Source: Chitinophagales bacterium (lineage in GTDB: Bacteria; Bacteroidota; Bacteroidia; Chitinophagales; UBA8649). From it: DNA of 64,000 bases. Location: NCBI GenBank assembly GCA_049890075.1, contig JBMHCE010000001.1, forward strand, positions 22,633-86,632, written 5' to 3'. Shown one piece after another: positions 1 to 64,000 of the stretch. The notes under the pieces are model-generated. The model ran no database searches. It was not told the DNA's origin and saw nothing but the letters and a program-made list of their open reading frames with translations. A program made the translations under genes and the position numbers. How positions within the stretch are numbered: the first letter of the stretch is position 1; each line of letters begins with the position of its first letter.

Positions 1-555
1 GGGTACGCTATCAGCAAATACAAGGCTGAGTTAGAAGCATATCGAGGCTTTCATGAGGGATTAAATGTTTTAATTGTAAATCCTGCGACAGTAATTGGTT
101 ACAGTGATTGGACGCGTGGCTCTTCCCGCATGTTTCAATTGGCCTATAAGGGTAATAAATTTGCACCGAAGGGGCGCATGGGTTTTATAATGGTGGAGGA
201 TGTAGTTGACTTAACCCTTAAACTGCTTAAGCGTAAGTGCTTTGGTGAGCGATTCATTCTTACCGCTGAGCAACACAGTTTTACTGATATACTGGGGATG
301 GTGGCTAAAGGTTTTAACAAGCGTCCACCCACGTTAACAGTGACTCCATTTCTCGCTGGATTTGCGTGGAGAATGCATGCTGTGCAATCTTGGTTTACGG
401 GGTTAGAGCCGGGAATATCAAAAGAAACAGCACGCTATACCCAATATGATTATCACTACAGTAATACCAAGGTTATGCATGCCGTTGATCACAAGTTACG
501 CGACGTTGAATCGGGGATACTGGAAGTTTGTGCGAAGTATCTCAACCAAAAGTAA
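1..555 (+). CDS. NAD-dependent epimerase/dehydratase (extended SDR) family protein, 5' end outside window
   Basis: Frame 1 is open from base 1 (GYAISKYKAELEAY, an SDR catalytic YxxxK) and continues into the listed 130..555 ORF. Confidence 0.6.
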   Translation, partial: GYAISKYKAELEAYRGFHEGLNVLIVNPATVIGYSDWTRGSSRMFQLAYKGNKFAPKGRMGFIMVEDVVDLTLKLLKRKCFGERFILTAEQHSFTDILGMVAKGFNKRPPTLTVTPFLAGFAWRMHAVQSWFTGLEPGISKETARYTQYDYHYSNTKVMHAVDHKLRDVESGILEVCAKYLNQK

Positions 556-561
556 AGAGCC

Positions 562-2079
562 ATGCGACTAGTTCATTCCATTGCCTCATGGATTATGAAA
601 AAACGGCTGCATTCGATTGAGCTTTTTATGCAGTATCCAAACGAGGTTCAAGGCGATGTGCTCGAGCAGCTTATACAACATGCCACACCAACGTCTTGGG
701 GAGAGACCTATGATTATTCATCCCTTATGGGAAGAACTGATTTTGTACAAAGAGTGCCCTTGCAGGATTACAAGAGTCTTGAGCCTTGGATTACGCGCAT
801 GATGGAAGGTGAACGGCATGCCCTTTGGCCTGGAAAAACCAAATGGTTTGCGCAATCATCAGGTACGTCAGGCGGCCCTAGAAAGTTTATCCCTGTATCC
901 AAAGCATCCTTGGAGAATTGTCACTTCAAAGGAGGTAAGGATATGTTAGCACTCTATTTGGCAAATCACAGTGAGTCTGCTTTGTTTGAAGGTAAAAACT
1001 TGATTGTTGGGGGAAGTGCCCAAGTGCACGAGTTAAATCCAAATGCCTATTATGGGGATTTATCGTCTATCATTATTCGCAATTTTCCATTCTGGGCTCA
1101 ATTTCGTCAGGCTGCTCGAAAATCCTTGACGCTTCTACCCGATTGGGAAACAAAGCTTCAACAAATCACCGAAAGGGTCTGTGAAGAAGATGTTACTATG
1201 TTGAGTGGTGTTCCTAGTTGGAATGTAGTGCTCTTACGACGCGTCTTGGAGTATTCAGGGGCGAAGACAATAGCTGAGGTTTGGCCCAATTTAGAACTCT
1301 ATGTATGGGGTGGGATGTCGCTTGACATTTACAAAGAGCAATTCAATCGCCTATTAGGCAAGCCCATTAATTACCTTCAAACCTACAATGCGTCGGAGGG
1401 TTTTTTTGGGATACAGGATTGCTTTTCCGAAGGAACCGAGGATATGTTACTCATGTTAGATTACGGGATCTATTATGAGTTTGTACCAGAAAACCTATGG
1501 ACCGATTTTCAGCCAAAAACGCTGGCCATTGATGAAGTAGCCCTTGGCAAGCGCTATGAATTAGTAATCTCTACCAATGGCGGCTTATGGCGTTACAGAA
1601 CAGGAGATGTGATCCGATTTACGAGTCTATATCCCTTTCGAATACAAGTTGCCGGTCGGACAAGCTACAGCATAAATCTTGTAGGCGAAGAACTTATGGA
1701 ATCCCATGTGCAACAGGTTTTGCCTCGAGTCTGTAAGCAACACGATGCCGTTATTGAAGAATACACAATCGGCCCATCAACGCAGGTGGTTCAAGGAATT
1801 GCCCGGCATGAGTGGCTTATTGAATGGAATAGAGCTCCAGCAGACGTAAAGCGTTTTGCTCGAGATCTTGACGCAGGCCTCATGCAGGCCAACTGCGACT
1901 ATGCGGCCAAACGGCATAAGAGTTTGGTGTTAGAAGAACTGCATATCACGTCTCTGCAACCAAGACATTTTTATCAATGGCTAAGTCAAGAAGGCAGACT
2001 GGGCGGTCAAGTGAAGGTGCCCCGAATGCGCGGCGACCGTAGTATTTTAGATAGTGTATTAACTACGTCTACATTATGA
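562..2079 (+). CDS. GH3 (auxin-responsive promoter / acyl-acid amido synthetase-like) family protein
   Basis: 505 aa. The N-terminus (IMKKRLHSIELFMQYPNEVQ), the SSGTSGG..KFIP adenylation-type motif and the length are typical of bacteroidetal GH3 homologues. Confidence 0.7.
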   Translation: MRLVHSIASWIMKKRLHSIELFMQYPNEVQGDVLEQLIQHATPTSWGETYDYSSLMGRTDFVQRVPLQDYKSLEPWITRMMEGERHALWPGKTKWFAQSSGTSGGPRKFIPVSKASLENCHFKGGKDMLALYLANHSESALFEGKNLIVGGSAQVHELNPNAYYGDLSSIIIRNFPFWAQFRQAARKSLTLLPDWETKLQQITERVCEEDVTMLSGVPSWNVVLLRRVLEYSGAKTIAEVWPNLELYVWGGMSLDIYKEQFNRLLGKPINYLQTYNASEGFFGIQDCFSEGTEDMLLMLDYGIYYEFVPENLWTDFQPKTLAIDEVALGKRYELVISTNGGLWRYRTGDVIRFTSLYPFRIQVAGRTSYSINLVGEELMESHVQQVLPRVCKQHDAVIEEYTIGPSTQVVQGIARHEWLIEWNRAPADVKRFARDLDAGLMQANCDYAAKRHKSLVLEELHITSLQPRHFYQWLSQEGRLGGQVKVPRMRGDRSILDSVLTTSTL

Positions 2080-2819
2080 TGGTATTATTATCTCCATCCA
2101 AAACCATGGAGCTTAGAAGCCACCCATCTATTACACTTACGCAACCTGTTTTTGACGAAGTGGGAGCGGGCGTCTTTAGAGACATTCAGGGTGTAAAAAA
2201 AGAGGAGCTTCAACAATGGATGAAGTTGTCACCAGCATTAACGGAGGCTGTGTATGCCCTATATCACAAAGAAAATAGAAAGCATGGAATGGCCTTATGG
2301 TCATATACAGGAACAGCTTTTTCCGGACTTGATGCTCAGACGTTTTCTCCCGATGATCTGCACTATGCACAAGATCACTTAGGCATTCTTTCGGCAATGT
2401 ACGGGTGGGTTCGCCCTTTAGATAGTCTTTGCCAATATCGACTGGAAATGGCTTTACGAAGTCCTAAAACAAATATACCCTATCACGACTTTTGGCGTCA
2501 ACGAATCACAGATGCGCTGTGTGCTCACGTCAATGCCTTAGATACGAAGTATATACTCGACCTTATGTCTGCTGAGTACAGCAAATCAGTGGATTGGACG
2601 AGGTTTACATGTAAGATTATAAGTTGTTCCTTTTTGCAAAAGTCCGCCAAGGGATTAAAAAACATGGCGGTTCATAGCAAGCGCGCCCGAGGACTCATGG
2701 CACGATATGTTATACAACATCGTATACAAGAAAATCATCATCTAAAGAAGTTTTCCGAAGAAGATTACCACTATTCAGAGGCTGAGAGTTCTGAAGATAG
2801 ATTAGTCTTTATCCGATAA
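2076..2819 (+). CDS. yaaA: peroxide stress protein YaaA (UPF0246)
   Basis: The MVLLSPSKTM N-terminus and ~247 aa length match YaaA. A 4-nt overlap with the upstream gene suggests co-transcription. Confidence 0.85.
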   Translation: MMVLLSPSKTMELRSHPSITLTQPVFDEVGAGVFRDIQGVKKEELQQWMKLSPALTEAVYALYHKENRKHGMALWSYTGTAFSGLDAQTFSPDDLHYAQDHLGILSAMYGWVRPLDSLCQYRLEMALRSPKTNIPYHDFWRQRITDALCAHVNALDTKYILDLMSAEYSKSVDWTRFTCKIISCSFLQKSAKGLKNMAVHSKRARGLMARYVIQHRIQENHHLKKFSEEDYHYSEAESSEDRLVFIR

Positions 2820-3173
2820 GCCGTAGTGCTTTTCCATAGCATTTAACTGGCCTGAGAGCCTCCCTGTAATCCAATGGAAGTACATGATAAAATCACTTGC
2901 TAAGCTGTAGAAGGGATAGGTAAATGTTGCGGGTTTATTGCGCTCAATCAGTCCATGGCCAATCCAAGCAAAGCCATATCCAACAATGGGTACAAACGCC
3001 AACAGGATCCAGTTCTGCCATAAAATACTTAGGACGAGCAAGGCAATGACTCCTGAAGTTCCTATATAGTGGAGTACTCTATTTGTAGGATGGCGGTGCT
3101 CATAGAGATAGTAGAGATAAAAGGATGATAATGAGGTATGTTTTTTGTCGATGTCTGATGAATGCTTTCCCAT
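2802..3173 (-). CDS. DUF962 / Mpo1-like membrane protein
   Basis: Shows Y..H.HP.N...H.IG followed by two TM helices. I chose the internal Met (MGKHSS) so the gene starts just after the glpK stop; the 3230 start would overlap glpK. Confidence 0.6.
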   Translation of the reverse strand: MGKHSSDIDKKHTSLSSFYLYYLYEHRHPTNRVLHYIGTSGVIALLVLSILWQNWILLAFVPIVGYGFAWIGHGLIERNKPATFTYPFYSLASDFIMYFHWITGRLSGQLNAMEKHYGLSDKD

Positions 3174-3178
3174 AAATA

Positions 3179-4657
3179 CTAATCTTGAGTTGATGTCCAA
3201 TGCATGGCACGTTGTGTTGCTCTCTTCCAATGATCGTAGCCTTCATTATAATCCGAAGCACTGGGAGAAAACAAGGAGGCATTGAGTTCTCGGTTTTCGG
3301 AGAAAAAGTTGCTGGGTTTCGCCGCTAATTTTGCCGCGCCTAAGGCGGTTTGCTCTTGATTGGAAGGGAGGTGGATGACTATCTGGCTAAGATCACTTTG
3401 AAACTGCATTAAAAAGGAATTTGCCGTCATGCCTCCGTCAACATAGATAGCAGACGGTTCTAAACCAGATGCATGTTTCATAGCAAGCAACAAATCTTGA
3501 TTTTGATAAGCAATGGACTCAAGTACAGCACGCGCGATCGCCTGTTTAGACGTATTCCTTTCTAAACCGATAAGAAGCCCTCGAGCCGTTGAATCCCAAT
3601 AGGGAGCGCCTAAGCCCGTAAAAGCGGGGACAAAAATCAGCAGTGGATTGTGTGCCGTAGCCTCTGCACTTTGTGCTGTTTCCTTGACATGTTCGATTAA
3701 GTGGACATCCTCTAACCATGTCATAGCACTTCCTGCATTGAAAACACTTCCTTCTGCAGCATAGGTAATCTTGCCATGGATTCGCCATGCGACTGTCGCT
3801 AAAATCCCGGAGCTTGGGTCAAGGATTTTTTCTCCTGTATTCATCAACATAAAACATCCAGTTCCATAGGTATTCTTAAGCATTCCTTCCTCTATGGCGT
3901 CATGTCCATACAAGGCTGCTTGTTGGTCTCCTGCAATTCCACGAATCGGAATCGCTGCTCCTAAAACATCGGGATGAGTCATGGCTAGCTCCCCAGAGGA
4001 ATCTACAACCTCAGGCAGCATAGACATAGGAATACCGAAGAGCTTGCAAAGCTCGCCATCCCAATTCCCCGTCTTAAGATTAAACAGCATAGTACGAGAG
4101 GCATTGGATGCATCAGTGATATGAGATTTTCCTTGAGTTAGCTTCCAAATCAACCATGAATCAATGGTCCCAAAGCAAAGATGGCCCTCCTCTGCAAGTT
4201 CACGGATTGCTTGCGATGAGTTTAGAATCCATCGAATTTTACTAGCAGAAAAATAAGGATCAATAGGGAGTCCAGTTTTGTCGCGAATATCATTTTCTAA
4301 CCCCTTTGATTTCAACTCATTGCAATAAGCCAAGGTGCGACGATCTTGCCATACTATGGCGGGATACACCGCCTTTCCATTTCTTCTATCCCATACTACG
4401 GTAGTTTCTCGCTGGTTAGTGATGCCAAGGGCCTCAATAGAGTCCTTTGCCTTGCCTAATGCTTTGCAAGCTTGCTCAAAGGAGGCTAAAGAAGTTTGCC
4501 ATATCTCCTCAGGATCATGTTCTACCCAACCGGAGTTAGGAAAAAACTGCTCAAAAGGCATCTGTCCGCGGCTTACCTCCTCCTTTTGCGCATTGTACAC
4601 AATGCATCGACTACTCGTCGTTCCCTGATCAAAGCTTACAATGTATTGTTTTCTCAT
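3179..4657 (-). CDS. glpK: glycerol kinase
   Basis: 492 aa. Has the FGGY kinase N-terminus YIVSFDQGTTSSR, with GDQQAAL and GTGCF motifs. Confidence 0.95.
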   Translation of the reverse strand: MRKQYIVSFDQGTTSSRCIVYNAQKEEVSRGQMPFEQFFPNSGWVEHDPEEIWQTSLASFEQACKALGKAKDSIEALGITNQRETTVVWDRRNGKAVYPAIVWQDRRTLAYCNELKSKGLENDIRDKTGLPIDPYFSASKIRWILNSSQAIRELAEEGHLCFGTIDSWLIWKLTQGKSHITDASNASRTMLFNLKTGNWDGELCKLFGIPMSMLPEVVDSSGELAMTHPDVLGAAIPIRGIAGDQQAALYGHDAIEEGMLKNTYGTGCFMLMNTGEKILDPSSGILATVAWRIHGKITYAAEGSVFNAGSAMTWLEDVHLIEHVKETAQSAEATAHNPLLIFVPAFTGLGAPYWDSTARGLLIGLERNTSKQAIARAVLESIAYQNQDLLLAMKHASGLEPSAIYVDGGMTANSFLMQFQSDLSQIVIHLPSNQEQTALGAAKLAAKPSNFFSENRELNASLFSPSASDYNEGYDHWKRATQRAMHWTSTQD

Positions 4658-4729
4658 TGGCAGAGCATTTTAACCTGTATCTAAAGGCGGATTGTCATTT
4701 TTCTAGAGTAATTTACGAATAACCAGTTT

Positions 4730-6496
4730 ATGAAATGGACACGGCATGTAAGCGTATTGTTATTCATGATAGCATCAATTGCTCAAGGGCAGTTCAATGC
4801 CATTGAAGACGATACAGCCGATACAGGTAATGTTTTTGTTTATGAAAATCCGAAGGGATTTGGTAAGGTCCTAGACTTGGTGAATCTTCCTCAAAAAACC
4901 AATCGTTCTGTTTCTGTGCGTGAGGATTTTATTCCATTTGAAGGCATGGAGATTGCTTCTATTGAGGTGATTGTCTTTGATGAAAAGAATCAAGTCATAG
5001 AGGATACAACCCAGTGGGACCCTAATCTCCACTTTGTGTCTAAACCCAATCAGTATCGATGGAATGCTCAACTTGTGAAGCGACAGCTTATGTTCCGTGA
5101 AGGGGACTTGGTAGATGCGCAGTTAATGGTCGATAATGAGGTAGTTCTTCGTCAACGCACTATTTATCGTGATGCAGTTATTCAACTGCATATCATAGAT
5201 AACCATCGTGTGAAAGTTCATGTCCTAGTACAAAACAATCGTCATTGGCAGGTACTTTTTGAAGGAGGTCCTGGGTCAATTCAGCTGGGTTTTGGAGTCT
5301 ATGACATTTTCAGTATTCCTCAAACGATTCAGGTGGCGGCAAAAGGAAATTTCAATAAGTGGAATCCATATTCTGTCTTTCTTCATCATAGTTTGCGAAA
5401 TGTCTTTAAATCAGGATTGGACGTAAAGACGACAGTACTTCATGCGAATACCAGTCAAGAGTTTGAAAGTAAAGTCCAACGGAAGTTTTTAGCTTTCAAC
5501 ACGAAGTGGGCTTTTCAAGGAAAGGTCAGTTTTAACAAGTCCAAGTTAGTTGATCGCAGCTTTGAAGCACCCTATGATTTGGTATCAAACCGTCAAAGCC
5601 TATGGTTGGCGAGGTCATTTAGTGCCCGACACTTGGGTAATGCATTTTCATTATCGCGTTGGACGGTGGGTCTCCGCTATTTACGCAGAGGATACAGTCG
5701 AATTCCTGAAAGTCAGCCCTTTTATGAAAGTGAGCAGTTTGTCGCCTTAGGCGTTGGCTTAGTAAGTAGAGATTTTTATGAAGTGGAAGAGCTAGTCCAA
5801 TTCCGAGCCTATGATTACCTAACCAAGGGTTGGAATATCGCCTTAATCGGAGGGTATGAGATAAGTGAGTACCGAGGAAAGCGTTTGGGCTTGGCATTGA
5901 AAATGAATGCCTCTAAAGTTTATCCAAATTTGGGCCACTTAACGGCAGGTATTCATGCTAACCTCTACCTTAAGTCGGGCGCTTATGATCAAGCGTCTTT
6001 TCGGCTTTTTGACCAATACATTTCCAATCCCATCTCGTTGGGAAAGTTAACGTTTCGACAATTTGTAGCGACATCGGCTACAATGAGTATGAATCGAACA
6101 CCTAATGATTTCTTTAGTTTTAATTCAGTGCAGGGACTGGATGGAAGATTACTTAATTATTCAAGCAGCTTAGTGGCCAATTTCGAATCTGTTTTTTATA
6201 CGCCAATAACTTGGTGGAATTCAAGGGGAAATTTCTACGGATTTGCTGATTTTGCTTTGACGACATCGGGCAGTCCTCGTGATTTTGATAAGAGCATCTT
6301 ACACCACGGATATGGAGTAGGTATTCGTTTTCAGGCACGTAATCTAGGGTTGAATTTTGTCGATATAGCCTTTGGATTTTATCCAACCTATCAGATTGCG
6401 GACGCGCCATTTTTCAATTATCTTTTCTCAACTACTCCTCGCCTTTATGAGGTTGGCAGCTTGAGATCCCCGAGTTATTACAGTCCTGATATCTAG
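4730..6496 (+). CDS. outer-membrane protein, Omp85/BamA-family-like (POTRA-like N-terminal part plus beta-barrel)
   Basis: Signal peptide (MIASIAQGQ). A POTRA-like segment (LMFREGDLVDAQL...VKVHVLVQN) is followed by a C-terminal alternating-hydrophobic barrel ending in GYGVGIRFQ...IAFGFYP. Confidence 0.45.
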   Translation: MKWTRHVSVLLFMIASIAQGQFNAIEDDTADTGNVFVYENPKGFGKVLDLVNLPQKTNRSVSVREDFIPFEGMEIASIEVIVFDEKNQVIEDTTQWDPNLHFVSKPNQYRWNAQLVKRQLMFREGDLVDAQLMVDNEVVLRQRTIYRDAVIQLHIIDNHRVKVHVLVQNNRHWQVLFEGGPGSIQLGFGVYDIFSIPQTIQVAAKGNFNKWNPYSVFLHHSLRNVFKSGLDVKTTVLHANTSQEFESKVQRKFLAFNTKWAFQGKVSFNKSKLVDRSFEAPYDLVSNRQSLWLARSFSARHLGNAFSLSRWTVGLRYLRRGYSRIPESQPFYESEQFVALGVGLVSRDFYEVEELVQFRAYDYLTKGWNIALIGGYEISEYRGKRLGLALKMNASKVYPNLGHLTAGIHANLYLKSGAYDQASFRLFDQYISNPISLGKLTFRQFVATSATMSMNRTPNDFFSFNSVQGLDGRLLNYSSSLVANFESVFYTPITWWNSRGNFYGFADFALTTSGSPRDFDKSILHHGYGVGIRFQARNLGLNFVDIAFGFYPTYQIADAPFFNYLFSTTPRLYEVGSLRSPSYYSPDI

Positions 6497-6510
6497 AAGA
6501 AGTACAGGAA

Positions 6511-7263
6511 CTATTTGTTGTAGGCTATAAATAGCAGTGCGCCAATTCTATGTGAAACAGCGCTTAGCGTGCACTCTTTTCCTTGGAGAACAAAAGAAAC
6601 CGGTCCGACCTTTTCTGCTTTACTTAACGGAGCCAATACCCCATTGGCTAGATCAACATCTGGAAACAATACCTTGTTTGCTTCTTCAGGAGAATAATGG
6701 GATTCCTTCAGGGAGAATATAGCTTGCAGATGACGTGAAGCTTCAAAGGTGTTGTCTTCCTTCCAATACAGCACAAAGCCAATGTTTTGGCTAATCATCA
6801 TAGAATCTAAAACCTCATTCAGTAAGGAGGTCTCATCATTGATTTGGTTAAACTGCTTATTGAGATCTGAGCGTTTGCTCGCATACTTAATCGAAGAATC
6901 TAAAATGGCCCCATCGAACCTTCCTTTGACTAAAAAATCTTGAGCCCCCTTGCTCACGGCATTTTCTCCTGTCTTTTCATCAGATAGTCCGGTCATTACA
7001 ACAACAGGAATGTCGGGCCTCGATTCAACTACGGTGTCTAAAATGCCTAGCCCTGAGGCATCGGGTAGATGGAGATCAAGAAGAATGACATCGATCGATT
7101 CACTTTGGAGTAACTCAAGGCCTTTTGCGAGACTTCCAGCGTCATGAATTACATAGCCTTCAGGATCAATTTCCTCTAGATAGAATCGAATAAGAAAAGC
7201 ATCACCTGGGTTATCCTCAATAGCTAAAATATGTAGCGGTCTTTGTTCACTCATAGCGTGCAA
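6511..7263 (-). CDS. response regulator: REC domain plus ~115-aa C-terminal domain of unknown type
   Basis: REC signature is complete: ED acidic pair, phospho-acceptor in ILLDLHLPD, VVVMTG, and Lys in FLVKG. The C-terminal half matches no output domain I recognise. Confidence 0.75.
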   Translation of the reverse strand: MHAMSEQRPLHILAIEDNPGDAFLIRFYLEEIDPEGYVIHDAGSLAKGLELLQSESIDVILLDLHLPDASGLGILDTVVESRPDIPVVVMTGLSDEKTGENAVSKGAQDFLVKGRFDGAILDSSIKYASKRSDLNKQFNQINDETSLLNEVLDSMMISQNIGFVLYWKEDNTFEASRHLQAIFSLKESHYSPEEANKVLFPDVDLANGVLAPLSKAEKVGPVSFVLQGKECTLSAVSHRIGALLFIAYNK

Positions 7264-7669
7264 TTTTTGCTGTGCTCAACCAAAACGTATGAATCGCAGT
7301 AATCGTCTTTATATAGTCTTCAAATTCTATGGGTTTAACGACGACAGCATTGGCGAGTTGTTTGTACGCCGATCGAACATCCGAGTTAAGGCTGGATGTG
7401 GTCATAACCACGACAGGAATCAATTGTAATCGTTCATCCTCTTTTACCTTCCCAATTAATTCCAAACCGTTCATTCCGGGCATGTTTAGGTCAACGATTA
7501 ATAGATTGGGGTAGGAGTCAGGACTTGTTTCTAGAAGTCTCTGCAGCGCCTCTTGCGCATTATCTATATAGGTTAAGTTTATATCAAGGCTGGTACGTAG
7601 GATGGCTTCTTCCATTAAAATGGAATCCCCCAAATTATCATCAATCATCCAAACGTTGTTTTGCTCCAT
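7247..7669 (-). CDS. single-domain (CheY/Rcp1-like) response regulator
   Basis: 140 aa with MIDDN, LIVDLNMPGMNG, VVMTTS and VVVKP. A 17-nt overlap with the downstream REC gene suggests an operon. Confidence 0.8.
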   Translation of the reverse strand: MEQNNVWMIDDNLGDSILMEEAILRTSLDINLTYIDNAQEALQRLLETSPDSYPNLLIVDLNMPGMNGLELIGKVKEDERLQLIPVVVMTTSSLNSDVRSAYKQLANAVVVKPIEFEDYIKTITAIHTFWLSTAKIARYE

Positions 7670-7776
7670 GACCCTTGTTATTGAACAATATAGTGAATCT
7701 TTACGCCTTCTAATGTGTAAAACTGCGTTATCCGTGCACTTGGCTTTTCACCCTCGACAAGTATCTTGCTTGAACG

Positions 7777-9645
7777 ATGGCAGCAAAGTATACTGAGGAT
7801 AATATTCGGACGCTTGATTGGAAGGAACACATTCGTCTTAGACCTGGAATGTACATTGGAAAATTGGGAAATGGGCAGTCCGCAGATGATGGTGTCTACA
7901 TCTTGATAAAAGAGGTTATTGACAACTCTATTGATGAGTTTATCATGGGCCATGGTAAACGCATTGATATCCAGGTTAACGAGGACAATGTTTCAATTCG
8001 TGACTACGGGCGGGGAATCCCACTAGGAAAAGTAGTGGATGCTGTGTCAAAGATTAATACTGGCGCGAAGTATGATAGTGCAGCTTTTAAAAAGACAGTG
8101 GGTCTAAATGGAGTAGGAACTAAAGCGGTCAACGCGCTCTCCTCTAAGTTTACCGTTGAGTCAGTGCGTGATGGTGAAGCCTTGCAAGCTACTTTTTCCT
8201 GTGGCAATCTCGAAGAAGAAAAGCGGATTAAAAGCGATAAGGAAAATGGAACGTCCGTTCATTTTATTCCAGATGCTACCATTTTTAAAAACTACAGTTT
8301 TCGCACTGAATTTGTAGAAGATCAAATTCGTCACTATGCCTATCTCAATAAAGGACTCTCTCTTTATCTAAATGGCCAACGCTTCGTATCAAAAAATGGA
8401 CTTCTTGATCTTTTACAAGATAAAACGGAGGCAGAGCAGATCCGATACCCCATCATGCATTTTGAAGGAAATGACATTGAGGTTGCCTTAACCCACGATA
8501 ATCACTATGGAGAGTCGTACTACTCTTTTGTCAATGGTCAATATACTGTACAAGGGGGCACCCACGAGGCAGCGCTAAAGCAGGCAATTGTAAAAACAGT
8601 TCGTGATTTCTACAACAAACAGTTTGATCCTCAAGATATACGAGCATCCATTGTAGCGGCAATTTCCATTCGCATGCAAGACCCTGTTTTTGAGAGTCAA
8701 ACCAAAACGAGGCTTGGATCGACCCAAATCGAAGAGGGAGGAAGCTCTATGTATTCTTTTGTCCTCGACTTTTTGAAGAAAGCTTTAGATGATTTCTTAC
8801 ATAAGAATCCTGATTCTGCTGAAGCGCTTTTAAAGCGAATAACACAAAGTGAAAGGGAACGCAAGGATATGGCTGGTGTTAAAAAGCTTGCTAAAGAGCG
8901 GGCTAAAAAGGCCAACCTTCACAATAAGAAACTGAGGGATTGCAAATTCCATTATAACGATAAAGGCAAAAGCATTGAGGACGAGGATAAACAACGCACA
9001 ACAGTCTTTATCACCGAGGGAGACTCAGCAAGTGGCTCTCTTACCAAAGCAAGAAACCCCCACTATCAGGCAGTCTTTAGTTTGCGGGGTAAACCGCTAA
9101 ACTGTTATGGATTAAAGAAGAAGATAGTCTATGAAAATGAGGAGTTTAATCTCCTACAACATGCCTTAAATATTGAAGAGGGATTGGAGGGACTTCGCTT
9201 TAACAATGTAGTGATTGCCACAGATGCAGACGTCGATGGTATGCATATCCGACTATTGCTCTTGACCTTCTTTTTACAGTTTTTCCCTGATTTGGTGCGA
9301 GAGGGCCACATAAAAATTCTTGAAACTCCACTCTTTCGAGTGCGCGATAAGCAAACCACGATGTATTGCTACAATGAAACAGAAAAGCAGGCTGCCATTA
9401 AGAAGTTAAAAGGAAAGCCAGAGATCACTCGATTTAAAGGGTTGGGGGAGATTTCGCCTAATGAATTTGAAGATTTTATTGGAGATGGTATTCGCTTACG
9501 CCCAGTGCGCATAGCACAGGATCAATCGATAGATGAGATTTTAACGTATTACATGGGGAAAAATACTCCCAGTCGTCAGGAGTTCATTATTGAAAATTTG
9601 AGGGTCGAGCTGGACGAAACAGAGCGCTCTGCATTAGCTTCCTAG
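7777..9645 (+). CDS. parE: DNA topoisomerase IV subunit B (type IIA topoisomerase B subunit)
   Basis: 622 aa. GHKL ATPase N-terminus ([24 protein letters not shown]), Toprim EGDSA, and [12 protein letters not shown]. The length fits the bacteroidetal ParE class rather than GyrB. Confidence 0.8.
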
Positions 9646-10619
9646 TGCTGTTCACAAGAGGGTAGTGGATGATTTAAATCCTCTAGATCGGATGGATAGA
9701 CGGGTATTGCTTGGTTTTCAAATTTGGGACTTCCAGCGTTTATCCAACAGGTAAGCCATGCGCTTGCCACTGCATGCACTGATTGTCTGAAGCGCTCCTC
9801 AATATGGCCTTTACATAGCTTAGAATACTCTTGGCAAAATGCCACGCTATAGGTTCTATGAGCTTTACCTTGTCTATATCGGTAACTGTATTTGGGTATG
9901 GTTGGGTCCTCGGAGACACAGTACTCAGCAGAAAAAACAGCAAAGAGCAAATTATGACTATCAAGGATGATAGACCATATCTTTTCTAAGGGATTCTTCC
10001 AAAAATCGAGACTTTCGTCAATCCAACAATCATATTGTACAAATTCCCATTCGGGAATAGCACTCTCCCAAAGCCCATGGATACCATGTTGCTCTGAACG
10101 CTGGCCGTTATAGTTTTGAGTCGTATGAAGGGGTACATGAGCATCTGATATGTAATGACCAAGTTCTCCAGAGATTCGGAGTATGTCTTCCACATGACCA
10201 TCTTGCATTGCTTGGGTTAGTCGATGCATCATAAAAAGACAATGCCACGGTAGAATACCATCTTGTCCAAAACTATGCGGCTCATTTGTGAACTGACTAT
10301 ATCGCTGCTTAGCTCCCTCGTAGTCTAACCCTACCAATCCAGGATCTAAGGCAGTATAAGTGTCTAAGTCGATGAAGTGTCGAGGTCCTTCTTTTGGATC
10401 GACGTATCGTCGATTGTCGGGTTTTGTAGCATATATTTTCAGGGTATATTCATTGTTCTTATATAGGGTCATAAGTTCAGGTGGCAGTAAATAAATAGCA
10501 TGGCTATTGATCTTTTTATGCATGAAAAATCCCCATGCCTTACCTTCGTAGGGCAGTGTGCTGAGGACAAAGAATACTGTAAAGAATAACTCGAACTTTT
10601 TAAAAAAGAATGATTTCAT
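9642..10619 (-). CDS. zinc-dependent phospholipase C / S1-P1 nuclease superfamily protein (secreted)
   Basis: Signal peptide, then [14 protein letters not shown] and [13 protein letters not shown] metal-ligand motifs. Start taken at MKSFFFKK; the longer 10730 start lacks a signal peptide. Confidence 0.55.
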
Positions 10620-11794
10620 ACCCCAAACATTCGATTTGTTTTGGCCTTGCCCTGCGTTGTTTAGTATTGCACATTTCACTGTTTGTAGGTATGGGAGTAT
10701 TGTCCAATGCACAGGCCCAAACGGCATCAAATCAACTAGAATTTGGTGTTTCTAGCGGACGAATTATTCCTCATAATGCAAAGTTTAAGCCAGTAATCGA
10801 TGGTCCAAGCTTTCTGTACCAAATCTCCTGGCTTCGTCAGAAAGAAGATAGCCTTGCTTGGAGAAGAGCAGCAAACTTTCCTTCTGTTGGCTTGACTTTG
10901 GTTGTGGCCGATTGCGCCCCCAATGATATTTTCGGTTATGCTGTGGGGGTGTCCCCGTTTATTGATTTGGCGTTAAGACAGCGGCCTAAGTCTCGACTGG
11001 ATCTCCGATTAGGAACAGGGTTAGCTTACTTTACTAAGTGCTATGACCCAGTAACGAATCCTGATAACAATGTTATTGGTTCGCACCTTAATACCATAGT
11101 CCACTTTGGTATTCACCATCAATGGATGGTAAGTTCTCGACTTTCTTTGGGCCAAGGAATTGATGTCTTTCATTTTTCTAACGCCCGGACGACGCTACCC
11201 AACTCAGGGATAAATGTAGCCACGGCTAAACTTTTTGTACGGTATGCTTTAGCCAATACAACTCTACGGGATACCCATGCTTCTTCTCGTCATAACCAAG
11301 ATGGTATTGTTGAATTACGACCTCACTCCCTGTCGCTTCGCTATGGCCTTGGACTTAACCATCGAATCGTTGGAGGTCCAGTCCGACTGATTCATTCTAG
11401 TATTGTACAATACATGTATTCTACAGGACCGCTGCATTCCATAGGATTTGGCCTTAAACAGAGTTGGGATATGGGTGAATTAGAGGCGTTAAATTTTTTA
11501 AATCAAGGAGAGGATTTTAAGCTTGGGGCAGCGAGTAATGCAAGCGTTTTTATAGCAGATGCTTGGCGATTTGGAGCTACAGGTTTAGAGTTAGCCGTGG
11601 GTGCCTATCTATACGATCGATCTTTGACCTATTCTCGTCTATGGTTTAAAATAGGCATTCAAGGTTTACTTGGTGGAAGAAAGCGCCTAATGCAAGGCGT
11701 ATTGGGGTGTCATATGAAAAGCCATTATGCGGTGGCGGAGTACGTCGAATTACAATCAGGTATTCAGTTTAACTATGGTAAAAAAAGACGATAG
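10610..11794 (+). CDS. PagL-like lipid A deacylase / acyloxyacyl hydrolase family outer-membrane protein
   Basis: Signal peptide ending SNAQAQ. Beta-barrel-like alternating pattern and an HFSN(A) motif resembling the PagL His-x-Ser-Asn catalytic motif. Confidence 0.45.
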   Translation: MISYPKHSICFGLALRCLVLHISLFVGMGVLSNAQAQTASNQLEFGVSSGRIIPHNAKFKPVIDGPSFLYQISWLRQKEDSLAWRRAANFPSVGLTLVVADCAPNDIFGYAVGVSPFIDLALRQRPKSRLDLRLGTGLAYFTKCYDPVTNPDNNVIGSHLNTIVHFGIHHQWMVSSRLSLGQGIDVFHFSNARTTLPNSGINVATAKLFVRYALANTTLRDTHASSRHNQDGIVELRPHSLSLRYGLGLNHRIVGGPVRLIHSSIVQYMYSTGPLHSIGFGLKQSWDMGELEALNFLNQGEDFKLGAASNASVFIADAWRFGATGLELAVGAYLYDRSLTYSRLWFKIGIQGLLGGRKRLMQGVLGCHMKSHYAVAEYVELQSGIQFNYGKKRR

Positions 11795-12714
11795 ACTTCC
11801 CCTTCTTGATTTCCTAGGTAAAAAGTATGGGTCGACTCTGTATGTTGAACCGCACTCCATTGAGCGGTAGGGATTTCCATTGTAATCCATGTATTTCCAA
11901 AGTCACGCGTCCAGAGGCACAAACCGTTATCGCCTACGGCTAGGCAATTACCATCATCACTACATGACATAGACCGCATACCGGTTATTCCTTTGGGCAT
12001 GCCGCCACTTATTCTTGTAAACGAATTGCCATTATATATATATCGTCGACCACTAAACCCGAGGATTAAACATTGCTCTTCACGACATTCGATATCTATA
12101 AATACATCGCCTTCCATTGGAATTGCTTCCCATGTTTGACCTAAATCCGAGCTCAATAGACCACCTCCAGCCCCTACAGCGATCAAATGTCCTGAGGAAG
12201 CTTCCCATCCAAGGTCATACAGCGCAAGGTTTTGTTTTGTGCTATCCCATACAAACCACAGCGAGTCGGCTACGTGACAGCTACCACGATTATATCCTTC
12301 TCCAGCTACAGCAACAAAGCGCTTATTAGAAAACCAGTGCGCTGCCTGCAAAGGAGCATAGCTTGGATCATTGGCACCTTCCCATGTCATCCCTTGATCA
12401 AATGACACGTAGCGTAATCCGTCATAGCCGATGACTAATAGGGAATCGGTATCTCGCTGAATGAATTGTTCTAAGCCTTTACCTGTGGTAAGCAAAGTGT
12501 CAAAGGTTACTCCATCTTCGGATTGTAATACAAATCCCGAGGCAAAGGTGTTTCCTCCTATCACCCATAGCGAATTGTTGGATGGTGATTGCTCGATATC
12601 TCGTATAGGCTCACCAACGGACAGTATGTTGTCGAGAGAAAGAGGAAGGATACGTTCAGTTTGACAAGCGCTCAGTAGGCACAGGCTTGCGATAAGGAGC
12701 TTAGGCCATTTCAT
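11773..12714 (-). CDS. BNR-repeat / Ycf48-like beta-propeller lipoprotein
   Basis: Lipobox (LLSAC) after the internal Met MKWPKL. Three SxDxGxTW-type BNR motifs: SFDQGMTW, SSDLGQTW, TRDFGNTW. Confidence 0.6.
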   Translation of the reverse strand: MKWPKLLIASLCLLSACQTERILPLSLDNILSVGEPIRDIEQSPSNNSLWVIGGNTFASGFVLQSEDGVTFDTLLTTGKGLEQFIQRDTDSLLVIGYDGLRYVSFDQGMTWEGANDPSYAPLQAAHWFSNKRFVAVAGEGYNRGSCHVADSLWFVWDSTKQNLALYDLGWEASSGHLIAVGAGGGLLSSDLGQTWEAIPMEGDVFIDIECREEQCLILGFSGRRYIYNGNSFTRISGGMPKGITGMRSMSCSDDGNCLAVGDNGLCLWTRDFGNTWITMEIPTAQWSAVQHTESTHTFYLGNQEGEVYRLFLP

Positions 12715-13891
12715 GGCAAACTTCAAGTATGGTATCGGTTGCAAAGTCGATTTCCTCATTACTTATAGGCAGGGGTGGGGCAATTCTCAAGGCATTTGGT
12801 GCAAACAAAAACCAATCGGTTAACAAACCCTTGTCAAGGCAGCGTTTGATTACTTCTTGATTAAAGGCAAAGGATTCAAAATGAATAGCCATCCAAAGGC
12901 CTTTTCGTGATATACATCCAAGCGGTAGCTCACTTAAGTTGTCCTCAAACCGTTGCCCTTTTGCTTCTAACGAAGCCAATAATGGTCCATGATTGAGCAG
13001 GTCAAATGCCGCATGACCTGCAGCACAGCTTACAGGGTGCCCTCCAAAGGTGGTGATATGGCCTAGAATAGGTTTTGTTTGTAGGGCTTCAAATAAATGT
13101 TTATCCCCAATAAATGCTCCGAGTGGCATTCCTCCACCTAGTGCTTTAGCCAATAAAAGAATGTCAGGACAAATGCCATGTTCATCAATGGTAAAACGAT
13201 GGCCTGTTCGCCCAAAGCCGGTCTGAATTTCATCAAAAATCAGCAGACATCCCCACTTATCACATGCCGCGCGTAATGCAGGAAGAAAGTCTGGAGGGGG
13301 CACTCGAATACCACTTTCAGCCTGGACAGGTTCAACAATTACTGCCGCGGTTGACCCATTGATTGCAGCAACCCCTTCTTCTGCTCCATAGTCATAGATA
13401 TAATGACCTGGAATCAAGGGTCTGTAGTTTTGCTTAAAGTGCTCATCGCCCATAGCAGAAAGCGCTCCTGCCGTTGAGCCGTGGTAGGAATTTTTGAAGG
13501 ATATGATTTCTGTTCTTCCCGTAGCGCGTTTGGCAAGTTTTAAAGCACCTTCGGTGGCTTCAGTACCCGAACTGACGTAGTATACGGTGTTTAAGTTGGA
13601 CGGTAAGTGGTCGGTGAGAGCCTTGGCATAAGCAGTCTGGCTGTTTTGAATTAGTTCTCCATAAACTAAAACATGCATGTGCTTCGCTGCTTGATCCTGG
13701 ACGGCCTTAACAATATTGGGATGAGAATGACCCATATTGCTCACAGAAATCCCTGAAATCAAGTCCAGGTATGATTTGTTATTTGGATCAAAAAGATAGC
13801 ATCCTCTTGCTCGTTCAATTTCAAGAGCTAACGGCGCATCATTGGTAAACGCGATATGGTTTTGAAAAAGCTGTCGAGCACTTATTCCCAT
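12701..13891 (-). CDS. class-III (acetylornithine/GABA-type) pyridoxal-phosphate aminotransferase
   Basis: 396 aa with SGTEATEGALKLA, IFDEIQTGFGRTG and a PLP-Lys region LLLAKALGGG. Confidence 0.85.
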   Translation of the reverse strand: MGISARQLFQNHIAFTNDAPLALEIERARGCYLFDPNNKSYLDLISGISVSNMGHSHPNIVKAVQDQAAKHMHVLVYGELIQNSQTAYAKALTDHLPSNLNTVYYVSSGTEATEGALKLAKRATGRTEIISFKNSYHGSTAGALSAMGDEHFKQNYRPLIPGHYIYDYGAEEGVAAINGSTAAVIVEPVQAESGIRVPPPDFLPALRAACDKWGCLLIFDEIQTGFGRTGHRFTIDEHGICPDILLLAKALGGGMPLGAFIGDKHLFEALQTKPILGHITTFGGHPVSCAAGHAAFDLLNHGPLLASLEAKGQRFEDNLSELPLGCISRKGLWMAIHFESFAFNQEVIKRCLDKGLLTDWFLFAPNALRIAPPLPISNEEIDFATDTILEVCHEMA

Positions 13892-13903
13892 AAAAAGTTG
13901 AGA

Positions 13904-14152
13904 TTACTCTACAGCAATTTGACCTTCTTGAATCATATTGCCTGTTACCTGGTCGATGGCGCGATAAAAGTAAATACCTGGCGTCCATGCGCTTACATTA
14001 ACACCTACAGTTGATGTTCTCGGATTAAAGGCCTGTTGAAGCTTTTGACTTCCTTTGCTATCATAAACTTCAATAGCTACGGCATCGAAGTCAGAATCCA
14101 TTAAGCCGAAAAAGAGTTCTTCATGGCTTGGATTAGGATACACTAAAAACTG
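13904..14152 (-). other. T9SS type-A C-terminal sorting domain-like segment of the 564-aa protein
   Basis: The last ~80 aa (NQFLVYPNPSHEELFFGL...VEVYDSKG...GIYFYRAIDQ...) follow the Por_Secre_tail pattern. Confidence 0.55.
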
Positions 14153-15598
14153 ATTGTTTGGTTGTTCAATAGGTTCGCCAATCGAGGTTGGATTACCCAT
14201 GTCAAGGCCACTGGTATCCTTTAGAAAATAGGTAGTGTACAGCTGCATTTCGTCGTCTGATGTAAGGCCAAACTCAACATCTTCGGGGCCGTCATTAATC
14301 CAAGTTGTTCGTGTGAGAAGAAAATCCCCATCGGTCATTGGTAGGAAGTTGTCAAAAAATCGAAAAGGTAGATGGGCATAATCGTAGTTTTCTACAGAAC
14401 AGCCGGGAATACCATTGGCACAACCTGCATCATATTGCTGATAGGTTTCAGTATCTAAAAAGGGCGAAGGCGTAACGTACATGTCAAAGTCCTCTCCATA
14501 TTTATGGGTGTGCCCTACCATTGCCCAGAAGAAGATCTCATCGTCACTACCTGCTCCTGCCGTGCTTAATAAAGTAGGGAGGGTCACCGGAAAGTCTATA
14601 ACAGTTGCCTGACCATCATTGGGAATATCGATATTTAAATTGAAGGCCATTGAAGAGTACATAATTTGCGTAGCAGTACCTGACGGCTGGGTTTCAAAAT
14701 TGATGTAGGCCTCACACTTCATTGGTTGATTGAGGTCGTAGTTGATGTAGTGGCTATTTAAATCAAACACCATGTCTTGCCAAAACTCAAAAGCTGTTCC
14801 GTCAGGTAATGTCAATGCATTGGTATATTGCTCGGTGGCTACAACGGAGAAACTTTCATTATCAATCCCTCTTAACCCGGCAGGAGTCGATTGTCCAAAG
14901 GTTGGATTGCCGTTAAAGTCAATGTATTTGTAGGTTATAAAGTGATGAGAATAGTCACCCATAGTTGTCGACACCTCAGTGACTTCAACATCCTCCGGCA
15001 GGTTCGTTTCATATTTTAAGAAATGCTCACGCTCGCCACCTGCTTCGAGGAAAAATGGTCCGAAATGAACTTGGAAACCATTTGCTGGCGGTGCTGGCGG
15101 ATTAGGAACACTTTCAATACCACCGTTTTGATAAAAATCATCAATCAATGTGGTATTCACCACATCTCCACCAAGAGGAGAACCGTAAAGAATCCACTGA
15201 CGGACTAACTCAATATCCTCGTCAGTCATACTTCCCCCGATGGGCATATCCGATCCTTCGGAGGCATCAAGAACTACATCGGGCGATAGACCATTATTGA
15301 TTTTTCGAAATAAGTAACTTCTGTAAGGGTCTCCGGGATAAATTAACTTATGCCCTTTGCTTGCTGCTTCTGAATTGTTTGGGTTGACATCATATAGATT
15401 ATTGTAGACGTCCTGAATCCTTGCATTCAAGTTCCCTCCGCTTCCCTCTAGATCAAGGCCACCTGCCTGGCTTGCACTTGAGTGACAATAGCCATTAGCA
15501 CAGTTGGTCTGTAAAACATCATAGACCTTTCTCGCTGTGCTTTGAGCACTTGTGTGAAAGGCTACAACCAGAATTAGAGATGAGAGAAGTAGACGCAT
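13904..15598 (-). CDS. secreted PHM/DBH-like copper monooxygenase-fold protein with an N-terminal PSCyt1-like CX4CH motif and a T9SS C-terminal sorting domain
   Basis: Signal peptide. C33-ANGY-C38-H39 is followed by GGLDL, PGDPYRSYL, DMP and WILYG. Putative copper ligands are H218-H219, H283, H363-T-H365-KYG and DDEM451QLYTTYF. The C-terminus (FLVYPNPS...IYFYRAID) is CTD-like. Confidence 0.6.
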   Translation of the reverse strand: MRLLLSSLILVVAFHTSAQSTARKVYDVLQTNCANGYCHSSASQAGGLDLEGSGGNLNARIQDVYNNLYDVNPNNSEAASKGHKLIYPGDPYRSYLFRKINNGLSPDVVLDASEGSDMPIGGSMTDEDIELVRQWILYGSPLGGDVVNTTLIDDFYQNGGIESVPNPPAPPANGFQVHFGPFFLEAGGEREHFLKYETNLPEDVEVTEVSTTMGDYSHHFITYKYIDFNGNPTFGQSTPAGLRGIDNESFSVVATEQYTNALTLPDGTAFEFWQDMVFDLNSHYINYDLNQPMKCEAYINFETQPSGTATQIMYSSMAFNLNIDIPNDGQATVIDFPVTLPTLLSTAGAGSDDEIFFWAMVGHTHKYGEDFDMYVTPSPFLDTETYQQYDAGCANGIPGCSVENYDYAHLPFRFFDNFLPMTDGDFLLTRTTWINDGPEDVEFGLTSDDEMQLYTTYFLKDTSGLDMGNPTSIGEPIEQPNNQFLVYPNPSHEELFFGLMDSDFDAVAIEVYDSKGSQKLQQAFNPRTSTVGVNVSAWTPGIYFYRAIDQVTGNMIQEGQIAVE

Positions 15599-15708
15599 GG
15601 TTATATTTTTTCTAAAATACTAATTTTCAATAGGTTGAATAGTGTTCGTAGGTAATTAGTGGAGGATTAGAGAAAAATAAAGCGTGAAAGTTATTTTTAA
15701 GGCGTAGT

Positions 15709-16860
15709 ATGGGTATAATTCATCCTTCCTTGTTTTTTATCAATTTTGCTGTATTCGGTAAAATTCTGTGGCTCAACATGATTAAATATCCGTCAGTTCG
15801 GCGTTGGGTATTTTGTATGATCCTCGTGCCCGTAATGCTGATTTATTGGTCTTTACTCATCGTGGGAAGGTTGCTTGACGAAATACTGTTTTTCCCCTAC
15901 CGTTGGCATGAGGTTAAATCACCTGTATATATTATAAGCAATCCGAGAAGTGGTACAACATTCTTGCATCGTCTGTTTAACCTTGATGATAAGCGTTTTT
16001 GTACTCCACTTCTTTATCACACACTCTTTCCTTGTATTTTTTGGATTCGTTTGTTTGATACAATTGCATGGGCCGATTCAAAAATTGATGGCCCGTTGCA
16101 TGCCCTTTTAGGTTGGATTGAACGTAAGGTTTTTAAGGGATGGAAGGATGTACATCCTATGGGATTCACGATGCCTGAAGAGGATGAAAATCTTTTTGTG
16201 TCCACCATGATAAGTCCAGCACTTATTCTTGCATGTCCTTTTGTAAAAGACCTTCCGGAATTGCGTTTTGTAGATACTATGCCTAAGCGCACGCAGCAAC
16301 GTTTGAGAATTTTTTATAAAAACTCGCTACAGCGCATGCACTACGCAATGGATCCTTCCAAGACCTTGCTTGTGAAAAATGTATTTAATACGGGGCGTTT
16401 GAAATGGCTAATGGAGACCTTTCCCGAGGCTAGGCTGATTTATCCAGTGCGTCATCCGTACAAATTTGTACCCTCTGTCGTAAGTATGTTTACCGGACCT
16501 TGGAGGCTTCATAGTCCTGACATACTTGATGATAGCGAAGAGTGCCGGGATTTTGCCCAATTGGCTATTGATTATTGTGCTTACATGCAACATATTAGGC
16601 CTTCATTTGCTAATGACCGTTTTTTTGTCATTGATTATAAGGTTATCAAAGAAAATCCATACCAGGTCATTATGGATTTGTACAATCAAATGGGATTAGA
16701 TTTGCCGCCGGAGGTCGAAACTGCCCTTCAAGAAATATCCAAAGGGAATAAAACCTATACAAGTAAACATCACTATTCCTTAGCGCAATACGGGATGTCC
16801 AAAAGCTATGTATACGAACAACTGACAGAAGTTTTTAATGAGTTTGAATTTGAAGCTTGA
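15709..16860 (+). CDS. membrane-anchored sulfotransferase family protein
   Basis: N-terminal hydrophobic helices, then a PAPS 5'-PSB motif (NPRSGTTFLHRL) and a 3'-PB-like motif (YPVRHPYKFVPSVVS). The start is uncertain; the alternative is Met 24. Confidence 0.7.
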   Translation: MGIIHPSLFFINFAVFGKILWLNMIKYPSVRRWVFCMILVPVMLIYWSLLIVGRLLDEILFFPYRWHEVKSPVYIISNPRSGTTFLHRLFNLDDKRFCTPLLYHTLFPCIFWIRLFDTIAWADSKIDGPLHALLGWIERKVFKGWKDVHPMGFTMPEEDENLFVSTMISPALILACPFVKDLPELRFVDTMPKRTQQRLRIFYKNSLQRMHYAMDPSKTLLVKNVFNTGRLKWLMETFPEARLIYPVRHPYKFVPSVVSMFTGPWRLHSPDILDDSEECRDFAQLAIDYCAYMQHIRPSFANDRFFVIDYKVIKENPYQVIMDLYNQMGLDLPPEVETALQEISKGNKTYTSKHHYSLAQYGMSKSYVYEQLTEVFNEFEFEA

Positions 16861-16861
16861 T

Positions 16862-18082
16862 ATGAATGCACAACGAACAATAGGAATTTTAGCCGAAACA
16901 AAATCACCACCAGATAGTCGAGTAGTCTTGCCTCCATTGCTATGTAAAGAGGCGATGAATCGCCATCCTTCATTAAGGATTGTTGTCCAATCCTCTCCGT
17001 CGAGATGTTTTTCAGATGATGAGTACAGAGATCTAGGAATTGAAGTAGTAGATGACGTATCATTTTGTGATGTTTTGTTAGGCGTAAAAGAAGTTGCCAT
17101 CGATCAACTTGTCGATGATAAAACCTATTTTTTCTTCTCCCACACGATTAAGGCTCAACCCTACAATCGACGCTTGCTGCAAACCATTCTAGCAAAAAAC
17201 ATCGAGCTCATTGATTATGAATGCCTTCGGAGCAAGGACGGGCCAAGGGTGATTGCCTTTGGCCGTTGGGCCGGTATCGTAGGGGCTTACAATGGCTTAC
17301 GGGCCCTCGCTATGCGCCTATCCTTAGGGGAATTACCCGCGATGCATAAATGCTTTGATCTTGCCGAGGCTTTGGATGCCTTACGTGCCATCGATTTTTC
17401 TTCGGTACGGCTTGCAGTTACAGGAACTGGTAGGGTAAGTCGTGGGGCAGAAGAAATTGTGAAAGCTGCAGGCTTTGAGGAAGTAAGTCCTTCATCCTAT
17501 GCATCTAGTGAACATAATGGGCAATACGTTATGTTGCCAACAGAATCCTTGTTTGCGCATGATGAATTCGGGTTTCAAACGTCTTTTTATGCGGACCCAA
17601 GCGGTTATCGAAGCACGTTGTTACCCTATCTCCAATCGACAAATCTTTTGGTTAATGGTATTTATTGGGATAACCGTGCACCCTCATTTTTTACCAAGGA
17701 GGAGGCTCATACGTTATTGAAGTCAAATCGACTGACAACTATAGCGGATATAACTTGTGATATTGCGCCTGAGGCATCTATTCCTTTAACCATTCGACCA
17801 TCGATTATTGGAGACGCTGTGTATGGAGTGGAGCCCCAATCATTAACTGAATTGCCTCCATACTCAAGCAATGGGTTGGACATCATGGCGGTTGACAATC
17901 TACCCAATGAATTACCTCGAGATGCTTCCATGGATTTTGGAGCCATGTTTATCGAGCACGTGCTTGATGCCATGATGACCAACGATTACTCAAACCACGA
18001 GATGATTAAACAGGCAACCATTGCCCAAGCAGGGAAGCTCACCTCTGCGTATCAATACCTGACTGAATATGTAAACGCCTAA
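16862..18082 (+). CDS. lysine-ketoglutarate reductase / saccharopine dehydrogenase (L-lysine-forming)-like, AlaDH/PNT family
   Basis: Strongly resembles the LKR half of eukaryotic AASS: YFFFSHTIKAQPYNRRLL, IELIDYE, VIAFGRWAG, GTGRVSRGA, NGIYWD. Start taken at the Met immediately after the upstream stop. Confidence 0.7.
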   Translation: MNAQRTIGILAETKSPPDSRVVLPPLLCKEAMNRHPSLRIVVQSSPSRCFSDDEYRDLGIEVVDDVSFCDVLLGVKEVAIDQLVDDKTYFFFSHTIKAQPYNRRLLQTILAKNIELIDYECLRSKDGPRVIAFGRWAGIVGAYNGLRALAMRLSLGELPAMHKCFDLAEALDALRAIDFSSVRLAVTGTGRVSRGAEEIVKAAGFEEVSPSSYASSEHNGQYVMLPTESLFAHDEFGFQTSFYADPSGYRSTLLPYLQSTNLLVNGIYWDNRAPSFFTKEEAHTLLKSNRLTTIADITCDIAPEASIPLTIRPSIIGDAVYGVEPQSLTELPPYSSNGLDIMAVDNLPNELPRDASMDFGAMFIEHVLDAMMTNDYSNHEMIKQATIAQAGKLTSAYQYLTEYVNA

Positions 18083-18084
18083 CT

Positions 18085-18987
18085 ATGCAAGAACTACCTT
18101 TTCATCGCCTGTTAATTGGATTAGACTTAACAGCTTCCGATTCGACTCTGTTGAATTATATAAATCAGGTGCTGCCATTTATTCCTGCGTCATCGATAGA
18201 TGTCGTCCATGTATACCCATCCTTGCTGGCTGATGGCAATAAAGATGCGCTAGAGGATAAGATCAAGACGGCTATGCAAGACCTTGTTGAACAGCATCTG
18301 ACCACAGATCGTGCGGAATTTCAATATAGTGTTCAGGAAGGATCTCCTTCAGAAGAGATACTCAAAATAGCGTCAAGTCAAAAAGTGGATTTGATCTTTC
18401 TTATGAATCGCGTTGGATTAAAAGGGTCGGCGCTTCTTCAGGATCTCGCCAATAAGTCAAATGCAAGTTTATGGATGGTTCCAGAGGGCTATGATCATTT
18501 TCAGTTTACCAAGTTTTACCTTCCCTTGCAATTTAATGAGCACAATGCGCACACCCTTCGATTGGCCTATGGTCTAGACGAAGCCGATAAGGGCTTTAAT
18601 TTGTTTGTTTGTGAACACCTTTACGAAGTTCCTTCAGGATACCATTACTCAGGAAAACCCTTAGAAGAATACAAGGCCATCCTAGAAGAACAAAGACAGC
18701 AGGACTTTCACCGTTTTGTAGAAGAAAACACCCTTAGCGCCTTAGGGTTAACATGCAATGTCCTCAGTGTTGATGGCATGTCAATTGCGGAAACCATTTA
18801 TGCCCAGTCTCGTAAGATGGGCGCTGACCTTATCTTGATTTCAGCAAGAGGTCGGAGTAAAGTTTCATCATTTCTCTTGGGAAGCGTAACCAATGAACTT
18901 GTTCTCTTAGATCCTGTGGCACCAATGATTTTAGTTAAAAATCCGAAGGGAAATATGGGCCTATGGCAGGCAATCCAGGAGATTTAG
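18085..18987 (+). CDS. universal stress protein (tandem UspA domains)
   Basis: 300 aa in two Usp-like halves. The C-terminal motif ADLILISARGRSKVSSFLLGSVT is typical of UspA. Confidence 0.7.
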   Translation: MQELPFHRLLIGLDLTASDSTLLNYINQVLPFIPASSIDVVHVYPSLLADGNKDALEDKIKTAMQDLVEQHLTTDRAEFQYSVQEGSPSEEILKIASSQKVDLIFLMNRVGLKGSALLQDLANKSNASLWMVPEGYDHFQFTKFYLPLQFNEHNAHTLRLAYGLDEADKGFNLFVCEHLYEVPSGYHYSGKPLEEYKAILEEQRQQDFHRFVEENTLSALGLTCNVLSVDGMSIAETIYAQSRKMGADLILISARGRSKVSSFLLGSVTNELVLLDPVAPMILVKNPKGNMGLWQAIQEI

Positions 18988-18990
18988 CTT

Positions 18991-21291
18991 TTATTGATAG
19001 TCCTTTTTAAGGATTGATCGACAAAGAATAGGAATCAAAAATAAATCGGCAAAGACGGCACTAAATAGGGTCAAGCTAACGAGTAAGCCGACATACATCA
19101 TGCCCGGTGCTTTTGCAAAGAGCATAACAAGAAAGCCAAAGAATAGGATTATACTAGTTACAATGATGGGGCGGCCTGTTTCCAGCGTCGTATGGTAAAG
19201 CGCTTTTTCTAAGTCTTTTGACTTACCTAATTCAAGGCGAAGTTTTGATAAAAAGTGGATCGTATCATCAACGGCAATACCAAATGATATGGCGAAGATC
19301 ATGGAGGTTGTTGCATCGAGACTAATTTGCATGACTCCCATTACAGCTGCTCCAAAAACCAATGGGAAGACATTGGGAATTATAGAAATCACAAGGAACT
19401 TCCAATTTTTAAACAAGACAGCCATCACTAAACCAATGATTAGTACTGCTCCGGAAAGGCCAAAGAGCAGATTTTGTCTTAGATAGGCGTTGTTTTGATC
19501 AATTAGCGTTCCTGTTCCTGTGATCTGAACCGATAGTTTACTTGGGTCAACGTGCTCTGCAAAATGCCGTTGAAGCCGTACATTTATTTTTTCAATATCG
19601 GAAGTACCTAAATCTTTTACTGTAGAAGATATCCTTCCCACTTTCCCGTCTTCACTTACTAAACCAATACGTGCAAAGCTGGTTGGAGGAAGATCGGCTT
19701 TCAACGCCTGAAATGAGCGGTAACTCATAGAATCTGGTAAGGCATAGTCGTCAAAGCTCTTCCTTAGGTTTTTACCGTAGTTAAACTGCTTGTATACATC
19801 AAGAATAGACAGGGTGGTGGAGAGGTCCTCCTCTTTATGCATCGCCTCTACAATGCTGTTTATCATGACGAGGATTTCATAGTCATCAAGGGAGTAATCG
19901 CCTTGTGCTTCTAGGAGAATCTCATAGGGTCTAAAACCGCTATAATGCTCCTCAAAAAAGTAGAAGTCGTCGGTCAATTTTTCTCCTCTAGGGAGTCCTG
20001 TTGCAATATCTAGGTCTGTGTTTATTGTGGAGATTCCCCAGAAGCACAGGGCTAGAAAACCAATAAAGCCGATGGTAATAGCTCGACCTTTGCGCAAGGT
20101 AAAGTGGTAGAGTTTTTTGAGTTGTTCAGTGAAGAATGAGTCGCCAAAGTCTAGATTCTTGAGTTTTGTTGGAGGAATGTAAGTGAAAAGTGCTAGGGTT
20201 AGGAAAATGACCACTAAAAAGGTAATCATGATTCCGGCGGCAGCGGCAAGTCCAAAGATTCGTATCGGCACTACTTTGGAGGTAAACAAAGAACAAAAAC
20301 CAATAGCGGTAGTCGCTGAGGTAAGAAAGGTTGCCAAACCAATGCTTCGCAAAGTAGACTGAATGGCTTCTCCTTTTGTCTTACCTGACTTGACTTCGGT
20401 GATATATTTTGAGGTGATGTGAATCACATCGGACACACCAACTATGAGTATGATAACAGGATACAGGGCACTAATCGGGTCTATATCGACTTGAAAAAGC
20501 CCAAGCATTCCCGTAAAAAAGGCAAGAGCCACAAGCATGGTAATCAGAGAAAACCCAATGGACGTTGGATTTTTAAAAAAGACAATAAATGCTGCAATAA
20601 CTAGCGCTACGGAAAGAAGAGAGGTCTTTACGAACTCTACAATTGCAATTCGCTTACCCTCTCGTTCGAAGTTGGCTCGTCCAACGTAGTGATGGTCCCC
20701 TTCCCATTGAGTGCTGATGATTTGATGAACCTCGTCCATAAAGGCGACGGATGAATCAAAACCCATGGAGTCAACAAACAATATAATGGCGGCACTCATG
20801 GAGTCATTTCCTAAGAGTCTTCCATAGAGCCTGGGGTCTTTCTTAACTCGCTCGATATCCTGAGAAAAACTGGAGTCGAAGCGCACAAGAGGAACTGCAA
20901 TGGGACTTAATGTTGGCGGTTGGTTTGTATTTGGCATAAAGCCGGCTACTCGCTTGATAAACAATATATCTTGAAAGGAAGTAATGCTTTGCGCATTGCG
21001 CACATTGGTCATTTCAGTAAACTGCCTCGTGATGGTGTCAACCAAGGTTAACTGCGTTTCACTTAATATTTTACCTTCTTTAGATTCAAGGGCTATAAAG
21101 AGAAAATCGTCATCTGATCCAAACGTCTCTCGGTAGGTTTCAAAAGCTTTTACTGAGGAATCATCTTTTGGGAAAAAACGCTTAAAATCAAAATTGAAAC
21201 TCAAGTTTTGCGGCAAAGAAAAGTATACAGCAAAAACTAAAAGAACACAGAAAACGCCAATAATGGAGGCTCGATACTTGTGGATAAACAT
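18991..21291 (-). CDS. MMPL / RND-superfamily transporter with sterol-sensing-domain-like topology
   Basis: 766 aa. Two blocks of roughly 5-6 TM helices are each preceded by a large soluble loop, the typical MMPL layout. Confidence 0.75.
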   Translation of the reverse strand: MFIHKYRASIIGVFCVLLVFAVYFSLPQNLSFNFDFKRFFPKDDSSVKAFETYRETFGSDDDFLFIALESKEGKILSETQLTLVDTITRQFTEMTNVRNAQSITSFQDILFIKRVAGFMPNTNQPPTLSPIAVPLVRFDSSFSQDIERVKKDPRLYGRLLGNDSMSAAIILFVDSMGFDSSVAFMDEVHQIISTQWEGDHHYVGRANFEREGKRIAIVEFVKTSLLSVALVIAAFIVFFKNPTSIGFSLITMLVALAFFTGMLGLFQVDIDPISALYPVIILIVGVSDVIHITSKYITEVKSGKTKGEAIQSTLRSIGLATFLTSATTAIGFCSLFTSKVVPIRIFGLAAAAGIMITFLVVIFLTLALFTYIPPTKLKNLDFGDSFFTEQLKKLYHFTLRKGRAITIGFIGFLALCFWGISTINTDLDIATGLPRGEKLTDDFYFFEEHYSGFRPYEILLEAQGDYSLDDYEILVMINSIVEAMHKEEDLSTTLSILDVYKQFNYGKNLRKSFDDYALPDSMSYRSFQALKADLPPTSFARIGLVSEDGKVGRISSTVKDLGTSDIEKINVRLQRHFAEHVDPSKLSVQITGTGTLIDQNNAYLRQNLLFGLSGAVLIIGLVMAVLFKNWKFLVISIIPNVFPLVFGAAVMGVMQISLDATTSMIFAISFGIAVDDTIHFLSKLRLELGKSKDLEKALYHTTLETGRPIIVTSIILFFGFLVMLFAKAPGMMYVGLLVSLTLFSAVFADLFLIPILCRSILKKDYQ

Positions 21292-21392
21292 TAGGCCTTG
21301 ACTCGTCGTTGTAGAATAGGATTAATCACTTTTACATAACAATCGATTTCAGATTTTGTTATCAAAATGATCTCGAAAAAAATGTCACGTTG

Positions 21393-22298
21393 ATGGAACA
21401 ATATCATGCCTTACTTCGCCAAATTCTAGACCAAGGAGTGGTCAAGGGTGATCGCACGGGTACAGGGACTAAAAGTGTCTTTGGTCATCAGTCACGTTAC
21501 GATCTTTCGAAAGGTTTCCCTTTAATGACTACTAAAAAGGTATACATGAAGGGCATCATTCATGAATTGTTATGGTTTATTGCAGGCGATACGAATATTG
21601 CTTACCTCGTACGCAATGGAGTCAATATTTGGAACGAGTGGCCTTTTCAAAACTATCTTAACCAACAAGGCTTTGCCGATTCAATGCCAAAGCATGGCCA
21701 GGCATGGAAAGAAGAGCTAAAAACATTTGTCGAACGAATAAAAACGGATGATGAATTTGCGCAACAATGGGGAGAATTAGGTCCAGTTTATGGAAGGCAG
21801 TGGCGCAATTTTGAGGGAGTTGATCAACTTGCTAAGGCGTTAGACATGATTCAAAACGCTCCGAATTCTCGTCGAATCATCGTGTCTGCTTGGAATCCAC
21901 CTGAGATCGATGAAATGGCTAAAGCTGGTCTTCCTCCGTGTCATACTTTGTTTCAATTCTATGTGGCCAACAACAAACTATCTTGTCAGCTTTATCAGCG
22001 CAGTGCGGATGTTTTTCTAGGAGTGCCTTTCAATATCGCAAGCTATGCCTTGTTGACGCATATGATTGCACAAGTTTGTGGCTTGGGCGTAGGAGATTTT
22101 GTGCATACTCTTGGCGATGCTCATTTGTATAGTAATCATATGGATCAAGCCAAAGAGCAATTACGTCGTGATTTCCGCCCTCTACCAAGGCTTGCGTTAA
22201 ATCCTTCTGTTACTGATTTGTTTGCGTTTACTTATGATGATATTGTGATTGAAGACTATAATCCTCATCCACCCATTAAGGCGCCCATTGCCGTCTAA
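21393..22298 (+). CDS. thyA: thymidylate synthase (ThyA)
   Basis: [22 protein letters not shown], active-site LPPCH and [14 protein letters not shown]. Carries a ~38-aa insert between IWNEW and GELGPVYG. Confidence 0.95.
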
Positions 22299-22309
22299 AC
22301 TCCTCTAAA

Positions 22310-22840
22310 ATGATGTCAATTCCAACGTATACCCTTGTCGCGGCACTCGGTCAACACCATGAATTAGGTGATGGCAAGGACTTGCTATGGCGACTACCTG
22401 AAGATTTAAAATTTTTCAAAAAAGCTACGCTTGGTGGTCTAGTTATTATGGGACGTAAAACATATGAAAGCCTGCCTCCCAATTTTCGTCCACTCCCTGG
22501 CCGAGAAAACATAGTGCTTACCCGACAGGAGTCGTGGAGTATGGAGGGCGTTACTGCGCTTCACTCGTGGGACGCGATTCATGATTATGTCCGAAGCCAA
22601 GACAAACCTGCCTTTATCATTGGGGGTGGTCAGTTATACGATCATGGTCTTTCTATTGCACAAACCATGTTGTTGACGCGAGTGAACGGGAGCTTTGATC
22701 AAGCTACTGTCTTCTTCCCAGCGTGGAAGGAAAAAAGCTGGTCTATGGAAGTGGTTTATGAGCAGGAGTCAGACGATAAACACGCCTATTCCTTTGTGAT
22801 TGAACGATGGGAGCGTAAGGTGTCTGATCTGTTACCTTAG
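22310..22840 (+). CDS. folA: dihydrofolate reductase
   Basis: 176 aa with LLWRLPEDLKFFK, MGRKTYESLP and IIGGGQLY. Sits directly downstream of thyA. Confidence 0.9.
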   Translation: MMSIPTYTLVAALGQHHELGDGKDLLWRLPEDLKFFKKATLGGLVIMGRKTYESLPPNFRPLPGRENIVLTRQESWSMEGVTALHSWDAIHDYVRSQDKPAFIIGGGQLYDHGLSIAQTMLLTRVNGSFDQATVFFPAWKEKSWSMEVVYEQESDDKHAYSFVIERWERKVSDLLP

Positions 22841-23374
22841 CAGATCAGCGTACTTCATAAATTTTTGCCAAACAGTAGGGCAAGAGTACATTAAATAGAT
22901 ACCATCAATATCTTCTGCGGACTCCATTTTGCTAAACACACTCATGTGTTCGCTAAGCTGGCTTTCAGCATCTGATTCACTGAGCATGCCAGACATCATC
23001 TCGTTAATGATTCGGTCCAAATCGTTTAGAGCATAACATACATTATCAGCATCTTGACTTGAAAACTGCAATAGCCCACTGGCTTCTAGGCGTTTCAGGC
23101 TCTGGTTCGCTTCTTTAGGACAAGATTGTAGATAGGCAATCAAACGCTGTATACCCTCAGTTTGATCCGAATCAAAGAGTTGGTGTAAACTAGGGCACTC
23201 ATCAAGAAGGATCTCATCCATTTCATCATTTGATAACGTCCCTTTCTCATTATCTATAGTGAGGCTTGCCATACGATCGACACACTGGCAGCTATCTTGG
23301 GCGGTAGCTAGATTAGTTGTTAGGCTCATTGTAATGAGCGTTATACATGCAGTTAGGGCTCTAGATAATTTCAT
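22832..23374 (-). CDS. hypothetical exported acidic Cys-containing helical protein
   Basis: The internal Met gives a signal peptide (MKLSRALTACITLITMSLTTNLATAQD). No family recognised. Confidence 0.4.
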   Translation of the reverse strand: MKLSRALTACITLITMSLTTNLATAQDSCQCVDRMASLTIDNEKGTLSNDEMDEILLDECPSLHQLFDSDQTEGIQRLIAYLQSCPKEANQSLKRLEASGLLQFSSQDADNVCYALNDLDRIINEMMSGMLSESDAESQLSEHMSVFSKMESAEDIDGIYLMYSCPTVWQKFMKYADLLR

Positions 23375-23390
23375 AAAATTGCGTTTACAC

Positions 23391-24872
23391 TTAATAGGCT
23401 TTGGCAAAAAGCACTTTTTCGACAGCGGCTTCTCCAGTGAATAAACATTGTTGACCGCTTGGGTCAGCTTGTTTGTCCTCAAGACGAATACAACGCGCCG
23501 TGGCTTTAGTGTCTTTTCGAATCATTTCTTCGGTACTATCTTGACCATTCCACCAGGCTTCTACAAATCCTCCTTCAGCAATTTTAGACTTAAAATCCTC
23601 GTACGTACTTGCTGTTTTTATCGACTCTTCAAGCTCTGCCTTTCGACGGGAGTACAGGGCATCTTGCATCGCATGTAGCATAGCCTCAAGGTTTTCAGAA
23701 AGCCCTTCAAGGGAATAACTCTCCTTTTCACCTAAGTCTCGGCGCATGACCTCAACTTGTTTGTTTTCTAAATCCCGAGGTCCAATAACAACACGTATTG
23801 GATAACCCTGAAGTTCATATTGGGCAAATTTGAAACCAGGTCTTTTGGTTTCATCTACATCAACTTTTACGCGGATTCCAAGCGCCTTTAAATCATTTGC
23901 TATGCTGTCGGCTGTTTCAACGAGTGCCTTTTGGACATCTTTATCCTTTGTCATAAAGGGAACAATCACTACTTGGTAAGGAGCCACTTTAGGAGGAAGT
24001 ACAAGGCCCTTATCATCGGAATGGCTCATAATCAAGGCACCCATTAACCGCGTAGATACTCCCCAAGAAGTGGCCCATACATAATCAGACTCACCTTCTT
24101 TGTTTAGAAACTTCACGTCAAATGCTTTGGCGAAATTTTGACCCAAAAAGTGTGAGGTTCCCGCTTGAAGCGCTCGGCCGTCTTGCATTAAGGCTTCTAT
24201 ACAATAGGTCTCTTCTGCCCCTGCGAATCGCTCATTTTTTGTTTTGACTCCTTGGATAACTGGGATGGCCAACACTTCCTTTACAAAATCAGCATACACC
24301 CCGAGCATCGTCTCTGTCTCTTGAATCGCCTCTTCTCGGGTAGAATGCGCCGTGTGACCCTCTTGCCACAAAAATTCAGCAGTTCGCAAAAAGAGCCTCG
24401 TTCGCATTTCCCATCGCACAACATTTGCCCACTGATTAATCAGAATAGGCAGGTCTCGGTAAGACTGAATCCAGTTTCGGTAAGAATTCCAAATGATGGT
24501 TTCGGAAGTTGGTCTTACGATTAGTTCTTCTTCGAGTTTCGCTTCAGGATCCACGACAACTCCACCATTAGGATCATTTTTTAATCGGTAATGAGTAACG
24601 ACTGCACACTCTTTGGCAAATCCCTCTACATGGTCAGCCTCCTTGGAGAGATAGCTCTTGGGAATAAAGAGTGGAAAGTATGCATTAACGTGCCCGGTCT
24701 CCTTAAATCGGTGATCTAAGTCTTCTTTCATAGCCTCCCAGATTGCGAAGCCGTATGGCTTTATAACCATACATCCTCTTACATCGGAATGCTCGGCCAT
24801 ATCCGCTTTGATAACAATGTCGTTATACCATTGGGCATAGTTTTCTGCCCGTGTTGAAATCCCTTTACTCAT
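23391..24872 (-). CDS. proS: proline--tRNA ligase (archaeal/eukaryote-like type)
   Basis: 493 aa with class II aaRS motifs ([24 protein letters not shown]) and the C-terminal Zn-domain-like tail ending in AKAY. Confidence 0.95.
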
Positions 24873-24935
24873 TTTTGGTATGCTCTTTGTAACAAGTCTC
24901 TGCGATAAATGTATTGATTATTCAACGCTTGCGCT

Positions 24936-26294
24936 ATGCGAAATGTAGTATTTCTTTTTCTGATGGTTTTTGCATCGACTTCCTGGGCACAGTTCGATGA
25001 TGTGTATTCTTCTTCGCCTTGGAATTATGACGAGGAGATAACAACCTTCACATCGATTGACGAAAGCTATAATGCTTCGGTCGATGACGCAACGATTTAT
25101 TCGGATATCGATTTCTACAACGATGAGTATTGGATGTATGACGACTATGATTTCAGGTATTCACGAAATATCAATCGCTTTTATCAGCCTATATATGGCA
25201 CTACGTTTTATGACTTTCGTTACACGAACGGGTTTTACTACACATACAATCCTTGGGATTGGGGTGTAAACATATATGTCAACACCTCGCCTTGGAGGCC
25301 TCGGCGGTGGGGATGGAATGCAGGTTGGAATAATGTATGGTGGGGTGGCGGTTTTGGCCCGACATACAGTGTTACCACTTTTTACGGGTGGGTAAGCCCT
25401 TGGCCTATGTATAATTCATGGCATACTTCGTGGGGCTATGGTGGAATGGGTTGGAACAATACATGGTTTGGTGGGTATTCAAACTGGTATGGTCACCAAT
25501 ACTGGGCCTACAACAATCCGTTCTGTTCGGGATTTGGATTCGATTATAATGATTGGTATGCCAATGCTGGCAATATTCATTACGGTCCTCGATTAGGTGG
25601 CACATCTTATGGTAATCGAACTAAGAATAAGTCCTTTGTAATGCAGGAGGACGGCTTTGATAATCCTAGAATGCGAGCGCAGGGCTTATCATTATCTTCT
25701 TCTGCTGCTTCGACAGAGAAGCGATCCTCGCAAGAGGTAGATGGAGCTCGAATAGAGACTCTTTCTAGCCGTCCAAGCAGCACACGTCTAAACAATCAAC
25801 CCATACATGCGCCGAACGCTACTGGCTCATTACAAAATGGAACATCTGAAAGTCATGCAACTTCAAGAGGGGAAAACAATGTGTTGAGCAATGACAGGAA
25901 CCAAGAGGGTGTCTCTCGCGGAAACTTTTCATCTCAAGAAAACACGCCTTCAGATCGCAAATCAGAGAACGTGAACTCAAGCTCCAATAGGTTGCAGGAA
26001 AACAACACGTTGCAACAAAGCAACAGCAATCAGCCTTCGCGTGGGAGTAACACGCAAAACAATTCTACTATCCAACAGAATCAACGTCAACAATCGTCTC
26101 AAGGCAACGGCAGTTTCTCAAATACTCGTGGCTCGAATGTCGGCAAATCTTCTTCAGGAAATAACAGGTCCAATCAAAGCAATCTAAATCGCTCCAATGG
26201 AGGAAGTAGAGGGAATATGAATAATGGAGGAGGGAATAACCGCTCTAACGGAGGAGGAAATAGCAATCCACGTAGCCGCGGAGGTGGACGATAA
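24936..26294 (+). CDS. exported low-complexity protein: Trp/Tyr/Gly/Asn-rich N-terminal half, Ser/Asn/Gln/Arg/Gly-rich tail
   Basis: Signal peptide (FASTSWAQ). I count ~19 Trp in the first ~200 mature residues. The tail ends GGSRGNMNNGGGNNRSNGGGNSNPRSRGGGR. Long uninterrupted ORF between proS and a barrel gene. Confidence 0.5.
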   Translation: MRNVVFLFLMVFASTSWAQFDDVYSSSPWNYDEEITTFTSIDESYNASVDDATIYSDIDFYNDEYWMYDDYDFRYSRNINRFYQPIYGTTFYDFRYTNGFYYTYNPWDWGVNIYVNTSPWRPRRWGWNAGWNNVWWGGGFGPTYSVTTFYGWVSPWPMYNSWHTSWGYGGMGWNNTWFGGYSNWYGHQYWAYNNPFCSGFGFDYNDWYANAGNIHYGPRLGGTSYGNRTKNKSFVMQEDGFDNPRMRAQGLSLSSSAASTEKRSSQEVDGARIETLSSRPSSTRLNNQPIHAPNATGSLQNGTSESHATSRGENNVLSNDRNQEGVSRGNFSSQENTPSDRKSENVNSSSNRLQENNTLQQSNSNQPSRGSNTQNNSTIQQNQRQQSSQGNGSFSNTRGSNVGKSSSGNNRSNQSNLNRSNGGSRGNMNNGGGNNRSNGGGNSNPRSRGGGR

Positions 26295-26316
26295 CAAGTA
26301 ATAATCAAAAAAATCT

Positions 26317-27822
26317 ATGCGAAAAATAGGATATCTAACCCTGGTGTTTTCATTGGCTACCCTTAATCTATGGAGTCAATTGTATTCTCGTCAAATGCTT
26401 CAAATGACCGATTTAAATCCCCACTTTAGAAGTGCACGGTATAGCGGAGTGAGTGGAGCATTCTCCGCCATTGGGCCTGATTTGTCGAGTATCACAGACA
26501 ACCCTGCAGGAATAGCGCTAATCAAATCTTCGCAGTTTAGTTTTACTGCAGGGGGCGTTGTTCATCAAAGTAGTTCCTCCTATATGAATTCAACCGCTGT
26601 TGCTGATCGAATAGGTGTTCCTACCTTCAATTCAATAGGCTTTGGGGTGACAACCGAAGGGAGTGACCGGTGGTCTGTTGGACTGACGCTTAATCGACTA
26701 GCCGATTACAATCAATCGTTGTCGTTTTCTGGATTCAATCCTATGAATAGTATGGCGGCTTCGCATGCAGTTACGGCAACAGCGATTACCAACTCCCTTG
26801 GATTGCCTCCTGATGGGCTTAGCGATAGTAATGCCCCCTTTGAGGTGACCAATGCGTATCTCGGCTGGCTTGTAAACTGGGATTCAACAAGTAACAGCTA
26901 CCAAGCTCCGGCTTCCGATTCAGTATATCAAAATGGACGTTATGAAAGCCGTGGAGGATTTTACGAGGCGGCCATGAGCCTGGGCAGAAGTTATCTTGGC
27001 GATCGAGTCCATGTCGGATTTTCTGTCGGCATTCCGTTTATGAACCACAAGAACCGCTTAATCTTTAATGAAGAAGAAGGGTCTTCAACCAACCGTGGAT
27101 TTTACCGAAGCGAACAGCGAACCAGAGTACAAAATGAAGGCTTTGGAATTAACGCGAAGTTTGGAATTGTCTTAAAGCCTGTTAATGGTGTTCGCTTGGC
27201 GGCGGCAGTCCACTCGCCAACAAGAATGTTTATTACAGAAAACTATAATGCGAAGATTACCTCCTATGTTGATACGCCTGTTACCCCTACTAGTGGGTTT
27301 TGCCTTCCCTGTGAGGAGGCTTCTCCTCGAGGCGTATATGAATATTCCATGCGCATGCCATGGAGGGCTAATGTTGGCTTAGGTTTTGTGATTGACCGTG
27401 TAGGGTTCTTATCGATGCAATATGAATGGACAGGACTTAATGAGGCACGATATTTCTTTGGGAATGGATTCGGTGAATTGGGTCGGGAGATTAATAACGA
27501 CATCGATGAAAGGTACCGCAATACCCATAATGTACGCTTGGGGGTTGAACTTGCTCCAGGTCCTTTGAGGTTCCGAGCAGGGGCGCATGCCACGTCATCT
27601 CCTTTAGCTGGTGAAGAACTCAACGGCTTGTTTTGGAAGCATGGCATCTCAGGAGGATTTGGTGTGGTAGGAAGGAATATGGCATTGGATTTTTCCTACG
27701 TCCAAAATCGACAAAATCAACAGGATATGCCTTACGACAACTTCGGGGAGGCATCACCTCAAGTCCTTTCAGAACTTACACGACATTATGTAGGGGTTAC
27801 GCTTAGCATGCGCTTACAATAG
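26317..27822 (+). CDS. FadL/PorV-like outer-membrane beta-barrel protein
   Basis: Signal peptide. The N-terminal motif SARYSGVSGAFSAIGPDLSSITDNPAGIA follows the (G)GA..A...D.S....NPAG(L)A pattern of FadL/PorV-type barrels. Confidence 0.5.
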   Translation: MRKIGYLTLVFSLATLNLWSQLYSRQMLQMTDLNPHFRSARYSGVSGAFSAIGPDLSSITDNPAGIALIKSSQFSFTAGGVVHQSSSSYMNSTAVADRIGVPTFNSIGFGVTTEGSDRWSVGLTLNRLADYNQSLSFSGFNPMNSMAASHAVTATAITNSLGLPPDGLSDSNAPFEVTNAYLGWLVNWDSTSNSYQAPASDSVYQNGRYESRGGFYEAAMSLGRSYLGDRVHVGFSVGIPFMNHKNRLIFNEEEGSSTNRGFYRSEQRTRVQNEGFGINAKFGIVLKPVNGVRLAAAVHSPTRMFITENYNAKITSYVDTPVTPTSGFCLPCEEASPRGVYEYSMRMPWRANVGLGFVIDRVGFLSMQYEWTGLNEARYFFGNGFGELGREINNDIDERYRNTHNVRLGVELAPGPLRFRAGAHATSSPLAGEELNGLFWKHGISGGFGVVGRNMALDFSYVQNRQNQQDMPYDNFGEASPQVLSELTRHYVGVTLSMRLQ

Positions 27823-27826
27823 TAGT

Positions 27827-28849
27827 CTAGACAATATTGACTTCACGCTCTAGCTGAATGCCATATTGATTGTGTATGTCTTCCATGATGGCACTTGACA
27901 GGGAAAGAATCTCTTGCCCATTACCCTCGCCATGGTTTACAAGGACTAATGCTTGGTTTTTGTAGACGCCCACTTTGCCGTGCGTCTTACCTTTCCATCC
28001 TGCTCGATCAATCAGCCAACCCGCAGGAACTTTTATGGTATTGGTTTGAGCAACTTCATATCCTGGAAGGTCGGGATAGCGGTCTTTGAGTCGATTAAAC
28101 TGTGTTTTGGAGATTACTGGGTTTTTAAAAAAACTTCCCGCATTGCCAATTTTATCCGGGTCAGGGAGTTTGGCTTGACGAATCTCAATGACAGTTTTGG
28201 CTATGTCGTGAATGGTTGGTTGACTAATATTTTTGGAATCTAGGTGGTCCAAAATGCCGCCATACGTGGCATGGATTACGTGATGGTTTTTCGTCAACTT
28301 AAAGGTTACTTCATGGATAAGAGTGCGTCCCTTTAGCTCATTTTTGAAAATGCTGTCGCGGTAGCCAAATAGGCAGTCTTCATTATCCAATACGAGACTC
28401 TCGTTGTCGAGCAAGTCATGGGCTTTCAATGATACCATGACATCTTTACATTCAACACCATAGGCTCCAATATTTTGGATCGGGGCAGCACCAACATTTC
28501 CAGGGATGAGTGCAAGATTTTCTACGCCTCCCCATCCTTGTTCGAGGCAATGCATCACAAAGCTATGCCAGTTGACTCCTCCACCAACTCGAATCCATAG
28601 ATGATGATCAGTTTCCTTGTCAACTTCAATGCCCTGTAATTGATTATGGATTATAACGCCATTGTATTGTTTTGTAAAGACCACATTGCTTCCGCCACCA
28701 AGTACCATAAACTGGTTTGAAATGGAAACAACATCGCTGAGATCTTTGATATACCAGGGATCTCTCAGGGCATAATAATAACGTGAAGAGACATCAAAGC
28801 CAAAGGTGTTTTTATCCTTTAAACTCTTATTGCCTTCTACCCAGTGCAA
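27827..28849 (-). CDS. murB: UDP-N-acetylenolpyruvoylglucosamine reductase
   Basis: 340 aa type-I MurB with an FAD-binding GGGSNV and a C-terminal AGWLID..G.KG motif. Confidence 0.9.
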   Translation of the reverse strand: MHWVEGNKSLKDKNTFGFDVSSRYYYALRDPWYIKDLSDVVSISNQFMVLGGGSNVVFTKQYNGVIIHNQLQGIEVDKETDHHLWIRVGGGVNWHSFVMHCLEQGWGGVENLALIPGNVGAAPIQNIGAYGVECKDVMVSLKAHDLLDNESLVLDNEDCLFGYRDSIFKNELKGRTLIHEVTFKLTKNHHVIHATYGGILDHLDSKNISQPTIHDIAKTVIEIRQAKLPDPDKIGNAGSFFKNPVISKTQFNRLKDRYPDLPGYEVAQTNTIKVPAGWLIDRAGWKGKTHGKVGVYKNQALVLVNHGEGNGQEILSLSSAIMEDIHNQYGIQLEREVNIV

Positions 28850-28868
28850 ACTAAACGGGATTTATTGC

Positions 28869-29630
28869 TTACTTGGCTTCTGCGAGCTTTCCGTAATCCG
28901 GAGTTAAAATGCGACCGCAATGCTCGCAAGTTGTTACGCGTTTTTCAGCGTCAATATCGATTTGAATTTGAGGTGGGATTTTCGCAAAGCAACCACCACA
29001 ACTTTCCCGTTCAACTGAAACAACAGCTAGGCCATTTTTGTAAGAAGAGCGAATGCGTTCGTAAGCCTTCATGAGTCGGTCTTCGACGTTAGCTTTTGCT
29101 GCATCGCGTTGCTTAGCCAATGCTTTTTCTTCCTTTTCAGTTTCTTTGGTAATCGTCTCTAATTCCTTGATTTTCTTATCCAGCTCTTCCTTCTTAGAAA
29201 CCAATAACTCCTCGATTTCTCCGAAACTTTCTTTTCGGCTTTCCAATAACTCCGAGGACTCGCGAATTTTCTTTTCCGCCAATTGGATTTCAAGTTTCTG
29301 GATACTTACCTCTTTTGTGAGGGCTTCATATTCCCGATTGTTCTTGACATTATCCATTTGCTTCTCATACTTATTGATAAGATCATTGGATGCGTCAATA
29401 CTCGCTTTTCTCGCATTGAGTTCGGTTTCCAATTCAGCGAACTCTTCATTGGTACGCGTTATGCGATTTTCGATACCCGCGATTTCATCTTCTAAATCTT
29501 CGACCTCCAAAGGAAGTTCCCCTTTGAGTCGTTGAATTCGATCGTACTCTTTATCGATAGCTTGCATTTCATATAGTGAACGAAGCTTTTCTGATGTACT
29601 TTGCTGTTTAGTCTTTTTTGCCTTTGCCAT
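28869..29630 (-). CDS. coiled-coil protein with C-terminal C4 zinc ribbon (COG1579 family)
   Basis: Long heptad-rich body and a C-terminal CGGC...CEHCGRIL. The partnership with the upstream Nif3 gene is conserved. Confidence 0.75.
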   Translation of the reverse strand: MAKAKKTKQQSTSEKLRSLYEMQAIDKEYDRIQRLKGELPLEVEDLEDEIAGIENRITRTNEEFAELETELNARKASIDASNDLINKYEKQMDNVKNNREYEALTKEVSIQKLEIQLAEKKIRESSELLESRKESFGEIEELLVSKKEELDKKIKELETITKETEKEEKALAKQRDAAKANVEDRLMKAYERIRSSYKNGLAVVSVERESCGGCFAKIPPQIQIDIDAEKRVTTCEHCGRILTPDYGKLAEAK

Positions 29631-30735
29631 CTTTTATAGATATAGAATAATGTACTGGATTGGTGTTAACCGTTGTTGAAAGGACGGCAAAATTAGCAAA
29701 ATTCCGCGTTAAATAGTCTTTTATTTCTTGGATAACCCAATGCTCACTCTCATAATGCCCAATATCGCATAAAAGCAAGCTGCTGTCCGCTTCAAAAAAG
29801 TCATGATACTTTAAGTCTGCCGTCACATATGCATCAGCACCTTTCTGCCTGGCATTTTTTAAAAGATCGAAGCCAGCTCCACCGCAGATAGCCACTCGTT
29901 TAATCTTACTTTTTATAAGAGGGCTATGTCTAACGAGTTGTAAGCCTAGGTGGTTTGTTAGGTATTGAATGAAATCATCTGGGGAAAGGGGTTCTCGTAA
30001 CTCGCCTATCATGCCACTACCATGGTTTTGATTCTTGTTTTGCAGCGGTACGATGTCGTAGGCTACTTCTTCGTATGGGTGATGTTCTTGGAGGGTTTTG
30101 AGGGCAGAAGAAAGCAGTGTATCGGTTAGCAGGACTTCTAGTTTCTCTTCCTCTACTTCGGTAAACTCACCGGCTTTTCCAATACTTGGATTAGAGGATG
30201 CGCTTCCTTGAAAACTTCCAACGCCAGATGAGACAAAACTTGCTTTTTCATATTCTCCAATGCTGCCAGCCCCAATGGAAAAGAGAGCGTTTCGTACAAC
30301 TTGAAGGTCTTTGGTTGGGACAAAAGTGATGAGTTTATACAGATTGGACGCCTCATCTAAGACAGAACGATTGGATAGGTTAAGTCGATCGGCGAGTGCT
30401 TTATTCACGCCATCATCCACTCGATCAAGATTGGTGTGAATCGCATAAATTGCTATATCGTGTTTTATAGCAAGAATTATTGCACGTTGACTGTCGGTCG
30501 TAGGTCGTATTGATCGTAATCCTTTGAAAATTATAGGGTGGTGGGCTATAATCAGGTTAGCTTGTTGATCTATTGCTTCTTGTACAACACCTTCCGTAAC
30601 ATCTAGGGAGACTAGGGCCTTATTTACTAATTGATTAGGATCTCCTACTAGTAAACCACAGTTATCATAGCTAAGCGCTAATGAAGTCGGCGCCCATTGC
30701 TCTAAGCAATCGGTAATAGATTGAATTTTTTGCAT
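29608..30735 (-). CDS. Nif3-like dinuclear metal centre protein (GTP cyclohydrolase 1 type 2 homologue)
   Basis: 375 aa with IIAHHPIIFKG, AIYAIHTNLD and a C-terminal GHYESE. Confidence 0.85.
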   Translation of the reverse strand: MQKIQSITDCLEQWAPTSLALSYDNCGLLVGDPNQLVNKALVSLDVTEGVVQEAIDQQANLIIAHHPIIFKGLRSIRPTTDSQRAIILAIKHDIAIYAIHTNLDRVDDGVNKALADRLNLSNRSVLDEASNLYKLITFVPTKDLQVVRNALFSIGAGSIGEYEKASFVSSGVGSFQGSASSNPSIGKAGEFTEVEEEKLEVLLTDTLLSSALKTLQEHHPYEEVAYDIVPLQNKNQNHGSGMIGELREPLSPDDFIQYLTNHLGLQLVRHSPLIKSKIKRVAICGGAGFDLLKNARQKGADAYVTADLKYHDFFEADSSLLLCDIGHYESEHWVIQEIKDYLTRNFANFAVLSTTVNTNPVHYSISIKDGKGKKD

Positions 30736-30827
30736 TATACAGAATACATTAATCGGTGGAGAATTTCGTTAATAAATGTAAAAAAGCCCTCTTATATGTG
30801 GTATTTTCGACGTGGTAAAATTATGGT

Positions 30828-32429
30828 ATGTCAAATTCACTTTCAACAGATAGCCTCATTGATCTAGGGTATCTGAACCTACATCCAACCCACAACCTAT
30901 GTAACGCTAGTCCTGAAGAATTAGCACAAATCTCGGTAGAATCCTACGGCTGTGAGGTCGCAGATAATGGGGCACTTGTCGTAATGACAGGTCGCTTTAC
31001 CGGTCGCTCTCCAAAGGATCGATTTATCGTTCACGATACTATTACACGTGGGACAGTAGATTGGAACGCTATTAATCAACCGATTGAGCCAAAGTACTTT
31101 GCAGGACTGAAGGAAAAAATGATTGCCTATCTCAATGCAAAAAATATTTTTACTCGTGATGCATACGCTGGTGCAGACAAAGACTATCGTCTACCTGTGC
31201 GCGTAATTACTGAGTATCCGTGGTCCAATATGTTTGCTTACAATATGTTTTTAAGACCAACGGATGCTGAGCTATCAGCATTTTCTCCTGAGTGGCATGT
31301 TATCTGTGCACCAGGTTTTGAGGCTGATCCAGCCGTCGATGGCACAAAAGACAGTAATTTTTCAATAATCAACTTTGCTGAGAAAACCATCCTTGTCGGT
31401 GGGTCAGCGTATACTGGTGAGATTAAAAAAGGAATCTTTTCGGTGTTGAATTATACCTTACCTGAATATGATAACGTTCTTGCCATGCACTGTTCTGCCA
31501 ATATTGGTCATGGTGGAGATACGGCTCTATTTTTTGGGCTTAGTGGCACAGGTAAGACTACATTATCTGCGGATCCCAATCGCGCATTGATTGGTGACGA
31601 CGAACATGGATGGACGGCATCAGGTGTGTTTAACTTCGAAGGAGGATGTTATGCTAAAGTCATCGACTTGAGTAAGGAAAAGGAGCCTGACATCTTTAAT
31701 GCTATAAAGCCTGGTGCTATTCTTGAAAACATTGTCTTTAAGGATGATAACAAGGCGGTAGACTACGCCGATGGTTCAATTACTCAGAATACACGGGTTT
31801 CTTATCCAATCGATTATATTAACAATATTGCGGAGCCGTCAATGGGTGGAATTCCAAAAAATATATTCTTTCTTACTTATGATGCCTTTGGAGTTTTACC
31901 TCCCATAAGCCGTTTGACAGTGCCTCAGGCGATGTATCATTTCATTTCAGGATTTACGTCGAAAGTTGCGGGTACTGAAGCCGGTGTAACAGAACCTCAA
32001 ACAGCCTTTAGTGCTTGCTATGGTGCTCCTTTCTTGCCACTTCATCCGTTCAAATATTCTAAGATGTTGGGGGAAAAGATAGAGGAATCAGGGGCGAGAG
32101 TTTGGCTTGTAAATACTGGACTTAGTGGTGGAGTGTATGGTGTGGGGAAACGAATGTCTCTGCCTTACACGCGTAGTTTAATTAGTCAAGCGTTAGATGG
32201 ATCACTAGATCGTGGAGAGTTTATGATCGATGAATTTTTCGACATGGAAATACCTATGGCTGCTGGAGAAGTCCCTGCAAACATCTTAAACCCTATCAAT
32301 ACCTGGGCTTCTAGAGAGGAGTATGCTAGGACGGCGAATCGATTGATCAAGGCATTTGAAAGCAATTTCGAGCAATTTCAAGCGGCTTGTTCTGATGAAA
32401 TTTGCGCAGCAGCACCCAGCGTGAAATAA
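30828..32429 (+). CDS. pckA: phosphoenolpyruvate carboxykinase (ATP)
   Basis: 533 aa with GRSPKDRF, the kinase-1a loop GLSGTGKTTLS and IGDDEHGW. Confidence 0.95.
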   Translation: MSNSLSTDSLIDLGYLNLHPTHNLCNASPEELAQISVESYGCEVADNGALVVMTGRFTGRSPKDRFIVHDTITRGTVDWNAINQPIEPKYFAGLKEKMIAYLNAKNIFTRDAYAGADKDYRLPVRVITEYPWSNMFAYNMFLRPTDAELSAFSPEWHVICAPGFEADPAVDGTKDSNFSIINFAEKTILVGGSAYTGEIKKGIFSVLNYTLPEYDNVLAMHCSANIGHGGDTALFFGLSGTGKTTLSADPNRALIGDDEHGWTASGVFNFEGGCYAKVIDLSKEKEPDIFNAIKPGAILENIVFKDDNKAVDYADGSITQNTRVSYPIDYINNIAEPSMGGIPKNIFFLTYDAFGVLPPISRLTVPQAMYHFISGFTSKVAGTEAGVTEPQTAFSACYGAPFLPLHPFKYSKMLGEKIEESGARVWLVNTGLSGGVYGVGKRMSLPYTRSLISQALDGSLDRGEFMIDEFFDMEIPMAAGEVPANILNPINTWASREEYARTANRLIKAFESNFEQFQAACSDEICAAAPSVK

Positions 32430-32443
32430 CTGAATCCAATACC

Positions 32444-33166
32444 ATGCTCGAAGGAGTAAATGCTTTATTTTATACAAGTGATTTAAGCTCCAACGAGTGT
32501 GTAATCGAGGGTCAGGAGGTAAAGCATATCACCAAGGTTCTTCGTAAGCAAGAGGGCGACTCGATTTTTTTGACCGATGGCAAAGGCAACGTTGCTCAAG
32601 CCACAATTCGTCAGATTGGCAAGCAAGAATTAGTCCTTGAATCTAAGGAAATCACCAAGGTGCCTCGACCCGAACCCCAAGTGACCTTGGCATTTTCTGT
32701 GTTAAAGCAACCTTCGCGAATGGAATGGATGATTGAAAAGGCAACCGAATATGGCGTATCAGCTTTTCAACCTATACTTAGCGCCCATTGTATTCGAAGT
32801 CACTTTAATCCAAAAAGGCTGGAGTCAGTGGCACTTAGCGCCATGAAGCAGTCTCTTCAATGCTATTGTCCTGAGATTTATCCCATTCAATCCTTTGATT
32901 CCTTTGTGAAGGATACCTCAGATTCTATTCGGCTCATGGCGTATACTCCCGAGCGAATCAAGACTTTACAAAGCACTTGGCCTACGCTATCAGGTGCTAA
33001 AAAAATCACGGCAATTGTAGGCCCAGAGGGTGGGTTTTCAAAAGAGGAAGCTCGTCTTGCATCAGCTAGTGGGTTTTCGTGGGTGTCTTTGGGTCCAAAC
33101 CGCCTGAGGGCGGAGTCAGCATCGCTTGCGATAATCCAACAAATCAACGTATTTTCCAAGCTATAA
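32444..33166 (+). CDS. rsmE: 16S rRNA (uracil1498-N3)-methyltransferase
   Basis: About 240 aa from the internal Met. Has the SPOUT C-terminus IVGPEGGFS..E and LGPNRLRAE. Confidence 0.8.
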   Translation: MLEGVNALFYTSDLSSNECVIEGQEVKHITKVLRKQEGDSIFLTDGKGNVAQATIRQIGKQELVLESKEITKVPRPEPQVTLAFSVLKQPSRMEWMIEKATEYGVSAFQPILSAHCIRSHFNPKRLESVALSAMKQSLQCYCPEIYPIQSFDSFVKDTSDSIRLMAYTPERIKTLQSTWPTLSGAKKITAIVGPEGGFSKEEARLASASGFSWVSLGPNRLRAESASLAIIQQINVFSKL

Positions 33167-33855
33167 TGAGCGGATTATCAAGAGTTATGTGGATGGTGTG
33201 TATATGGATAGGGTTGTTGCCCTTCACAATGCAGTCTTTGTCCGCCCAATCCTCTTTTTCAATTGCCTTGCTAACGTATAATGGGGGAGGAGATTGGTAT
33301 GCTAATCCATCTGCTTTGCCAAACTTAATTGCTTTTTGCAATCAAGAGCTCAATACCAATATTGACCTGACGGTTGCTGAAGTCAATCCTGGCGATCAAG
33401 CAATTTTCAACTATCCTTTTATCCATATGACGGGACATGGGAATGTTACTTTTTCAGCTCAAGAGAGAGAAAATCTGCGAACCTATCTCAACCATGGAGG
33501 CTTCTTACATATTGACGATAATTACGGAATGGATGCCTTCGTGCGCCGAGAAATCCAACAGCTTTATCCTGATAAAGTGCTTAAACCTGTTCCTGTAAAT
33601 CACCCGATTTATACGAACATGTACCCTTTTCCTGAAGGTCTTCCTAAAATTCATGAGCACGATGGGGAGCCCGCTGAGGCACTCGGAATTTTTGTTGACG
33701 GCGATTTAGTTTTACTTTATACCCATGAGACTGATCTCGGCGACGGTTGGGAAGATGCCGACGTTCATGGCGATAGTGAGGCCTTACGTCAAAAGGCGCT
33801 TAAAATGGGTGCCAATATTTTAGGATATGCCTTATCAGGGGCAGGCGGTAATTAA
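33166..33855 (+). CDS. DUF4159 domain-containing exported protein
   Basis: The start overlaps the rsmE stop (TAATG). Has LLTYNGGGDWYANPSALPNL and HMTGHG motifs characteristic of DUF4159. Confidence 0.6.
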   Translation: MSGLSRVMWMVCIWIGLLPFTMQSLSAQSSFSIALLTYNGGGDWYANPSALPNLIAFCNQELNTNIDLTVAEVNPGDQAIFNYPFIHMTGHGNVTFSAQERENLRTYLNHGGFLHIDDNYGMDAFVRREIQQLYPDKVLKPVPVNHPIYTNMYPFPEGLPKIHEHDGEPAEALGIFVDGDLVLLYTHETDLGDGWEDADVHGDSEALRQKALKMGANILGYALSGAGGN

Positions 33856-34937
33856 GCCATTCCTACTTCTTGCTGCCATCCAACAATTTTAGATGTTCGC
33901 TTCTTCATAACAGCGATTGCTTCTTCCCGACTTGAAAAGGCCCCATCGATGTTTACTAAGTGATCGGCAAGCTTATCGTAGTTTTTGCGCATTAGATTAA
34001 ACCATACTCCTCCAAACTCGATACCCTCAAAAACCATAGCTTGATGTTTGGCATAGGTCGCTCGGTTATCTAACAAATGGTTTGGATGTTCTGTCCAGTG
34101 CAAATTAGGCTTAACGTGATGGCTAATATGGTATCCATCATTCCAGCAGTTGTGATTGTATTGGTGGTTAATACAGGTTACACTGTTTTTATACTCATTT
34201 CCTGGATCTTCTGGATCAACAAAGGCGTGCTGTGCCCAGTTTCCAAGCATCATGGTAATACGTGTCGTAACAAAAGGCAGTATAAAGACAAAAAGGGTTG
34301 CCCAAAAATTAACAAAGCACAGCCCAACTACAGAACCGATGTAAAGGAGCTCTCCAAGTATGGCTTGGTTTCTAATTTTTCTGCGGCTCTCACCAATCTT
34401 GTTAAAGTAGATTACCAAGCGAACCACGCCGAAAAGAAGAAAACTAAACAAGTATTTGGCAAAATCTCGTCCACTATCGCGCTTGAAGGGCATGGTTGTA
34501 CTATCGTCATCTGGTAGATTACCTTCAAGATGATGCATTGCAATGTGGTGGGCAAAGTAGGTTTCTGGGCTTTGTCCCATGAAAGGCCCTAAAATCCATG
34601 GTAAAAATTTATTCCAGACCTTGTAATCCGTTTTAAACCATGGTCTATGGCTCGTACAATGCAGCATCAGGCCAAAGGGGCTTTTGTTTTTCATCGTGAT
34701 TAACAAAGTGTAAATCACAGCAGTTGGCCAAAAGAGCCAAGGAATATTTGCGAAACCATACATAACCACTACGCAGGGAAACACAATGGCAAGGAGTTTC
34801 ATGGTGAGGTAGATAAATGGGAGGTCTCTTGGGTCTCTCATTCTCTTTAACCAGAATGAATCGAAACGATTCGGATTTGTTTTAACCTCGTATGTCTTGT
34901 CAGTTAGTTGGGCTGGAAATGTTCGTAGCTGTGCCAT
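33852..34937 (-). CDS. membrane fatty-acid desaturase family protein
   Basis: Three His boxes (HCTSHR, HHIAMHH, HISHH) and multiple TM helices. Start uncertain (34937 or 34994). Confidence 0.75.
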   Translation of the reverse strand: MAQLRTFPAQLTDKTYEVKTNPNRFDSFWLKRMRDPRDLPFIYLTMKLLAIVFPCVVVMYGFANIPWLFWPTAVIYTLLITMKNKSPFGLMLHCTSHRPWFKTDYKVWNKFLPWILGPFMGQSPETYFAHHIAMHHLEGNLPDDDSTTMPFKRDSGRDFAKYLFSFLLFGVVRLVIYFNKIGESRRKIRNQAILGELLYIGSVVGLCFVNFWATLFVFILPFVTTRITMMLGNWAQHAFVDPEDPGNEYKNSVTCINHQYNHNCWNDGYHISHHVKPNLHWTEHPNHLLDNRATYAKHQAMVFEGIEFGGVWFNLMRKNYDKLADHLVNIDGAFSSREEAIAVMKKRTSKIVGWQQEVGMA

Positions 34938-35036
34938 AACACAAAAGTCGTTAATACTGAGGCTAAAACCAAAAAGCGCGAAAAGTCTTGACAATCAAAA
35001 CGTACCTTTACCTTGTTATCATTCATCTTTTACGCT

Positions 35037-36035
35037 ATGGAATATAGAAGATTAGGGAAGTCGGGACTTCAGGTAAGCGCTTTGTCTCTAGGAAGTTGGC
35101 TCAATTTTGGAAAATTCATTGATGCCAAAATGGCTAAGGAGTTAATGGTCTATGCCTATGATCACGGCATTAACTTTTTTGATAATGCTGAGGTTTATGC
35201 AAGGGGTAAATCTGAAGAGGTTATGGGCCAAATATTAAGCGATGTATCCTGGGATCGCTCTACCTATGTTGTGTCAAGTAAAGTGTTTTGGGGTGGGAAA
35301 GATCCCGAATCGATGGCATGGCCCAATCACAAAGGGCTAATGCGCAAGCATGTAGTGGAAGCTTGTGATGCCGCATTACGCCGTTTACAAGTCGATTATC
35401 TCGATCTATTCTTTTGTCACAGACCAGATATTCATACTCCAATTGATGAGACTGTTTGGACCATGCATAATCTGATACAACAAGGAAAGATTTTGTATTG
35501 GGGAACTTCTGAATGGACTAGTCAACAGATTACGGAAGCCCACTATGTCGCAGAGCGATATAATCTGATTGGCCCGACTATGGAACAACCGGAATACAAC
35601 ATGTTTAATCGAACGAAGGTGGAATTGGATTATCTGCCGATCTATCGACGATTTGGCTTAGGGACTACCATCTGGTCTCCTTTAGCTTCCGGATTACTCA
35701 CAGGGAAATATATAGATCAAGTGCCTAAGGGCAGTCGTCTTGATCAGGAGGGCTTTGACTGGCTTCGCGAACGAACACTCGGCGATGAAGACAAAATGGC
35801 GAAAGTGGTGAAATTGCATGCCTTAGCTCAAGAAAGGGAGTTGTCTCTTACACAACTTTCTATTGCATGGTGCCTTAAAAACCCCCATGTTTCAACGGTG
35901 ATATTAGGAGCAAGTAACCTTAAGCAGTTGCAAGAGAACATCCAATCCTTAGAAATACTTCCTCTATTGACAGACGAGCTTATAGGAGCTATAGATGATG
36001 TACTGGGCAATAAGCCTCAAGAGCCTACTTACTAG
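35037..36035 (+). CDS. aldo/keto reductase (Kv-beta-subunit-like)
   Basis: MEYRRLGKSGLQVSALSLGSW, FFDNAEVYA, and GTSEW. Confidence 0.85.
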   Translation: MEYRRLGKSGLQVSALSLGSWLNFGKFIDAKMAKELMVYAYDHGINFFDNAEVYARGKSEEVMGQILSDVSWDRSTYVVSSKVFWGGKDPESMAWPNHKGLMRKHVVEACDAALRRLQVDYLDLFFCHRPDIHTPIDETVWTMHNLIQQGKILYWGTSEWTSQQITEAHYVAERYNLIGPTMEQPEYNMFNRTKVELDYLPIYRRFGLGTTIWSPLASGLLTGKYIDQVPKGSRLDQEGFDWLRERTLGDEDKMAKVVKLHALAQERELSLTQLSIAWCLKNPHVSTVILGASNLKQLQENIQSLEILPLLTDELIGAIDDVLGNKPQEPTY

Positions 36036-36055
36036 CTGAAAGCCAAAAGCCTTAC

Positions 36056-36292
36056 TTAGAGCGTTACCGCAATATTGATGTGGTTGTTGAGGCATTCCAC
36101 AAAACCATCCTGTATATCAAAGCTTGTGTCTTTACCGTCGTGTTTTACACGAATTGAGCCTTTTTCCAACGAAGCCATAATGGCTGCGTGGTTGTTGAGA
36201 ATCTCAAAAGAACCGCTTGTTCCAGGTAGCTTAACGCCTTCTGCACTTCCTTCAAAAAGCACGGATTCCGGTGTCATGATGCGAACCGTCAT
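36056..36292 (-). CDS. atpC: F0F1 ATP synthase subunit epsilon (short form)
   Basis: 78 aa, 3 nt downstream of atpD. The N-terminal beta-sandwich sequence VRIMTPESVLFEG is typical. Confidence 0.85.
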   Translation of the reverse strand: MTVRIMTPESVLFEGSAEGVKLPGTSGSFEILNNHAAIMASLEKGSIRVKHDGKDTSFDIQDGFVECLNNHINIAVTL

Positions 36293-36295
36293 GAT

Positions 36296-37870
<1,575 letters not shown>

Positions 37871-37906
37871 TCAAAGTAGAATTGCACAAAATTGCTTAAG
37901 TCAACC

Positions 37907-40396
37907 ATGAACTTGCTAGATATTACCCATGCGTCCGCAACCTTAAGCCCGAGAGTGGCTGAAGTTTTGCTTCCCTTGCCGCTAGGTAATGCGTTGACCT
38001 ATGCCATTCCACTTGCTTTGGAAGATGAGATTAAGGAAGGGTCCATAGTTTTGGTCCCCTTAGGAAAGCGCAAAGAATACGCGGGGCTTGTTACGCGCTT
38101 GGATGATGTGGAAAAAAACACGCAAACTGCGGTGAAACCCATCAAGCAAGTGATCTATCAGGGACAATGGAGTACGCCAGGTCAGCTTGAATTATGGCGC
38201 TGGATGGCTGCCTATTACATGGCTAACCTTGGTGATATAATGCAAGCAGCTTTGCCAACCCTGCTTAAGATCTCTAGCGAAACATTGTATGTGGCCTTAG
38301 TCGATTCGGTGGACACCATGGATGATGATCAGGTCTTAGATGAAACTGACATTGAAATTCTTTCTACGTTGACCACTCATGGTCCCCTTGCTCAATCCAT
38401 GATCATTCGCCATACTGGGCTGGCCAATCCGCTAGCTTCGCTTAAGCGATTAATGAAACTTCGACTCGTAGCAATCAAAGAGTCGTTGGGACAAACCTAT
38501 TCTCCTAAAAGAGCTGTTCGTTACCGTTTAACAAAGGAATTATTGGAGTCTCCCGAGGCTTTTGACAACGCGTTGGCCCAATTACATCGTGCACCAAAAC
38601 AACAAGAGGCCTTCCTTAAACTTAGCGTTGGACAACATGAAGAATCCTCGACAAATGCATCCCACAAAACGGCATTAAATGCGCTGACAAAAAGAGGATG
38701 GGTTGAAAAGTATTGGATCGACCTCAATCGTTTGGAAGAGTCCTACATTGCTCAACAGCCAAAAGACGTTGAATTGTCTTCAGAACAATCGTCAGCGCTG
38801 GCTTCCATCCAAGGCATATGGCAAACAAATTCCAATAAAGCCATTTTGTTACAAGGGGTCACAGGGAGTGGCAAAACAATGTTGTACATCGAACTCATTA
38901 AAGACTGTTTGCGCCGTGGAGGCCAAGCGCTTTTTATGTTGCCAGAAATTGCATTGACCACTCAAATGATTCATAGGATACGTCAATACTTTGATTGTCC
39001 CATTGGGGTTTATCATTCAAGGTTTTCTCCAGCCTATCGGGTTGAGCTATATCAGAAGGTTTTACGTGGCGAGATTTCAATTATCCTCGGCGCGCGATCT
39101 AGTGTCTTTTTGCCCTTCAAAAAACTCGGACTCGTAATCGTAGATGAAGAACACGAAGCATCTTACAAACAGCAGGACCCAACGCCAAGATATCATGGCA
39201 GGGATGTTGCCCTAATGCTTGCTAAACAACACAAAGCTTCGATCATTTTGGGTTCTGCAACACCAAGTCTTGAAAGCCTTCAAAATGTAGCATCGGTCAA
39301 ATGGGAAAGGGTAGAGCTTCACAATCGCTTTAATCAGTTGGCCATTCCGACCCCTCAGCTAATCGACCTGGTTGACGCCAAAAAACGACACCAAGTAACG
39401 GGACAGTTTAGTAAGGTCTTAATTGAAGCAATTCATGCATGTTTAGCCCGAAAAGAACAAGTCATTCTCTACCAAAACCGCAGAGGTTATGCCACACTAG
39501 CACGCTGTAAAACATGTGAATCAACGGCTAAATGTCACCAGTGTGATGTGAGCTTAACCTATCACAAATATTCTGGAAATCTTCGATGCCATTATTGTGG
39601 AAGTACAGCTCGACTAACCTCACGATGCGCTTCATGCTCTTCTCAGCAATGGGAACTCTATGGATCAGGTACGCAGCGTATTGAGGAAGAAATTGAATCC
39701 CTCTTCCCACAGGCGAGAATACTTCGAATGGATAGAGATACTGCTGCCTCGCGGAAGCGCTATGAGGCCATGTTAAAGGGAATTGAAGAATACAAGTATG
39801 ACATCTTAATTGGCACACAGCTGATCGGAAAAGGATTAGACTTTCAGCGGGTTACATTAGTTGGTGTACTGGATGCCGATGAAATGTTGCACTTTCCAAC
39901 GTTCAGAAACAATGAGCGCTGTTACAATACGCTCAAGCAATTAGCTGGTCGTGCAGGAAGAGGCCAAAAGGCTGGACAAGTCTTGATTCAGTCACGGCAA
40001 GTAGACCATCCCGTGCTCAAGGCATTAACTGAAGATTCTTGGGAAGCCTTTATTGAACATGAGCAATCCGTCAGGGAGCAATATAACTATCCACCCACCT
40101 TTCAGTTTACCGTTTTTGAGTTTTCCCATAAGGATGTTCAAAAGACTGCTGCTGCTGCTCATTACTTTGCAACAGGCATGAAACAACGGTTAGGTAGCGA
40201 TTGTGTTTTAGGCCCATCTTTGCCCCCTGTTGAGAGGGTTCGAAATACTTACCGACGGGAGGTGATTCTAAAGACAGTGCGTAATTCATCGGTAGCGAAG
40301 CAATGGAGGAATGCCGTAAATGAGTTAGAGCAACATCGAAAGTCAGAGCATGCCATTCGGAGTGTTCGATTAAAAATCAATGTTGATGCGGGATAG
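37907..40396 (+). CDS. priA: primosomal replication protein N' (PriA helicase)
   Basis: Walker A GVTGSGKT, DEEH box, and Cys-rich zinc-binding region CKTCES..CHQCD..CHYCG..CASC. The ATG at 37907 is preferred over the TTG at 37892. Confidence 0.9.
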   Translation: MNLLDITHASATLSPRVAEVLLPLPLGNALTYAIPLALEDEIKEGSIVLVPLGKRKEYAGLVTRLDDVEKNTQTAVKPIKQVIYQGQWSTPGQLELWRWMAAYYMANLGDIMQAALPTLLKISSETLYVALVDSVDTMDDDQVLDETDIEILSTLTTHGPLAQSMIIRHTGLANPLASLKRLMKLRLVAIKESLGQTYSPKRAVRYRLTKELLESPEAFDNALAQLHRAPKQQEAFLKLSVGQHEESSTNASHKTALNALTKRGWVEKYWIDLNRLEESYIAQQPKDVELSSEQSSALASIQGIWQTNSNKAILLQGVTGSGKTMLYIELIKDCLRRGGQALFMLPEIALTTQMIHRIRQYFDCPIGVYHSRFSPAYRVELYQKVLRGEISIILGARSSVFLPFKKLGLVIVDEEHEASYKQQDPTPRYHGRDVALMLAKQHKASIILGSATPSLESLQNVASVKWERVELHNRFNQLAIPTPQLIDLVDAKKRHQVTGQFSKVLIEAIHACLARKEQVILYQNRRGYATLARCKTCESTAKCHQCDVSLTYHKYSGNLRCHYCGSTARLTSRCASCSSQQWELYGSGTQRIEEEIESLFPQARILRMDRDTAASRKRYEAMLKGIEEYKYDILIGTQLIGKGLDFQRVTLVGVLDADEMLHFPTFRNNERCYNTLKQLAGRAGRGQKAGQVLIQSRQVDHPVLKALTEDSWEAFIEHEQSVREQYNYPPTFQFTVFEFSHKDVQKTAAAAHYFATGMKQRLGSDCVLGPSLPPVERVRNTYRREVILKTVRNSSVAKQWRNAVNELEQHRKSEHAIRSVRLKINVDAG

Positions 40397-40409
40397 TTAC
40401 TTTTGTACA

Positions 40410-41078
40410 ATGCAACGTGTACTGTTTCTCCTTATGCTTGTTTTGGTTTGTCTTCAAGCTTGCCAAACAGACGACAATATCTCCAGATTTGATGTAGTCT
40501 ATACTGTGCGTTTTGAAGCAACTTGGTCCGATTCTACGCATCCTAATGCTTATCCGGCCAATGCTCACTTTAGCCCTTTGGTCGCTTTGTCGCACACGCC
40601 AAACTTTTATGTTTTTTTCTCAGGATACCCTGCGTCCGATGGACTTCGTATTCTAGCTGAAACAGGACAGACTGATAGCATCATGGATGAGTTTTCATAT
40701 TCTATCAATACAGGACAGGCCTTGGATGCACGCGTAGGGCCTGATGTTGATAGCCCAGGACAGGGTGAGTTATCCATTGGAGTGACGGCAACAAGGCACG
40801 CAGTAACGGTACTGTCGATGATTGCTCCAAGTCCCGATTGGTTTGTTGCGGGTAGAGCCGTGCTTTTTGATGCGCAGGATGGTCAATGGTATGACAAGGT
40901 TACTATCGATGCCATTAGTCTTGACGGAGGAAGTGACGCAGGAACTGACTTTACTTCGCCGAATATGCCGATGGATTCCGTATCGGCAGTTTATCCAATT
41001 ACGTCAGGTCCTTTGATTCAACCTGGGGATAATCTTGTGCAAAACATGGGTAAGTTTATTTTTGAGCGCGTCCGGTAA
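40410..41078 (+). CDS. spondin_N domain lipoprotein
   Basis: Lipobox (LVCLQAC). FEATWSDSTHPNAYPANAHFSPLVALSH and SPDWFV are typical of the F-spondin N-terminal-like domain. Confidence 0.6.
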   Translation: MQRVLFLLMLVLVCLQACQTDDNISRFDVVYTVRFEATWSDSTHPNAYPANAHFSPLVALSHTPNFYVFFSGYPASDGLRILAETGQTDSIMDEFSYSINTGQALDARVGPDVDSPGQGELSIGVTATRHAVTVLSMIAPSPDWFVAGRAVLFDAQDGQWYDKVTIDAISLDGGSDAGTDFTSPNMPMDSVSAVYPITSGPLIQPGDNLVQNMGKFIFERVR

Positions 41079-41752
41079 TGAATCTTCGAAACCATATTCC
41101 CAATGCATGTACACTGCTTAATGCTTTCTCGGGCATGTCGGCTATCTTTTTCTTAAGTCAAGGTGAGATAGATAAAGCCTTGCTTTTTTGGGGAGCTTGT
41201 TATGTTTTTGATGGCTTAGATGGTTTGTTAGCGCGTTCATTGCAGGCGGAGAGTGATCTTGGGAAACAGTTAGATTCTTTAGCTGATGCGATTAGCTTCG
41301 GAGCCTTGCCTGCTTACTTTTTGTTCACCCTATGTGAAGCAGGGGATCCATGGCTTTCCCTCGGATGTATCATGTATGTCGTGGGTGTCATTTTGCGCCT
41401 TGCTCGATTTAATGTTGAAGAAAGTAAAACCATCTTTTTTCAAGGCCTATCGAGCCCATTGGCTGCTCTCTTAGTGGGGTGGATTGGAATAGGGCTAGGG
41501 CCTTTGCCTTTAGTTTGTTATCCTCTGTTAGCAGGTCTACTGGCCATTCTAATGAATGCTCCACTTCCTTTGCTTAAAACCAAAGGGTTGCGCTATGTAC
41601 CAAAGGCCTTTTTGATAGTTGCAGGAATTTTTATTGCTGTTGCAATGGGCCTACAAGTGCTGTTTGAAACTTCATACCTAATACCCCTTGGACTCTTGTT
41701 ATATTTACTTTTGAGTTTAAGTACATTCAATCGATTAAAAGATAAATCATGA
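41078..41752 (+). CDS. pssA: CDP-alcohol phosphatidyltransferase (phosphatidylserine synthase-like)
   Basis: DG(x2)AR(x8)G(x3)D(x3)D motif seen as DGLDGLLARSLQAESDLGKQLDSLADAISF. The start overlaps the upstream stop (TAATG). Confidence 0.75.
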   Translation: MNLRNHIPNACTLLNAFSGMSAIFFLSQGEIDKALLFWGACYVFDGLDGLLARSLQAESDLGKQLDSLADAISFGALPAYFLFTLCEAGDPWLSLGCIMYVVGVILRLARFNVEESKTIFFQGLSSPLAALLVGWIGIGLGPLPLVCYPLLAGLLAILMNAPLPLLKTKGLRYVPKAFLIVAGIFIAVAMGLQVLFETSYLIPLGLLLYLLLSLSTFNRLKDKS

Positions 41753-42000
41753 CCTTCACTGCAAACGTTGAGATCCTACCTCATCCAGAATTACTAGACC
41801 CCCAGGGAAAAGCGGTTTTACTAGGACTATCCAACTTAAATATTACGGCGATTGAAGACGTGCGTGTCGGAAAACATATTGTCTTAACCATTGAGGCGAA
41901 TTCCATGCAAGAGGCGGATGCTTTGGCTAAAGAAGCTTGTGAAAAGCTATTAGTCAACCCTATTATGGAACGCTATTCCTATGAAGTCACAGAAAACTAG
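41749..42000 (+). CDS. purS: phosphoribosylformylglycinamidine synthase subunit PurS
   Basis: 83 aa with LLDPQGKAV and a conserved PurS fold pattern. Confidence 0.8.
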   Translation: MTFTANVEILPHPELLDPQGKAVLLGLSNLNITAIEDVRVGKHIVLTIEANSMQEADALAKEACEKLLVNPIMERYSYEVTEN

Positions 42001-42664
42001 CCTATACCTTGTGCCTACTCCAATAGGCAACCTTGGTGATATTACGATTCGGGCGGTAGAAGTGCTGAAATCTGTTGATTTTATCTTGGCGGAAGATACA
42101 CGGCAGACAAACAAGCTGCTCAACCATCTTGGAATTAAAAAAAAGGTATATGCTCATCATAAGTTTAATGAGCAGGCTTCCACAAATGGCATTCTAGATT
42201 TATTGGATCAAGGGCATTCCTGTGCATTGGTTTCAGACGGCGGAAGTCCTTGCATCAGTGACCCAGGATTTTACCTTAGTCGTGCATGTATTGATAGGGA
42301 TTTCCTTATCGAGGCCTTGCCTGGTCCTACCGCTTTCGTACCGGCTTTAATGGTATCGGGTCTTCCAATGCATCAGTTTGTCTTTGAAGGGTTTCTGCCT
42401 GTAAAAAAAGGTCGCAAAACAAGACTAGACCAGCTAAAATCGGAGTATCGAACCATGATATTTTATGAATCCCCGCATCGTTTATTAAAGACATTAGGTC
42501 AATTTAATGAGGTATTTGGCCCCACACGACGCATCTCGGTGAGCCGAGAGCTCACCAAGATGTACGAAGAAACCCAGCGCGGCACCATCGAAGATGTCCT
42601 ATCAATCTTTCAGGGGCGAGATGCCATCAAAGGAGAATTCGTAATCGTCGTAGAAGGCTGCTAG
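41981..42664 (+). CDS. rsmI: 16S rRNA (cytidine1402-2'-O)-methyltransferase
   Basis: LYLVPTPIGNLGDIT, AEDTR, SDGGSPCISDPG, and YESPHR. Confidence 0.9.
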   Translation: MKSQKTSLYLVPTPIGNLGDITIRAVEVLKSVDFILAEDTRQTNKLLNHLGIKKKVYAHHKFNEQASTNGILDLLDQGHSCALVSDGGSPCISDPGFYLSRACIDRDFLIEALPGPTAFVPALMVSGLPMHQFVFEGFLPVKKGRKTRLDQLKSEYRTMIFYESPHRLLKTLGQFNEVFGPTRRISVSRELTKMYEETQRGTIEDVLSIFQGRDAIKGEFVIVVEGC

Positions 42665-43011
42665 GCAGCCGGCACTGAAACGCGTTGGACAAGAAGCCAA
42701 TCTTCTATCTGAATCTCTGTAGAAGTCCGTGTCTTGTCATTGTTGTCTTTGAAAGTGCTTTGAACAAGCTTGCCGAGGATGGCTACTTCATCACCTTTGT
42801 TGACATATTCAAAGAGATTACTTGCTGTTTTTCCCCAAGCTACTAACGAGTGCCATTGCGTGCGCTCCTGTCTTTCTCCTTTTGCATCAGTGAAATATTC
42901 GTGGACTGCTAGGCGAAAACGTATAAGTTTTTTATTGCCTTCAAATTCTTTATACTCAGGGGTGTTTCCTAGCCTTCCAATAACTTGTACCTGATTGCGT
43001 AAACGATTCAT
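42661..43011 (-). CDS. ssb: single-stranded DNA-binding protein (short, no acidic C-terminal tip)
   Basis: OB-fold pattern NQVQVIGRLGNTPE...TQWHSLVAWGKTA. 116 aa, ending in ...VSVPAA. Confidence 0.8.
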   Translation of the reverse strand: MNRLRNQVQVIGRLGNTPEYKEFEGNKKLIRFRLAVHEYFTDAKGERQERTQWHSLVAWGKTASNLFEYVNKGDEVAILGKLVQSTFKDNNDKTRTSTEIQIEDWLLVQRVSVPAA

Positions 43012-43109
43012 AATAGATAATTTTTAAATGAACAATGCCTCGAATCTAGGGGGCATTTGGACTATCTTTTAGATTATGAAGTATTGCGTATGGCTGGATT
43101 TGATTTCGG

Positions 43110-44111
43110 TTATTTCCCGATAGAATTTAGATTTATTCTGTAGAACATAGAGATTTCCCCTGTCTCGACATTGATATTTTTTACTTCGACATAGGGATTC
43201 TCATCGTCAAGATAAACATCGAGTATAGGGGCATTGTGCAAGGTGACATCAGGTCCCTCCACTCGGTTGGGAGCTCTTCCTGGGCGTTCATTTTTGTTAA
43301 TACCTGCTGCCATGATTTCGTAGGTCTTATAGTCTACATTTCCAGGACTTTCTAATACCTCTACATAATGTTGATCTCCAGTCAAAAAAAGCACGGGAAC
43401 ATCTTGACTTTCAATGAGCCCCATCAAGCGTTTTCTACTTTTCCCCAGCCGCACCATGGCCTCCCATCGCATCGGTCTATTGATTAGAATTTGGTATCCG
43501 CAGGATATAAAACGAAGGTCTACATCATCTTGTCGTAGGGCTTGCACCAAAAACTCCCATTGGTTTTCTCCTAGCGCATCCGCATTTCTTCCTGGTTTAT
43601 CTCGGTTAAAGCGCCCATCTAACTGGATAAACTGGATGGTTTTTTCGTTAAACGTAAACTGTTTAGCATAGTACACACCATCCTGATTGCTTGGTATTTC
43701 TGCTTCGAGCTCCCAAAATGACCGATGAATGTTTTTGGATTTTTCTTTTAAACTGTACTCTTTGCCTGCATTGTTTAACCCATAATCATGATCATCCCAG
43801 GTCACTACAAATTGAGAGACTTCTTTTAGAGCAGAAAACCCCTCTTTTTCCCTAAGTATCTCTAATTGATCGATGATGTATTGCGGGTTATCCTTGGTGT
43901 CGGCGTAGACATTATCACCGATCCAAACGGTTACGTCAGGTTGAAGCACTTCAGCGATGTAGGGGAGAGAAGGGGCTGGAGCGTGTTGATTGTGGCATCC
44001 GATCATTGCTATTCGCGCATCGGCATTTCCCCTTTCGTGCTGGGCTTTAATCTCTATGATTGAAGTACAGGCAAACTGAAGTGTGAAAAAAAGCAGATAG
44101 AATAGTCTCAT
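43110..44111 (-). CDS. PhoD-like / calcineurin-like metallophosphoesterase (exported)
   Basis: Signal peptide, then GDNVYAD, WDDHDYG and LTGDQHY metal-ligand motifs. Confidence 0.65.
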   Translation of the reverse strand: MRLFYLLFFTLQFACTSIIEIKAQHERGNADARIAMIGCHNQHAPAPSLPYIAEVLQPDVTVWIGDNVYADTKDNPQYIIDQLEILREKEGFSALKEVSQFVVTWDDHDYGLNNAGKEYSLKEKSKNIHRSFWELEAEIPSNQDGVYYAKQFTFNEKTIQFIQLDGRFNRDKPGRNADALGENQWEFLVQALRQDDVDLRFISCGYQILINRPMRWEAMVRLGKSRKRLMGLIESQDVPVLFLTGDQHYVEVLESPGNVDYKTYEIMAAGINKNERPGRAPNRVEGPDVTLHNAPILDVYLDDENPYVEVKNINVETGEISMFYRINLNSIGK

Positions 44112-44129
44112 ACAGGTATTGACGCCAGA

Positions 44130-47100
44130 TTAAAAGGTTTGATTAAATCCAAAGACTAATCGAGGATAGATGTTTTGATTTCCAGTACCTGGATCGGAGA
44201 CCCAAAAAGGACAATCTATGCGAAAGGTAAACGGTTTTAGATTGTAGAGTTTAAAGAAGCGTTTCCATGTCAGGGCCAGACCTAATCCAGCATCAGCGTA
44301 GATTGCAGACCAGTTTCTTCCACGAGCCGTTGGATCACTATTGATTAGTCCCGCATCGGCAAAAAGGTATACGTTGGCCTCGTAGTTTCTTCGAAGTTTA
44401 CTGTTTTTTATGTTAATCAAACGATCAAAACTTAACTCGGACGAAACACTTAACCCCGACCGTCCCGAAACTAAGCTCTGTCCCGATTCATCCGTTACTA
44501 ATCGACCTGCATAACCTCTAAGATTCATGCCTCCAGCATAATGAAAGCCTGTAGTGGAGTTGTTTTGGTAAGGCCCGATTTCTTGTTGAGGATAGAATCC
44601 AACGCTTCGGACAAACTTGTTATCCATCATGGATTCGGGATTCCCACCTGCTAGGTATACGGCGCTTTCAGGCGGTGTTTTTCCAAAACCGAAGCGACTG
44701 TAAAGACGATTTTTCCAATCAAATTTTCCGATTTTCATATGATCAGTAAACGTCGCTTCGAGGTATTGGTAATTCCAGTCAGGCGTCATAGAAACCCTTC
44801 CTGATAGTTTGAGTTGGCTTTTGCCCGGCCGTGCCTTTCGGAAATCTTCGGAGGTATACTGCAGGTTAAGTCCTGCATTCCAGGCGCCACTGACCCACCA
44901 AGCACCTTGCTCTGGGTTTTGAAGGTAGGATAGGTCTTCTTCATTGGGCCTAATCATAGCAAAGCCTTCTAACCTGAGCGTTCCTTTTCCATGAAGCTCC
45001 TTTTGAATGCCAAGGCGTTGATCAATAAGCCCATCTAGGTATTTTGACTTGACATAGGCGGTTGCGCCGTCGATAAATTCATAAACTGGCGTTGCGTAAG
45101 AAAGTCTGTAGTTAATCCCTTGGTATGCTCTTCTGCTATTTAAGAATGCAGGGCCCCCTTGATAGGAACGCTGCAGGGTTGGCCAAGAAAGATTACCCCA
45201 GATTGTGAAATCAAAAAAGCGTTTTCGTCGCATATAGTTTCCTTCTACATGGAGTCCAAGCTTAAGTCCATCTACACCGTTCCACCATAGGTCGGGACGC
45301 CATTCCATAATGTAATGTTTACGGCTAGGGAAGTTATAGACGTGGCTGTTAAAGCGCCAAATAGTGTTTCTTTTTAGCCTGTTGTTAAAGGCATTGATGT
45401 CGGCCAAGCGGTTTGTTGTATCAATCGTTGCATTGGCGAGTTTATCCTCAAGTTCTACGGTAAAACTGTAGGTAGGGTGAAGCTTATCCCACCCGGTCCA
45501 CTTAGGAAGTATTGTGGCTTCTGTGGACTTTTCAAAATATTGGTTAGGAATGTGAAAATCATAGGTCGTACCCGATTGGTCCTTTAGTTGAAGATCTATC
45601 GGCATTTGCATCCTTCCATGACGCTCTAGGGTAATGGTGTAGGTGTTTTCGGCTGTTTCTTTTTTCGAAGAAATACTGTAGTCGATGCTTTTGTTGGTTT
45701 CAATCCACTGATCAAAGAACCAATTCAAATCAACGCCCGTGAAGTCAATGATGGAGTGTCGGAAGTCCTCGGGATAAGGGTGAGCATAGGACCACTGGTC
45801 AAAATAGTGTTGCATTGCCGCCAAAAACAAGGAATCGCCTAAAACATATTGAAGATTATAAAGCATCACCGCAGTCTTATAATAGACATGACCATATCCC
45901 CCGCCATGACGAAGTGCTCCATCAAATCCATCACTATGCGTATTCAATTGAGGGTCTTGTCCGAGGGTAGCGTCCATCATATATCCGATATATACCTCGC
46001 CTTCACGGGCCTCTACTGGCTCCTTAAATTTTCGGAGGTATGGTGTTGATGGTGTATTCGTTACATAGTTAACACCATCGATGGCTTCAAGGCCCCAAGC
46101 CGTTAGAAATTGGGTGAATCCTTCATCCATCATGGCCCGATAGGTCTCGTTATTGGCAACCATTCCATAGAACCAGTTATGCCCCACTTCGTGAACTAGA
46201 AGATCGCGATATCCAGGATCTTTGTCACCATCCAAGGTGAGCATTGGATACTCCATGCCATCGCGAGCATCGGCTACGATCATCTTTGGGTAACCGTACA
46301 TACCAATGTCCTCGGAAAATACCTGAATAATGGCTGCGGTGTATTCCGCTGCATTTTGCCATCGACTACTGTGTGGCTCTTGACAGAGGGCATAGGTTTT
46401 TACTCCTTGCCACTCCGATTCTCCTATTCGATAGTGAGGGTTTGCGGTGAAGGCAAAATCATGCACATTTTCCGCATAGTAATGCCACTGCTTGCGCTCG
46501 CCTTCAACATAGGGAGTAATGGTCGATGGCGCTTCGCCCCAAGGCTTGTCTTTGAAATTTTCAATATCAAGTTTTGCTCTGAGTTCTGCTGGTAATACTT
46601 CATCGCGGTTTTGTAAAAAACCGGTTGCTCCAACTACGTAGTTGGAAGGAAAATCCAAGGTAACATCAAAGGTTCCGAAGTCTCCATAAAATTCTCGACT
46701 GAGGTGCTGGTCAACATTCCATCCAAACTTCTCGTCATATACAGCAATTCTTGGATACCAATGAGCTCCGTTGAATTGAATGGCTCCGTAAGAGTTAAAG
46801 AGCTTCATTCGGCGACGACTGCTTCCAAAACCATAGAATGTTTGAAAATCAAAATGTAGGGTAATTCCATCATTGGGAAGCAATGGCTCATTGAGGTGCA
46901 CAAATAATATGGTATTATCCATTGAAGTATCTACAACATCTCCGTTAACTCGCATATTGCTTACAACCGTTCCGAGACCCATTTCCTCATAATCGCTGTA
47001 GATTGGATCGACGCCATTATTCTTTTGAAGATTGTCATAATATGCTCCTGGTTGAAAAGCGTTTTGGTAAAGATGAAATGCCACTGTGCTCAGAGTATCT

Positions 47101-47354
47101 GGTGAATTATTGGTGTACACTAATTCAGTTGTGGCCTCAATGAAATACCGTTTTTCGTCAATCCTCGCCGTCATGGTGTAATGCACATCCTGTTGCCAAT
47201 ACCCTGGTTTTATCGATTTGTTTTTCCAATAGTTAGGGTTTGATTCACTAGCAAATGAGTTCGGCCCAGCATTTGGATTATAATCCTGGCCAACGGAATA
47301 CTCAGTGGCGAAAAATGTAAAGGCGAGAAGGAAGTATTTATGTAAACAGCGCAT
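44130..47354 (-). CDS. M1-family zinc metallopeptidase fused to a C-terminal Omp85-type outer-membrane beta-barrel
   Basis: Signal peptide. GMEYP exopeptidase-type motif at aa 366-370, and H388-EVGH-x18-E411 (codons checked at 46179..46193). The C-terminal ~400 aa have a GGMNLRGY loop-6-like motif and a terminal ...LVFGFNQTF beta-signal. Confidence 0.7.
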   Translation of the reverse strand: MRCLHKYFLLAFTFFATEYSVGQDYNPNAGPNSFASESNPNYWKNKSIKPGYWQQDVHYTMTARIDEKRYFIEATTELVYTNNSPDTLSTVAFHLYQNAFQPGAYYDNLQKNNGVDPIYSDYEEMGLGTVVSNMRVNGDVVDTSMDNTILFVHLNEPLLPNDGITLHFDFQTFYGFGSSRRRMKLFNSYGAIQFNGAHWYPRIAVYDEKFGWNVDQHLSREFYGDFGTFDVTLDFPSNYVVGATGFLQNRDEVLPAELRAKLDIENFKDKPWGEAPSTITPYVEGERKQWHYYAENVHDFAFTANPHYRIGESEWQGVKTYALCQEPHSSRWQNAAEYTAAIIQVFSEDIGMYGYPKMIVADARDGMEYPMLTLDGDKDPGYRDLLVHEVGHNWFYGMVANNETYRAMMDEGFTQFLTAWGLEAIDGVNYVTNTPSTPYLRKFKEPVEAREGEVYIGYMMDATLGQDPQLNTHSDGFDGALRHGGGYGHVYYKTAVMLYNLQYVLGDSLFLAAMQHYFDQWSYAHPYPEDFRHSIIDFTGVDLNWFFDQWIETNKSIDYSISSKKETAENTYTITLERHGRMQMPIDLQLKDQSGTTYDFHIPNQYFEKSTEATILPKWTGWDKLHPTYSFTVELEDKLANATIDTTNRLADINAFNNRLKRNTIWRFNSHVYNFPSRKHYIMEWRPDLWWNGVDGLKLGLHVEGNYMRRKRFFDFTIWGNLSWPTLQRSYQGGPAFLNSRRAYQGINYRLSYATPVYEFIDGATAYVKSKYLDGLIDQRLGIQKELHGKGTLRLEGFAMIRPNEEDLSYLQNPEQGAWWVSGAWNAGLNLQYTSEDFRKARPGKSQLKLSGRVSMTPDWNYQYLEATFTDHMKIGKFDWKNRLYSRFGFGKTPPESAVYLAGGNPESMMDNKFVRSVGFYPQQEIGPYQNNSTTGFHYAGGMNLRGYAGRLVTDESGQSLVSGRSGLSVSSELSFDRLINIKNSKLRRNYEANVYLFADAGLINSDPTARGRNWSAIYADAGLGLALTWKRFFKLYNLKPFTFRIDCPFWVSDPGTGNQNIYPRLVFGFNQTF

Positions 47355-47391
47355 AATAATTGACTCTTAGTAAACCACCACAAGGTAAACA

Positions 47392-48525
47392 ATGCCAGAT
47401 TCACCAGAAAACAGATTGTATAGAATTCAACGGGCGATTGAATTACAGGCAGTGGAAGGTATTGGCCTTGTCTATGCGCGTCGGCTATGGGAGCATCTAG
47501 GTCCTTTAGAACACTGGAAAGAGGTTGATTTTACCATGGTACAACACAAACAAAGCCACACTTGGCACAACCATCTTATAAAGCTTGAGCGTCAAGGGTA
47601 TGCCAATCGCCAACTTGAAATACTCCATCAATACAAGTGGCAAGTAGTGTTAATCGATGATAAGGAGTATCCTCCGTATCTACGTCATTTGGTCGATGCT
47701 CCCTTGTTATTATTTGTCAAGGGCAATCCATTGCAACTTTTGCGCCAACACATCGCTATTGTGGGTACGAGGAAACCATCAAAGCAGGGTCTCTTAGTTT
47801 GTGAACAGATTGTGCATTCCATTGCCTCCTCAGAGTACAAGAATGGATGGAGTGTTGTCAGTGGTCTTGCGCGCGGCGTCGATGGACAGGCGCACAAAAC
47901 GGCCATCTCTGAGCTACTTTGTACCCTTGCCATTTTAGGGAATCCACCACAGCATATCTATCCCCCTGAGCACTTAGGTTTAGCTGAAGACATTGTATCT
48001 AATGAAGGACTTCTCGTAACAGAGTTTCTACCTGATGTAATCTCTCGGCCTTATCACTTTGCGCAAAGAAACCGTGTGATTGGGGGTATGGCTCGATTGA
48101 CTATTGTTATTGAGAGTGCGCTAAAGGGTGGCGCGCTTATCACAGCGCGAAGAGCCTATGAGGAAAATCGCGATGTTTTTGCTGTGCCTGGTCGGTGCAG
48201 TGATACAAGCAGTCTTGGATGCAATCGCTTAATTGCTCAAAACATAGCTCAACTTATCGAAGATCCCAAAACATTTTGGTCGTCCTATGTATCGTGTATA
48301 CAATATGGTAAGACAGAAGGGATGTCATCATTAAGTGTTGAAGCCCAAGCGGTATTAGATTATATTGCTCAATGTGGCAAGGTAAGCCTAGAGGCTCTAG
48401 TTAACATGTTTGGCAATCAATTTCCTGTATGCGAAACCTTATTGGAGTTGGAAACATCAAGAATTGTATCTTTCCAAAAAGGCGGATATTATTCACTCTA
48501 TGGGCCAAAAACGTCATTCACGTAA
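47392..48525 (+). CDS. dprA: DNA-processing protein DprA
   Basis: Rossmann-like core with GTRKPS, SGLARGVDGQAH and ESALKGGALITA. Confidence 0.85.
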   Translation: MPDSPENRLYRIQRAIELQAVEGIGLVYARRLWEHLGPLEHWKEVDFTMVQHKQSHTWHNHLIKLERQGYANRQLEILHQYKWQVVLIDDKEYPPYLRHLVDAPLLLFVKGNPLQLLRQHIAIVGTRKPSKQGLLVCEQIVHSIASSEYKNGWSVVSGLARGVDGQAHKTAISELLCTLAILGNPPQHIYPPEHLGLAEDIVSNEGLLVTEFLPDVISRPYHFAQRNRVIGGMARLTIVIESALKGGALITARRAYEENRDVFAVPGRCSDTSSLGCNRLIAQNIAQLIEDPKTFWSSYVSCIQYGKTEGMSSLSVEAQAVLDYIAQCGKVSLEALVNMFGNQFPVCETLLELETSRIVSFQKGGYYSLYGPKTSFT

Positions 48526-49627
48526 TCTTCTTTTGCTACCCTTGTCGCTTTTCTATGCGATTGGCATAGCGCTGCGTGATTTAGCTTTTCGTTGGGGAAT
48601 CAACTCAATTATCGATTATGAAATGCCCATTATAGGAGTTGGCAATCTAACGGTTGGAGGCAGTGGTAAAACACCGCATACCTTTTACCTATTGCATCAC
48701 CTCACTCAAAAAGGTCTTCCTACGGCTTATCTGAGTCGTGGCTATGGCAGAAAGAGTACAGGATATCGTGATGTTAGTTTACAATCTTCTGTAGAAAATA
48801 GCGGTGATGAAGCCTTACTAGCCAAGCATAGATTTCCGCACACCAGGGTGGTTGTTTCCGAAAGCAGAAGCCAAGCTATACCTGATGTGTACCATGGAAG
48901 GCCTGTACAACAAGTGACAGTATTGGATGACGCGTTTCAGCATAGAAGTATTAAACCGGGGCTTCAGGTTTTACTCACTCGATATGATATGCTGTTTTGT
49001 GAGGACTATCTGTTACCGTATGGCAGATTAAGGGAGTTTCGCAGTGGATACCACAGGGCGGATGTACTGGTAGTTTCGAAGTGCCCTGAAGGCATTGGAC
49101 TCGAAAAGCAAAATGAAATCCGTGACCGTTTACGACCTCTGTCCTATCAATATGTCTGTTTTACCACAGTAGACTACAACATCCCATATCTGGTAACCGC
49201 TCATAGTGCGGAAGCTCTATCTCAGTGTCCTAAACCTCTCTTGGCGATAGCAGGCTTAGCAGACAACTCCGATTTTTTTGAATACATGCAATCGATGCAT
49301 CCTTCGGTTAGTTGTCGGGGATTTCAAGACCATCATGCATATTCTACCTATGATATTGAGTCTATTCTAGAGACAAAACGTCACCTTGAAGCCAAAGGAA
49401 GTGAGGCCATTTATGAAATTCATACAACAGAAAAGGATTTGATGCGCCTTAAAGATCACATACACCGCTTAGAGAAAAATGGTGTTCGGCTGATTGTCCA
49501 TCCGGTGGAAGTTCGAGATGTCACCCTTAAAGGTCCTTTACTTCTTGAGCTTGTTGACCATTATACAGATTATGCGGTACAGCAGGCAACGAATGCATTT
49601 CCTGAGTCACCATCGCCCGATGCATAG
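48500..49627 (+). CDS. lpxK: tetraacyldisaccharide 4'-kinase
   Basis: P-loop VGNLTVGGSGKTP. The internal Met (MGQKR) is chosen as start, giving a 26-nt overlap with dprA. Confidence 0.85.
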   Translation: MGQKRHSRNLLLLPLSLFYAIGIALRDLAFRWGINSIIDYEMPIIGVGNLTVGGSGKTPHTFYLLHHLTQKGLPTAYLSRGYGRKSTGYRDVSLQSSVENSGDEALLAKHRFPHTRVVVSESRSQAIPDVYHGRPVQQVTVLDDAFQHRSIKPGLQVLLTRYDMLFCEDYLLPYGRLREFRSGYHRADVLVVSKCPEGIGLEKQNEIRDRLRPLSYQYVCFTTVDYNIPYLVTAHSAEALSQCPKPLLAIAGLADNSDFFEYMQSMHPSVSCRGFQDHHAYSTYDIESILETKRHLEAKGSEAIYEIHTTEKDLMRLKDHIHRLEKNGVRLIVHPVEVRDVTLKGPLLLELVDHYTDYAVQQATNAFPESPSPDA

Positions 49628-49680
49628 AAATACATGGACTGGAGGCGAGGTACTAACCTTTCAAAGCGTATTTTTATAGT

Positions 49681-50505
49681 ATGGAATTGTATACTCAGAT
49701 TGAAGAAACAAGACAGTGGCTTGAAGAAAATATTCAGGTCAAGCCTAAATGGGGTATTATCCTCGGCAGTGGGCTTGGTGGGCTAGTTCGTTTAATCGAA
49801 AATGCTCAGCGTATTGAGTATAAGGATATCCCACATTTTAAGAGTTCTTCAGTAAAGGGACATCAAGGGGCCCTCATTTTTGGTCAACTTGAAGGAGTGG
49901 ATGTAGTCTTAATGGCTGGTAGACTTCACTATTATGAAGGGCATTCCATGAAGGAGGTTACCTATCCCGTTCGCGTAATGAAAGCACTTGGTTGTCATTC
50001 TGTTGCCGTTTCAAATGCTGCAGGTGGAGTACAAGAGGGAATGCGAGTTGGAGATCTAATGATCATTAATGATCATATCAATGCTACACCCGAAAGTCCT
50101 TTACGCGGAGTGAATGACGATAGACTTGGACCTCGGTTTCCAGAAATGATCGAACCTTATGACAAGGAATATATTAAGACCGTACATAGCATTGCTACAA
50201 AGGAAACGATTGATGTAAAAGAAGGAGTCTATTATGGCTTATCAGGCCCAACGTTCGAAACGCCAGCAGAATATCGAATGATCTATCGATTGGGTGGGGA
50301 CGCAGTGGGTATGTCTACGGTGCCAGAAGTCGTTGTTGCCCGACATGGGGGTATGCGTGTCTTCGGGTTGTCGGTTATAACAGATATCGGATATCCTCCT
50401 GAAAATGTCGAACACGTTGATCATGAATTCGTTTTAAAAGCTGCCCAGGAAGCTGGGTATAGGGTGGAAACACTCTTTCGAGGTTTGATCCGTGCTCATG
50501 GTTAA
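49681..50505 (+). CDS. purine-nucleoside phosphorylase (trimeric PNP type)
   Basis: ILGSGLG, GRLHYYEG, GPTFETPAE, and GMSTVPE. Confidence 0.9.
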   Translation: MELYTQIEETRQWLEENIQVKPKWGIILGSGLGGLVRLIENAQRIEYKDIPHFKSSSVKGHQGALIFGQLEGVDVVLMAGRLHYYEGHSMKEVTYPVRVMKALGCHSVAVSNAAGGVQEGMRVGDLMIINDHINATPESPLRGVNDDRLGPRFPEMIEPYDKEYIKTVHSIATKETIDVKEGVYYGLSGPTFETPAEYRMIYRLGGDAVGMSTVPEVVVARHGGMRVFGLSVITDIGYPPENVEHVDHEFVLKAAQEAGYRVETLFRGLIRAHG

Positions 50506-52363
50506 ACGGTATGGTAACCATTTATTACTGATTGCAAGTTTAATATGTTGCAGTACGTTGCATGGCCAACGAGAAGAAGGCTTAGAAACGGATAGCTTCT
50601 ACTATGGCTCGGCGCCTTGGAAGGTGCTTTCCATCGACACGTCATTATCGAGCATTTACAACTTTGACTTTGCGTCGGCTTTTAATAGCTTCTTCGTTGA
50701 TTTGGGCAATACAGGAAGTCCACTTCAGAACATGACGATGCAACATCAGCCTCCTATACACAACCTTGAATGGCAAAGTCATGCTCATGGCCTATCCCCC
50801 TATCGGATGCCACTAGATTCTATTCAGTGGTATAAAACAAAAAAACCCTTTTCTCAAATTGCCTATGCGATAGGAGCTGAGCGTCAAAATGTATTCAGTG
50901 CACAACACAGCCAACGGGTTAACCAAGGCTTGGACTATGGACTTTCCTTTTACCGTATGTCATCCATAGGATATTACCCTGAGGAAGAAACACGCAATGC
51001 GGCCTTTTCGCTATATAATCGCTGGGCCTCCAATAGTGGCCGCTATTCCGGAAATCTCACGATGAACTTCCATCGACTTCGTAGAAAGGCGAATGGAGGA
51101 ATACAAGAGGATTTTATTGGAAATGATAGCCTAAGATTAAGTTCACCAAGCCTCTACACTCCTGTCCTAGATGGTGCGATTCAAAGTGATCGAGGATTTA
51201 ATGTCTGTCTAGAAAGTCATCTAAACTTTGGGTTTGAAACCTTCCGACAAGTAAATGATTCGCTTCAGGTCTCTGCGTTTCAAGTACAAAGCCTCTTTGG
51301 GCATAAGCTCGCTTTTTCTACCTGGTCTAATCGTTTTGACGATCCGCAGAGTGGCGATGATTCTCTATTCTATGCATCGTATGCATGGCTTGATGCAGAT
51401 ACTTTTCGCTTTAGCTATCAATCCAAAGTACTGGAGAACAGTTTGTTTTGGCGTCGTCATCTGACCCATAGAGGCATGTTGGAATTTGAAGCAGGTCACC
51501 GTTATATTCCATGGAGTCTTCAAGGTGTTGACCAGCAGTTTCATGAGAGCTTTACGCAAATCCGATACATTCTTCAAAAAAACCAATGGTTATGGGAGAA
51601 CAAGGCACATTTGATTTTTTCTGGCTATCAGAGAGGTAGCCAGCACCTTGTGTCAGCACTCCATCATGAAACGTCGTTGGGCTTTGTACATATTGAGGCA
51701 TCTTTTCTTCGTAATGTCATGAATCCCGTTGATCGCCTTGCGGACCCTACGTACACTGGAGGTTTCCAAGTGAATTCGCGGCCCATGACCTTTGAGGGTA
51801 GATTAACCTATGGTCTTGGTAAGAACTTAGTCCTTTCCGGTCATTATATTCTTGATCGGAATCCGGTTTTGGTAGATAGCAATAGGCTTACCTTTCAGTT
51901 TAATGGATCAGTCCACCGTCTTGCTGGAAGCCTTTCCTACAGTCTAAGTGCATTGAACGGTTGGTTAAATTGGGATGCTTTAATGGGTGCACAGATGACG
52001 TCGGAAGATGTATATGTTATGCCAACGTTTTATACCCGCCACAGAATCTATGCGCAACAAACGCTTTTTCAATCAAGGCTTATATTAAATCTAGGCGCTC
52101 AGGTAACTTGGAACACAGCCTTTCCCCGTATGACCTATGACCCTTATCTATCCCGTTTTGGGTTACCAGTAGATAGGGAAGCAAGTGCCATGCCCCCAAG
52201 ACTTGAAGCCTTTCTTGGAATCAAAGTCAGCCACATGAGGGTTTTTGTAAGAGCACAATACCTCAATCAGTACTTAGGGCCTACAGGATACTATGGGATT
52301 GCTCAATATCCTGCACGACCACGAAACTACACGGGAGGACTTGTTTGGCGGTTCTTTGAGTAA
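50492..52363 (+). CDS. putative porin-family outer-membrane protein
   Basis: Signal peptide, a long alternating beta-strand-like pattern, and a C-terminus ...GGLVWRFFE. The family assignment is tentative. Confidence 0.4.
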   Translation: MLMVKRYGNHLLLIASLICCSTLHGQREEGLETDSFYYGSAPWKVLSIDTSLSSIYNFDFASAFNSFFVDLGNTGSPLQNMTMQHQPPIHNLEWQSHAHGLSPYRMPLDSIQWYKTKKPFSQIAYAIGAERQNVFSAQHSQRVNQGLDYGLSFYRMSSIGYYPEEETRNAAFSLYNRWASNSGRYSGNLTMNFHRLRRKANGGIQEDFIGNDSLRLSSPSLYTPVLDGAIQSDRGFNVCLESHLNFGFETFRQVNDSLQVSAFQVQSLFGHKLAFSTWSNRFDDPQSGDDSLFYASYAWLDADTFRFSYQSKVLENSLFWRRHLTHRGMLEFEAGHRYIPWSLQGVDQQFHESFTQIRYILQKNQWLWENKAHLIFSGYQRGSQHLVSALHHETSLGFVHIEASFLRNVMNPVDRLADPTYTGGFQVNSRPMTFEGRLTYGLGKNLVLSGHYILDRNPVLVDSNRLTFQFNGSVHRLAGSLSYSLSALNGWLNWDALMGAQMTSEDVYVMPTFYTRHRIYAQQTLFQSRLILNLGAQVTWNTAFPRMTYDPYLSRFGLPVDREASAMPPRLEAFLGIKVSHMRVFVRAQYLNQYLGPTGYYGIAQYPARPRNYTGGLVWRFFE

Positions 52364-52388
52364 ATCTGCATTTTCTCGTAATCGTCAA

Positions 52389-53672
52389 TTACGTCTTCTG
52401 CTCTTTTTTCTCGGCAGCAGGAAAGAGCACATTGTTAAGAATTAGACGATAACCTGGAGAATTGGGATGATTTTTTAACTCAGTTACAGGATCGCCTACA
52501 TAGTGTCGGTAGTCTTCCGGATCATGCCCGCCATACCATGACCACATCCCTAAGCCAAACTTGCCATGAATATACCGGGCTTCTCCAAAGGCATCGTTTT
52601 CTGCAAGAATGGTCACATTCGATTTTAGTCGAGATTTCCGAAAGGCTGTGGTCTGTCCCATAAATCCTTTAACTATACGCGTATGGCATTGGGTTAGCAT
52701 GGTCGGAATTGGATCCCATTTGGCTGAAAAATTAAAGAGTGAAAAATAATCAACCTCTTGAGGCACTTGGCGTTGGAAGTTAGCATCTATATCAGAGTAC
52801 TCGTACTCCATAGGGTTCGTGCGAAGATTAAAATCTTTAAAGGCTAGTGTCTTGGAAAAATCAAGTTGGTTTTGAGCGTTGGGAGCCATGGGGTCGCCAT
52901 CAAACATGGATTCACAGATATCGGTGTTTTGCGCGGCTAAGGCAATGTCATAACTATCGGTTGCCGAGCACATAGCAAACATATATCCTCCTCCGGCCAT
53001 AAAGGCAGAAATCTTTTTGACTACGGCGAGCTTAAGCTGAGACACTTTTCCGTGCCCATGGTTATGGGCTGAGGCTTCCATTTCAGCGACCTCTTCTTTG
53101 TACCAGGCCTGATTTCTGTAGGATGCATAAAATCGACCATACTGTCCTGTAAAGTCTTCGTGATGAAGATGCAGCCAATCATAAAGTAGTAATCGCTCAT
53201 CTAAAATCTCATCGTCATACAGTACGTCATAGGGGATCTCGGCGTATGTGAGGACGAGTGTAACGGCATCATCCCAGGGTTTTTTTGATTTGGGTGAATA
53301 CACAGCTACTCTCGGAGCCTTTTCAAGTTTGACTTTTTCTGCATTAACAGAAGGGCTAGCGATTTCTCGCAGGATGTTATCATAACTAGCTGTTGAGACC
53401 ACTTCGAAATCAACTCCACGAATACGGCATTCAAGTTGTAAGGATTGATTGTCAGGAAAAGCAAAGCTTCCTCCACGATAGTTTAGCAGCCAATCTCCTG
53501 TATATCCTTGTGCTAACGCCCAGTACGTTATACCATAAGCTTTTAGGTGATCATTTTGGTCTTCATCCATTGGAATAAGCAAGGTTGCTCCTTGGATCTG
53601 AACAGCGAGAAGCACAAATATTCCAGCTATTTTCAAAAATCTAGGCACCATAGGAAAAGATTGTCTTTGCAT
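52389..53672 (-). CDS. conserved hypothetical exported protein (possibly class-I glutamine-amidotransferase-like fold)
   Basis: Signal peptide. RVAVYSP...PWDDAVTLVL...LLYDWLHLHHEDF and a FAMCSATD nucleophile-elbow-like segment. The fold call is inference only. Confidence 0.35.
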   Translation of the reverse strand: MQRQSFPMVPRFLKIAGIFVLLAVQIQGATLLIPMDEDQNDHLKAYGITYWALAQGYTGDWLLNYRGGSFAFPDNQSLQLECRIRGVDFEVVSTASYDNILREIASPSVNAEKVKLEKAPRVAVYSPKSKKPWDDAVTLVLTYAEIPYDVLYDDEILDERLLLYDWLHLHHEDFTGQYGRFYASYRNQAWYKEEVAEMEASAHNHGHGKVSQLKLAVVKKISAFMAGGGYMFAMCSATDSYDIALAAQNTDICESMFDGDPMAPNAQNQLDFSKTLAFKDFNLRTNPMEYEYSDIDANFQRQVPQEVDYFSLFNFSAKWDPIPTMLTQCHTRIVKGFMGQTTAFRKSRLKSNVTILAENDAFGEARYIHGKFGLGMWSWYGGHDPEDYRHYVGDPVTELKNHPNSPGYRLILNNVLFPAAEKKEQKT

Positions 53673-53749
53673 ACTATAAATCTAACGAAGAAGAGAGAAA
53701 TATATTTAGGCTTTATAGCCTGCGTTAGATGTAATCATCTAGCCGAAAT

Positions 53750-53783
53750 AAAAAAAGCAACTTTATAAATAAAGCTGCTTTTT
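53750..53783 (-). terminator. Rho-independent terminator downstream of the LuxR-type gene
   Basis: The minus-strand RNA reads GCAGCUUUA-UUUA-UAAAGUUGC, a 9-bp stem including one G-U pair, followed by UUUUUU. The same position on the plus strand gives an A-C mismatch. Confidence 0.6.
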
Positions 53784-53890
53784 AAAGAGTTGTTGGTTAG
53801 TTAAGGGTAAAATTATGGTTTGTTTAATCTTTTGAACAAAGCGTTAAACACTATCAACTCGGTAATGAATTTATAGTAGGCATTTTGTTC

Positions 53891-53918
53891 GTACAATACG
53901 CCAATTGGCGTATATCAT
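53891..53918. repeat. copy A of a ~28-bp palindrome-containing repeat (core ATACGCCAATTGGCGTAT)
   Basis: Perfect 18-bp palindrome at 53896..53913 with flanks ACA...ATC. Lies 10 nt downstream of the LuxR-type gene stop. Confidence 0.7.
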
Positions 53919-53922
53919 GGTT

Positions 53923-54705
53923 CTAATCGAAAAATGTAGCGAATTTGACACAATCGTTAAAGCGCTTGATACCTAATTTCTTCCAGATTCTGTTTCGGTG
54001 CGTTCGAATGGTATTCACTGACACAAACATTTTATCGGCAATCTCTTGATTGGAATGCCCTTTTACAATGTAACGCAGTGCTTCCTTTTCCCTTGCAGTC
54101 AGCATAGAAAACTTCATATAGTTTTCCCGGGCAAAATCATTCTCACTGAGCACTTTTTCAAGATAGGTAAGGGTATTGGTCAGTTGATTAGCCTCGACTT
54201 TAAATTCGATGAGTGCTTTTCCTTCTTTATCTAGTCCCTTGTATGTTATACTTATCTCTTCTTGAATATTTCGTGGTGTATTGCTCCAGTCAACTTTTTG
54301 GTCTAACCATGCTCGCGCTTCCTGTTCCGTAGCAAAATGTTTAGGTTTTAAGGGTGCATCAGGATCTTCACTAAATAGTTTTAATACATCCAAATGCGTT
54401 TTCACAAACTGGCCAATTACAAACGCCATTTTATGGTGGCCATCGGGAAAGGTGTCAAGAATCTTAGAAACCGCGCGCATTCCTTCCTGAAGCCATATTC
54501 TGTTATCGGGATCTACTTCGAAGTTAAAGTCCTGTTGTAACCAAAGGATTTGTGATGGTTTAACTTTTAACACCATCTCAACGTATGACTGCATCTCCTT
54601 TTTAAAGGCAGCACTGCTTGGTGGCGATGCAGCCCAGTGGTTGACTAGCCGGTCTGCCTGAGCTTCGTAAAAGGTGGTTATATATGTTCCTCTAAAGAAT
54701 TCCAC
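53923..54705 (-). CDS. LuxR/GerE-family transcriptional regulator with ~190-aa N-terminal STAS/SpoIIAA-like domain
   Basis: C-terminal HTH LTAREKEALRYIVKGHSNQEIADKMFVSVNTIRTHRNRIWKKLG. The N-terminal domain call (ends ...FATEQEARAWL) is inference. Confidence 0.8.
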   Translation of the reverse strand: MEFFRGTYITTFYEAQADRLVNHWAASPPSSAAFKKEMQSYVEMVLKVKPSQILWLQQDFNFEVDPDNRIWLQEGMRAVSKILDTFPDGHHKMAFVIGQFVKTHLDVLKLFSEDPDAPLKPKHFATEQEARAWLDQKVDWSNTPRNIQEEISITYKGLDKEGKALIEFKVEANQLTNTLTYLEKVLSENDFARENYMKFSMLTAREKEALRYIVKGHSNQEIADKMFVSVNTIRTHRNRIWKKLGIKRFNDCVKFATFFD

Positions 54706-54790
54706 TTAATAGTAACATCTTTTAAAGCAAGATGGTTTCTTGCCTTTGGTTTGTGTTGGTTATTACGAATCTAAAGGTGGCAAAAAAGGG

Positions 54791-54818
54791 GAACAATACG
54801 CTTAATGGCGTATATCTG
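54791..54818. repeat. copy B of the same repeat (core ATACGCTTAATGGCGTAT)
   Basis: Shares ACAATACGC..AAT.GGCGTATATC with copy A in the same orientation. Lies ~90 nt upstream of the LuxR-type start and ~25 nt downstream of the glmS stop. Confidence 0.7.
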
Positions 54819-54837
54819 AGATTTTTTAGGATTGGAA

Positions 54838-56679
54838 CTACTCTACAGTAACACTCTTTGCCAAATTTCTAGGCTGATCCACATTACATTCCCGCAATAC
54901 CGCAATATGGTAACTCAGCAGTTGGAGTGGAATGGTATTGAGCAGAGGACTCAAGCATTCCAAAGTCTCGGGTACTCGAATGATATGATCTACAGATGCC
55001 TCAAGGTGCGGATCTTGGTGGCTTGCAAGGGCAATAATTTTTCCTTTACGCGCCTTTACTTCTTGAACATTGCTCACCACTTTCTCATAATTTGCTCCTT
55101 TTGTCGCGACAAAGACAACTGGCATTTCCTCATCAATAAGGGCAATTGGCCCGTGCTTCATTTCAGCAGCTGGATACCCTTCGGCATGTATGTAGCTGAT
55201 CTCCTTGAGCTTTAAGGCGCCTTCAAGGGCCACAGGGAAGTTGTATCCTCTTCCGAGGTAAAGGAAGTTTTTAGCGTTGTGGTATTCTTGAGCAATTTCT
55301 TGTATCTGGGCATCAAGTTTTAGGCATTCCTCAATTTTTGATGGGATTGCCTCTAATGCATTTAAAACTTCGCGAACCTCATCTTGATTCATTTGATCTC
55401 TCAAGTTGGCAAGAGCTAGTGCCATAAGAGTAAGAACGGTTACTTGAGCAGTAAAAGCTTTAGTTGAGGCTACTCCTATTTCTGGTCCCGCGTGAGTATA
55501 CGCTCCGGCATGACTCATACGGGGTATACTACTGCCGACAACATTACAAATCCCAAATACGGTAGCGCCCTTGTTTTTCGCTAGTTCCATGGCAGCTAGA
55601 GTGTCTGCGGTCTCACCACTTTGTGAGATGGCTAGCACTAAATCATCGGAATAAATCACAGGGTTTCGGTATCTAAATTCCGAGGCATACTCTACTTCAA
55701 CTGGGATACGCGCAAGATCCTCAAAGAGATACTCAGCTACTAAACCAGCATGCCAACTTGTTCCGCAGCCTACGATGATAAGTCGATTTATGCCCTCGAG
55801 TTTATCTTTATATTCTTTGATGCTCCGCATCATAAACTCACCATTCTCTGCATCAAAACGGCCTCTAAAAGAATCGAAAATGGATTTGGGCTGTTCAAAG
55901 ATCTCTTTCAGCATAAAATGCTCAAAACCTCCCTTCTCAAGTTGTTCTAACTCCATTTTAAGCTCCTGGATATAGGGTGTTTGAACCACATTATCCACGG
56001 TGGTAATCACAAGCTCTTCTCGATTGACTTCAGCAACCTCACCATCGTTGAGGTAGATTACTCGGTTAGTGTATTCTACAATAGGAGTGGCATCTGAGGC
56101 AAAAATGAATTCACCGCGCTCCTTACCAATGCCAACAACTAATGGAGACCCTTTTCTCGCGGCAACGATGGATTCTGGATTCTCCTTTGAGATTACCACA
56201 ATGGCGTAGGCTCCAATAACTTCAGCGAGTGCTGCCCGAACGGCATCAGCAAAGTCTAGTCTGCCGTGATCAGCAATGTCTTCTATGAGGGTTACCAGAA
56301 CTTCCGTATCGGTTTCACTTTTGAAGGAATATCCTCTCTGAGAAAGTCTATCGCGCAGTGTGCTGAAGTTCTCAATAATCCCGTTGTGTACAAGGGTAAA
56401 CTTGCCATTGTGAGAAGTATGAGGATGGGCATTAACTTGATTGGGTTCACCGTGGGTTGCCCAGCGCGTATGACCGATACCTAGATGACCGGATACATCA
56501 GTTTTTGCGCAGAGCGCCTCAAGTTCAGCGACTTTCCCCTTTTCCTTAACGGTTAGAATTTTGTCTTTAAAGATGGCCACTCCAGCGCTGTCATAGCCTC
56601 TATATTCAAGACGTTTTAATCCATTGATGACGACGGGATAGGCTTGGTTCGGCCCGATGTATGCCACAATTCCACACAT
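54838..56679 (-). CDS. glmS: glutamine--fructose-6-phosphate aminotransferase (isomerising)
   Basis: MCGIVAYIG N-terminal nucleophile, two SIS domains, and a C-terminal ...LAKSVTVE. Confidence 0.97.
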   Translation of the reverse strand: MCGIVAYIGPNQAYPVVINGLKRLEYRGYDSAGVAIFKDKILTVKEKGKVAELEALCAKTDVSGHLGIGHTRWATHGEPNQVNAHPHTSHNGKFTLVHNGIIENFSTLRDRLSQRGYSFKSETDTEVLVTLIEDIADHGRLDFADAVRAALAEVIGAYAIVVISKENPESIVAARKGSPLVVGIGKERGEFIFASDATPIVEYTNRVIYLNDGEVAEVNREELVITTVDNVVQTPYIQELKMELEQLEKGGFEHFMLKEIFEQPKSIFDSFRGRFDAENGEFMMRSIKEYKDKLEGINRLIIVGCGTSWHAGLVAEYLFEDLARIPVEVEYASEFRYRNPVIYSDDLVLAISQSGETADTLAAMELAKNKGATVFGICNVVGSSIPRMSHAGAYTHAGPEIGVASTKAFTAQVTVLTLMALALANLRDQMNQDEVREVLNALEAIPSKIEECLKLDAQIQEIAQEYHNAKNFLYLGRGYNFPVALEGALKLKEISYIHAEGYPAAEMKHGPIALIDEEMPVVFVATKGANYEKVVSNVQEVKARKGKIIALASHQDPHLEASVDHIIRVPETLECLSPLLNTIPLQLLSYHIAVLRECNVDQPRNLAKSVTVE

Positions 56680-56680
56680 A

Positions 56681-58015
56681 CTACTCAGTTTCGGTATAAA
56701 TTACACGAATTTTTATTGGCTGAGAAGCATTGTTTCCACCACCGAGAGCGATTTGTCCTGGAAGGTGATTGCTTAAGGTAGTAAGCACGAGACCTACGCT
56801 GTATGTAGAATCTTGAATTTGATTGCGAAGGTAATTGGTGATGTTGAAGGTATAACGATTAAAGGTGATGCCCCCTTCGGATACTTCAACTTTTCTTCCT
56901 CCAAAGGATGTGCTATTCGTAGACGAGTAGTCGGGAAGAAAGAATAAATCGCTTGAGTCTTTCGTGAAGTACAAAAACAAGTTTTCTGGAGGCCCATAAT
57001 CTAGGGCGTCCTGTGCATCTTGTTCTACTTGATTGAATTCAATCTCTGCTTTGTTTATAATTAGATCGGATAGCGTATCCAGTCCTTGTATACTTATGAT
57101 GCTTTGAGCAGTAGAGTATGGTGCTAAATACAATATGCTGTCTGACGAGTTGTTGTCATTTAAGGCGATCTCCACATCACTTCCGCTAGCTACGTTTACG
57201 TAGCGATTTAAGCGAGTATTCAAGCCACCGCCATCAAAAGAAAAATCCAGGGATAATCCTGTTGTGTCATCATTACTGTAATACAATGTCATTTGACTGC
57301 TTGAGTTAAGTAAGTCGACTACAGCAAGACCGTCACCATAGGGAGCGGTAGAGTCTGTTAGGAGATATAATCCCTTGAAGAAATTCCAGAAATTTGAAGT
57401 TCCCGCGAAGGCATCAGTTCCCATATTTGCCACGAAGTTGTCTCCGAAACTAGGGTTAAGGGCAATCCTCAGAAATCCCTGCTTGTAGGCCCCGTCAATC
57501 AAGAAACTGTCGATCAAATTTGGAGTGTACTGCAGCGCTTGGCCAATTGGCGTTGGGCTAGTGGCTAATGACGAAGATGTAGAGTAGGATTCTGTGGAGA
57601 GTATCTCTTCGGATATTTCATAAACATAGAAATCTTGTGGAAGCGTCCACGGCCCATAGAGTTCACTGAGCTTCACATATAAAATACAGGAATCGGCAAA
57701 AGCATTTGTGCCGGGGTCAACATTGTAGGTTTCTGGTAAGAGTTGGCTATAGATGCTGTTACGCTGGCCTCCAAAACGCTGATCAAACATGGAACCAACC
57801 GAAGAAACCCCTATGTTTTTGCCATTGAATGCAGAATCAGGTGTGTTGTTTATTGACTCTATAAAAACTTGACCCTCCTCGGAATCTATGGTTAGTGTAT
57901 TATCTGGATACAGGGGGCTCGTGGGGCCTAGGATAATATCTTTTTCGCATCCTGCAAGAAGTAGCAGGCTTAGTAAAAGACTAAAAAGAGAGATGAACCG
58001 AATAGGTTTAGACAT
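56681..58015 (-). CDS. DUF4270 family lipoprotein
   Basis: Lipobox (LLLAGC) after the internal Met MSKPIRF. Position between the short GT5 gene and glmS is the arrangement I remember for this family in Flavobacteriia. Confidence 0.55.
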   Translation of the reverse strand: MSKPIRFISLFSLLLSLLLLAGCEKDIILGPTSPLYPDNTLTIDSEEGQVFIESINNTPDSAFNGKNIGVSSVGSMFDQRFGGQRNSIYSQLLPETYNVDPGTNAFADSCILYVKLSELYGPWTLPQDFYVYEISEEILSTESYSTSSSLATSPTPIGQALQYTPNLIDSFLIDGAYKQGFLRIALNPSFGDNFVANMGTDAFAGTSNFWNFFKGLYLLTDSTAPYGDGLAVVDLLNSSSQMTLYYSNDDTTGLSLDFSFDGGGLNTRLNRYVNVASGSDVEIALNDNNSSDSILYLAPYSTAQSIISIQGLDTLSDLIINKAEIEFNQVEQDAQDALDYGPPENLFLYFTKDSSDLFFLPDYSSTNSTSFGGRKVEVSEGGITFNRYTFNITNYLRNQIQDSTYSVGLVLTTLSNHLPGQIALGGGNNASQPIKIRVIYTETE

Positions 58016-58823
58016 TTTCTTCCTCTCGAGAAACATAAAATTGCGCAAAGACTTCTTCAGCCTCTTCCGCTTTTTCAATTTCAACTACAGGTTTTTTAGA
58101 ATCTTCTGAAGCTTTTCGGACTGACTCATCAACCCCTTTTGTAAGCGCAATGTGGTCAGCATAAAAAATAGCCCCTTTGTGTAAGTCTTCTTCTGAACCC
58201 GTACCATATGGAGCTAGGTGCTCTTCGGTCAGTGCCGTGTCTTCTAAAAATTGATCAGAAAAGTCTTCTGCAATCGACCCAGCCATTTCATTAGGATACG
58301 CCGTGTACATCAACTGAGCATCTGCAAAAACAGGGTTGTCAGCATATTGCGTCTTCAACAGCGCAGGAATAACACTTGTCATCCAGCCGTGGCATTGAAT
58401 GTACTTCGGAGGCCACCCAAATTTGATAACTGTTTCGAGCGCTCCTTGACAGAAGAAAACCATTCGGTTGAGGTTCTCGTCATGAAAATCGCCGTCTTCA
58501 TCACAGTAGATGTTTCGATCCCAAAACAAATCTTCATTATCAAGGAAATAGACTTGAAGGCGCGCTCCAGGTAAGGCCGCTACCTTGATAATCAATGGAT
58601 AGTCATCCCCATCTACTTCGATATTAATCCCTGACAAACGCACTACTTCGTGCAAACGATGTCTCCGTTCGTTGATGGTTGAAAAGCGGGGCATTAACAC
58701 ACGAATCTCTAATTCTTCGTCATGTAGACGAAGGGGAATCTTGGATACCGTATTAGCAATCTCAGTTATCGCGACGTATGGGTCGAGTTCGTGGGTTATG
58801 ATTAAAAGCCTAGACTTTTCCAT
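58008..58823 (-). CDS. glycogen/starch synthase-like protein, GT5 N-terminal domain only
   Basis: 271 aa with LLIITHELDPY and IQCHGWMTS, resembling the GlgA N-terminal half. There is no C-terminal GT-B half. 8-nt overlap with the DUF4270 gene. Confidence 0.65.
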   Translation of the reverse strand: MEKSRLLIITHELDPYVAITEIANTVSKIPLRLHDEELEIRVLMPRFSTINERRHRLHEVVRLSGINIEVDGDDYPLIIKVAALPGARLQVYFLDNEDLFWDRNIYCDEDGDFHDENLNRMVFFCQGALETVIKFGWPPKYIQCHGWMTSVIPALLKTQYADNPVFADAQLMYTAYPNEMAGSIAEDFSDQFLEDTALTEEHLAPYGTGSEEDLHKGAIFYADHIALTKGVDESVRKASEDSKKPVVEIEKAEEAEEVFAQFYVSREEENV

Positions 58824-58873
58824 GTATTACGTACATTGAATTTGAAAAATGAACCTGAAGGTACGATTTTTAT

Positions 58874-59728
58874 ATGGTAAAGTCAATAAATACAAGGGAT
58901 TATCATGATTGGCGCATGCAGTTTACCCTAGAAAATTCGGGTATTGGCTTCGTACCTACCATGGGTGCTTTACATGAAGGTCATCTTTATCTTGTTCAAC
59001 AAGCTAGGCAGCAATGCAGTCATGTAGTCGTGAGTATTTTTGTCAATCCAAGACAATTTAATGATGCGAATGATCTTAAAAATTACCCCATTCAACTTGA
59101 AGAAGATGTTGCGTTGTTAGCCAACGAAGGTGTTGATGTTGTTCTTGTTCCTTCCGTTGAGGAGATATACCCTGCGGGCGACACAGCTTCTCTTGATATG
59201 TCCTCTTATATCCACTTAGCAAAAGGTTTAGAGGGCGAGCACAGGCCGGGTCATTTTCAAGGAGTAGTGGATGTGGTAAGTCGTTTACTGACCATTGTTA
59301 AGCCTCAAAAACTATACTTAGGTAAAAAGGACTACCAGCAGTTAAGAGTTTTAGAGGCTATGACACGTCGGGAAAAGTTTGTCCTAGATGTTATCGGCAT
59401 ACCTACACAACGGTCCGCTTCGGGGCTAGCGCTAAGTTCTAGAAATGCTTTGCTCAGTAAAGCAGGAATAGCAAGAGCATCTCAAATCTATAAAGCCCTT
59501 CAATGCGCAAAGGAAAGTGCATTATGTGGTGATAGCGCGGAAGTTGCATGTGGTAAAGGAAAGGCTGTTTTGCAATCTGCTGAGGGGGTAAAGGAGGAAT
59601 ACTTTCTTATTGCAAATCGACATACAATGAGTGTGAATGAAGTCGGTAGTCCTAGAGAATGGGTAGTCTTTTGTGCTGCGCATGTCGAAGGAGTGCGCTT
59701 AATTGACAATGTAGAGGTATTTGACTGA
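58874..59728 (+). CDS. panC: pantoate--beta-alanine ligase
   Basis: [21 protein letters not shown], and GKKDYQQ. Confidence 0.9.
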
Positions 59729-59751
59729 GCGTTTTCTACCTTTGTGCCATC

Positions 59752-60102
59752 ATGATGTTACAGGTTTTTAAATCAAAGATTCACAGAGCTACAGTTACTC
59801 AAGCAGAATTGCACTATGAAGGCAGCATAACTATTGATAAGGCACTTATCAAAGCAGCGAATATGGTAGTTGGTGAGCGAGTGCAAATTGTCAATGTAAA
59901 CAATGGTGAGCGCTTAGAGACATACATCATTGAAGGGGAGGAAAATTCAGGTGTAATTTGTTTGAATGGTCCAGCAGCTCGACGTGTTTCGGTGGGTGAT
60001 ACGATAATTATCATTTCGTATGCATGGATTAGCCAAGAGGATGTGGCGACATGGGAAACAACAACCGTCCATCCTATAGCCCCTTCAAATTCCTTGGTTT
60101 GA
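59752..60102 (+). CDS. panD: aspartate 1-decarboxylase
   Basis: [10 protein letters not shown], with the self-processing YEGS|ITID site. Confidence 0.93.
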
Positions 60103-61097
60103 GTAAGCTAAAAAAGGCTTTACAGATTGTAGCATCCTTAACCTTAGGAATAGGTATTCTTTATTGGCTTTTTACCAAAGAAAATCTTGATTGGGTGAGC
60201 TTCAGAACGGAGTTGACTACCATCAATTGGTTTTGGATTGGTCTTGGAATCATAAATCTTCAGCTGAGTTGGCTCTATCGTGCGATACGATGGCAGATGC
60301 AAATTGAGGCAATTGACAGGCGTTATGCGCTTCGTGATTTATGGGCGGCCTCTGTTGCCGGGGTAGCTATAAACTACCTTATTCCTCGTTCCGGCGAATT
60401 GTTAAAGTGCGCTTGGGTTGGCAAGAAGACTGGCAGTTCTACACCTCGATTGATTGGCACAGTAGTTACCGAACGAGCCATTGATGTCCTATGCCTCTTA
60501 CTGATTATTTGTGTAGGATTTTTCTTAGAATCCGATGTATTGATTTCCTTTTTACTTGAAGAAGCTAAGGTTCCCTATTGGTTATTGTATTTGGGACTAT
60601 TTGGGGGTTTTCTCGGTATTGCTTCTTTGTTTGTGATCAAAAGACTTGCAAGGAGTAAGGGAGGGATTTTTGCCAAGGCGTGGGGTCTTGTAATGGCTCT
60701 TTGGGAGGGTGTTCTATCGGTAAACAAGCTCAAAAGACCCTTTCTGTTTATTGCCTTGACCCTATTGATTTGGACCTCTTATGTTCTGATGCAATACTTG
60801 GTCTTCTTTGCCTATCCGCCTGCTTCCAACTTCGGGTTTGAAGTGGCGCTTATTGTATTCATTTTTAGCTCTTTTGGCATTGTAGTTCCTACTCCTGGGG
60901 GAATTGGTTCATTTCAATTTTTTGCCCAAACCGCCTTGGTTATCTATGGAATGGCGAGTGCCTCCGCCCTATTTTTTGCCAATATCATGTTTTGGCCATT
61001 TGTGATTTCAAATATTGTATTTGGTACTATTGGTTTTTTAATCCTTTCGAATACGCCAGATCAACCCAACGCGAGTAAACCGATCGAAGTGCAATGA
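60051..61097 (+). CDS. lysylphosphatidylglycerol-synthase-TM-region (UPF0104, flippase-like) membrane protein
   Basis: About 8 TM helices with the RSGELLK motif region. Start uncertain: the ATG at 60051 overlaps panD by 52 nt, and a TTG at 60099 would overlap by 4 nt. Confidence 0.6.
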
Positions 61098-61588
61098 GTC
61101 AATTTGTTACACCACAAGAGCGAGCTTCGGAGCAAGTCAACGCATGGAAAGCTGAAGGGGCGAAGATTGTATTCACCAATGGGTGTTTTGATATTTTACA
61201 TCCAGGTCATATTCATTGCCTGCAACGCGCTAAAGCCATGGGGGACTACTTGGTTGTTGGATTAAATGGTGATGACTCTGTGCGTCGCTTAAAAGGAGAG
61301 GCGAGGCCTTATCATGACCAAGATCAGCGGGCTATGCAACTTATGGCGCTGTCTTGTGTAGATGTCGTTGTATTGTTTGCTGAGGATACGCCTAAAGAAT
61401 TAATCTATAGCCTTAAACCTGATGTTTTGGTCAAAGGAGGAGATTATACAGACAAAGAAGTTGTTGGCGGGGACTTTGTTCGTTCGCTTGGAGGTAGGGT
61501 AGAGATAATCGATTTATTACAAGGTCATTCTACAACGAAGATTCTGAACTTTGTACTTTCACAAAAAAAGGGTAATCATGACATTTAA
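61094..61588 (+). CDS. cytidylyltransferase-like protein (RfaE domain II / heptose-1-phosphate adenylyltransferase-like)
   Basis: FTNGCFDILHPGHI nucleotidyltransferase HxGH motif. 164 aa. Confidence 0.75.
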   Translation: MSQFVTPQERASEQVNAWKAEGAKIVFTNGCFDILHPGHIHCLQRAKAMGDYLVVGLNGDDSVRRLKGEARPYHDQDQRAMQLMALSCVDVVVLFAEDTPKELIYSLKPDVLVKGGDYTDKEVVGGDFVRSLGGRVEIIDLLQGHSTTKILNFVLSQKKGNHDI

Positions 61589-62717
61589 GCTCACCGAAGA
61601 ACACTTGATGATTCAAAAGGCAGCAAGGGATTTTGCTGATAATCGATGTAAGGAAGGCGTTATCGAACGCGATCGCGATATGATCCATCCCACCGAACTT
61701 ATCAAAGAGCTTGGAGAGTTGGGCTTTATGGGCATGATGGTCGATCCAACATATGGAGGAAGCGGATTGGATACCCTTTCCTATGTGTTAGGGATGGAGC
61801 AAATTTCTAGAGTCGATAACTCGGTTTCTGTAGCCATGTCGGTTAACAACTCGTTGGTTTGCTGGGGTATTGAGACATTCGGATCAGAGGAGCAGAAACA
61901 AAAGTACCTACCCGACCTAGCCCAAGGCAAAAAGATTGGGGCATTTTGTTTGAGTGAACCAGAGGCAGGATCGGATGCAACGAGCCAGCGAACTACTGCC
62001 ATTGATCAAGGAGATCACTATTTACTCAACGGCACAAAGAACTGGATTACAAATGGAGGATCTGCTAGTGTCTTTTTAGTCATTGCACAGACAGATGCTG
62101 AGAAAGGTCATCGGGGGATTAACTGCCTCATAGTCGAAAAAGACATGGAGGGTTTTGTGGTTGGAGCAAAAGAAGACAAGTTAGGTATTCGCTCATCCGA
62201 TACACATACGTTGTTATTTAATGATGTCAAGGTGCCAAAAGCCAATCGGGTGGGGGAAGATGGCTTTGGATTTAAGTTTGCCATGAAGACCCTCTCAGGA
62301 GGACGAATTGGTATTGCTGCTCAAGCTCTTGGTATTGCTCAGGGTGCCTATGAATTAGCTCTGGCATACAGTAAAGAACGCAAAGCCTTTGGAAAGGAAA
62401 TTCACAAGCACCAAGCCATTGGGTTTAAGCTGGCGGAAATGGCTATGGAAATAGAAGCTGCCCGCTTGTTAGTCTACAAAAGCGCTTGGCTTAAAGATCA
62501 AGGTGAAAACTATGACCTGGCGAGTAGCATGGCAAAGCTTTATGCTTCAGAAGTTGCTATGAAACAAACCGTAGAGGCCGTGCAGATTCATGGAGGCTAC
62601 GGCTACGTTAAAGAATATCATGTGGAGCGCCTGATGCGGGATGCAAAAATCACGCAGATTTATGAAGGAACTTCAGAAATTCAGCGTCTTGTAATTTCTC
62701 GATCTATTACGAAATAG
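61578..62717 (+). CDS. acyl-CoA dehydrogenase
   Basis: FCLSEPEAGSD, the QIHGGYGY region and IYEGTSEIQR. Start taken at MTFKLTEEH. Confidence 0.9.
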   Translation: MTFKLTEEHLMIQKAARDFADNRCKEGVIERDRDMIHPTELIKELGELGFMGMMVDPTYGGSGLDTLSYVLGMEQISRVDNSVSVAMSVNNSLVCWGIETFGSEEQKQKYLPDLAQGKKIGAFCLSEPEAGSDATSQRTTAIDQGDHYLLNGTKNWITNGGSASVFLVIAQTDAEKGHRGINCLIVEKDMEGFVVGAKEDKLGIRSSDTHTLLFNDVKVPKANRVGEDGFGFKFAMKTLSGGRIGIAAQALGIAQGAYELALAYSKERKAFGKEIHKHQAIGFKLAEMAMEIEAARLLVYKSAWLKDQGENYDLASSMAKLYASEVAMKQTVEAVQIHGGYGYVKEYHVERLMRDAKITQIYEGTSEIQRLVISRSITK

Positions 62718-62719
62718 GG

Positions 62720-63850
62720 TTAGCGAATCGCTTCCTCTAAATCATCGATTGACATCTCGAAATCAAAGGCGTCATACACCTTGTAGTAATTGTCTGGGTC
62801 TGCACACTCGCGGTAGGCGTAAATGGCAAAGTCTAGACGATCGCTTTCAAAATCAAATGCCATCATTATCTGCTTGATTTGATTGGCAGTAAGACAATTT
62901 GAACGCGATACCTGCTTGGCAATAGCCATTTTTGAATCGCTAAACGACTTATCTTCAATTGACGCTAATGCATCATTGAAATCACTACTTGCCATTGTAC
63001 AAGGTGGTGCTACAGGAGTCGGCGCCGGCACGTATTGTGTTTGAGGACTCGTTGTTGTTGTGGTTGTTGTTGTTGTGGTTGTCGTTGTTGTGGAATTGCT
63101 AGAACCAGAAGAAGGCATTCCATCATTGATGGTTACATCCATATCAAAGCCCATTCCTCCAATATTCATATCCATAGAGACATTTTCTTGATAGATATCA
63201 TTACTTGAGGATTGCTCTATGATCTGAACATTGGTTGTTGTCGTTTCCTGAACATTCACTGAAGTAGATGAGCCCATGGAGGAATTACCTTCATTCATGT
63301 TGATGTCAATATTCATATCCATGCCCATACCTCCCATATTTACGTCCATTGAAAGATTCTCTTGGCCTTGATTTACGGGTGCACTAGATTGATTGTTTGT
63401 CGTAGTCGTTTGTTCGGTTACTTGAACCGTAGTTGTTGTCGTTTCCTGTGGAAGAGGCGTACTGTGGTATTCTATAATTGTAACTTCTTGACTTTGAGGC
63501 GGTGCTGTCTCAATGGGCACTGCGCTAAAAGCACGTAGAATAAAATCTCCTTTGCGGTTAGCTTTAATACGATAGCTAGTTGCACAATACGATGGACAAT
63601 CGATGCCTTTAAGCATTAAATTTCCTCGTGTGATGGCAGGATACAGGCTATTGGCAAACTCAATTCGTACAGAAGCCAATTCAAACATTAATCCGTCAAC
63701 TTGAACATTCGTCGATGCCGTACCATTTTGGCGGATACCGTTTACTTCGAGATAGAAAGGTTCTCCAACTTCGGAGAAAACAGTCAGTTGGTGTTGGGCA
63801 AAACTTTGCATAATGCCCAGGCATAGAATGCTTAAGAAAATATTTTTCAT
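62720..63850 (-). CDS. DUF4476 domain-containing exported protein with Met-rich tandem repeats and a poly-Thr linker
   Basis: Signal peptide after the internal Met (MKNIFLSILCLGIMQSFAQ). The C-terminal ~90 aa (FSDSKMAIAKQV...LDFAIYAY...) resemble DUF4476. Confidence 0.6.
   Translation of the reverse strand: MKNIFLSILCLGIMQSFAQHQLTVFSEVGEPFYLEVNGIRQNGTASTNVQVDGLMFELASVRIEFANSLYPAITRGNLMLKGIDCPSYCATSYRIKANRKGDFILRAFSAVPIETAPPQSQEVTIIEYHSTPLPQETTTTTVQVTEQTTTTNNQSSAPVNQGQENLSMDVNMGGMGMDMNIDINMNEGNSSMGSSTSVNVQETTTTNVQIIEQSSSNDIYQENVSMDMNIGGMGFDMDVTINDGMPSSGSSNSTTTTTTTTTTTTTTSPQTQYVPAPTPVAPPCTMASSDFNDALASIEDKSFSDSKMAIAKQVSRSNCLTANQIKQIMMAFDFESDRLDFAIYAYRECADPDNYYKVYDAFDFEMSIDDLEEAIR
63050..63091 (-). 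repeat. 14 consecutive Thr codons (ACA/ACC/ACG) within the DUF4476 gene
   Basis: Counted directly. The plus strand reads cgt tgt tgt tgt ggt tgt tgt tgt tgt ggt tgt cgt tgt tgt. Confidence 0.9.
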
Positions 63851-64000
63851 AGTTGTAGGTTGTTTAAAAAATGGAGTTGGATGTTGCCAGATCTTAGTCG
63901 AGGCTTCTTCCTGAAACGGATCGTGTATTGACGCGGCTTCTTCTAAACTCACGCATTTTTACACTGATTGTACAGTTGTAGTCTCGCATATCATTAGGAA

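Follow-up and report, generated by a model that had tools for sequence, protein, structure and literature searches.

To our knowledge, nearly all known examples of non-coupled two-copper monooxygenase chemistry come from eukaryotic neuroendocrine enzymes. In animal enzymes of the PHM (peptidylglycine alpha-hydroxylating monooxygenase) and DBH type, the coppers are re-reduced by ascorbate, and both the arrival of electrons at the CuH site and their crossing of the roughly 11 A gap to the CuM site are debated. DBH carries an extra domain, DOMON, and its reductant, ascorbate, is recycled by cytochrome b561. The cytochrome of cellobiose dehydrogenase (acting on LPMOs) and the b561/DOMON partners of DBH-type enzymes are systems in which a heme module delivers electrons to an extracellular copper oxygenase. 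The copper ligands of PHM are H107, H108 and H172 at CuH and H242, H244 and M314 at CuM (PMC6123673).

Here we describe a bacterial gene whose predicted product joins a PHM/DBH-type core to a fused heme c, an architecture that is a new variant of this known kind of enzyme. The literature searched, a limited collection, contained no description of a bacterial cytochrome c/PHM-type fusion or of a characterized bacterial PHM/DBH homolog. The family is not rare, contrary to the initial annotation of this DNA, which had regarded the fold as overwhelmingly eukaryotic: it spans hundreds of 50%-identity clusters in at least 253 Chitinophagales/Saprospiraceae species. No member carries an annotation beyond hypothetical or T9SS (sorting domain) protein.

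Gene organization and secretion signals

The gene lies on the minus strand of the window, the whole 64-kb stretch of DNA that was analyzed. It starts with ATG, ends with a stop codon at 13904-13906 and encodes a protein of 564 aa. An ortholog (P0001; locus L007 is also recorded) has the same length and is 92% identical to the query. The features referred to below are as follows:

13904..15598, minus strand: whole gene, from the open reading frame listing; 564-aa protein with a predicted secreted cytochrome c/two-copper PHM-like/T9SS-tail organization
15542..15598, minus strand: predicted Sec signal peptide, residues 1-19 (MRLLLSSLILVVAFHTSAQ), read by eye from the sequence
15104..15541, minus strand: predicted mono-heme c-type cytochrome domain of the PSCyt1 type, residues about 20-165, from profile and fold matches
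15482..15502, minus strand: putative heme c attachment motif C33-ANGY-C38-H39 (CX4CH), codons rechecked
15242..15247, minus strand: M118-P119, likely loop of the sixth (axial) heme ligand, from the alignment with cytochrome c6
14675..15085, minus strand: CuH-type beta-sandwich subdomain, residues about 172-308, with putative ligands H218, H219 and H283, from Foldseek, hhalign and conservation
14204..14674, minus strand: CuM-type beta-sandwich subdomain, residues about 309-465, with putative ligands H363, H365 and M451, from the PDB profile search, hhalign and conservation
14372..14422, minus strand: family-specific insert C393-ANGIPG-C400 ... D406-Y407-x-H409, from the 50-sequence alignment
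Residues 469-482: disordered linker N-terminal to the sorting domain, with pLDDT < 50 in the AlphaFold2 model
13907..14152, minus strand: T9SS type A C-terminal sorting domain, residues about 483-564, from PF18962, TIGR04183 and PDB CTD matches
12701..13891, minus strand: ArgD-like class III aminotransferase gene, downstream, 12 bp past the stop codon (Pfam Aminotran_3, 1.8e-93)

The hydrophobic N-terminus, which ends in AQ, is common to the family alignment of 50 sequences. At the opposite end of the protein, the T9SS type A domain proposed in the initial annotation was recovered with both PF18962 (34.6 bits; cut-off 27) and TIGR04183 (30.2 bits; cut-off 23). This tail was the sole significant match of the single query sequence in Pfam and NCBIfam searches, and a single-sequence phmmer search of the PDB likewise matched only a T9SS CTD. 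All 50 relatives matched PF18962, and the PDB CTD matches to the C-terminus include 8glj_D. The protein is, as read from its sorting domain and Sec signal, a predicted T9SS type A cargo.

Fold and ligands of the copper core

The AlphaFold2 model of the query (pLDDT 88.3, pTM 0.76) was compared with the PDB using Foldseek, and ranks 1-31 were all PHM or DBH structures (E 1.4e-12 to 1.4e-8), led by 3mll (E = 1.4e-12) and including human DBH (4zel_A, E = 1.8e-11). The alignments with PHM and DBH covered about 330 columns and gave target-normalized TM-scores of about 0.57-0.65 for PHM chains (0.65 for 1phm). The next class of matches, PNGase-type proteins, was about a million-fold weaker. These model-based matches support a catalytic core with the PHM/DBH double beta-sandwich in two subdomains, the fold that the initial annotation had anticipated. 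We also considered whether the spread of Foldseek rmsd values (5.5 A for 6ALV, whereas the majority of PHM entries lie near 9 A) might distinguish open from closed conformers. This reading was dropped because 6ALV is described as essentially wild-type-like (PMC6123673), and the spread was put down to alignment length.

The query had no match to the Pfam models PF01082 and PF03712, even at E values up to 10. PF03712 was matched weakly by 16 of the 50 relatives (best E 9.7e-5), and PF01082 did not figure among their 25 most frequent Pfam matches. Thus, of the profiles named in the initial annotation, TIGR04183 matched, PF01082 and PF03712 did not, and PSCyt1 scored below its cut-off. The missing PF01082/PF03712 match formally speaks against a copper monooxygenase, but we overruled it because of the fold and ligand evidence.

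The initial annotation had singled out an HH pair (H218-H219, 14942..14947), a histidine 64 residues further on with the spacing of the PHM CuH site (H283), an H363-T-H365-K-Y-G motif (14504..14512) as the CuM histidine pair and DDEM451QLYTTYF as the context of the CuM methionine. Each of these held when recomputed. The translation contains GHTHKYG and DDEMQLYTTYF, and the minus-strand codons fall at 14945-14947 (H218), 14942-14944 (H219), 14750-14752 (H283), 14510-14512 (H363), 14504-14506 (H365) and 14246-14248 (M451). The distance between H219 and H283 is 64 residues, as in PHM.

Profile alignments place the same residues on the copper ligands of PHM. The ten best-scoring sequence matches of a core profile in the PDB were all PHM, although marginal (E about 0.04), and aligned HTHkyG with HTHHLGK (H242/H244) and TSdDEMm with TSSDEMC (M314). 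An hhalign comparison over 230 columns set SHH on VHH of PHM (H107/H108) and NSHY on QVHY (H172), and also placed H363/H365 on H242/H244 and M451 on M314 (E = 0.0029, probability only 10.6%; two segments of the PHM sequence used were checked against the PDB-profile alignment). Hence, the alignments support the correspondence of the six residues to the CuH (three histidines) and CuM (two histidines and a methionine) ligand sets of the PHM type.

The ligands were also conserved among orthologs, as the initial annotation had expected. H218, H219 and H283 are kept in 339, 340 and 341 of 342 distinct relatives, respectively, and H363, H365 and M451 in 339-340 of them. The mean column identity of the 50-sequence alignment is 40%, and only 53 of the query's 564 positions are invariant in it. 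The conserved ligand pattern is far beyond chance. Near-perfect retention of the six metal ligands and of the heme site in relatives with as little as about 40% identity to the query indicates selection on the redox cofactors.

The CuM-type subdomain also contains an insert with residues (C393, C400, D406, Y407 and H409) that are invariant in the 50-sequence alignment. Among the wider set of 342 relatives, the cysteine pair is gapped in about 90 and H409 is kept in 318. C393 and C400 probably form a disulfide. This C393-C400/DYxH insert is the family's own feature, without a PHM counterpart, and the region aligns only loosely to PHM.

The N-terminal cytochrome c domain

Downstream of the signal peptide, the initial annotation had recognized the motif C33-ANGY-C38-H39 and a PSCyt1-type layout (GGLDL, PGDPYRSYL, DMP and WILYG). 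All of these strings are in the translation, with the minus-strand codons of C33, C38 and H39 at 15500-15502, 15485-15487 and 15482-15484, and the layout is backed by c-type cytochrome profile matches. The N-domain profile had 27 matches in the PDB, every one of them a c-type cytochrome, the best being FoxE (E = 0.011). Pfam searches matched Cytochrome_CBB3 in 29 and PSCyt1 in 20 of the 50 relatives; the query itself scored 17.9 bits against PSCyt1 (PF07635), below the Pfam cut-off of 22. Modeled alone, the N-domain reached a pLDDT of 94, and its fold matches, all weak (best E = 0.16), were led by the hydrazine synthase alpha chain, cytochrome c6A and cd1 NirS. The profile matches support the assignment of the N-domain as a mono-heme c-type cytochrome with the PSCyt1 layout.

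Of the 317 relatives whose sequences span the region, 314-315 retain the C...CH residues. The CX4CH spacing that the initial annotation had noted in place of CXXCH is correct for the query (and for 91 relatives), but the family has three spacings, with CX2CH the commonest (195) and CX3CH also present (23). A PDB profile search aligned M118-P119 with the Met-Pro (AMP) of cytochrome c6, whose methionine we take to be the axial heme ligand. From this alignment, the axial ligands of the heme would be H39 and, probably, M118. Position 118 is a methionine in 216 relatives, a cysteine in 61 (about 19%) and another residue in about 40. A cysteine at this putative axial position would give the heme a very different potential.

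The fusion is nearly constant, as 311 of 312 full-length relatives carry the same N-domain. The exception (P0135) has a canonical Cytochrom_C domain (PF00034, 34.3 bits) in the equivalent place, and this domain swap argues that the job of the N-module is heme electron transfer. Family members of 390-490 aa were considered as cytochrome-less forms and rejected: all of them start inside the cytochrome domain, which marks them as truncated gene calls.

Gene neighborhood

Clustering of the gene neighborhoods at 84 loci found no neighbor family common to more than 12 of them, which we took as support for a self-contained (autonomous) enzyme. The ArgD-like aminotransferase gene that follows in the window is found at position +1 on the same strand in 9 of the 84 loci, with gaps of 7-20 bp, and is probably co-transcribed with the monooxygenase-like gene. 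Its matches to the NCBIfam acetylornithine transaminase family all fell under the cut-offs. We set it aside as a functional partner, based on its presence in 9 of the 84 loci only and on a sequence that looks cytoplasmic, and attribute the arrangement to lineage-level synteny or co-transcription; the aminotransferase is probably outside the functional system. A sulfotransferase cluster (9 of the 84 loci, at position -1 in 8) was treated in the same way.

PorP/SprF and GldC-like genes adjoin the homologs at loci L001 and L003. The protein has no PAL-like lyase domain, nor was one present among the Pfam-annotated neighbors in the window or at four homolog loci, and no precursor-peptide gene is conserved nearby at the 84 loci. 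A promoter and terminator scan, whose consensus is not the Bacteroidota one, gave chance-level results and no terminator-like site between the gene and the aminotransferase. No tRNA genes were found in a scan of the 64-kb window.

Proposed function and alternative explanations

To the fold, the identity and conservation of the ligands, the cytochrome c N-domain, the constancy of its fusion and the T9SS tail established here, our working model adds cofactor loading, monooxygenase chemistry, electron flow from the heme to CuH and an electron source, all of which we infer. The Sec signal peptide would direct the protein to the periplasm, where the CX4CH motif in the N-terminal cytochrome c domain would take up one covalently attached heme and two coppers would load into the PHM/DBH-type catalytic core. 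The type A C-terminal domain would then route the holoprotein, once folded, via the type IX secretion system (T9SS) to the cell surface or the medium. There, the core would act as a non-coupled two-copper monooxygenase, as in PHM and DBH. CuM (H363, H365 and M451) would bind O2 and abstract a hydrogen atom from a substrate C-H, CuH (H218, H219 and H283) would give the second electron across the interdomain cleft, and the fused heme c would re-reduce CuH with electrons supplied by either an external reductant or an electron carrier at the cell surface. Saprospiraceae reportedly encode many predicted extracellular multiheme cytochromes (PMC11495043), and these are a possible electron source for the heme domain. 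We favor this model, in which an autonomous extracellular two-copper monooxygenase is supplied with electrons via its fused heme, and consider it reasonably probable.

The similarity to PHM raises the question of whether the protein is a true bacterial peptidylglycine alpha-hydroxylating monooxygenase (EC 1.14.17.3) that amidates secreted peptides. PHM structures indeed top the fold matches and share the CuM motifs HTHxxG and DEM with the query. However, the positions aligned with R240, N316 and Y318 of PHM, which we take to be the anchors of the substrate carboxylate and backbone, are variable and mostly hydrophobic: S, M, T or V at 361 (R240), V, L or I at 453 (N316) and I, V, F or Y at 455 (Y318). 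Such poor conservation of the peptidyl-glycine binding residues argues against a peptide-amidating enzyme, and peptidyl-glycine, a candidate substrate in the initial annotation, is unlikely from the sequence. Moreover, neither a PAL-like lyase nor a precursor-peptide gene is conserved nearby, and DBH scores as well as PHM in Foldseek. Peptide amidation is, for these reasons, highly improbable.

Electrons could also flow in the reverse direction, with the core oxidizing a substrate or reducing O2 or nitrite and the heme c relaying electrons between the core and an extracellular or outer-membrane electron-transfer chain. Instead of a C-H hydroxylase, the protein would then be, for example, an enzyme that oxidizes Fe(II)/Mn(II) or phenols outside the cell, or else a terminal oxidase. 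FoxE, the top-scoring PDB sequence for the N-domain, is an Fe(II)-oxidizing cytochrome, nitrite-bound PHM structures exist in the PDB (3mib and 3mlk), and the 84 loci provide no partner gene or substrate clue. The many predicted extracellular multiheme cytochromes of Saprospiraceae are also consistent with reversed flow (PMC11495043). Yet the complete ligand set (three histidines plus two histidines and a methionine), near-invariant in this family, signifies a non-coupled monooxygenase in all characterized cases, and the FoxE match is a borderline one (E = 0.011) that stems from the generic PSCyt1-type fold. This makes reversed flow unlikely. The same can be said with more force of an N-domain that, in the CX4CH subclade, lacks covalent heme or serves as a sensor or structural module, leaving the copper core dependent on a diffusible reductant. 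The sub-threshold PSCyt1 score of the query (17.9 versus 22), the non-canonical CX4CH and the weak cytochrome fold matches (best E = 0.16) agree with it. On the other hand, the CX2CH, CX3CH and CX4CH variants occupy one aligned site with invariant cysteines and histidine, which argues against a CX4CH domain without covalent heme, and CxxxxCH is a recognized heme motif (e.g., family GSu_C4xC__C2xCH). The match to the Met-Pro (AMP) of cytochrome c6 and the bona fide Cytochrom_C domain that replaces the N-domain in one relative also count against it, and we regard it as improbable. Finally, a non-catalytic surface protein (for example a copper scavenger or an adhesin for glycans or peptides) might merely keep a PHM/PNGase F-type fold. 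Many T9SS cargos are adhesins, and Bacteroides PNGase F-type proteins are among the weaker fold matches (9vla, 3ks7 and 4qhb). These matches are, however, some six orders of magnitude weaker than those to PHM, and a loss of catalysis is hard to reconcile with near-perfect retention of six metal ligands and a heme site in relatives down to about 40% identity with the query; we give this explanation very little credence.

The favored model of a heme-fused monooxygenase could be extended, tentatively and with considerable doubt, to an unrecognized class of bacterial exoenzymes: PHM-fold monooxygenases wired by their own heme to the extracellular electron-transfer network or to environmental reductants, and hydroxylating C-H bonds of an external polymer or small molecule. 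Glycans, lipids or alkyl chains, amines and humic material would be among the candidate substrates, and the ecological role would be LPMO-like, with a fold and metal site unrelated to those of LPMOs. Saprospiraceae and Chitinophagales are major polymer degraders in activated sludge and aquatic systems, and the enzyme would add a candidate oxidative exoenzyme to their toolkit. If the model is true, non-coupled two-copper monooxygenase chemistry would be common in environmental Bacteroidota. A widespread bacterial homolog with a built-in, spectroscopically visible heme donor would also be a single-polypeptide model in which optical methods could start and track the entry of electrons, with no need for ascorbate.

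Comparison with known systems

Among the closest known systems is the rat PHM core (1PHM and 3MLL), which has the same two beta-sandwich subdomains, the CuH site formed by an HH pair and a third histidine at a 64-residue spacing, and the CuM site formed by H-x-H and the methionine of a DEM motif. Sequence identity to rat PHM is about 14%, and the query differs in being bacterial and predicted to be extracellular, in carrying a cytochrome c domain and a T9SS tail in the same polypeptide, and in having no PAL partner at the loci analyzed. Human DBH (4ZEL) shares the core fold (E = 1.8e-11) and, like the query, has an extra N-terminal domain ahead of the copper core. In the query, this extra domain is predicted to be of the covalent heme c type, and the dimerization domain of DBH is missing.

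The N-domain resembles PSCyt1 (PF07635) and FoxE of Rhodobacter ferrooxidans (5MAB) in its CXXCH-type motif, G-L-x-L, PGxPxxSxL and, probably, its M-P loop and C-terminal helix. It differs from them in the variable heme-motif spacing of the family (CX2-4CH) and in being a single-heme domain fused to a predicted copper enzyme in place of PSD1/DUF1553-type domains. The best fold match of the N-domain is the heme domain of hydrazine synthase alpha (5C2V chain A; probability 0.90, query-normalized TM-score 0.50, 143 columns), but the match is weak (E = 0.16, 19% identity) and the enzyme context is entirely different.

The pairs formed by the cellobiose dehydrogenase cytochrome with LPMO and by cytochrome b561/DOMON with DBH-type enzymes offer a functional analogy only, that of a heme domain that may feed an extracellular copper oxygenase. 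The folds and heme types are unrelated, b-type in those systems and covalent c-type, as predicted, in this one. Furthermore, the putative donor and the copper enzyme are here one polypeptide.

Gene Model and Family Extent

The focal gene (13904..15598, minus strand, ATG start) encodes a protein of 564 amino acids that joins in one chain a Sec signal, a heme c site, CuH and CuM sites of the PHM type, and a type IX secretion (T9SS) tail, all of which are conserved across the family. Every residue and codon position in the initial annotation was correct on recomputation. The codons of the heme motif residues C33, C38, and H39 fall within 15482-15502 (-) and those of H218 and H219 at 14942-14947 (-). 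H283 follows H219 by exactly 64 residues, H363-T-H365-K-Y-G starts at 14512 and descends along the minus strand, and M451 is located within DDEMQLYTTYF. An orthologue of equal length and 92% identity is known from public data (P0001, also locus L007 of a Chitinophagales MAG), indicating that the gene model is sound.

The only significant Pfam or NCBIfam match of the query alone is to the T9SS C-terminal domain (PF18962, 34.6 bits versus a cut-off of 27; TIGR04183, 30.2 versus 23), consistent with the tail proposed initially. The Cu2 monooxygenase models expected from the same annotation (PF01082 and PF03712) did not match the query. Named public homologues are all labelled "hypothetical protein" or "T9SS type A sorting domain-containing protein." The family is large. 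A word-indexed search recovered at least 499 relatives, and a full HMMER scan with the catalytic-core profile matched 1243 clusters (50% identity) at E ≤ 1e-3, 558 at ≤ 1e-10 and 240 at ≤ 1e-30. When one genome per GTDB species was scanned by pattern, 253 species proved to carry the family; among the best 80, nearly all are Chitinophagales, Saprospiraceae, or Lewinellaceae MAGs. The invariant positions of a 50-sequence alignment (mean column identity, 40%) include C38, H39, H218, H219, H283, H363, H365, and M451. Furthermore, each proposed copper ligand is kept in 339–341 of 342 distinct family sequences, and the heme-motif residues in 314–315 of the 317 that span the region. In 3 of 84 homologue loci (87 family genes), a second family copy adjoins on the same strand (+1 or -1), forming a pair of tandem paralogues.

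A Predicted PHM-Type Copper Core

Based on the family alignment, AlphaFold2 gave a model of high confidence (pLDDT 88.3, pTM 0.76), with disorder limited to the linker ahead of the T9SS tail (residues 469-482). The model supports the predicted PHM/DBH double beta-sandwich, as every one of Foldseek matches 1-31 in the PDB is either rat PHM or human DBH (3mll, E = 1.4e-12; 1phm, E = 2.7e-12, target-normalized TM-score 0.65; 4zel_A, E = 1.8e-11). Each of these matches spans approximately 330 alignment columns and, thus, includes both beta-sandwich subdomains. The next class, PNGase-type proteins, appears from E = 3.9e-6.

At the sequence level, the ten best-scoring PDB matches of the core-only family profile (A2) are all PHM, at marginal E-values (~0.04). 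This alignment places "sHTHkyGk" over "HTHHLGK" (H242/H244) and "GlTSdDEMm" over "GGTSSDEMC" (M314). An hhalign comparison of A2 with the catalytic core of rat PHM, using a PHM sequence of which only two segments are confirmed by the PDB alignment, covers 230 columns (E = 0.0029) and further places "ySHHf" over "tvHHm" (H107/H108) and "LNSHY" over "LQVHY" (H172). Based on these two alignments, all six proposed copper ligands (H218, H219, and H283 of CuH; H363, H365, and M451 of CuM) correspond one-to-one with the ligands of PHM (PMC6123673). N281 aligns with PHM Q170 and is conserved in 327 of 342 relatives. The case for kinship with PHM is based on fold, exact ligand correspondence and conservation, the sequence-level links being marginal.

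The N-Terminal Domain and the Constancy of the Fusion

The initial annotation recognized a PSCyt1-type cytochrome domain at the N-terminus. The query itself scores below the PSCyt1 cut-off (17.9 bits versus 22), but family evidence points to a c-type cytochrome: 29 of 50 relatives match Cytochrome_CBB3 and 20 match PSCyt1. Furthermore, all 27 PDB matches of the profile of residues 20-168 (A3) are c-type cytochromes. The best is FoxE (5mab, E = 0.011), which has the PGDPxxS motif in common with A3. Cytochromes c6 follow, with "CasCH" over the heme motif and "aMP" over the c6 Met-Pro (AMP), whose Met, aligned with M118, is the axial heme ligand of c6. The isolated domain is modelled with a pLDDT of 94, and its best fold matches, to the alpha chain of hydrazine synthase (probability 0.90, query-normalized TM-score 0.50), to cytochrome c6A, and to cd1 nitrite reductase, are all weak (E ≥ 0.16). 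Taken together, several lines point to a mono-heme c-type cytochrome, and an N-domain that carries no heme is unlikely.

The CX4CH motif reported initially is present in the query, as one of several spacings. Counts across the family (CX2CH, 195; CX3CH, 23; CX4CH, 91; CX5-6CH, 3) identify it as a subclade variant of the canonical site. An indel within a covalent heme-binding motif, as seen in this orthologous family, is unusual and raises the question of which Bacteroidota maturation system tolerates a change in motif length. Position 118 (15245-15247) also varies: 216 relatives have Met there, whereas 61 have Cys. The Cys118 form pairs almost only with CX2CH (57/61), which suggests a subclade with a His/Cys-ligated, low-potential heme.

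The N-domain is carried by 311 of 312 full-length sequences. Shorter relatives that seemed to have no cytochrome domain were all N-terminally truncated gene calls starting inside it. The one exception, P0135 (518 amino acids, representative of a 50%-identity cluster), has a canonical class I Cytochrom_C domain (PF00034, 34.3 bits versus a cut-off of 21.3) at the same position and keeps the copper core (family profile match, 5e-111) and T9SS tail. Although a single case, this exchange of the domain for a functional analogue provides good evidence for heme-based electron transfer as the role of the N-module. Longer relatives have PKD or Ig domains inserted between core and tail, as is common in T9SS cargo.

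Genomic Neighborhood

The window is ordinary chromosome, with genes for gyrB/parE-like, thyA, priA, an ATP synthase subunit, PEPCK, glmS, and glycerol kinase. The whole 64 kb contains neither tRNA nor tmRNA genes, GC content is even (0.41-0.46) and cumulative GC skew climbs over most of the window, consistent with a single replichore of the core chromosome rather than an island. Other features are as follows.

Features of the window
4730-6496, plus strand: ORF of 588 amino acids, unmatched in Pfam at the thresholds applied
9642-10730, minus strand: ORF of 362 amino acids, unmatched in Pfam at the thresholds applied
12701-13891, minus strand: ArgD-like class III aminotransferase, 12 bp downstream of the focal gene
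15709-16860, plus strand: Sulfotransfer_3 protein (PF13469, 1.8e-22), divergent from the focal gene across a 110-bp intergenic region
26317-27822, plus strand: ORF of 501 amino acids, unmatched in Pfam at the thresholds applied
44130-47354, minus strand: protein of 1074 amino acids, mostly without annotation, whose only match is a partial one to Peptidase_M1 (residues 384-550, 8.6e-13)

When the neighbors of the 84 loci were clustered, no family occurred in more than 12 loci. The enzyme thus seems not to need a dedicated partner, which fits a self-contained design of donor plus catalyst. The aminotransferase scores below every NCBIfam cut-off. In 9 of 84 loci a counterpart occupies the +1 position in the same orientation, separated by 7-20 bp from a focal gene whose product shares 41-92% identity with the query; we treat this as clade-level linkage. 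The sulfotransferase has no NCBIfam match; one also adjoins the homologue in locus L006, and a neighbor cluster of similar length (median 385 amino acids) occurs in 9 loci. Two overlaps were noted. The aminotransferase ORF overlaps the next ORF (11773-12759) by 59 bp, the start of the latter probably being called too far upstream, and ORF 9642-10730 overlaps the opposite-strand PagL-domain ORF (10610-11794) by ~120 bp.

Substrate, Mechanism, and Comparison With Known Systems

PHM anchors its substrate through R240, N316, and Y318. The aligned positions are variable and mostly hydrophobic in the family: 361 is S/M/T/V, 453 is V/L/I, and 455 is I/V/F/Y. Furthermore, no PAL-like lyase is fused to the query or conserved among neighbors in the window and the 84 loci. 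A true PHM is therefore unlikely despite the shared ligands; we rejected a peptide-amidating enzyme and, with it, the peptide C-terminal Gly initially listed as a candidate substrate. A family-specific insert with no PHM counterpart (14372-14422, minus strand) contains C393-x6-C400, a probable disulfide, followed by D406-Y407-x-H409-x-P411, a motif without variation in the 50-sequence alignment. The Cys pair is gapped in ~90 of 342 relatives and H409 is kept in 318. This insert may be a substrate-pocket determinant or provide an extra metal ligand. Together with further invariant residues peculiar to the family (N286, N300, N435, and E450), it presumably shapes the pocket for a different substrate.

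We propose that heme attachment and copper loading would take place in the periplasm, and that the folded protein would then be exported via the T9SS. O2 would be activated at CuM, which would take hydrogen from a substrate C-H bond, with the second electron supplied by CuH. The heme would re-reduce CuH, replacing ascorbate. Many predicted extracellular multiheme cytochromes have been reported in Saprospiraceae (PMC11495043), and such proteins are one candidate source of electrons outside the cell. The main alternative is that electrons flow in reverse or by a different route, as in an oxidase or metal oxidase, to which we assign a small chance. A non-catalytic binding protein is also unlikely.

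Within the limited full-text literature searched, we found no bacterial fusion of a cytochrome c with a PHM-type core and no characterized bacterial homologue of PHM or DBH. The catalytic kind proposed here for the heme-fed monooxygenase is already known. What appears to be new is the architecture, in which a non-coupled two-copper core with its own covalent heme c donor would be exported via the T9SS, together with an apparent change of substrate from peptidyl-glycine to another compound. The extent of this family of bacterial proteins without annotation also appears to be new.

What the first reader, a model, noticed from the sequence alone, without database searches (positions are those of the whole stretch)
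44130..47354. Complete M1 aminopeptidase-type domain fused to an Omp85-type barrel (type Vd-like architecture with a peptidase passenger)
**N-terminal half (seen)**
- A signal peptide, then a GMEYP motif (GxMEN-type exopeptidase motif variant) and HEVGH-x18-E. This is the full gluzincin M1 catalytic set.

**C-terminal ~400 residues (seen)**
- Alternating beta-strand pattern.
- A GGMNLRGY motif, like the conserved (V/I)RG(F/Y) loop-6 motif of Omp85/BamA/TpsB barrels.
- An aromatic C-terminal beta-signal (...LVFGFNQTF).

**Established comparison**
- Patatin-Omp85 fusions such as PlpD define type Vd secretion, where an N-terminal enzyme is tethered to or exported through an Omp85-like barrel.

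**Inference**
- This protein may display or release an M1 peptidase at the cell surface by the same logic.
- That would be an unusual passenger class and an alternative to T9SS for surface proteolysis in a Bacteroidota organism.
Basis: partly seen in the sequence, partly recalled or inferred. Interest (0 to 1): 0.6.

Follow-up and report, generated by a model that had tools for sequence, protein, structure and literature searches.

The report
M1 aminopeptidase fused to Omp85 barrel
This is one real, widely conserved Bacteroidota gene that joins a zinc aminopeptidase to a divergent BamA/TamA-like outer-membrane barrel with no POTRA domain; the fusion is apparently undescribed, and the enzyme more likely sits under the outer membrane than on the cell surface.

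Summary
Window 44130-47354 (-) is one 1074-aa ORF with a Sec/SPI signal peptide, GMEYP, HEVGH-x18-E, GGMNLRGY and a C-terminal Phe. Residues 23-644 are a divergent M1 aminopeptidase (PF01433 E 8.6e-13; Foldseek to IRAP/ERAP/PepN E ~1e-21). The helical M1 domain IV is absent and a barrel takes its place. AlphaFold2 predicts 16 amphipathic strands. The 50 listed best PDB matches of the barrel model are all BamA or TamA. Both Omp85 signature motifs are conserved in their expected places: LRGY in the loop between strands 11 and 12, and FxDxG on strand 13. The window's own barrel matches no Pfam model, but the barrel of a 55%-identical relative passes the PF01103 cut-off. There is no POTRA domain. 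The fusion is not an artefact: 373 species genomes encode a relative, and the barrel was found only with this peptidase. The "type Vd passenger" reading is only partly supported. The patatin and POTRA features are missing, and the type Vd prototype PlpD is now reported to keep its enzyme in the periplasm. The peptidase joins strand 1 on the short-turn side, so a periplasmic, membrane-anchored peptidase is the likelier reading. Topology was not tested.

The parts
44130..47354 (-). Complete gene for the 1074-aa M1-peptidase/Omp85-barrel fusion protein, stop codon included
   Evidence: Single ORF. Full-length relatives at 46-93% identity in related genomes, mostly matched over nearly the whole query.
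47289..47354 (-). Sec/SPI signal peptide, aa 1-22, with predicted cleavage SVG|Q23 (Gln at +1, Bacteroidetes Q-rule); no lipobox
   Evidence: helix 5-20 in the model; PMC5837995.
46380..47192 (-). M1 N-terminal beta domain (domain I), aa ~55-325
   Evidence: AF2 strands. Foldseek alignment of ~650 columns to IRAP/ERAP/PepN.
45690..46379 (-). M1 thermolysin-like catalytic domain (domain II), aa ~326-555
   Evidence: PF01433 match at aa 384-550, E 8.6e-13, 48.8 bits against a cut-off of 27.7.
46245..46259 (-). GMEYP, a variant of the GxMEN exopeptidase motif (Asn replaced by Tyr), aa 366-370
   Evidence: Invariant in the 32-member alignment and present in 154 of 168 members.
46122..46193 (-). 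Zinc-binding and catalytic motif HEVGH-x18-E (His388, Glu389, His392, Glu411)
   Evidence: Invariant and present in 163 of 168 members.
45882..45884 (-). Tyr491 in V-Y-Y-K-T, the candidate transition-state-stabilising Tyr of M1 enzymes (the Y-x-K-G position)
   Evidence: Invariant. VY[YFH]K[TG] found in 107 of the 163 members that carry HEXXH-x18-E. Its assignment as the catalytic Tyr is inferred from knowledge of the M1 family.
45423..45680 (-). Small all-beta domain, aa 559-644, most likely the M1 domain III beta-sandwich; not a POTRA domain
   Evidence: Six strands and no helix. Within the span of the Foldseek match to M1 enzymes. No PF07244 hit.
45315..45422 (-). Conserved linker, aa 645-680 (consensus IDPSxRLADINxLNN...), joining the peptidase to barrel strand 1
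   Evidence: I644, D645, D652 and N658 are invariant. pLDDT is ~88-90 in the full-length model, but in the barrel-only model it is below 50 for aa 640-661 and 56-68 for aa 660-679, so the linker is modelled confidently only when the peptidase is present.
44133..45314 (-). 16-stranded Omp85-superfamily beta-barrel, aa 681-1074
   Evidence: 16 strands in two AF2 models. The 50 listed best Foldseek PDB matches are all BamA/TamA, E 4e-10 to 9e-8. Every strand alternates in hydrophobicity. PF01103 reaches 29.8 bits against a cut-off of 24 in relative P0010.
44460..44684 (-). Long loop between strands 11 and 12, aa 891-965, equivalent to Omp85 loop L6
   Evidence: It is the most conserved long loop (0.67, and 0.82 at the tip).
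44511..44534 (-). GGMNLRGY: the L6-tip Omp85 signature motif (V/I)RG(Y/F), here L-R946-G-Y
   Evidence: Motif definition from PMC4490367.
44349..44363 (-). F998-A-D1000-A-G1002: the Omp85 strand-13 signature motif (F/G)xDxG in its BamA/TamA-type FxDxG form
   Evidence: Lies in predicted strand 13, aa 991-1006. Present in 154 of 168 members. Aligned to BamA FWDMG in a local alignment that is not itself significant. Motif definition.
44133..44159 (-). C-terminal beta-signal ...LVFGFNQTF with terminal Phe
   Evidence: F1074 is invariant, and 159 of 168 members end in Phe.

Best explanation
The gene encodes one Sec-exported outer-membrane protein with two modules. Residues 23-644 form a divergent but catalytically complete M1 zinc aminopeptidase with domains I to III. 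Residues 681-1074 form a divergent, POTRA-less, 16-stranded Omp85-superfamily barrel of the closed BamA/TamA kind, which replaces the helical M1 domain IV. Shown here: the architecture, its conservation, the catalytic set, and the Omp85 fold and signature motifs. Inferred: the barrel is inserted by the BAM machinery through its C-terminal Phe beta-signal and then acts mainly as a membrane anchor, and perhaps as a cap over the active site. It would hold the peptidase at the periplasmic face of the outer membrane. There the enzyme would remove N-terminal residues from oligopeptides that have crossed the outer membrane, as part of the peptide-based nutrition common in aquatic Bacteroidota.
For: One ORF. 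The M1 identity rests on PF01433, the Foldseek match to IRAP/ERAP/PepN at E ~1e-21 over ~650 columns, and conserved HEXXH-x18-E, GMEYP and Tyr491. The barrel identity rests on several lines. Two AF2 models predict 16 strands, and all of them alternate in hydrophobicity. The 50 listed best PDB matches are all BamA/TamA. LRGY lies in the loop between strands 11 and 12, and FxDxG lies on strand 13, with invariant Gly residues on strand 14. PF01103 passes its cut-off in relative P0010 and matches weakly in P0014. The fusion is genuine: 373 species genomes encode a relative and more than 7,800 database proteins match, and the barrel profile finds only this architecture or fragments of it. The periplasmic placement rests on four points. 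First, the long loops (25, 24, 75, 12 and 14 aa) share a side with L6, while the turns on the strand-1 N-terminal side are short (3, 7, 3, 4, 2, 15, 11 aa). Second, the FxDxG form marks closed insertase-type barrels rather than wide TpsB pores. Third, the enzyme domain of PlpD, the only studied enzyme-Omp85 fusion, is periplasmic. Fourth, the organism uses T9SS sorting tags for other exported proteins, and this protein has none.
Against: The window's own barrel matches no Pfam model. The barrel profile finds no PDB chain by sequence. The profile comparison with E. coli BamA is not significant (E 0.044, probability 1.2%). Foldseek TM-scores are moderate (0.40-0.56), and L6 is modelled with low confidence. 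Extracellular-side loops are on average slightly more conserved than the periplasmic turns; this may be normal for Omp85 barrels, but it is also what a surface-docked enzyme would give. No peptide transporter is a conserved neighbour. Activity, substrate and location are all untested.
Confidence: 0.55

Rival explanations
1. Surface display or release. The barrel would export its own N-terminal peptidase, leaving the conserved linker in the pore. This would give a T9SS-independent cell-surface aminopeptidase.
For: It is an enzyme-Omp85 fusion, like the architecture originally called type Vd. The 36-residue linker is highly conserved, and its last 12 residues before strand 1 are coil, long enough to span a membrane if extended. 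Extracellular-side loops are relatively well conserved. An aminopeptidase passenger exists in a type Va autotransporter (PMC3426542, listed).
Against: The PlpD enzyme domain was shown to be periplasmic, and export of a folded domain through a closed Omp85 barrel was argued to be energetically unfavourable. Here the cargo would be a three-domain zinc enzyme of roughly 620 residues. The strand-13 motif is the closed BamA/TamA form in 154 members and the TpsB form in only 2. There is no POTRA domain and no TpsA-like beta-helical passenger. The enzyme joins the barrel on the short-turn side.
Confidence: 0.2
2. The barrel is not a passive anchor. Either it is a peptide conduit that feeds a peptidase docked beneath it, or the protein acts in outer-membrane protein biogenesis or quality control, with the peptidase trimming stalled or misfolded clients, loosely like BepA working with BAM.
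For: The Omp85 lid-lock motifs, which are functionally important in BamA and FhaC, are kept under strong selection, and L6 is more conserved than the strands. The barrel never occurs without this peptidase. The pTM of 0.79 and the context-dependent confidence of the linker suggest a fixed arrangement of the two modules. Heinz and Lithgow raised periplasmic quality control for another enzyme-Omp85 class.
Against: There is no POTRA domain to bind client proteins. M1 enzymes are exopeptidases that need free N-termini, which suits them poorly to degrading proteins. BamA/TamA-type barrels are closed to the outside. No gene for a BAM, TAM or transporter component recurs nearby.
Confidence: 0.13
3. 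The C-terminal domain is a 16-stranded outer-membrane barrel unrelated to Omp85, and the resemblance to it is convergent or an artefact of the model.
For: The window's barrel has no PF01103 hit. The profile finds no PDB chain by sequence. The comparison with BamA is not significant. Only 568 representatives match the barrel profile in 1.84 billion proteins, and the 150 listed are all this family. TM-scores are 0.40-0.56.
Against: The barrel of relative P0010 passes the PF01103 cut-off colinearly, aligning to model positions 196-323 of 325. Both signature motifs are conserved in the correct loop and strand. None of the 50 listed best structural matches is a porin or other barrel type.
Confidence: 0.07
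4. The two halves are separate genes joined by a sequencing or assembly error.
For: None found.
Against: The ORF is continuous. Most of the 80 listed genome loci, from many different studies, match nearly the full length of the query. The best 120 database hits are nearly all ~1060-1100 aa. The shorter hits inspected are N-terminally truncated copies of the same protein, and all but one still carry M1 motifs.
Confidence: 0.01

Closest known systems
PlpD/FplA patatin-like Omp85 proteins (PL-Omp85, formerly 'type Vd secretion')
   Same: A single polypeptide with an N-terminal hydrolase and a C-terminal 16-stranded Omp85 barrel, made as one Sec-exported outer-membrane protein. The barrel is closer to the BamA/TamA type than to TpsB.
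   Different: The enzyme here is a three-domain M1 zinc aminopeptidase of about 620 residues, not a 31-kDa patatin-like phospholipase. There is no POTRA domain between enzyme and barrel. The family was found only in Bacteroidota. Whether it dimerises like PlpD is unknown. The PlpD enzyme domain is periplasmic, so 'type Vd secretion' is itself in doubt as a model.
BamA and TamA (Omp85 insertases)
   Same: They are the best structural matches. They share 16 strands, a long L6 carrying (V/I)RG(Y/F), FxDxG on strand 13, conserved Gly on strand 14 and a C-terminal aromatic residue.
   Different: BamA has five POTRA domains and TamA has three; this protein has none. The sequences are so diverged that the window's barrel fails PF01103 and a direct profile comparison. 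A peptidase occupies the periplasmic N-terminus.
'Metallo' and 'noNterm' Omp85 subfamilies of Heinz and Lithgow 2014
   Same: The 'Metallo' group joins a metal-dependent hydrolase domain to an Omp85 barrel and has no characterised topology. The 'noNterm' group consists of Omp85 barrels with no N-terminal extension and so no POTRA domain.
   Different: The 'Metallo' domain is PF00149, not M1 (PF01433), and that group is conserved only at genus level, whereas this family spans several Bacteroidota orders. No M1 fusion appears in that survey (0 occurrences of 'peptidase' or 'aminopeptidase').
Four-domain M1 aminopeptidases (PepN, ERAP1/2, IRAP)
   Same: Domains I to III, HEXXH-x18-E, a GxMEN-type motif and a candidate catalytic Tyr.
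   Different: Identity is only 10-12% in the structural alignments. The exopeptidase motif reads GMEYP. The helical domain IV that encloses the substrate cavity is missing and is replaced by a membrane barrel. The protein is exported rather than cytoplasmic or anchored by a transmembrane helix.
AaaA, a type Va autotransporter aminopeptidase of Pseudomonas aeruginosa
   Same: An aminopeptidase attached to an outer-membrane barrel in one polypeptide (PMC3426542, title and abstract listed).
   Different: AaaA is described as a classical autotransporter. From general knowledge, such proteins have a 12-stranded barrel and a surface-exposed passenger. The barrel here has 16 strands and is of the Omp85 type.

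Membership tests
Peptidase family M1 (gluzincin aminopeptidases) | HEXXH-x18-E zinc-binding and catalytic motif | tested here: met
   H388-E-V-G-H392 followed by E411. Invariant in 32 sequences and present in 163 of 168 members.
Peptidase family M1 (gluzincin aminopeptidases) | Match to the Peptidase_M1 profile (PF01433) above its curated cut-off | tested here: met
   48.8 bits against a cut-off of 27.7, E 8.6e-13, aa 384-550. All 32 aligned members match.
Peptidase family M1 (gluzincin aminopeptidases) | GxMEN exopeptidase motif that binds the substrate N-terminus | tested here: inconclusive
   The motif is present as D-G-M-E-Y-P. Gly, Met and Glu are kept but Asn is replaced by an invariant Tyr. 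Whether exopeptidase specificity is kept needs an assay.
Peptidase family M1 (gluzincin aminopeptidases) | M1 fold: N-terminal beta domain plus thermolysin-like catalytic domain | tested here: met
   Foldseek match of the full model to IRAP/ERAP/PepN, E ~1e-21 over ~650 columns.
Peptidase family M1 (gluzincin aminopeptidases) | C-terminal helical domain that caps the active site (domain IV of PepN/ERAP); typical of the family rather than strictly defining | tested here: not met
   No helical domain follows aa 555; a beta-sandwich and the barrel follow instead.
Omp85 superfamily | C-terminal 16-stranded transmembrane beta-barrel | tested here: met
   This rests on prediction only. Two AF2 models predict 16 strands, the family alignment shows alternating hydrophobicity in each, and the 50 listed best PDB matches are all BamA/TamA.
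Omp85 superfamily | (V/I)RG(Y/F) signature motif at the tip of loop L6, between strands 11 and 12 | tested here: met
   N-L-R946-G-Y948 lies in the 75-residue loop between predicted strands 11 and 12. R946 is invariant and the family reads mostly (L/M/V)RG(Y/F). Motif definition.
Omp85 superfamily | (F/G)xDxG signature motif on strand 13 | tested here: met
   F998-A-D1000-A-G1002 lies in predicted strand 13. Present in 154 of 168 members. Aligned to BamA F-W-D-M-G, though in a local alignment that is not itself significant.
Omp85 superfamily | Match to the Omp85 profile (PF01103) above its curated cut-off | tested here: inconclusive
   The window's protein gives no hit even at E <= 10. The barrel of relative P0010 (55% identical full-length) scores 29.8 bits against a cut-off of 24, E 5.5e-07, and P0014 scores E 0.0012. 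Homology is therefore supported only through relatives.
Omp85 superfamily | [quoted passage not shown] | tested here: not met
   No PF07244 hit in the window protein or in 32 relatives. No beta-alpha-alpha-beta-beta unit lies between aa 555 and 680. POTRA-less 'noNterm' Omp85 proteins are recognised in the literature.
Type Vd secretion / PL-Omp85 (PlpD-like) | N-terminal patatin-like phospholipase domain | tested here: not met
   Only PF01433 is found.
Type Vd secretion / PL-Omp85 (PlpD-like) | A single POTRA domain between enzyme and barrel | tested here: not met
Type Vd secretion / PL-Omp85 (PlpD-like) | Translocation of the enzyme domain across the outer membrane | not testable with these tools
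   This needs topology experiments. For the prototype PlpD the claim has been overturned, and its enzyme domain is periplasmic.
Type IX secretion cargo | C-terminal sorting domain (Por_Secre_tail or a related CTD) | tested here: not met
   The C-terminus is the barrel and no CTD hit was found. A CTD protein does occur elsewhere in the window, at 13904-15598.

The most novel reading that the evidence does not exclude
The barrel is an active partner of the enzyme rather than an anchor. In one version it exports its own ~70-kDa globular zinc peptidase to the cell surface, which would be a POTRA-less, T9SS-independent, type V-like route in Bacteroidota. In another it couples the passage of peptides across the outer membrane directly to their hydrolysis by the docked enzyme. 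Either version would give the Omp85 scaffold a function beyond protein insertion and two-partner secretion.
Probability: 0.2. Interest if true: 0.8.

Novelty: new variant of a known kind. Interest (0 to 1): 0.55.

Why it matters
Omp85 proteins are best known as the machines that insert or translocate outer-membrane proteins. Enzyme-Omp85 fusions are a small and poorly understood class, and the only studied example, PlpD, was reinterpreted in 2024. This family adds a second, very different enzyme to that scaffold, lacks any POTRA domain, and is conserved across hundreds of aquatic Bacteroidota species. Public databases name it only as an 'M1 family metallopeptidase', so its membrane barrel goes unrecorded. 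It offers a natural test of whether Omp85 barrels have been reused as plain membrane anchors for periplasmic enzymes. It may also account for some of the cell-associated aminopeptidase activity of marine and freshwater Bacteroidota. That last point is my inference and was not tested.

Tried and rejected
- **Pfam and NCBIfam on the window protein:** scans of the whole protein and of its C-terminal half found no Omp85 or POTRA match.
- **Pfam on 32 full-length relatives:** no PF01103 at E <= 1. The match appeared only when barrel-only sequences were scanned.
- **Sequence searches of PDB chains:** the whole protein, the family profile and the barrel profile returned only M1 enzymes or nothing.
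- **Profile comparison of the barrel family with E. coli BamA:** not significant.
- **Alternative architectures for the barrel:** none found. The shorter hits inspected are truncated copies of the same protein, and P0065 is the same protein with an insertion in the small beta domain.
- **Conserved gene partners:** the window's neighbours are conserved only in five close genomes. Elsewhere only two genes that look like NadC and YihY (by eye, not scanned) recur upstream.
- **Promoter and terminator scan:** uninformative.
- **Literature searches for an M1-Omp85 fusion:** nothing found.
- **Assembly artefact:** rejected.

Full report
**1. Checking the observation**

Window 44130-47354 holds one uninterrupted minus-strand ORF of 1074 aa.
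- GMEYP at residue 366.
- HEVGH at 388, with Glu411 exactly 18 residues after His392.
- GGMNLRGY at 941.
- The C-terminus ...LVFGFNQTF.

The N-terminus (MRCLHKYFLLAFTFFATEYSVG|QDYNP) is a Sec/SPI signal peptide. It has small residues at -1 and -3 and Gln at +1. Relatives have clear A-x-A|Q sites, and there is no lipobox. This fits the Bacteroidetes Q-rule (PMC5837995).

These features are family invariants, not chance matches.

**2. The N-terminal module is an M1 peptidase**

- Pfam gives Peptidase_M1 (PF01433) at aa 384-550, E 8.6e-13, above its cut-off. NCBIfam gives only weak PepN and LTA4H matches.
- The full-length AlphaFold2 model (pLDDT 79, pTM 0.79) superposes on IRAP, ERAP1/2 and PepN at E ~1e-21 over ~650 columns, but with only 10-12% identity.
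- So residues ~55-644 are M1 domains I to III: an N-terminal beta domain, the catalytic domain and a small beta-sandwich.
- The catalytic set is under selection. HEXXH-x18-E occurs in 163 of 168 full-length members and GMEYP in 154. Tyr491, in a V-Y-Y-K-T context, is invariant in the 32-member alignment.
- The exopeptidase motif is a variant: the Asn of GxMEN is an invariant Tyr.
- The helical domain IV, which closes the substrate cavity in PepN and ERAP, is absent. The barrel occupies its place in the chain.

**3. The C-terminal module is a barrel**

The window's own C-terminal half matches nothing in Pfam, even at E <= 10. The family barrel profile finds no PDB chain by sequence. Five other lines of evidence point to a divergent Omp85 barrel:

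- **Strand count.** The full-length and barrel-only AF2 models both predict 16 long strands. Each strand alternates in hydrophobicity across the family.
- **Fold.** The barrel-only model's 50 listed best Foldseek PDB matches are all BamA or TamA, with E 4e-10 to 9e-8 and TM 0.40-0.56. No porin or other barrel type appears among them.
- **Signature motifs.** The Omp85 family has two: (V/I)RG(Y/F) at the tip of L6, and (F/G)xDxG on strand 13 (PMC4490367). Here N-L-R946-G-Y948 lies in the 75-residue loop between predicted strands 11 and 12. F998-A-D1000-A-G1002 lies in predicted strand 13. R946, F998 and D1000 are invariant, and FxDxG occurs in 154 of 168 members.
- **Loop conservation.** L6 is the most conserved long loop, reaching 0.82 around the motif.
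- **Profile match through relatives.** The barrel of relative P0010 (55% identical over the full length) passes the PF01103 cut-off: 29.8 bits against 24, E 5.5e-07. The alignment is colinear, covering model positions 196-323 of 325. P0014 gives E 0.0012.

The direct profile comparison with E. coli BamA is not significant (E 0.044, probability 1.2%). It does align YLFADAG...DAGxG...PLTIRFDxPF with BamA residues 733-796, placing FxDxG on FWDMG.

I conclude that this is a highly diverged member of the Omp85 superfamily. Its motifs are of the BamA/TamA type: FxDxG, with invariant Gly1023 and Gly1025 on strand 14.

**4. There is no POTRA domain**

The window protein has no PF07244 hit, nor do the 32 relatives scanned. 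Residues 559-644 form six strands with no helix. They lie within the span of the structural match to M1 enzymes, so they are most likely M1 domain III.

A conserved 36-residue linker (aa 645-680, consensus IDPSxRLADINxLNN) joins the two modules. It is modelled confidently only when the peptidase is present: pLDDT is ~88-90 in the full-length model, against 42-68 in the barrel-only model.

**5. The fusion is real and the family is uniform**

- More than 7,800 database proteins match. The best 120 are nearly all ~1060-1100 aa, cover nearly the whole query, and are named at most "M1 family metallopeptidase".
- 373 species-representative genomes encode a relative. Most of the 80 listed loci match nearly the full length of the query.
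- The closest genomes (92-93% identity) are MAGs labelled Saprospirales, Chitinophagales or Bacteroidota. The rest are mostly Flavobacteriales, Chitinophagales and unclassified Bacteroidia.
- The barrel profile retrieves only 568 representatives among 1.84 billion proteins. All 150 listed fit this architecture or fragments of it; I inspected nine.
- P0065 is the same protein with an insertion in domain III.
- So the barrel occurs only with this peptidase. It evolves faster than the enzyme: about 38% identity against 59% in one comparison.

**6. Genomic context**

- The window's neighbours are a PhoD-like phosphatase 18 bp downstream on the same strand, SSB, DprA, LpxK, a purine nucleoside phosphorylase and a Porin_10 protein.
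- This arrangement is kept only in the five closest genomes.
- In about half of the 80 loci, two genes that look like NadC and YihY (judged by eye, not scanned against a family library) lie upstream. No transporter, TamB-like or TPS-type partner recurs.
- The gene therefore appears to act alone.

**7. How it most likely works**

*Shown:* an exported protein with a catalytically intact M1 module tethered to an Omp85-type barrel.

*Inferred:*
- The C-terminal Phe beta-signal directs insertion by BAM.
- The long loops (25, 24, 75, 12 and 14 residues) lie on the same side as L6. The turns on the side where strand 1 begins are short (3, 7, 3, 4, 2, 15 and 11 residues). By the usual outer-membrane protein rule, the peptidase joins the barrel at the periplasmic face.
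- Reaching the surface would require threading a three-domain zinc enzyme of about 620 residues through a barrel whose motifs mark the closed BamA/TamA type, not the wide TpsB type.
- The only experimentally studied enzyme-Omp85 fusion, PlpD, was long called the type Vd prototype. It has now been shown to keep its enzyme domain exclusively in the periplasm, and its authors argue that later export of a folded domain is unfavourable (PMC11116518).
- This organism also uses T9SS sorting tags on another protein in the window, and this protein has none.

I therefore favour a periplasmic, outer-membrane-anchored aminopeptidase that trims imported oligopeptides. The barrel would serve as the anchor and possibly as a substitute for domain IV.

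*Caveats:*
- I could not inspect the model coordinates.
- L6 is poorly modelled.
- Extracellular-side loops are on average slightly more conserved than the periplasmic turns.
- The linker is long enough, in principle, to span a pore.

**8. Comparison with known systems**

The protein works most like PL-Omp85 proteins (PlpD, FplA), as an enzyme tethered to an Omp85 barrel. It is not a member of that family, because it has neither a patatin domain nor a POTRA domain.

- Structurally the barrel is closest to BamA and TamA.
- In lacking POTRA it resembles the "noNterm" Omp85 proteins.
- In carrying a metal-dependent hydrolase it parallels the "Metallo" (PF00149) subfamily of Heinz and Lithgow 2014, whose topology is also unknown. 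That survey lists no M1 fusion.
- No paper in the searchable library describes an M1-Omp85 protein.

**9. Verdict**

- The architectural interpretation is supported, with two corrections: the Omp85 barrel is divergent, and there is no POTRA domain.
- The secretion or surface-display inference is weakly supported and less likely than periplasmic retention.
- Novelty: a new variant of a known kind, the enzyme-Omp85 fusions.
- Interest is moderate. The family is widespread, its barrel is unannotated, and it bears directly on how the Omp85 scaffold has been reused. Its function and topology remain untested.

Noticed in passing
window 13904-15598 (-): A 564-aa ORF ends in a T9SS C-terminal sorting domain (Por_Secre_tail, E 2.3e-08), and the rest of the protein has no Pfam match at E <= 1e-05. 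It shows that the organism uses T9SS for secreted or surface proteins.
   Followed up: partly
window 43110-44111 (-): A 333-aa protein with a hydrophobic, signal-peptide-like N-terminus and a marginal PhoD-like phosphatase match (27.7 bits against a cut-off of 27) starts 18 bp after the M1-barrel stop on the same strand, so the two are probably co-transcribed. The pairing is kept only in the closest genomes (4 of 80 loci).
   Followed up: partly
window 47392-48525 (+) and 48410-49627 (+): The DprA ORF starts only 37 bp from the divergent M1-barrel start, which leaves very little room for promoters. The LpxK ORF, as listed from a TTG, overlaps the end of DprA by 116 bp, and its Pfam match begins at residue 40, so its true start is probably further downstream.
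   Followed up: no
window 50492-52363 (+): A 623-aa putative outer-membrane porin (Porin_10, E 1.9e-52) lies about 3 kb from the M1-barrel gene. It is syntenic only in the five closest genomes.
   Followed up: partly
L006-L080, within about 3.5 kb upstream of the M1-barrel gene: In 43 and 41 of the 80 related loci, two genes that look like a NadC-type phosphoribosyltransferase and a YihY/BrkB-type membrane protein lie upstream on the same strand. The names are my reading of the sequences and were not checked against a family library. The arrangement is absent from the window and has no obvious functional link.
   Followed up: partly
window 44133-45314 (-), barrel loops and turns: Unusually for an outer-membrane protein, the predicted extracellular-side loops (mean conservation about 0.60; L1 0.72, L3 0.98, L6 0.67) are slightly more conserved than the periplasmic turns (about 0.49). 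L6 is nonetheless modelled with low confidence (pLDDT 42-57).
   Followed up: partly
window 47190-47288 (-), aa 23-55: The mature N-terminus carries a strongly conserved stretch, NPxYWKNKxPxxGYWQQDVHY (N39, Y42, W43, N45, Y52, W53, Q54, Q55 and D56 invariant), ahead of M1 domain I. Its role is unknown.
   Followed up: no
window 4730-6496 (+) and 52389-53672 (-): Two sizeable ORFs (588 and 427 aa) have no Pfam match at E <= 1e-05.
   Followed up: no
P0010, full length versus barrel only: The PF01103 match of relative P0010 (E 5.5e-07 on the barrel alone) did not appear when the full-length protein was scanned at E <= 1. I suspect a HMMER filter effect but did not test this. If so, routine annotation would miss the barrel in this family.
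   Followed up: partly
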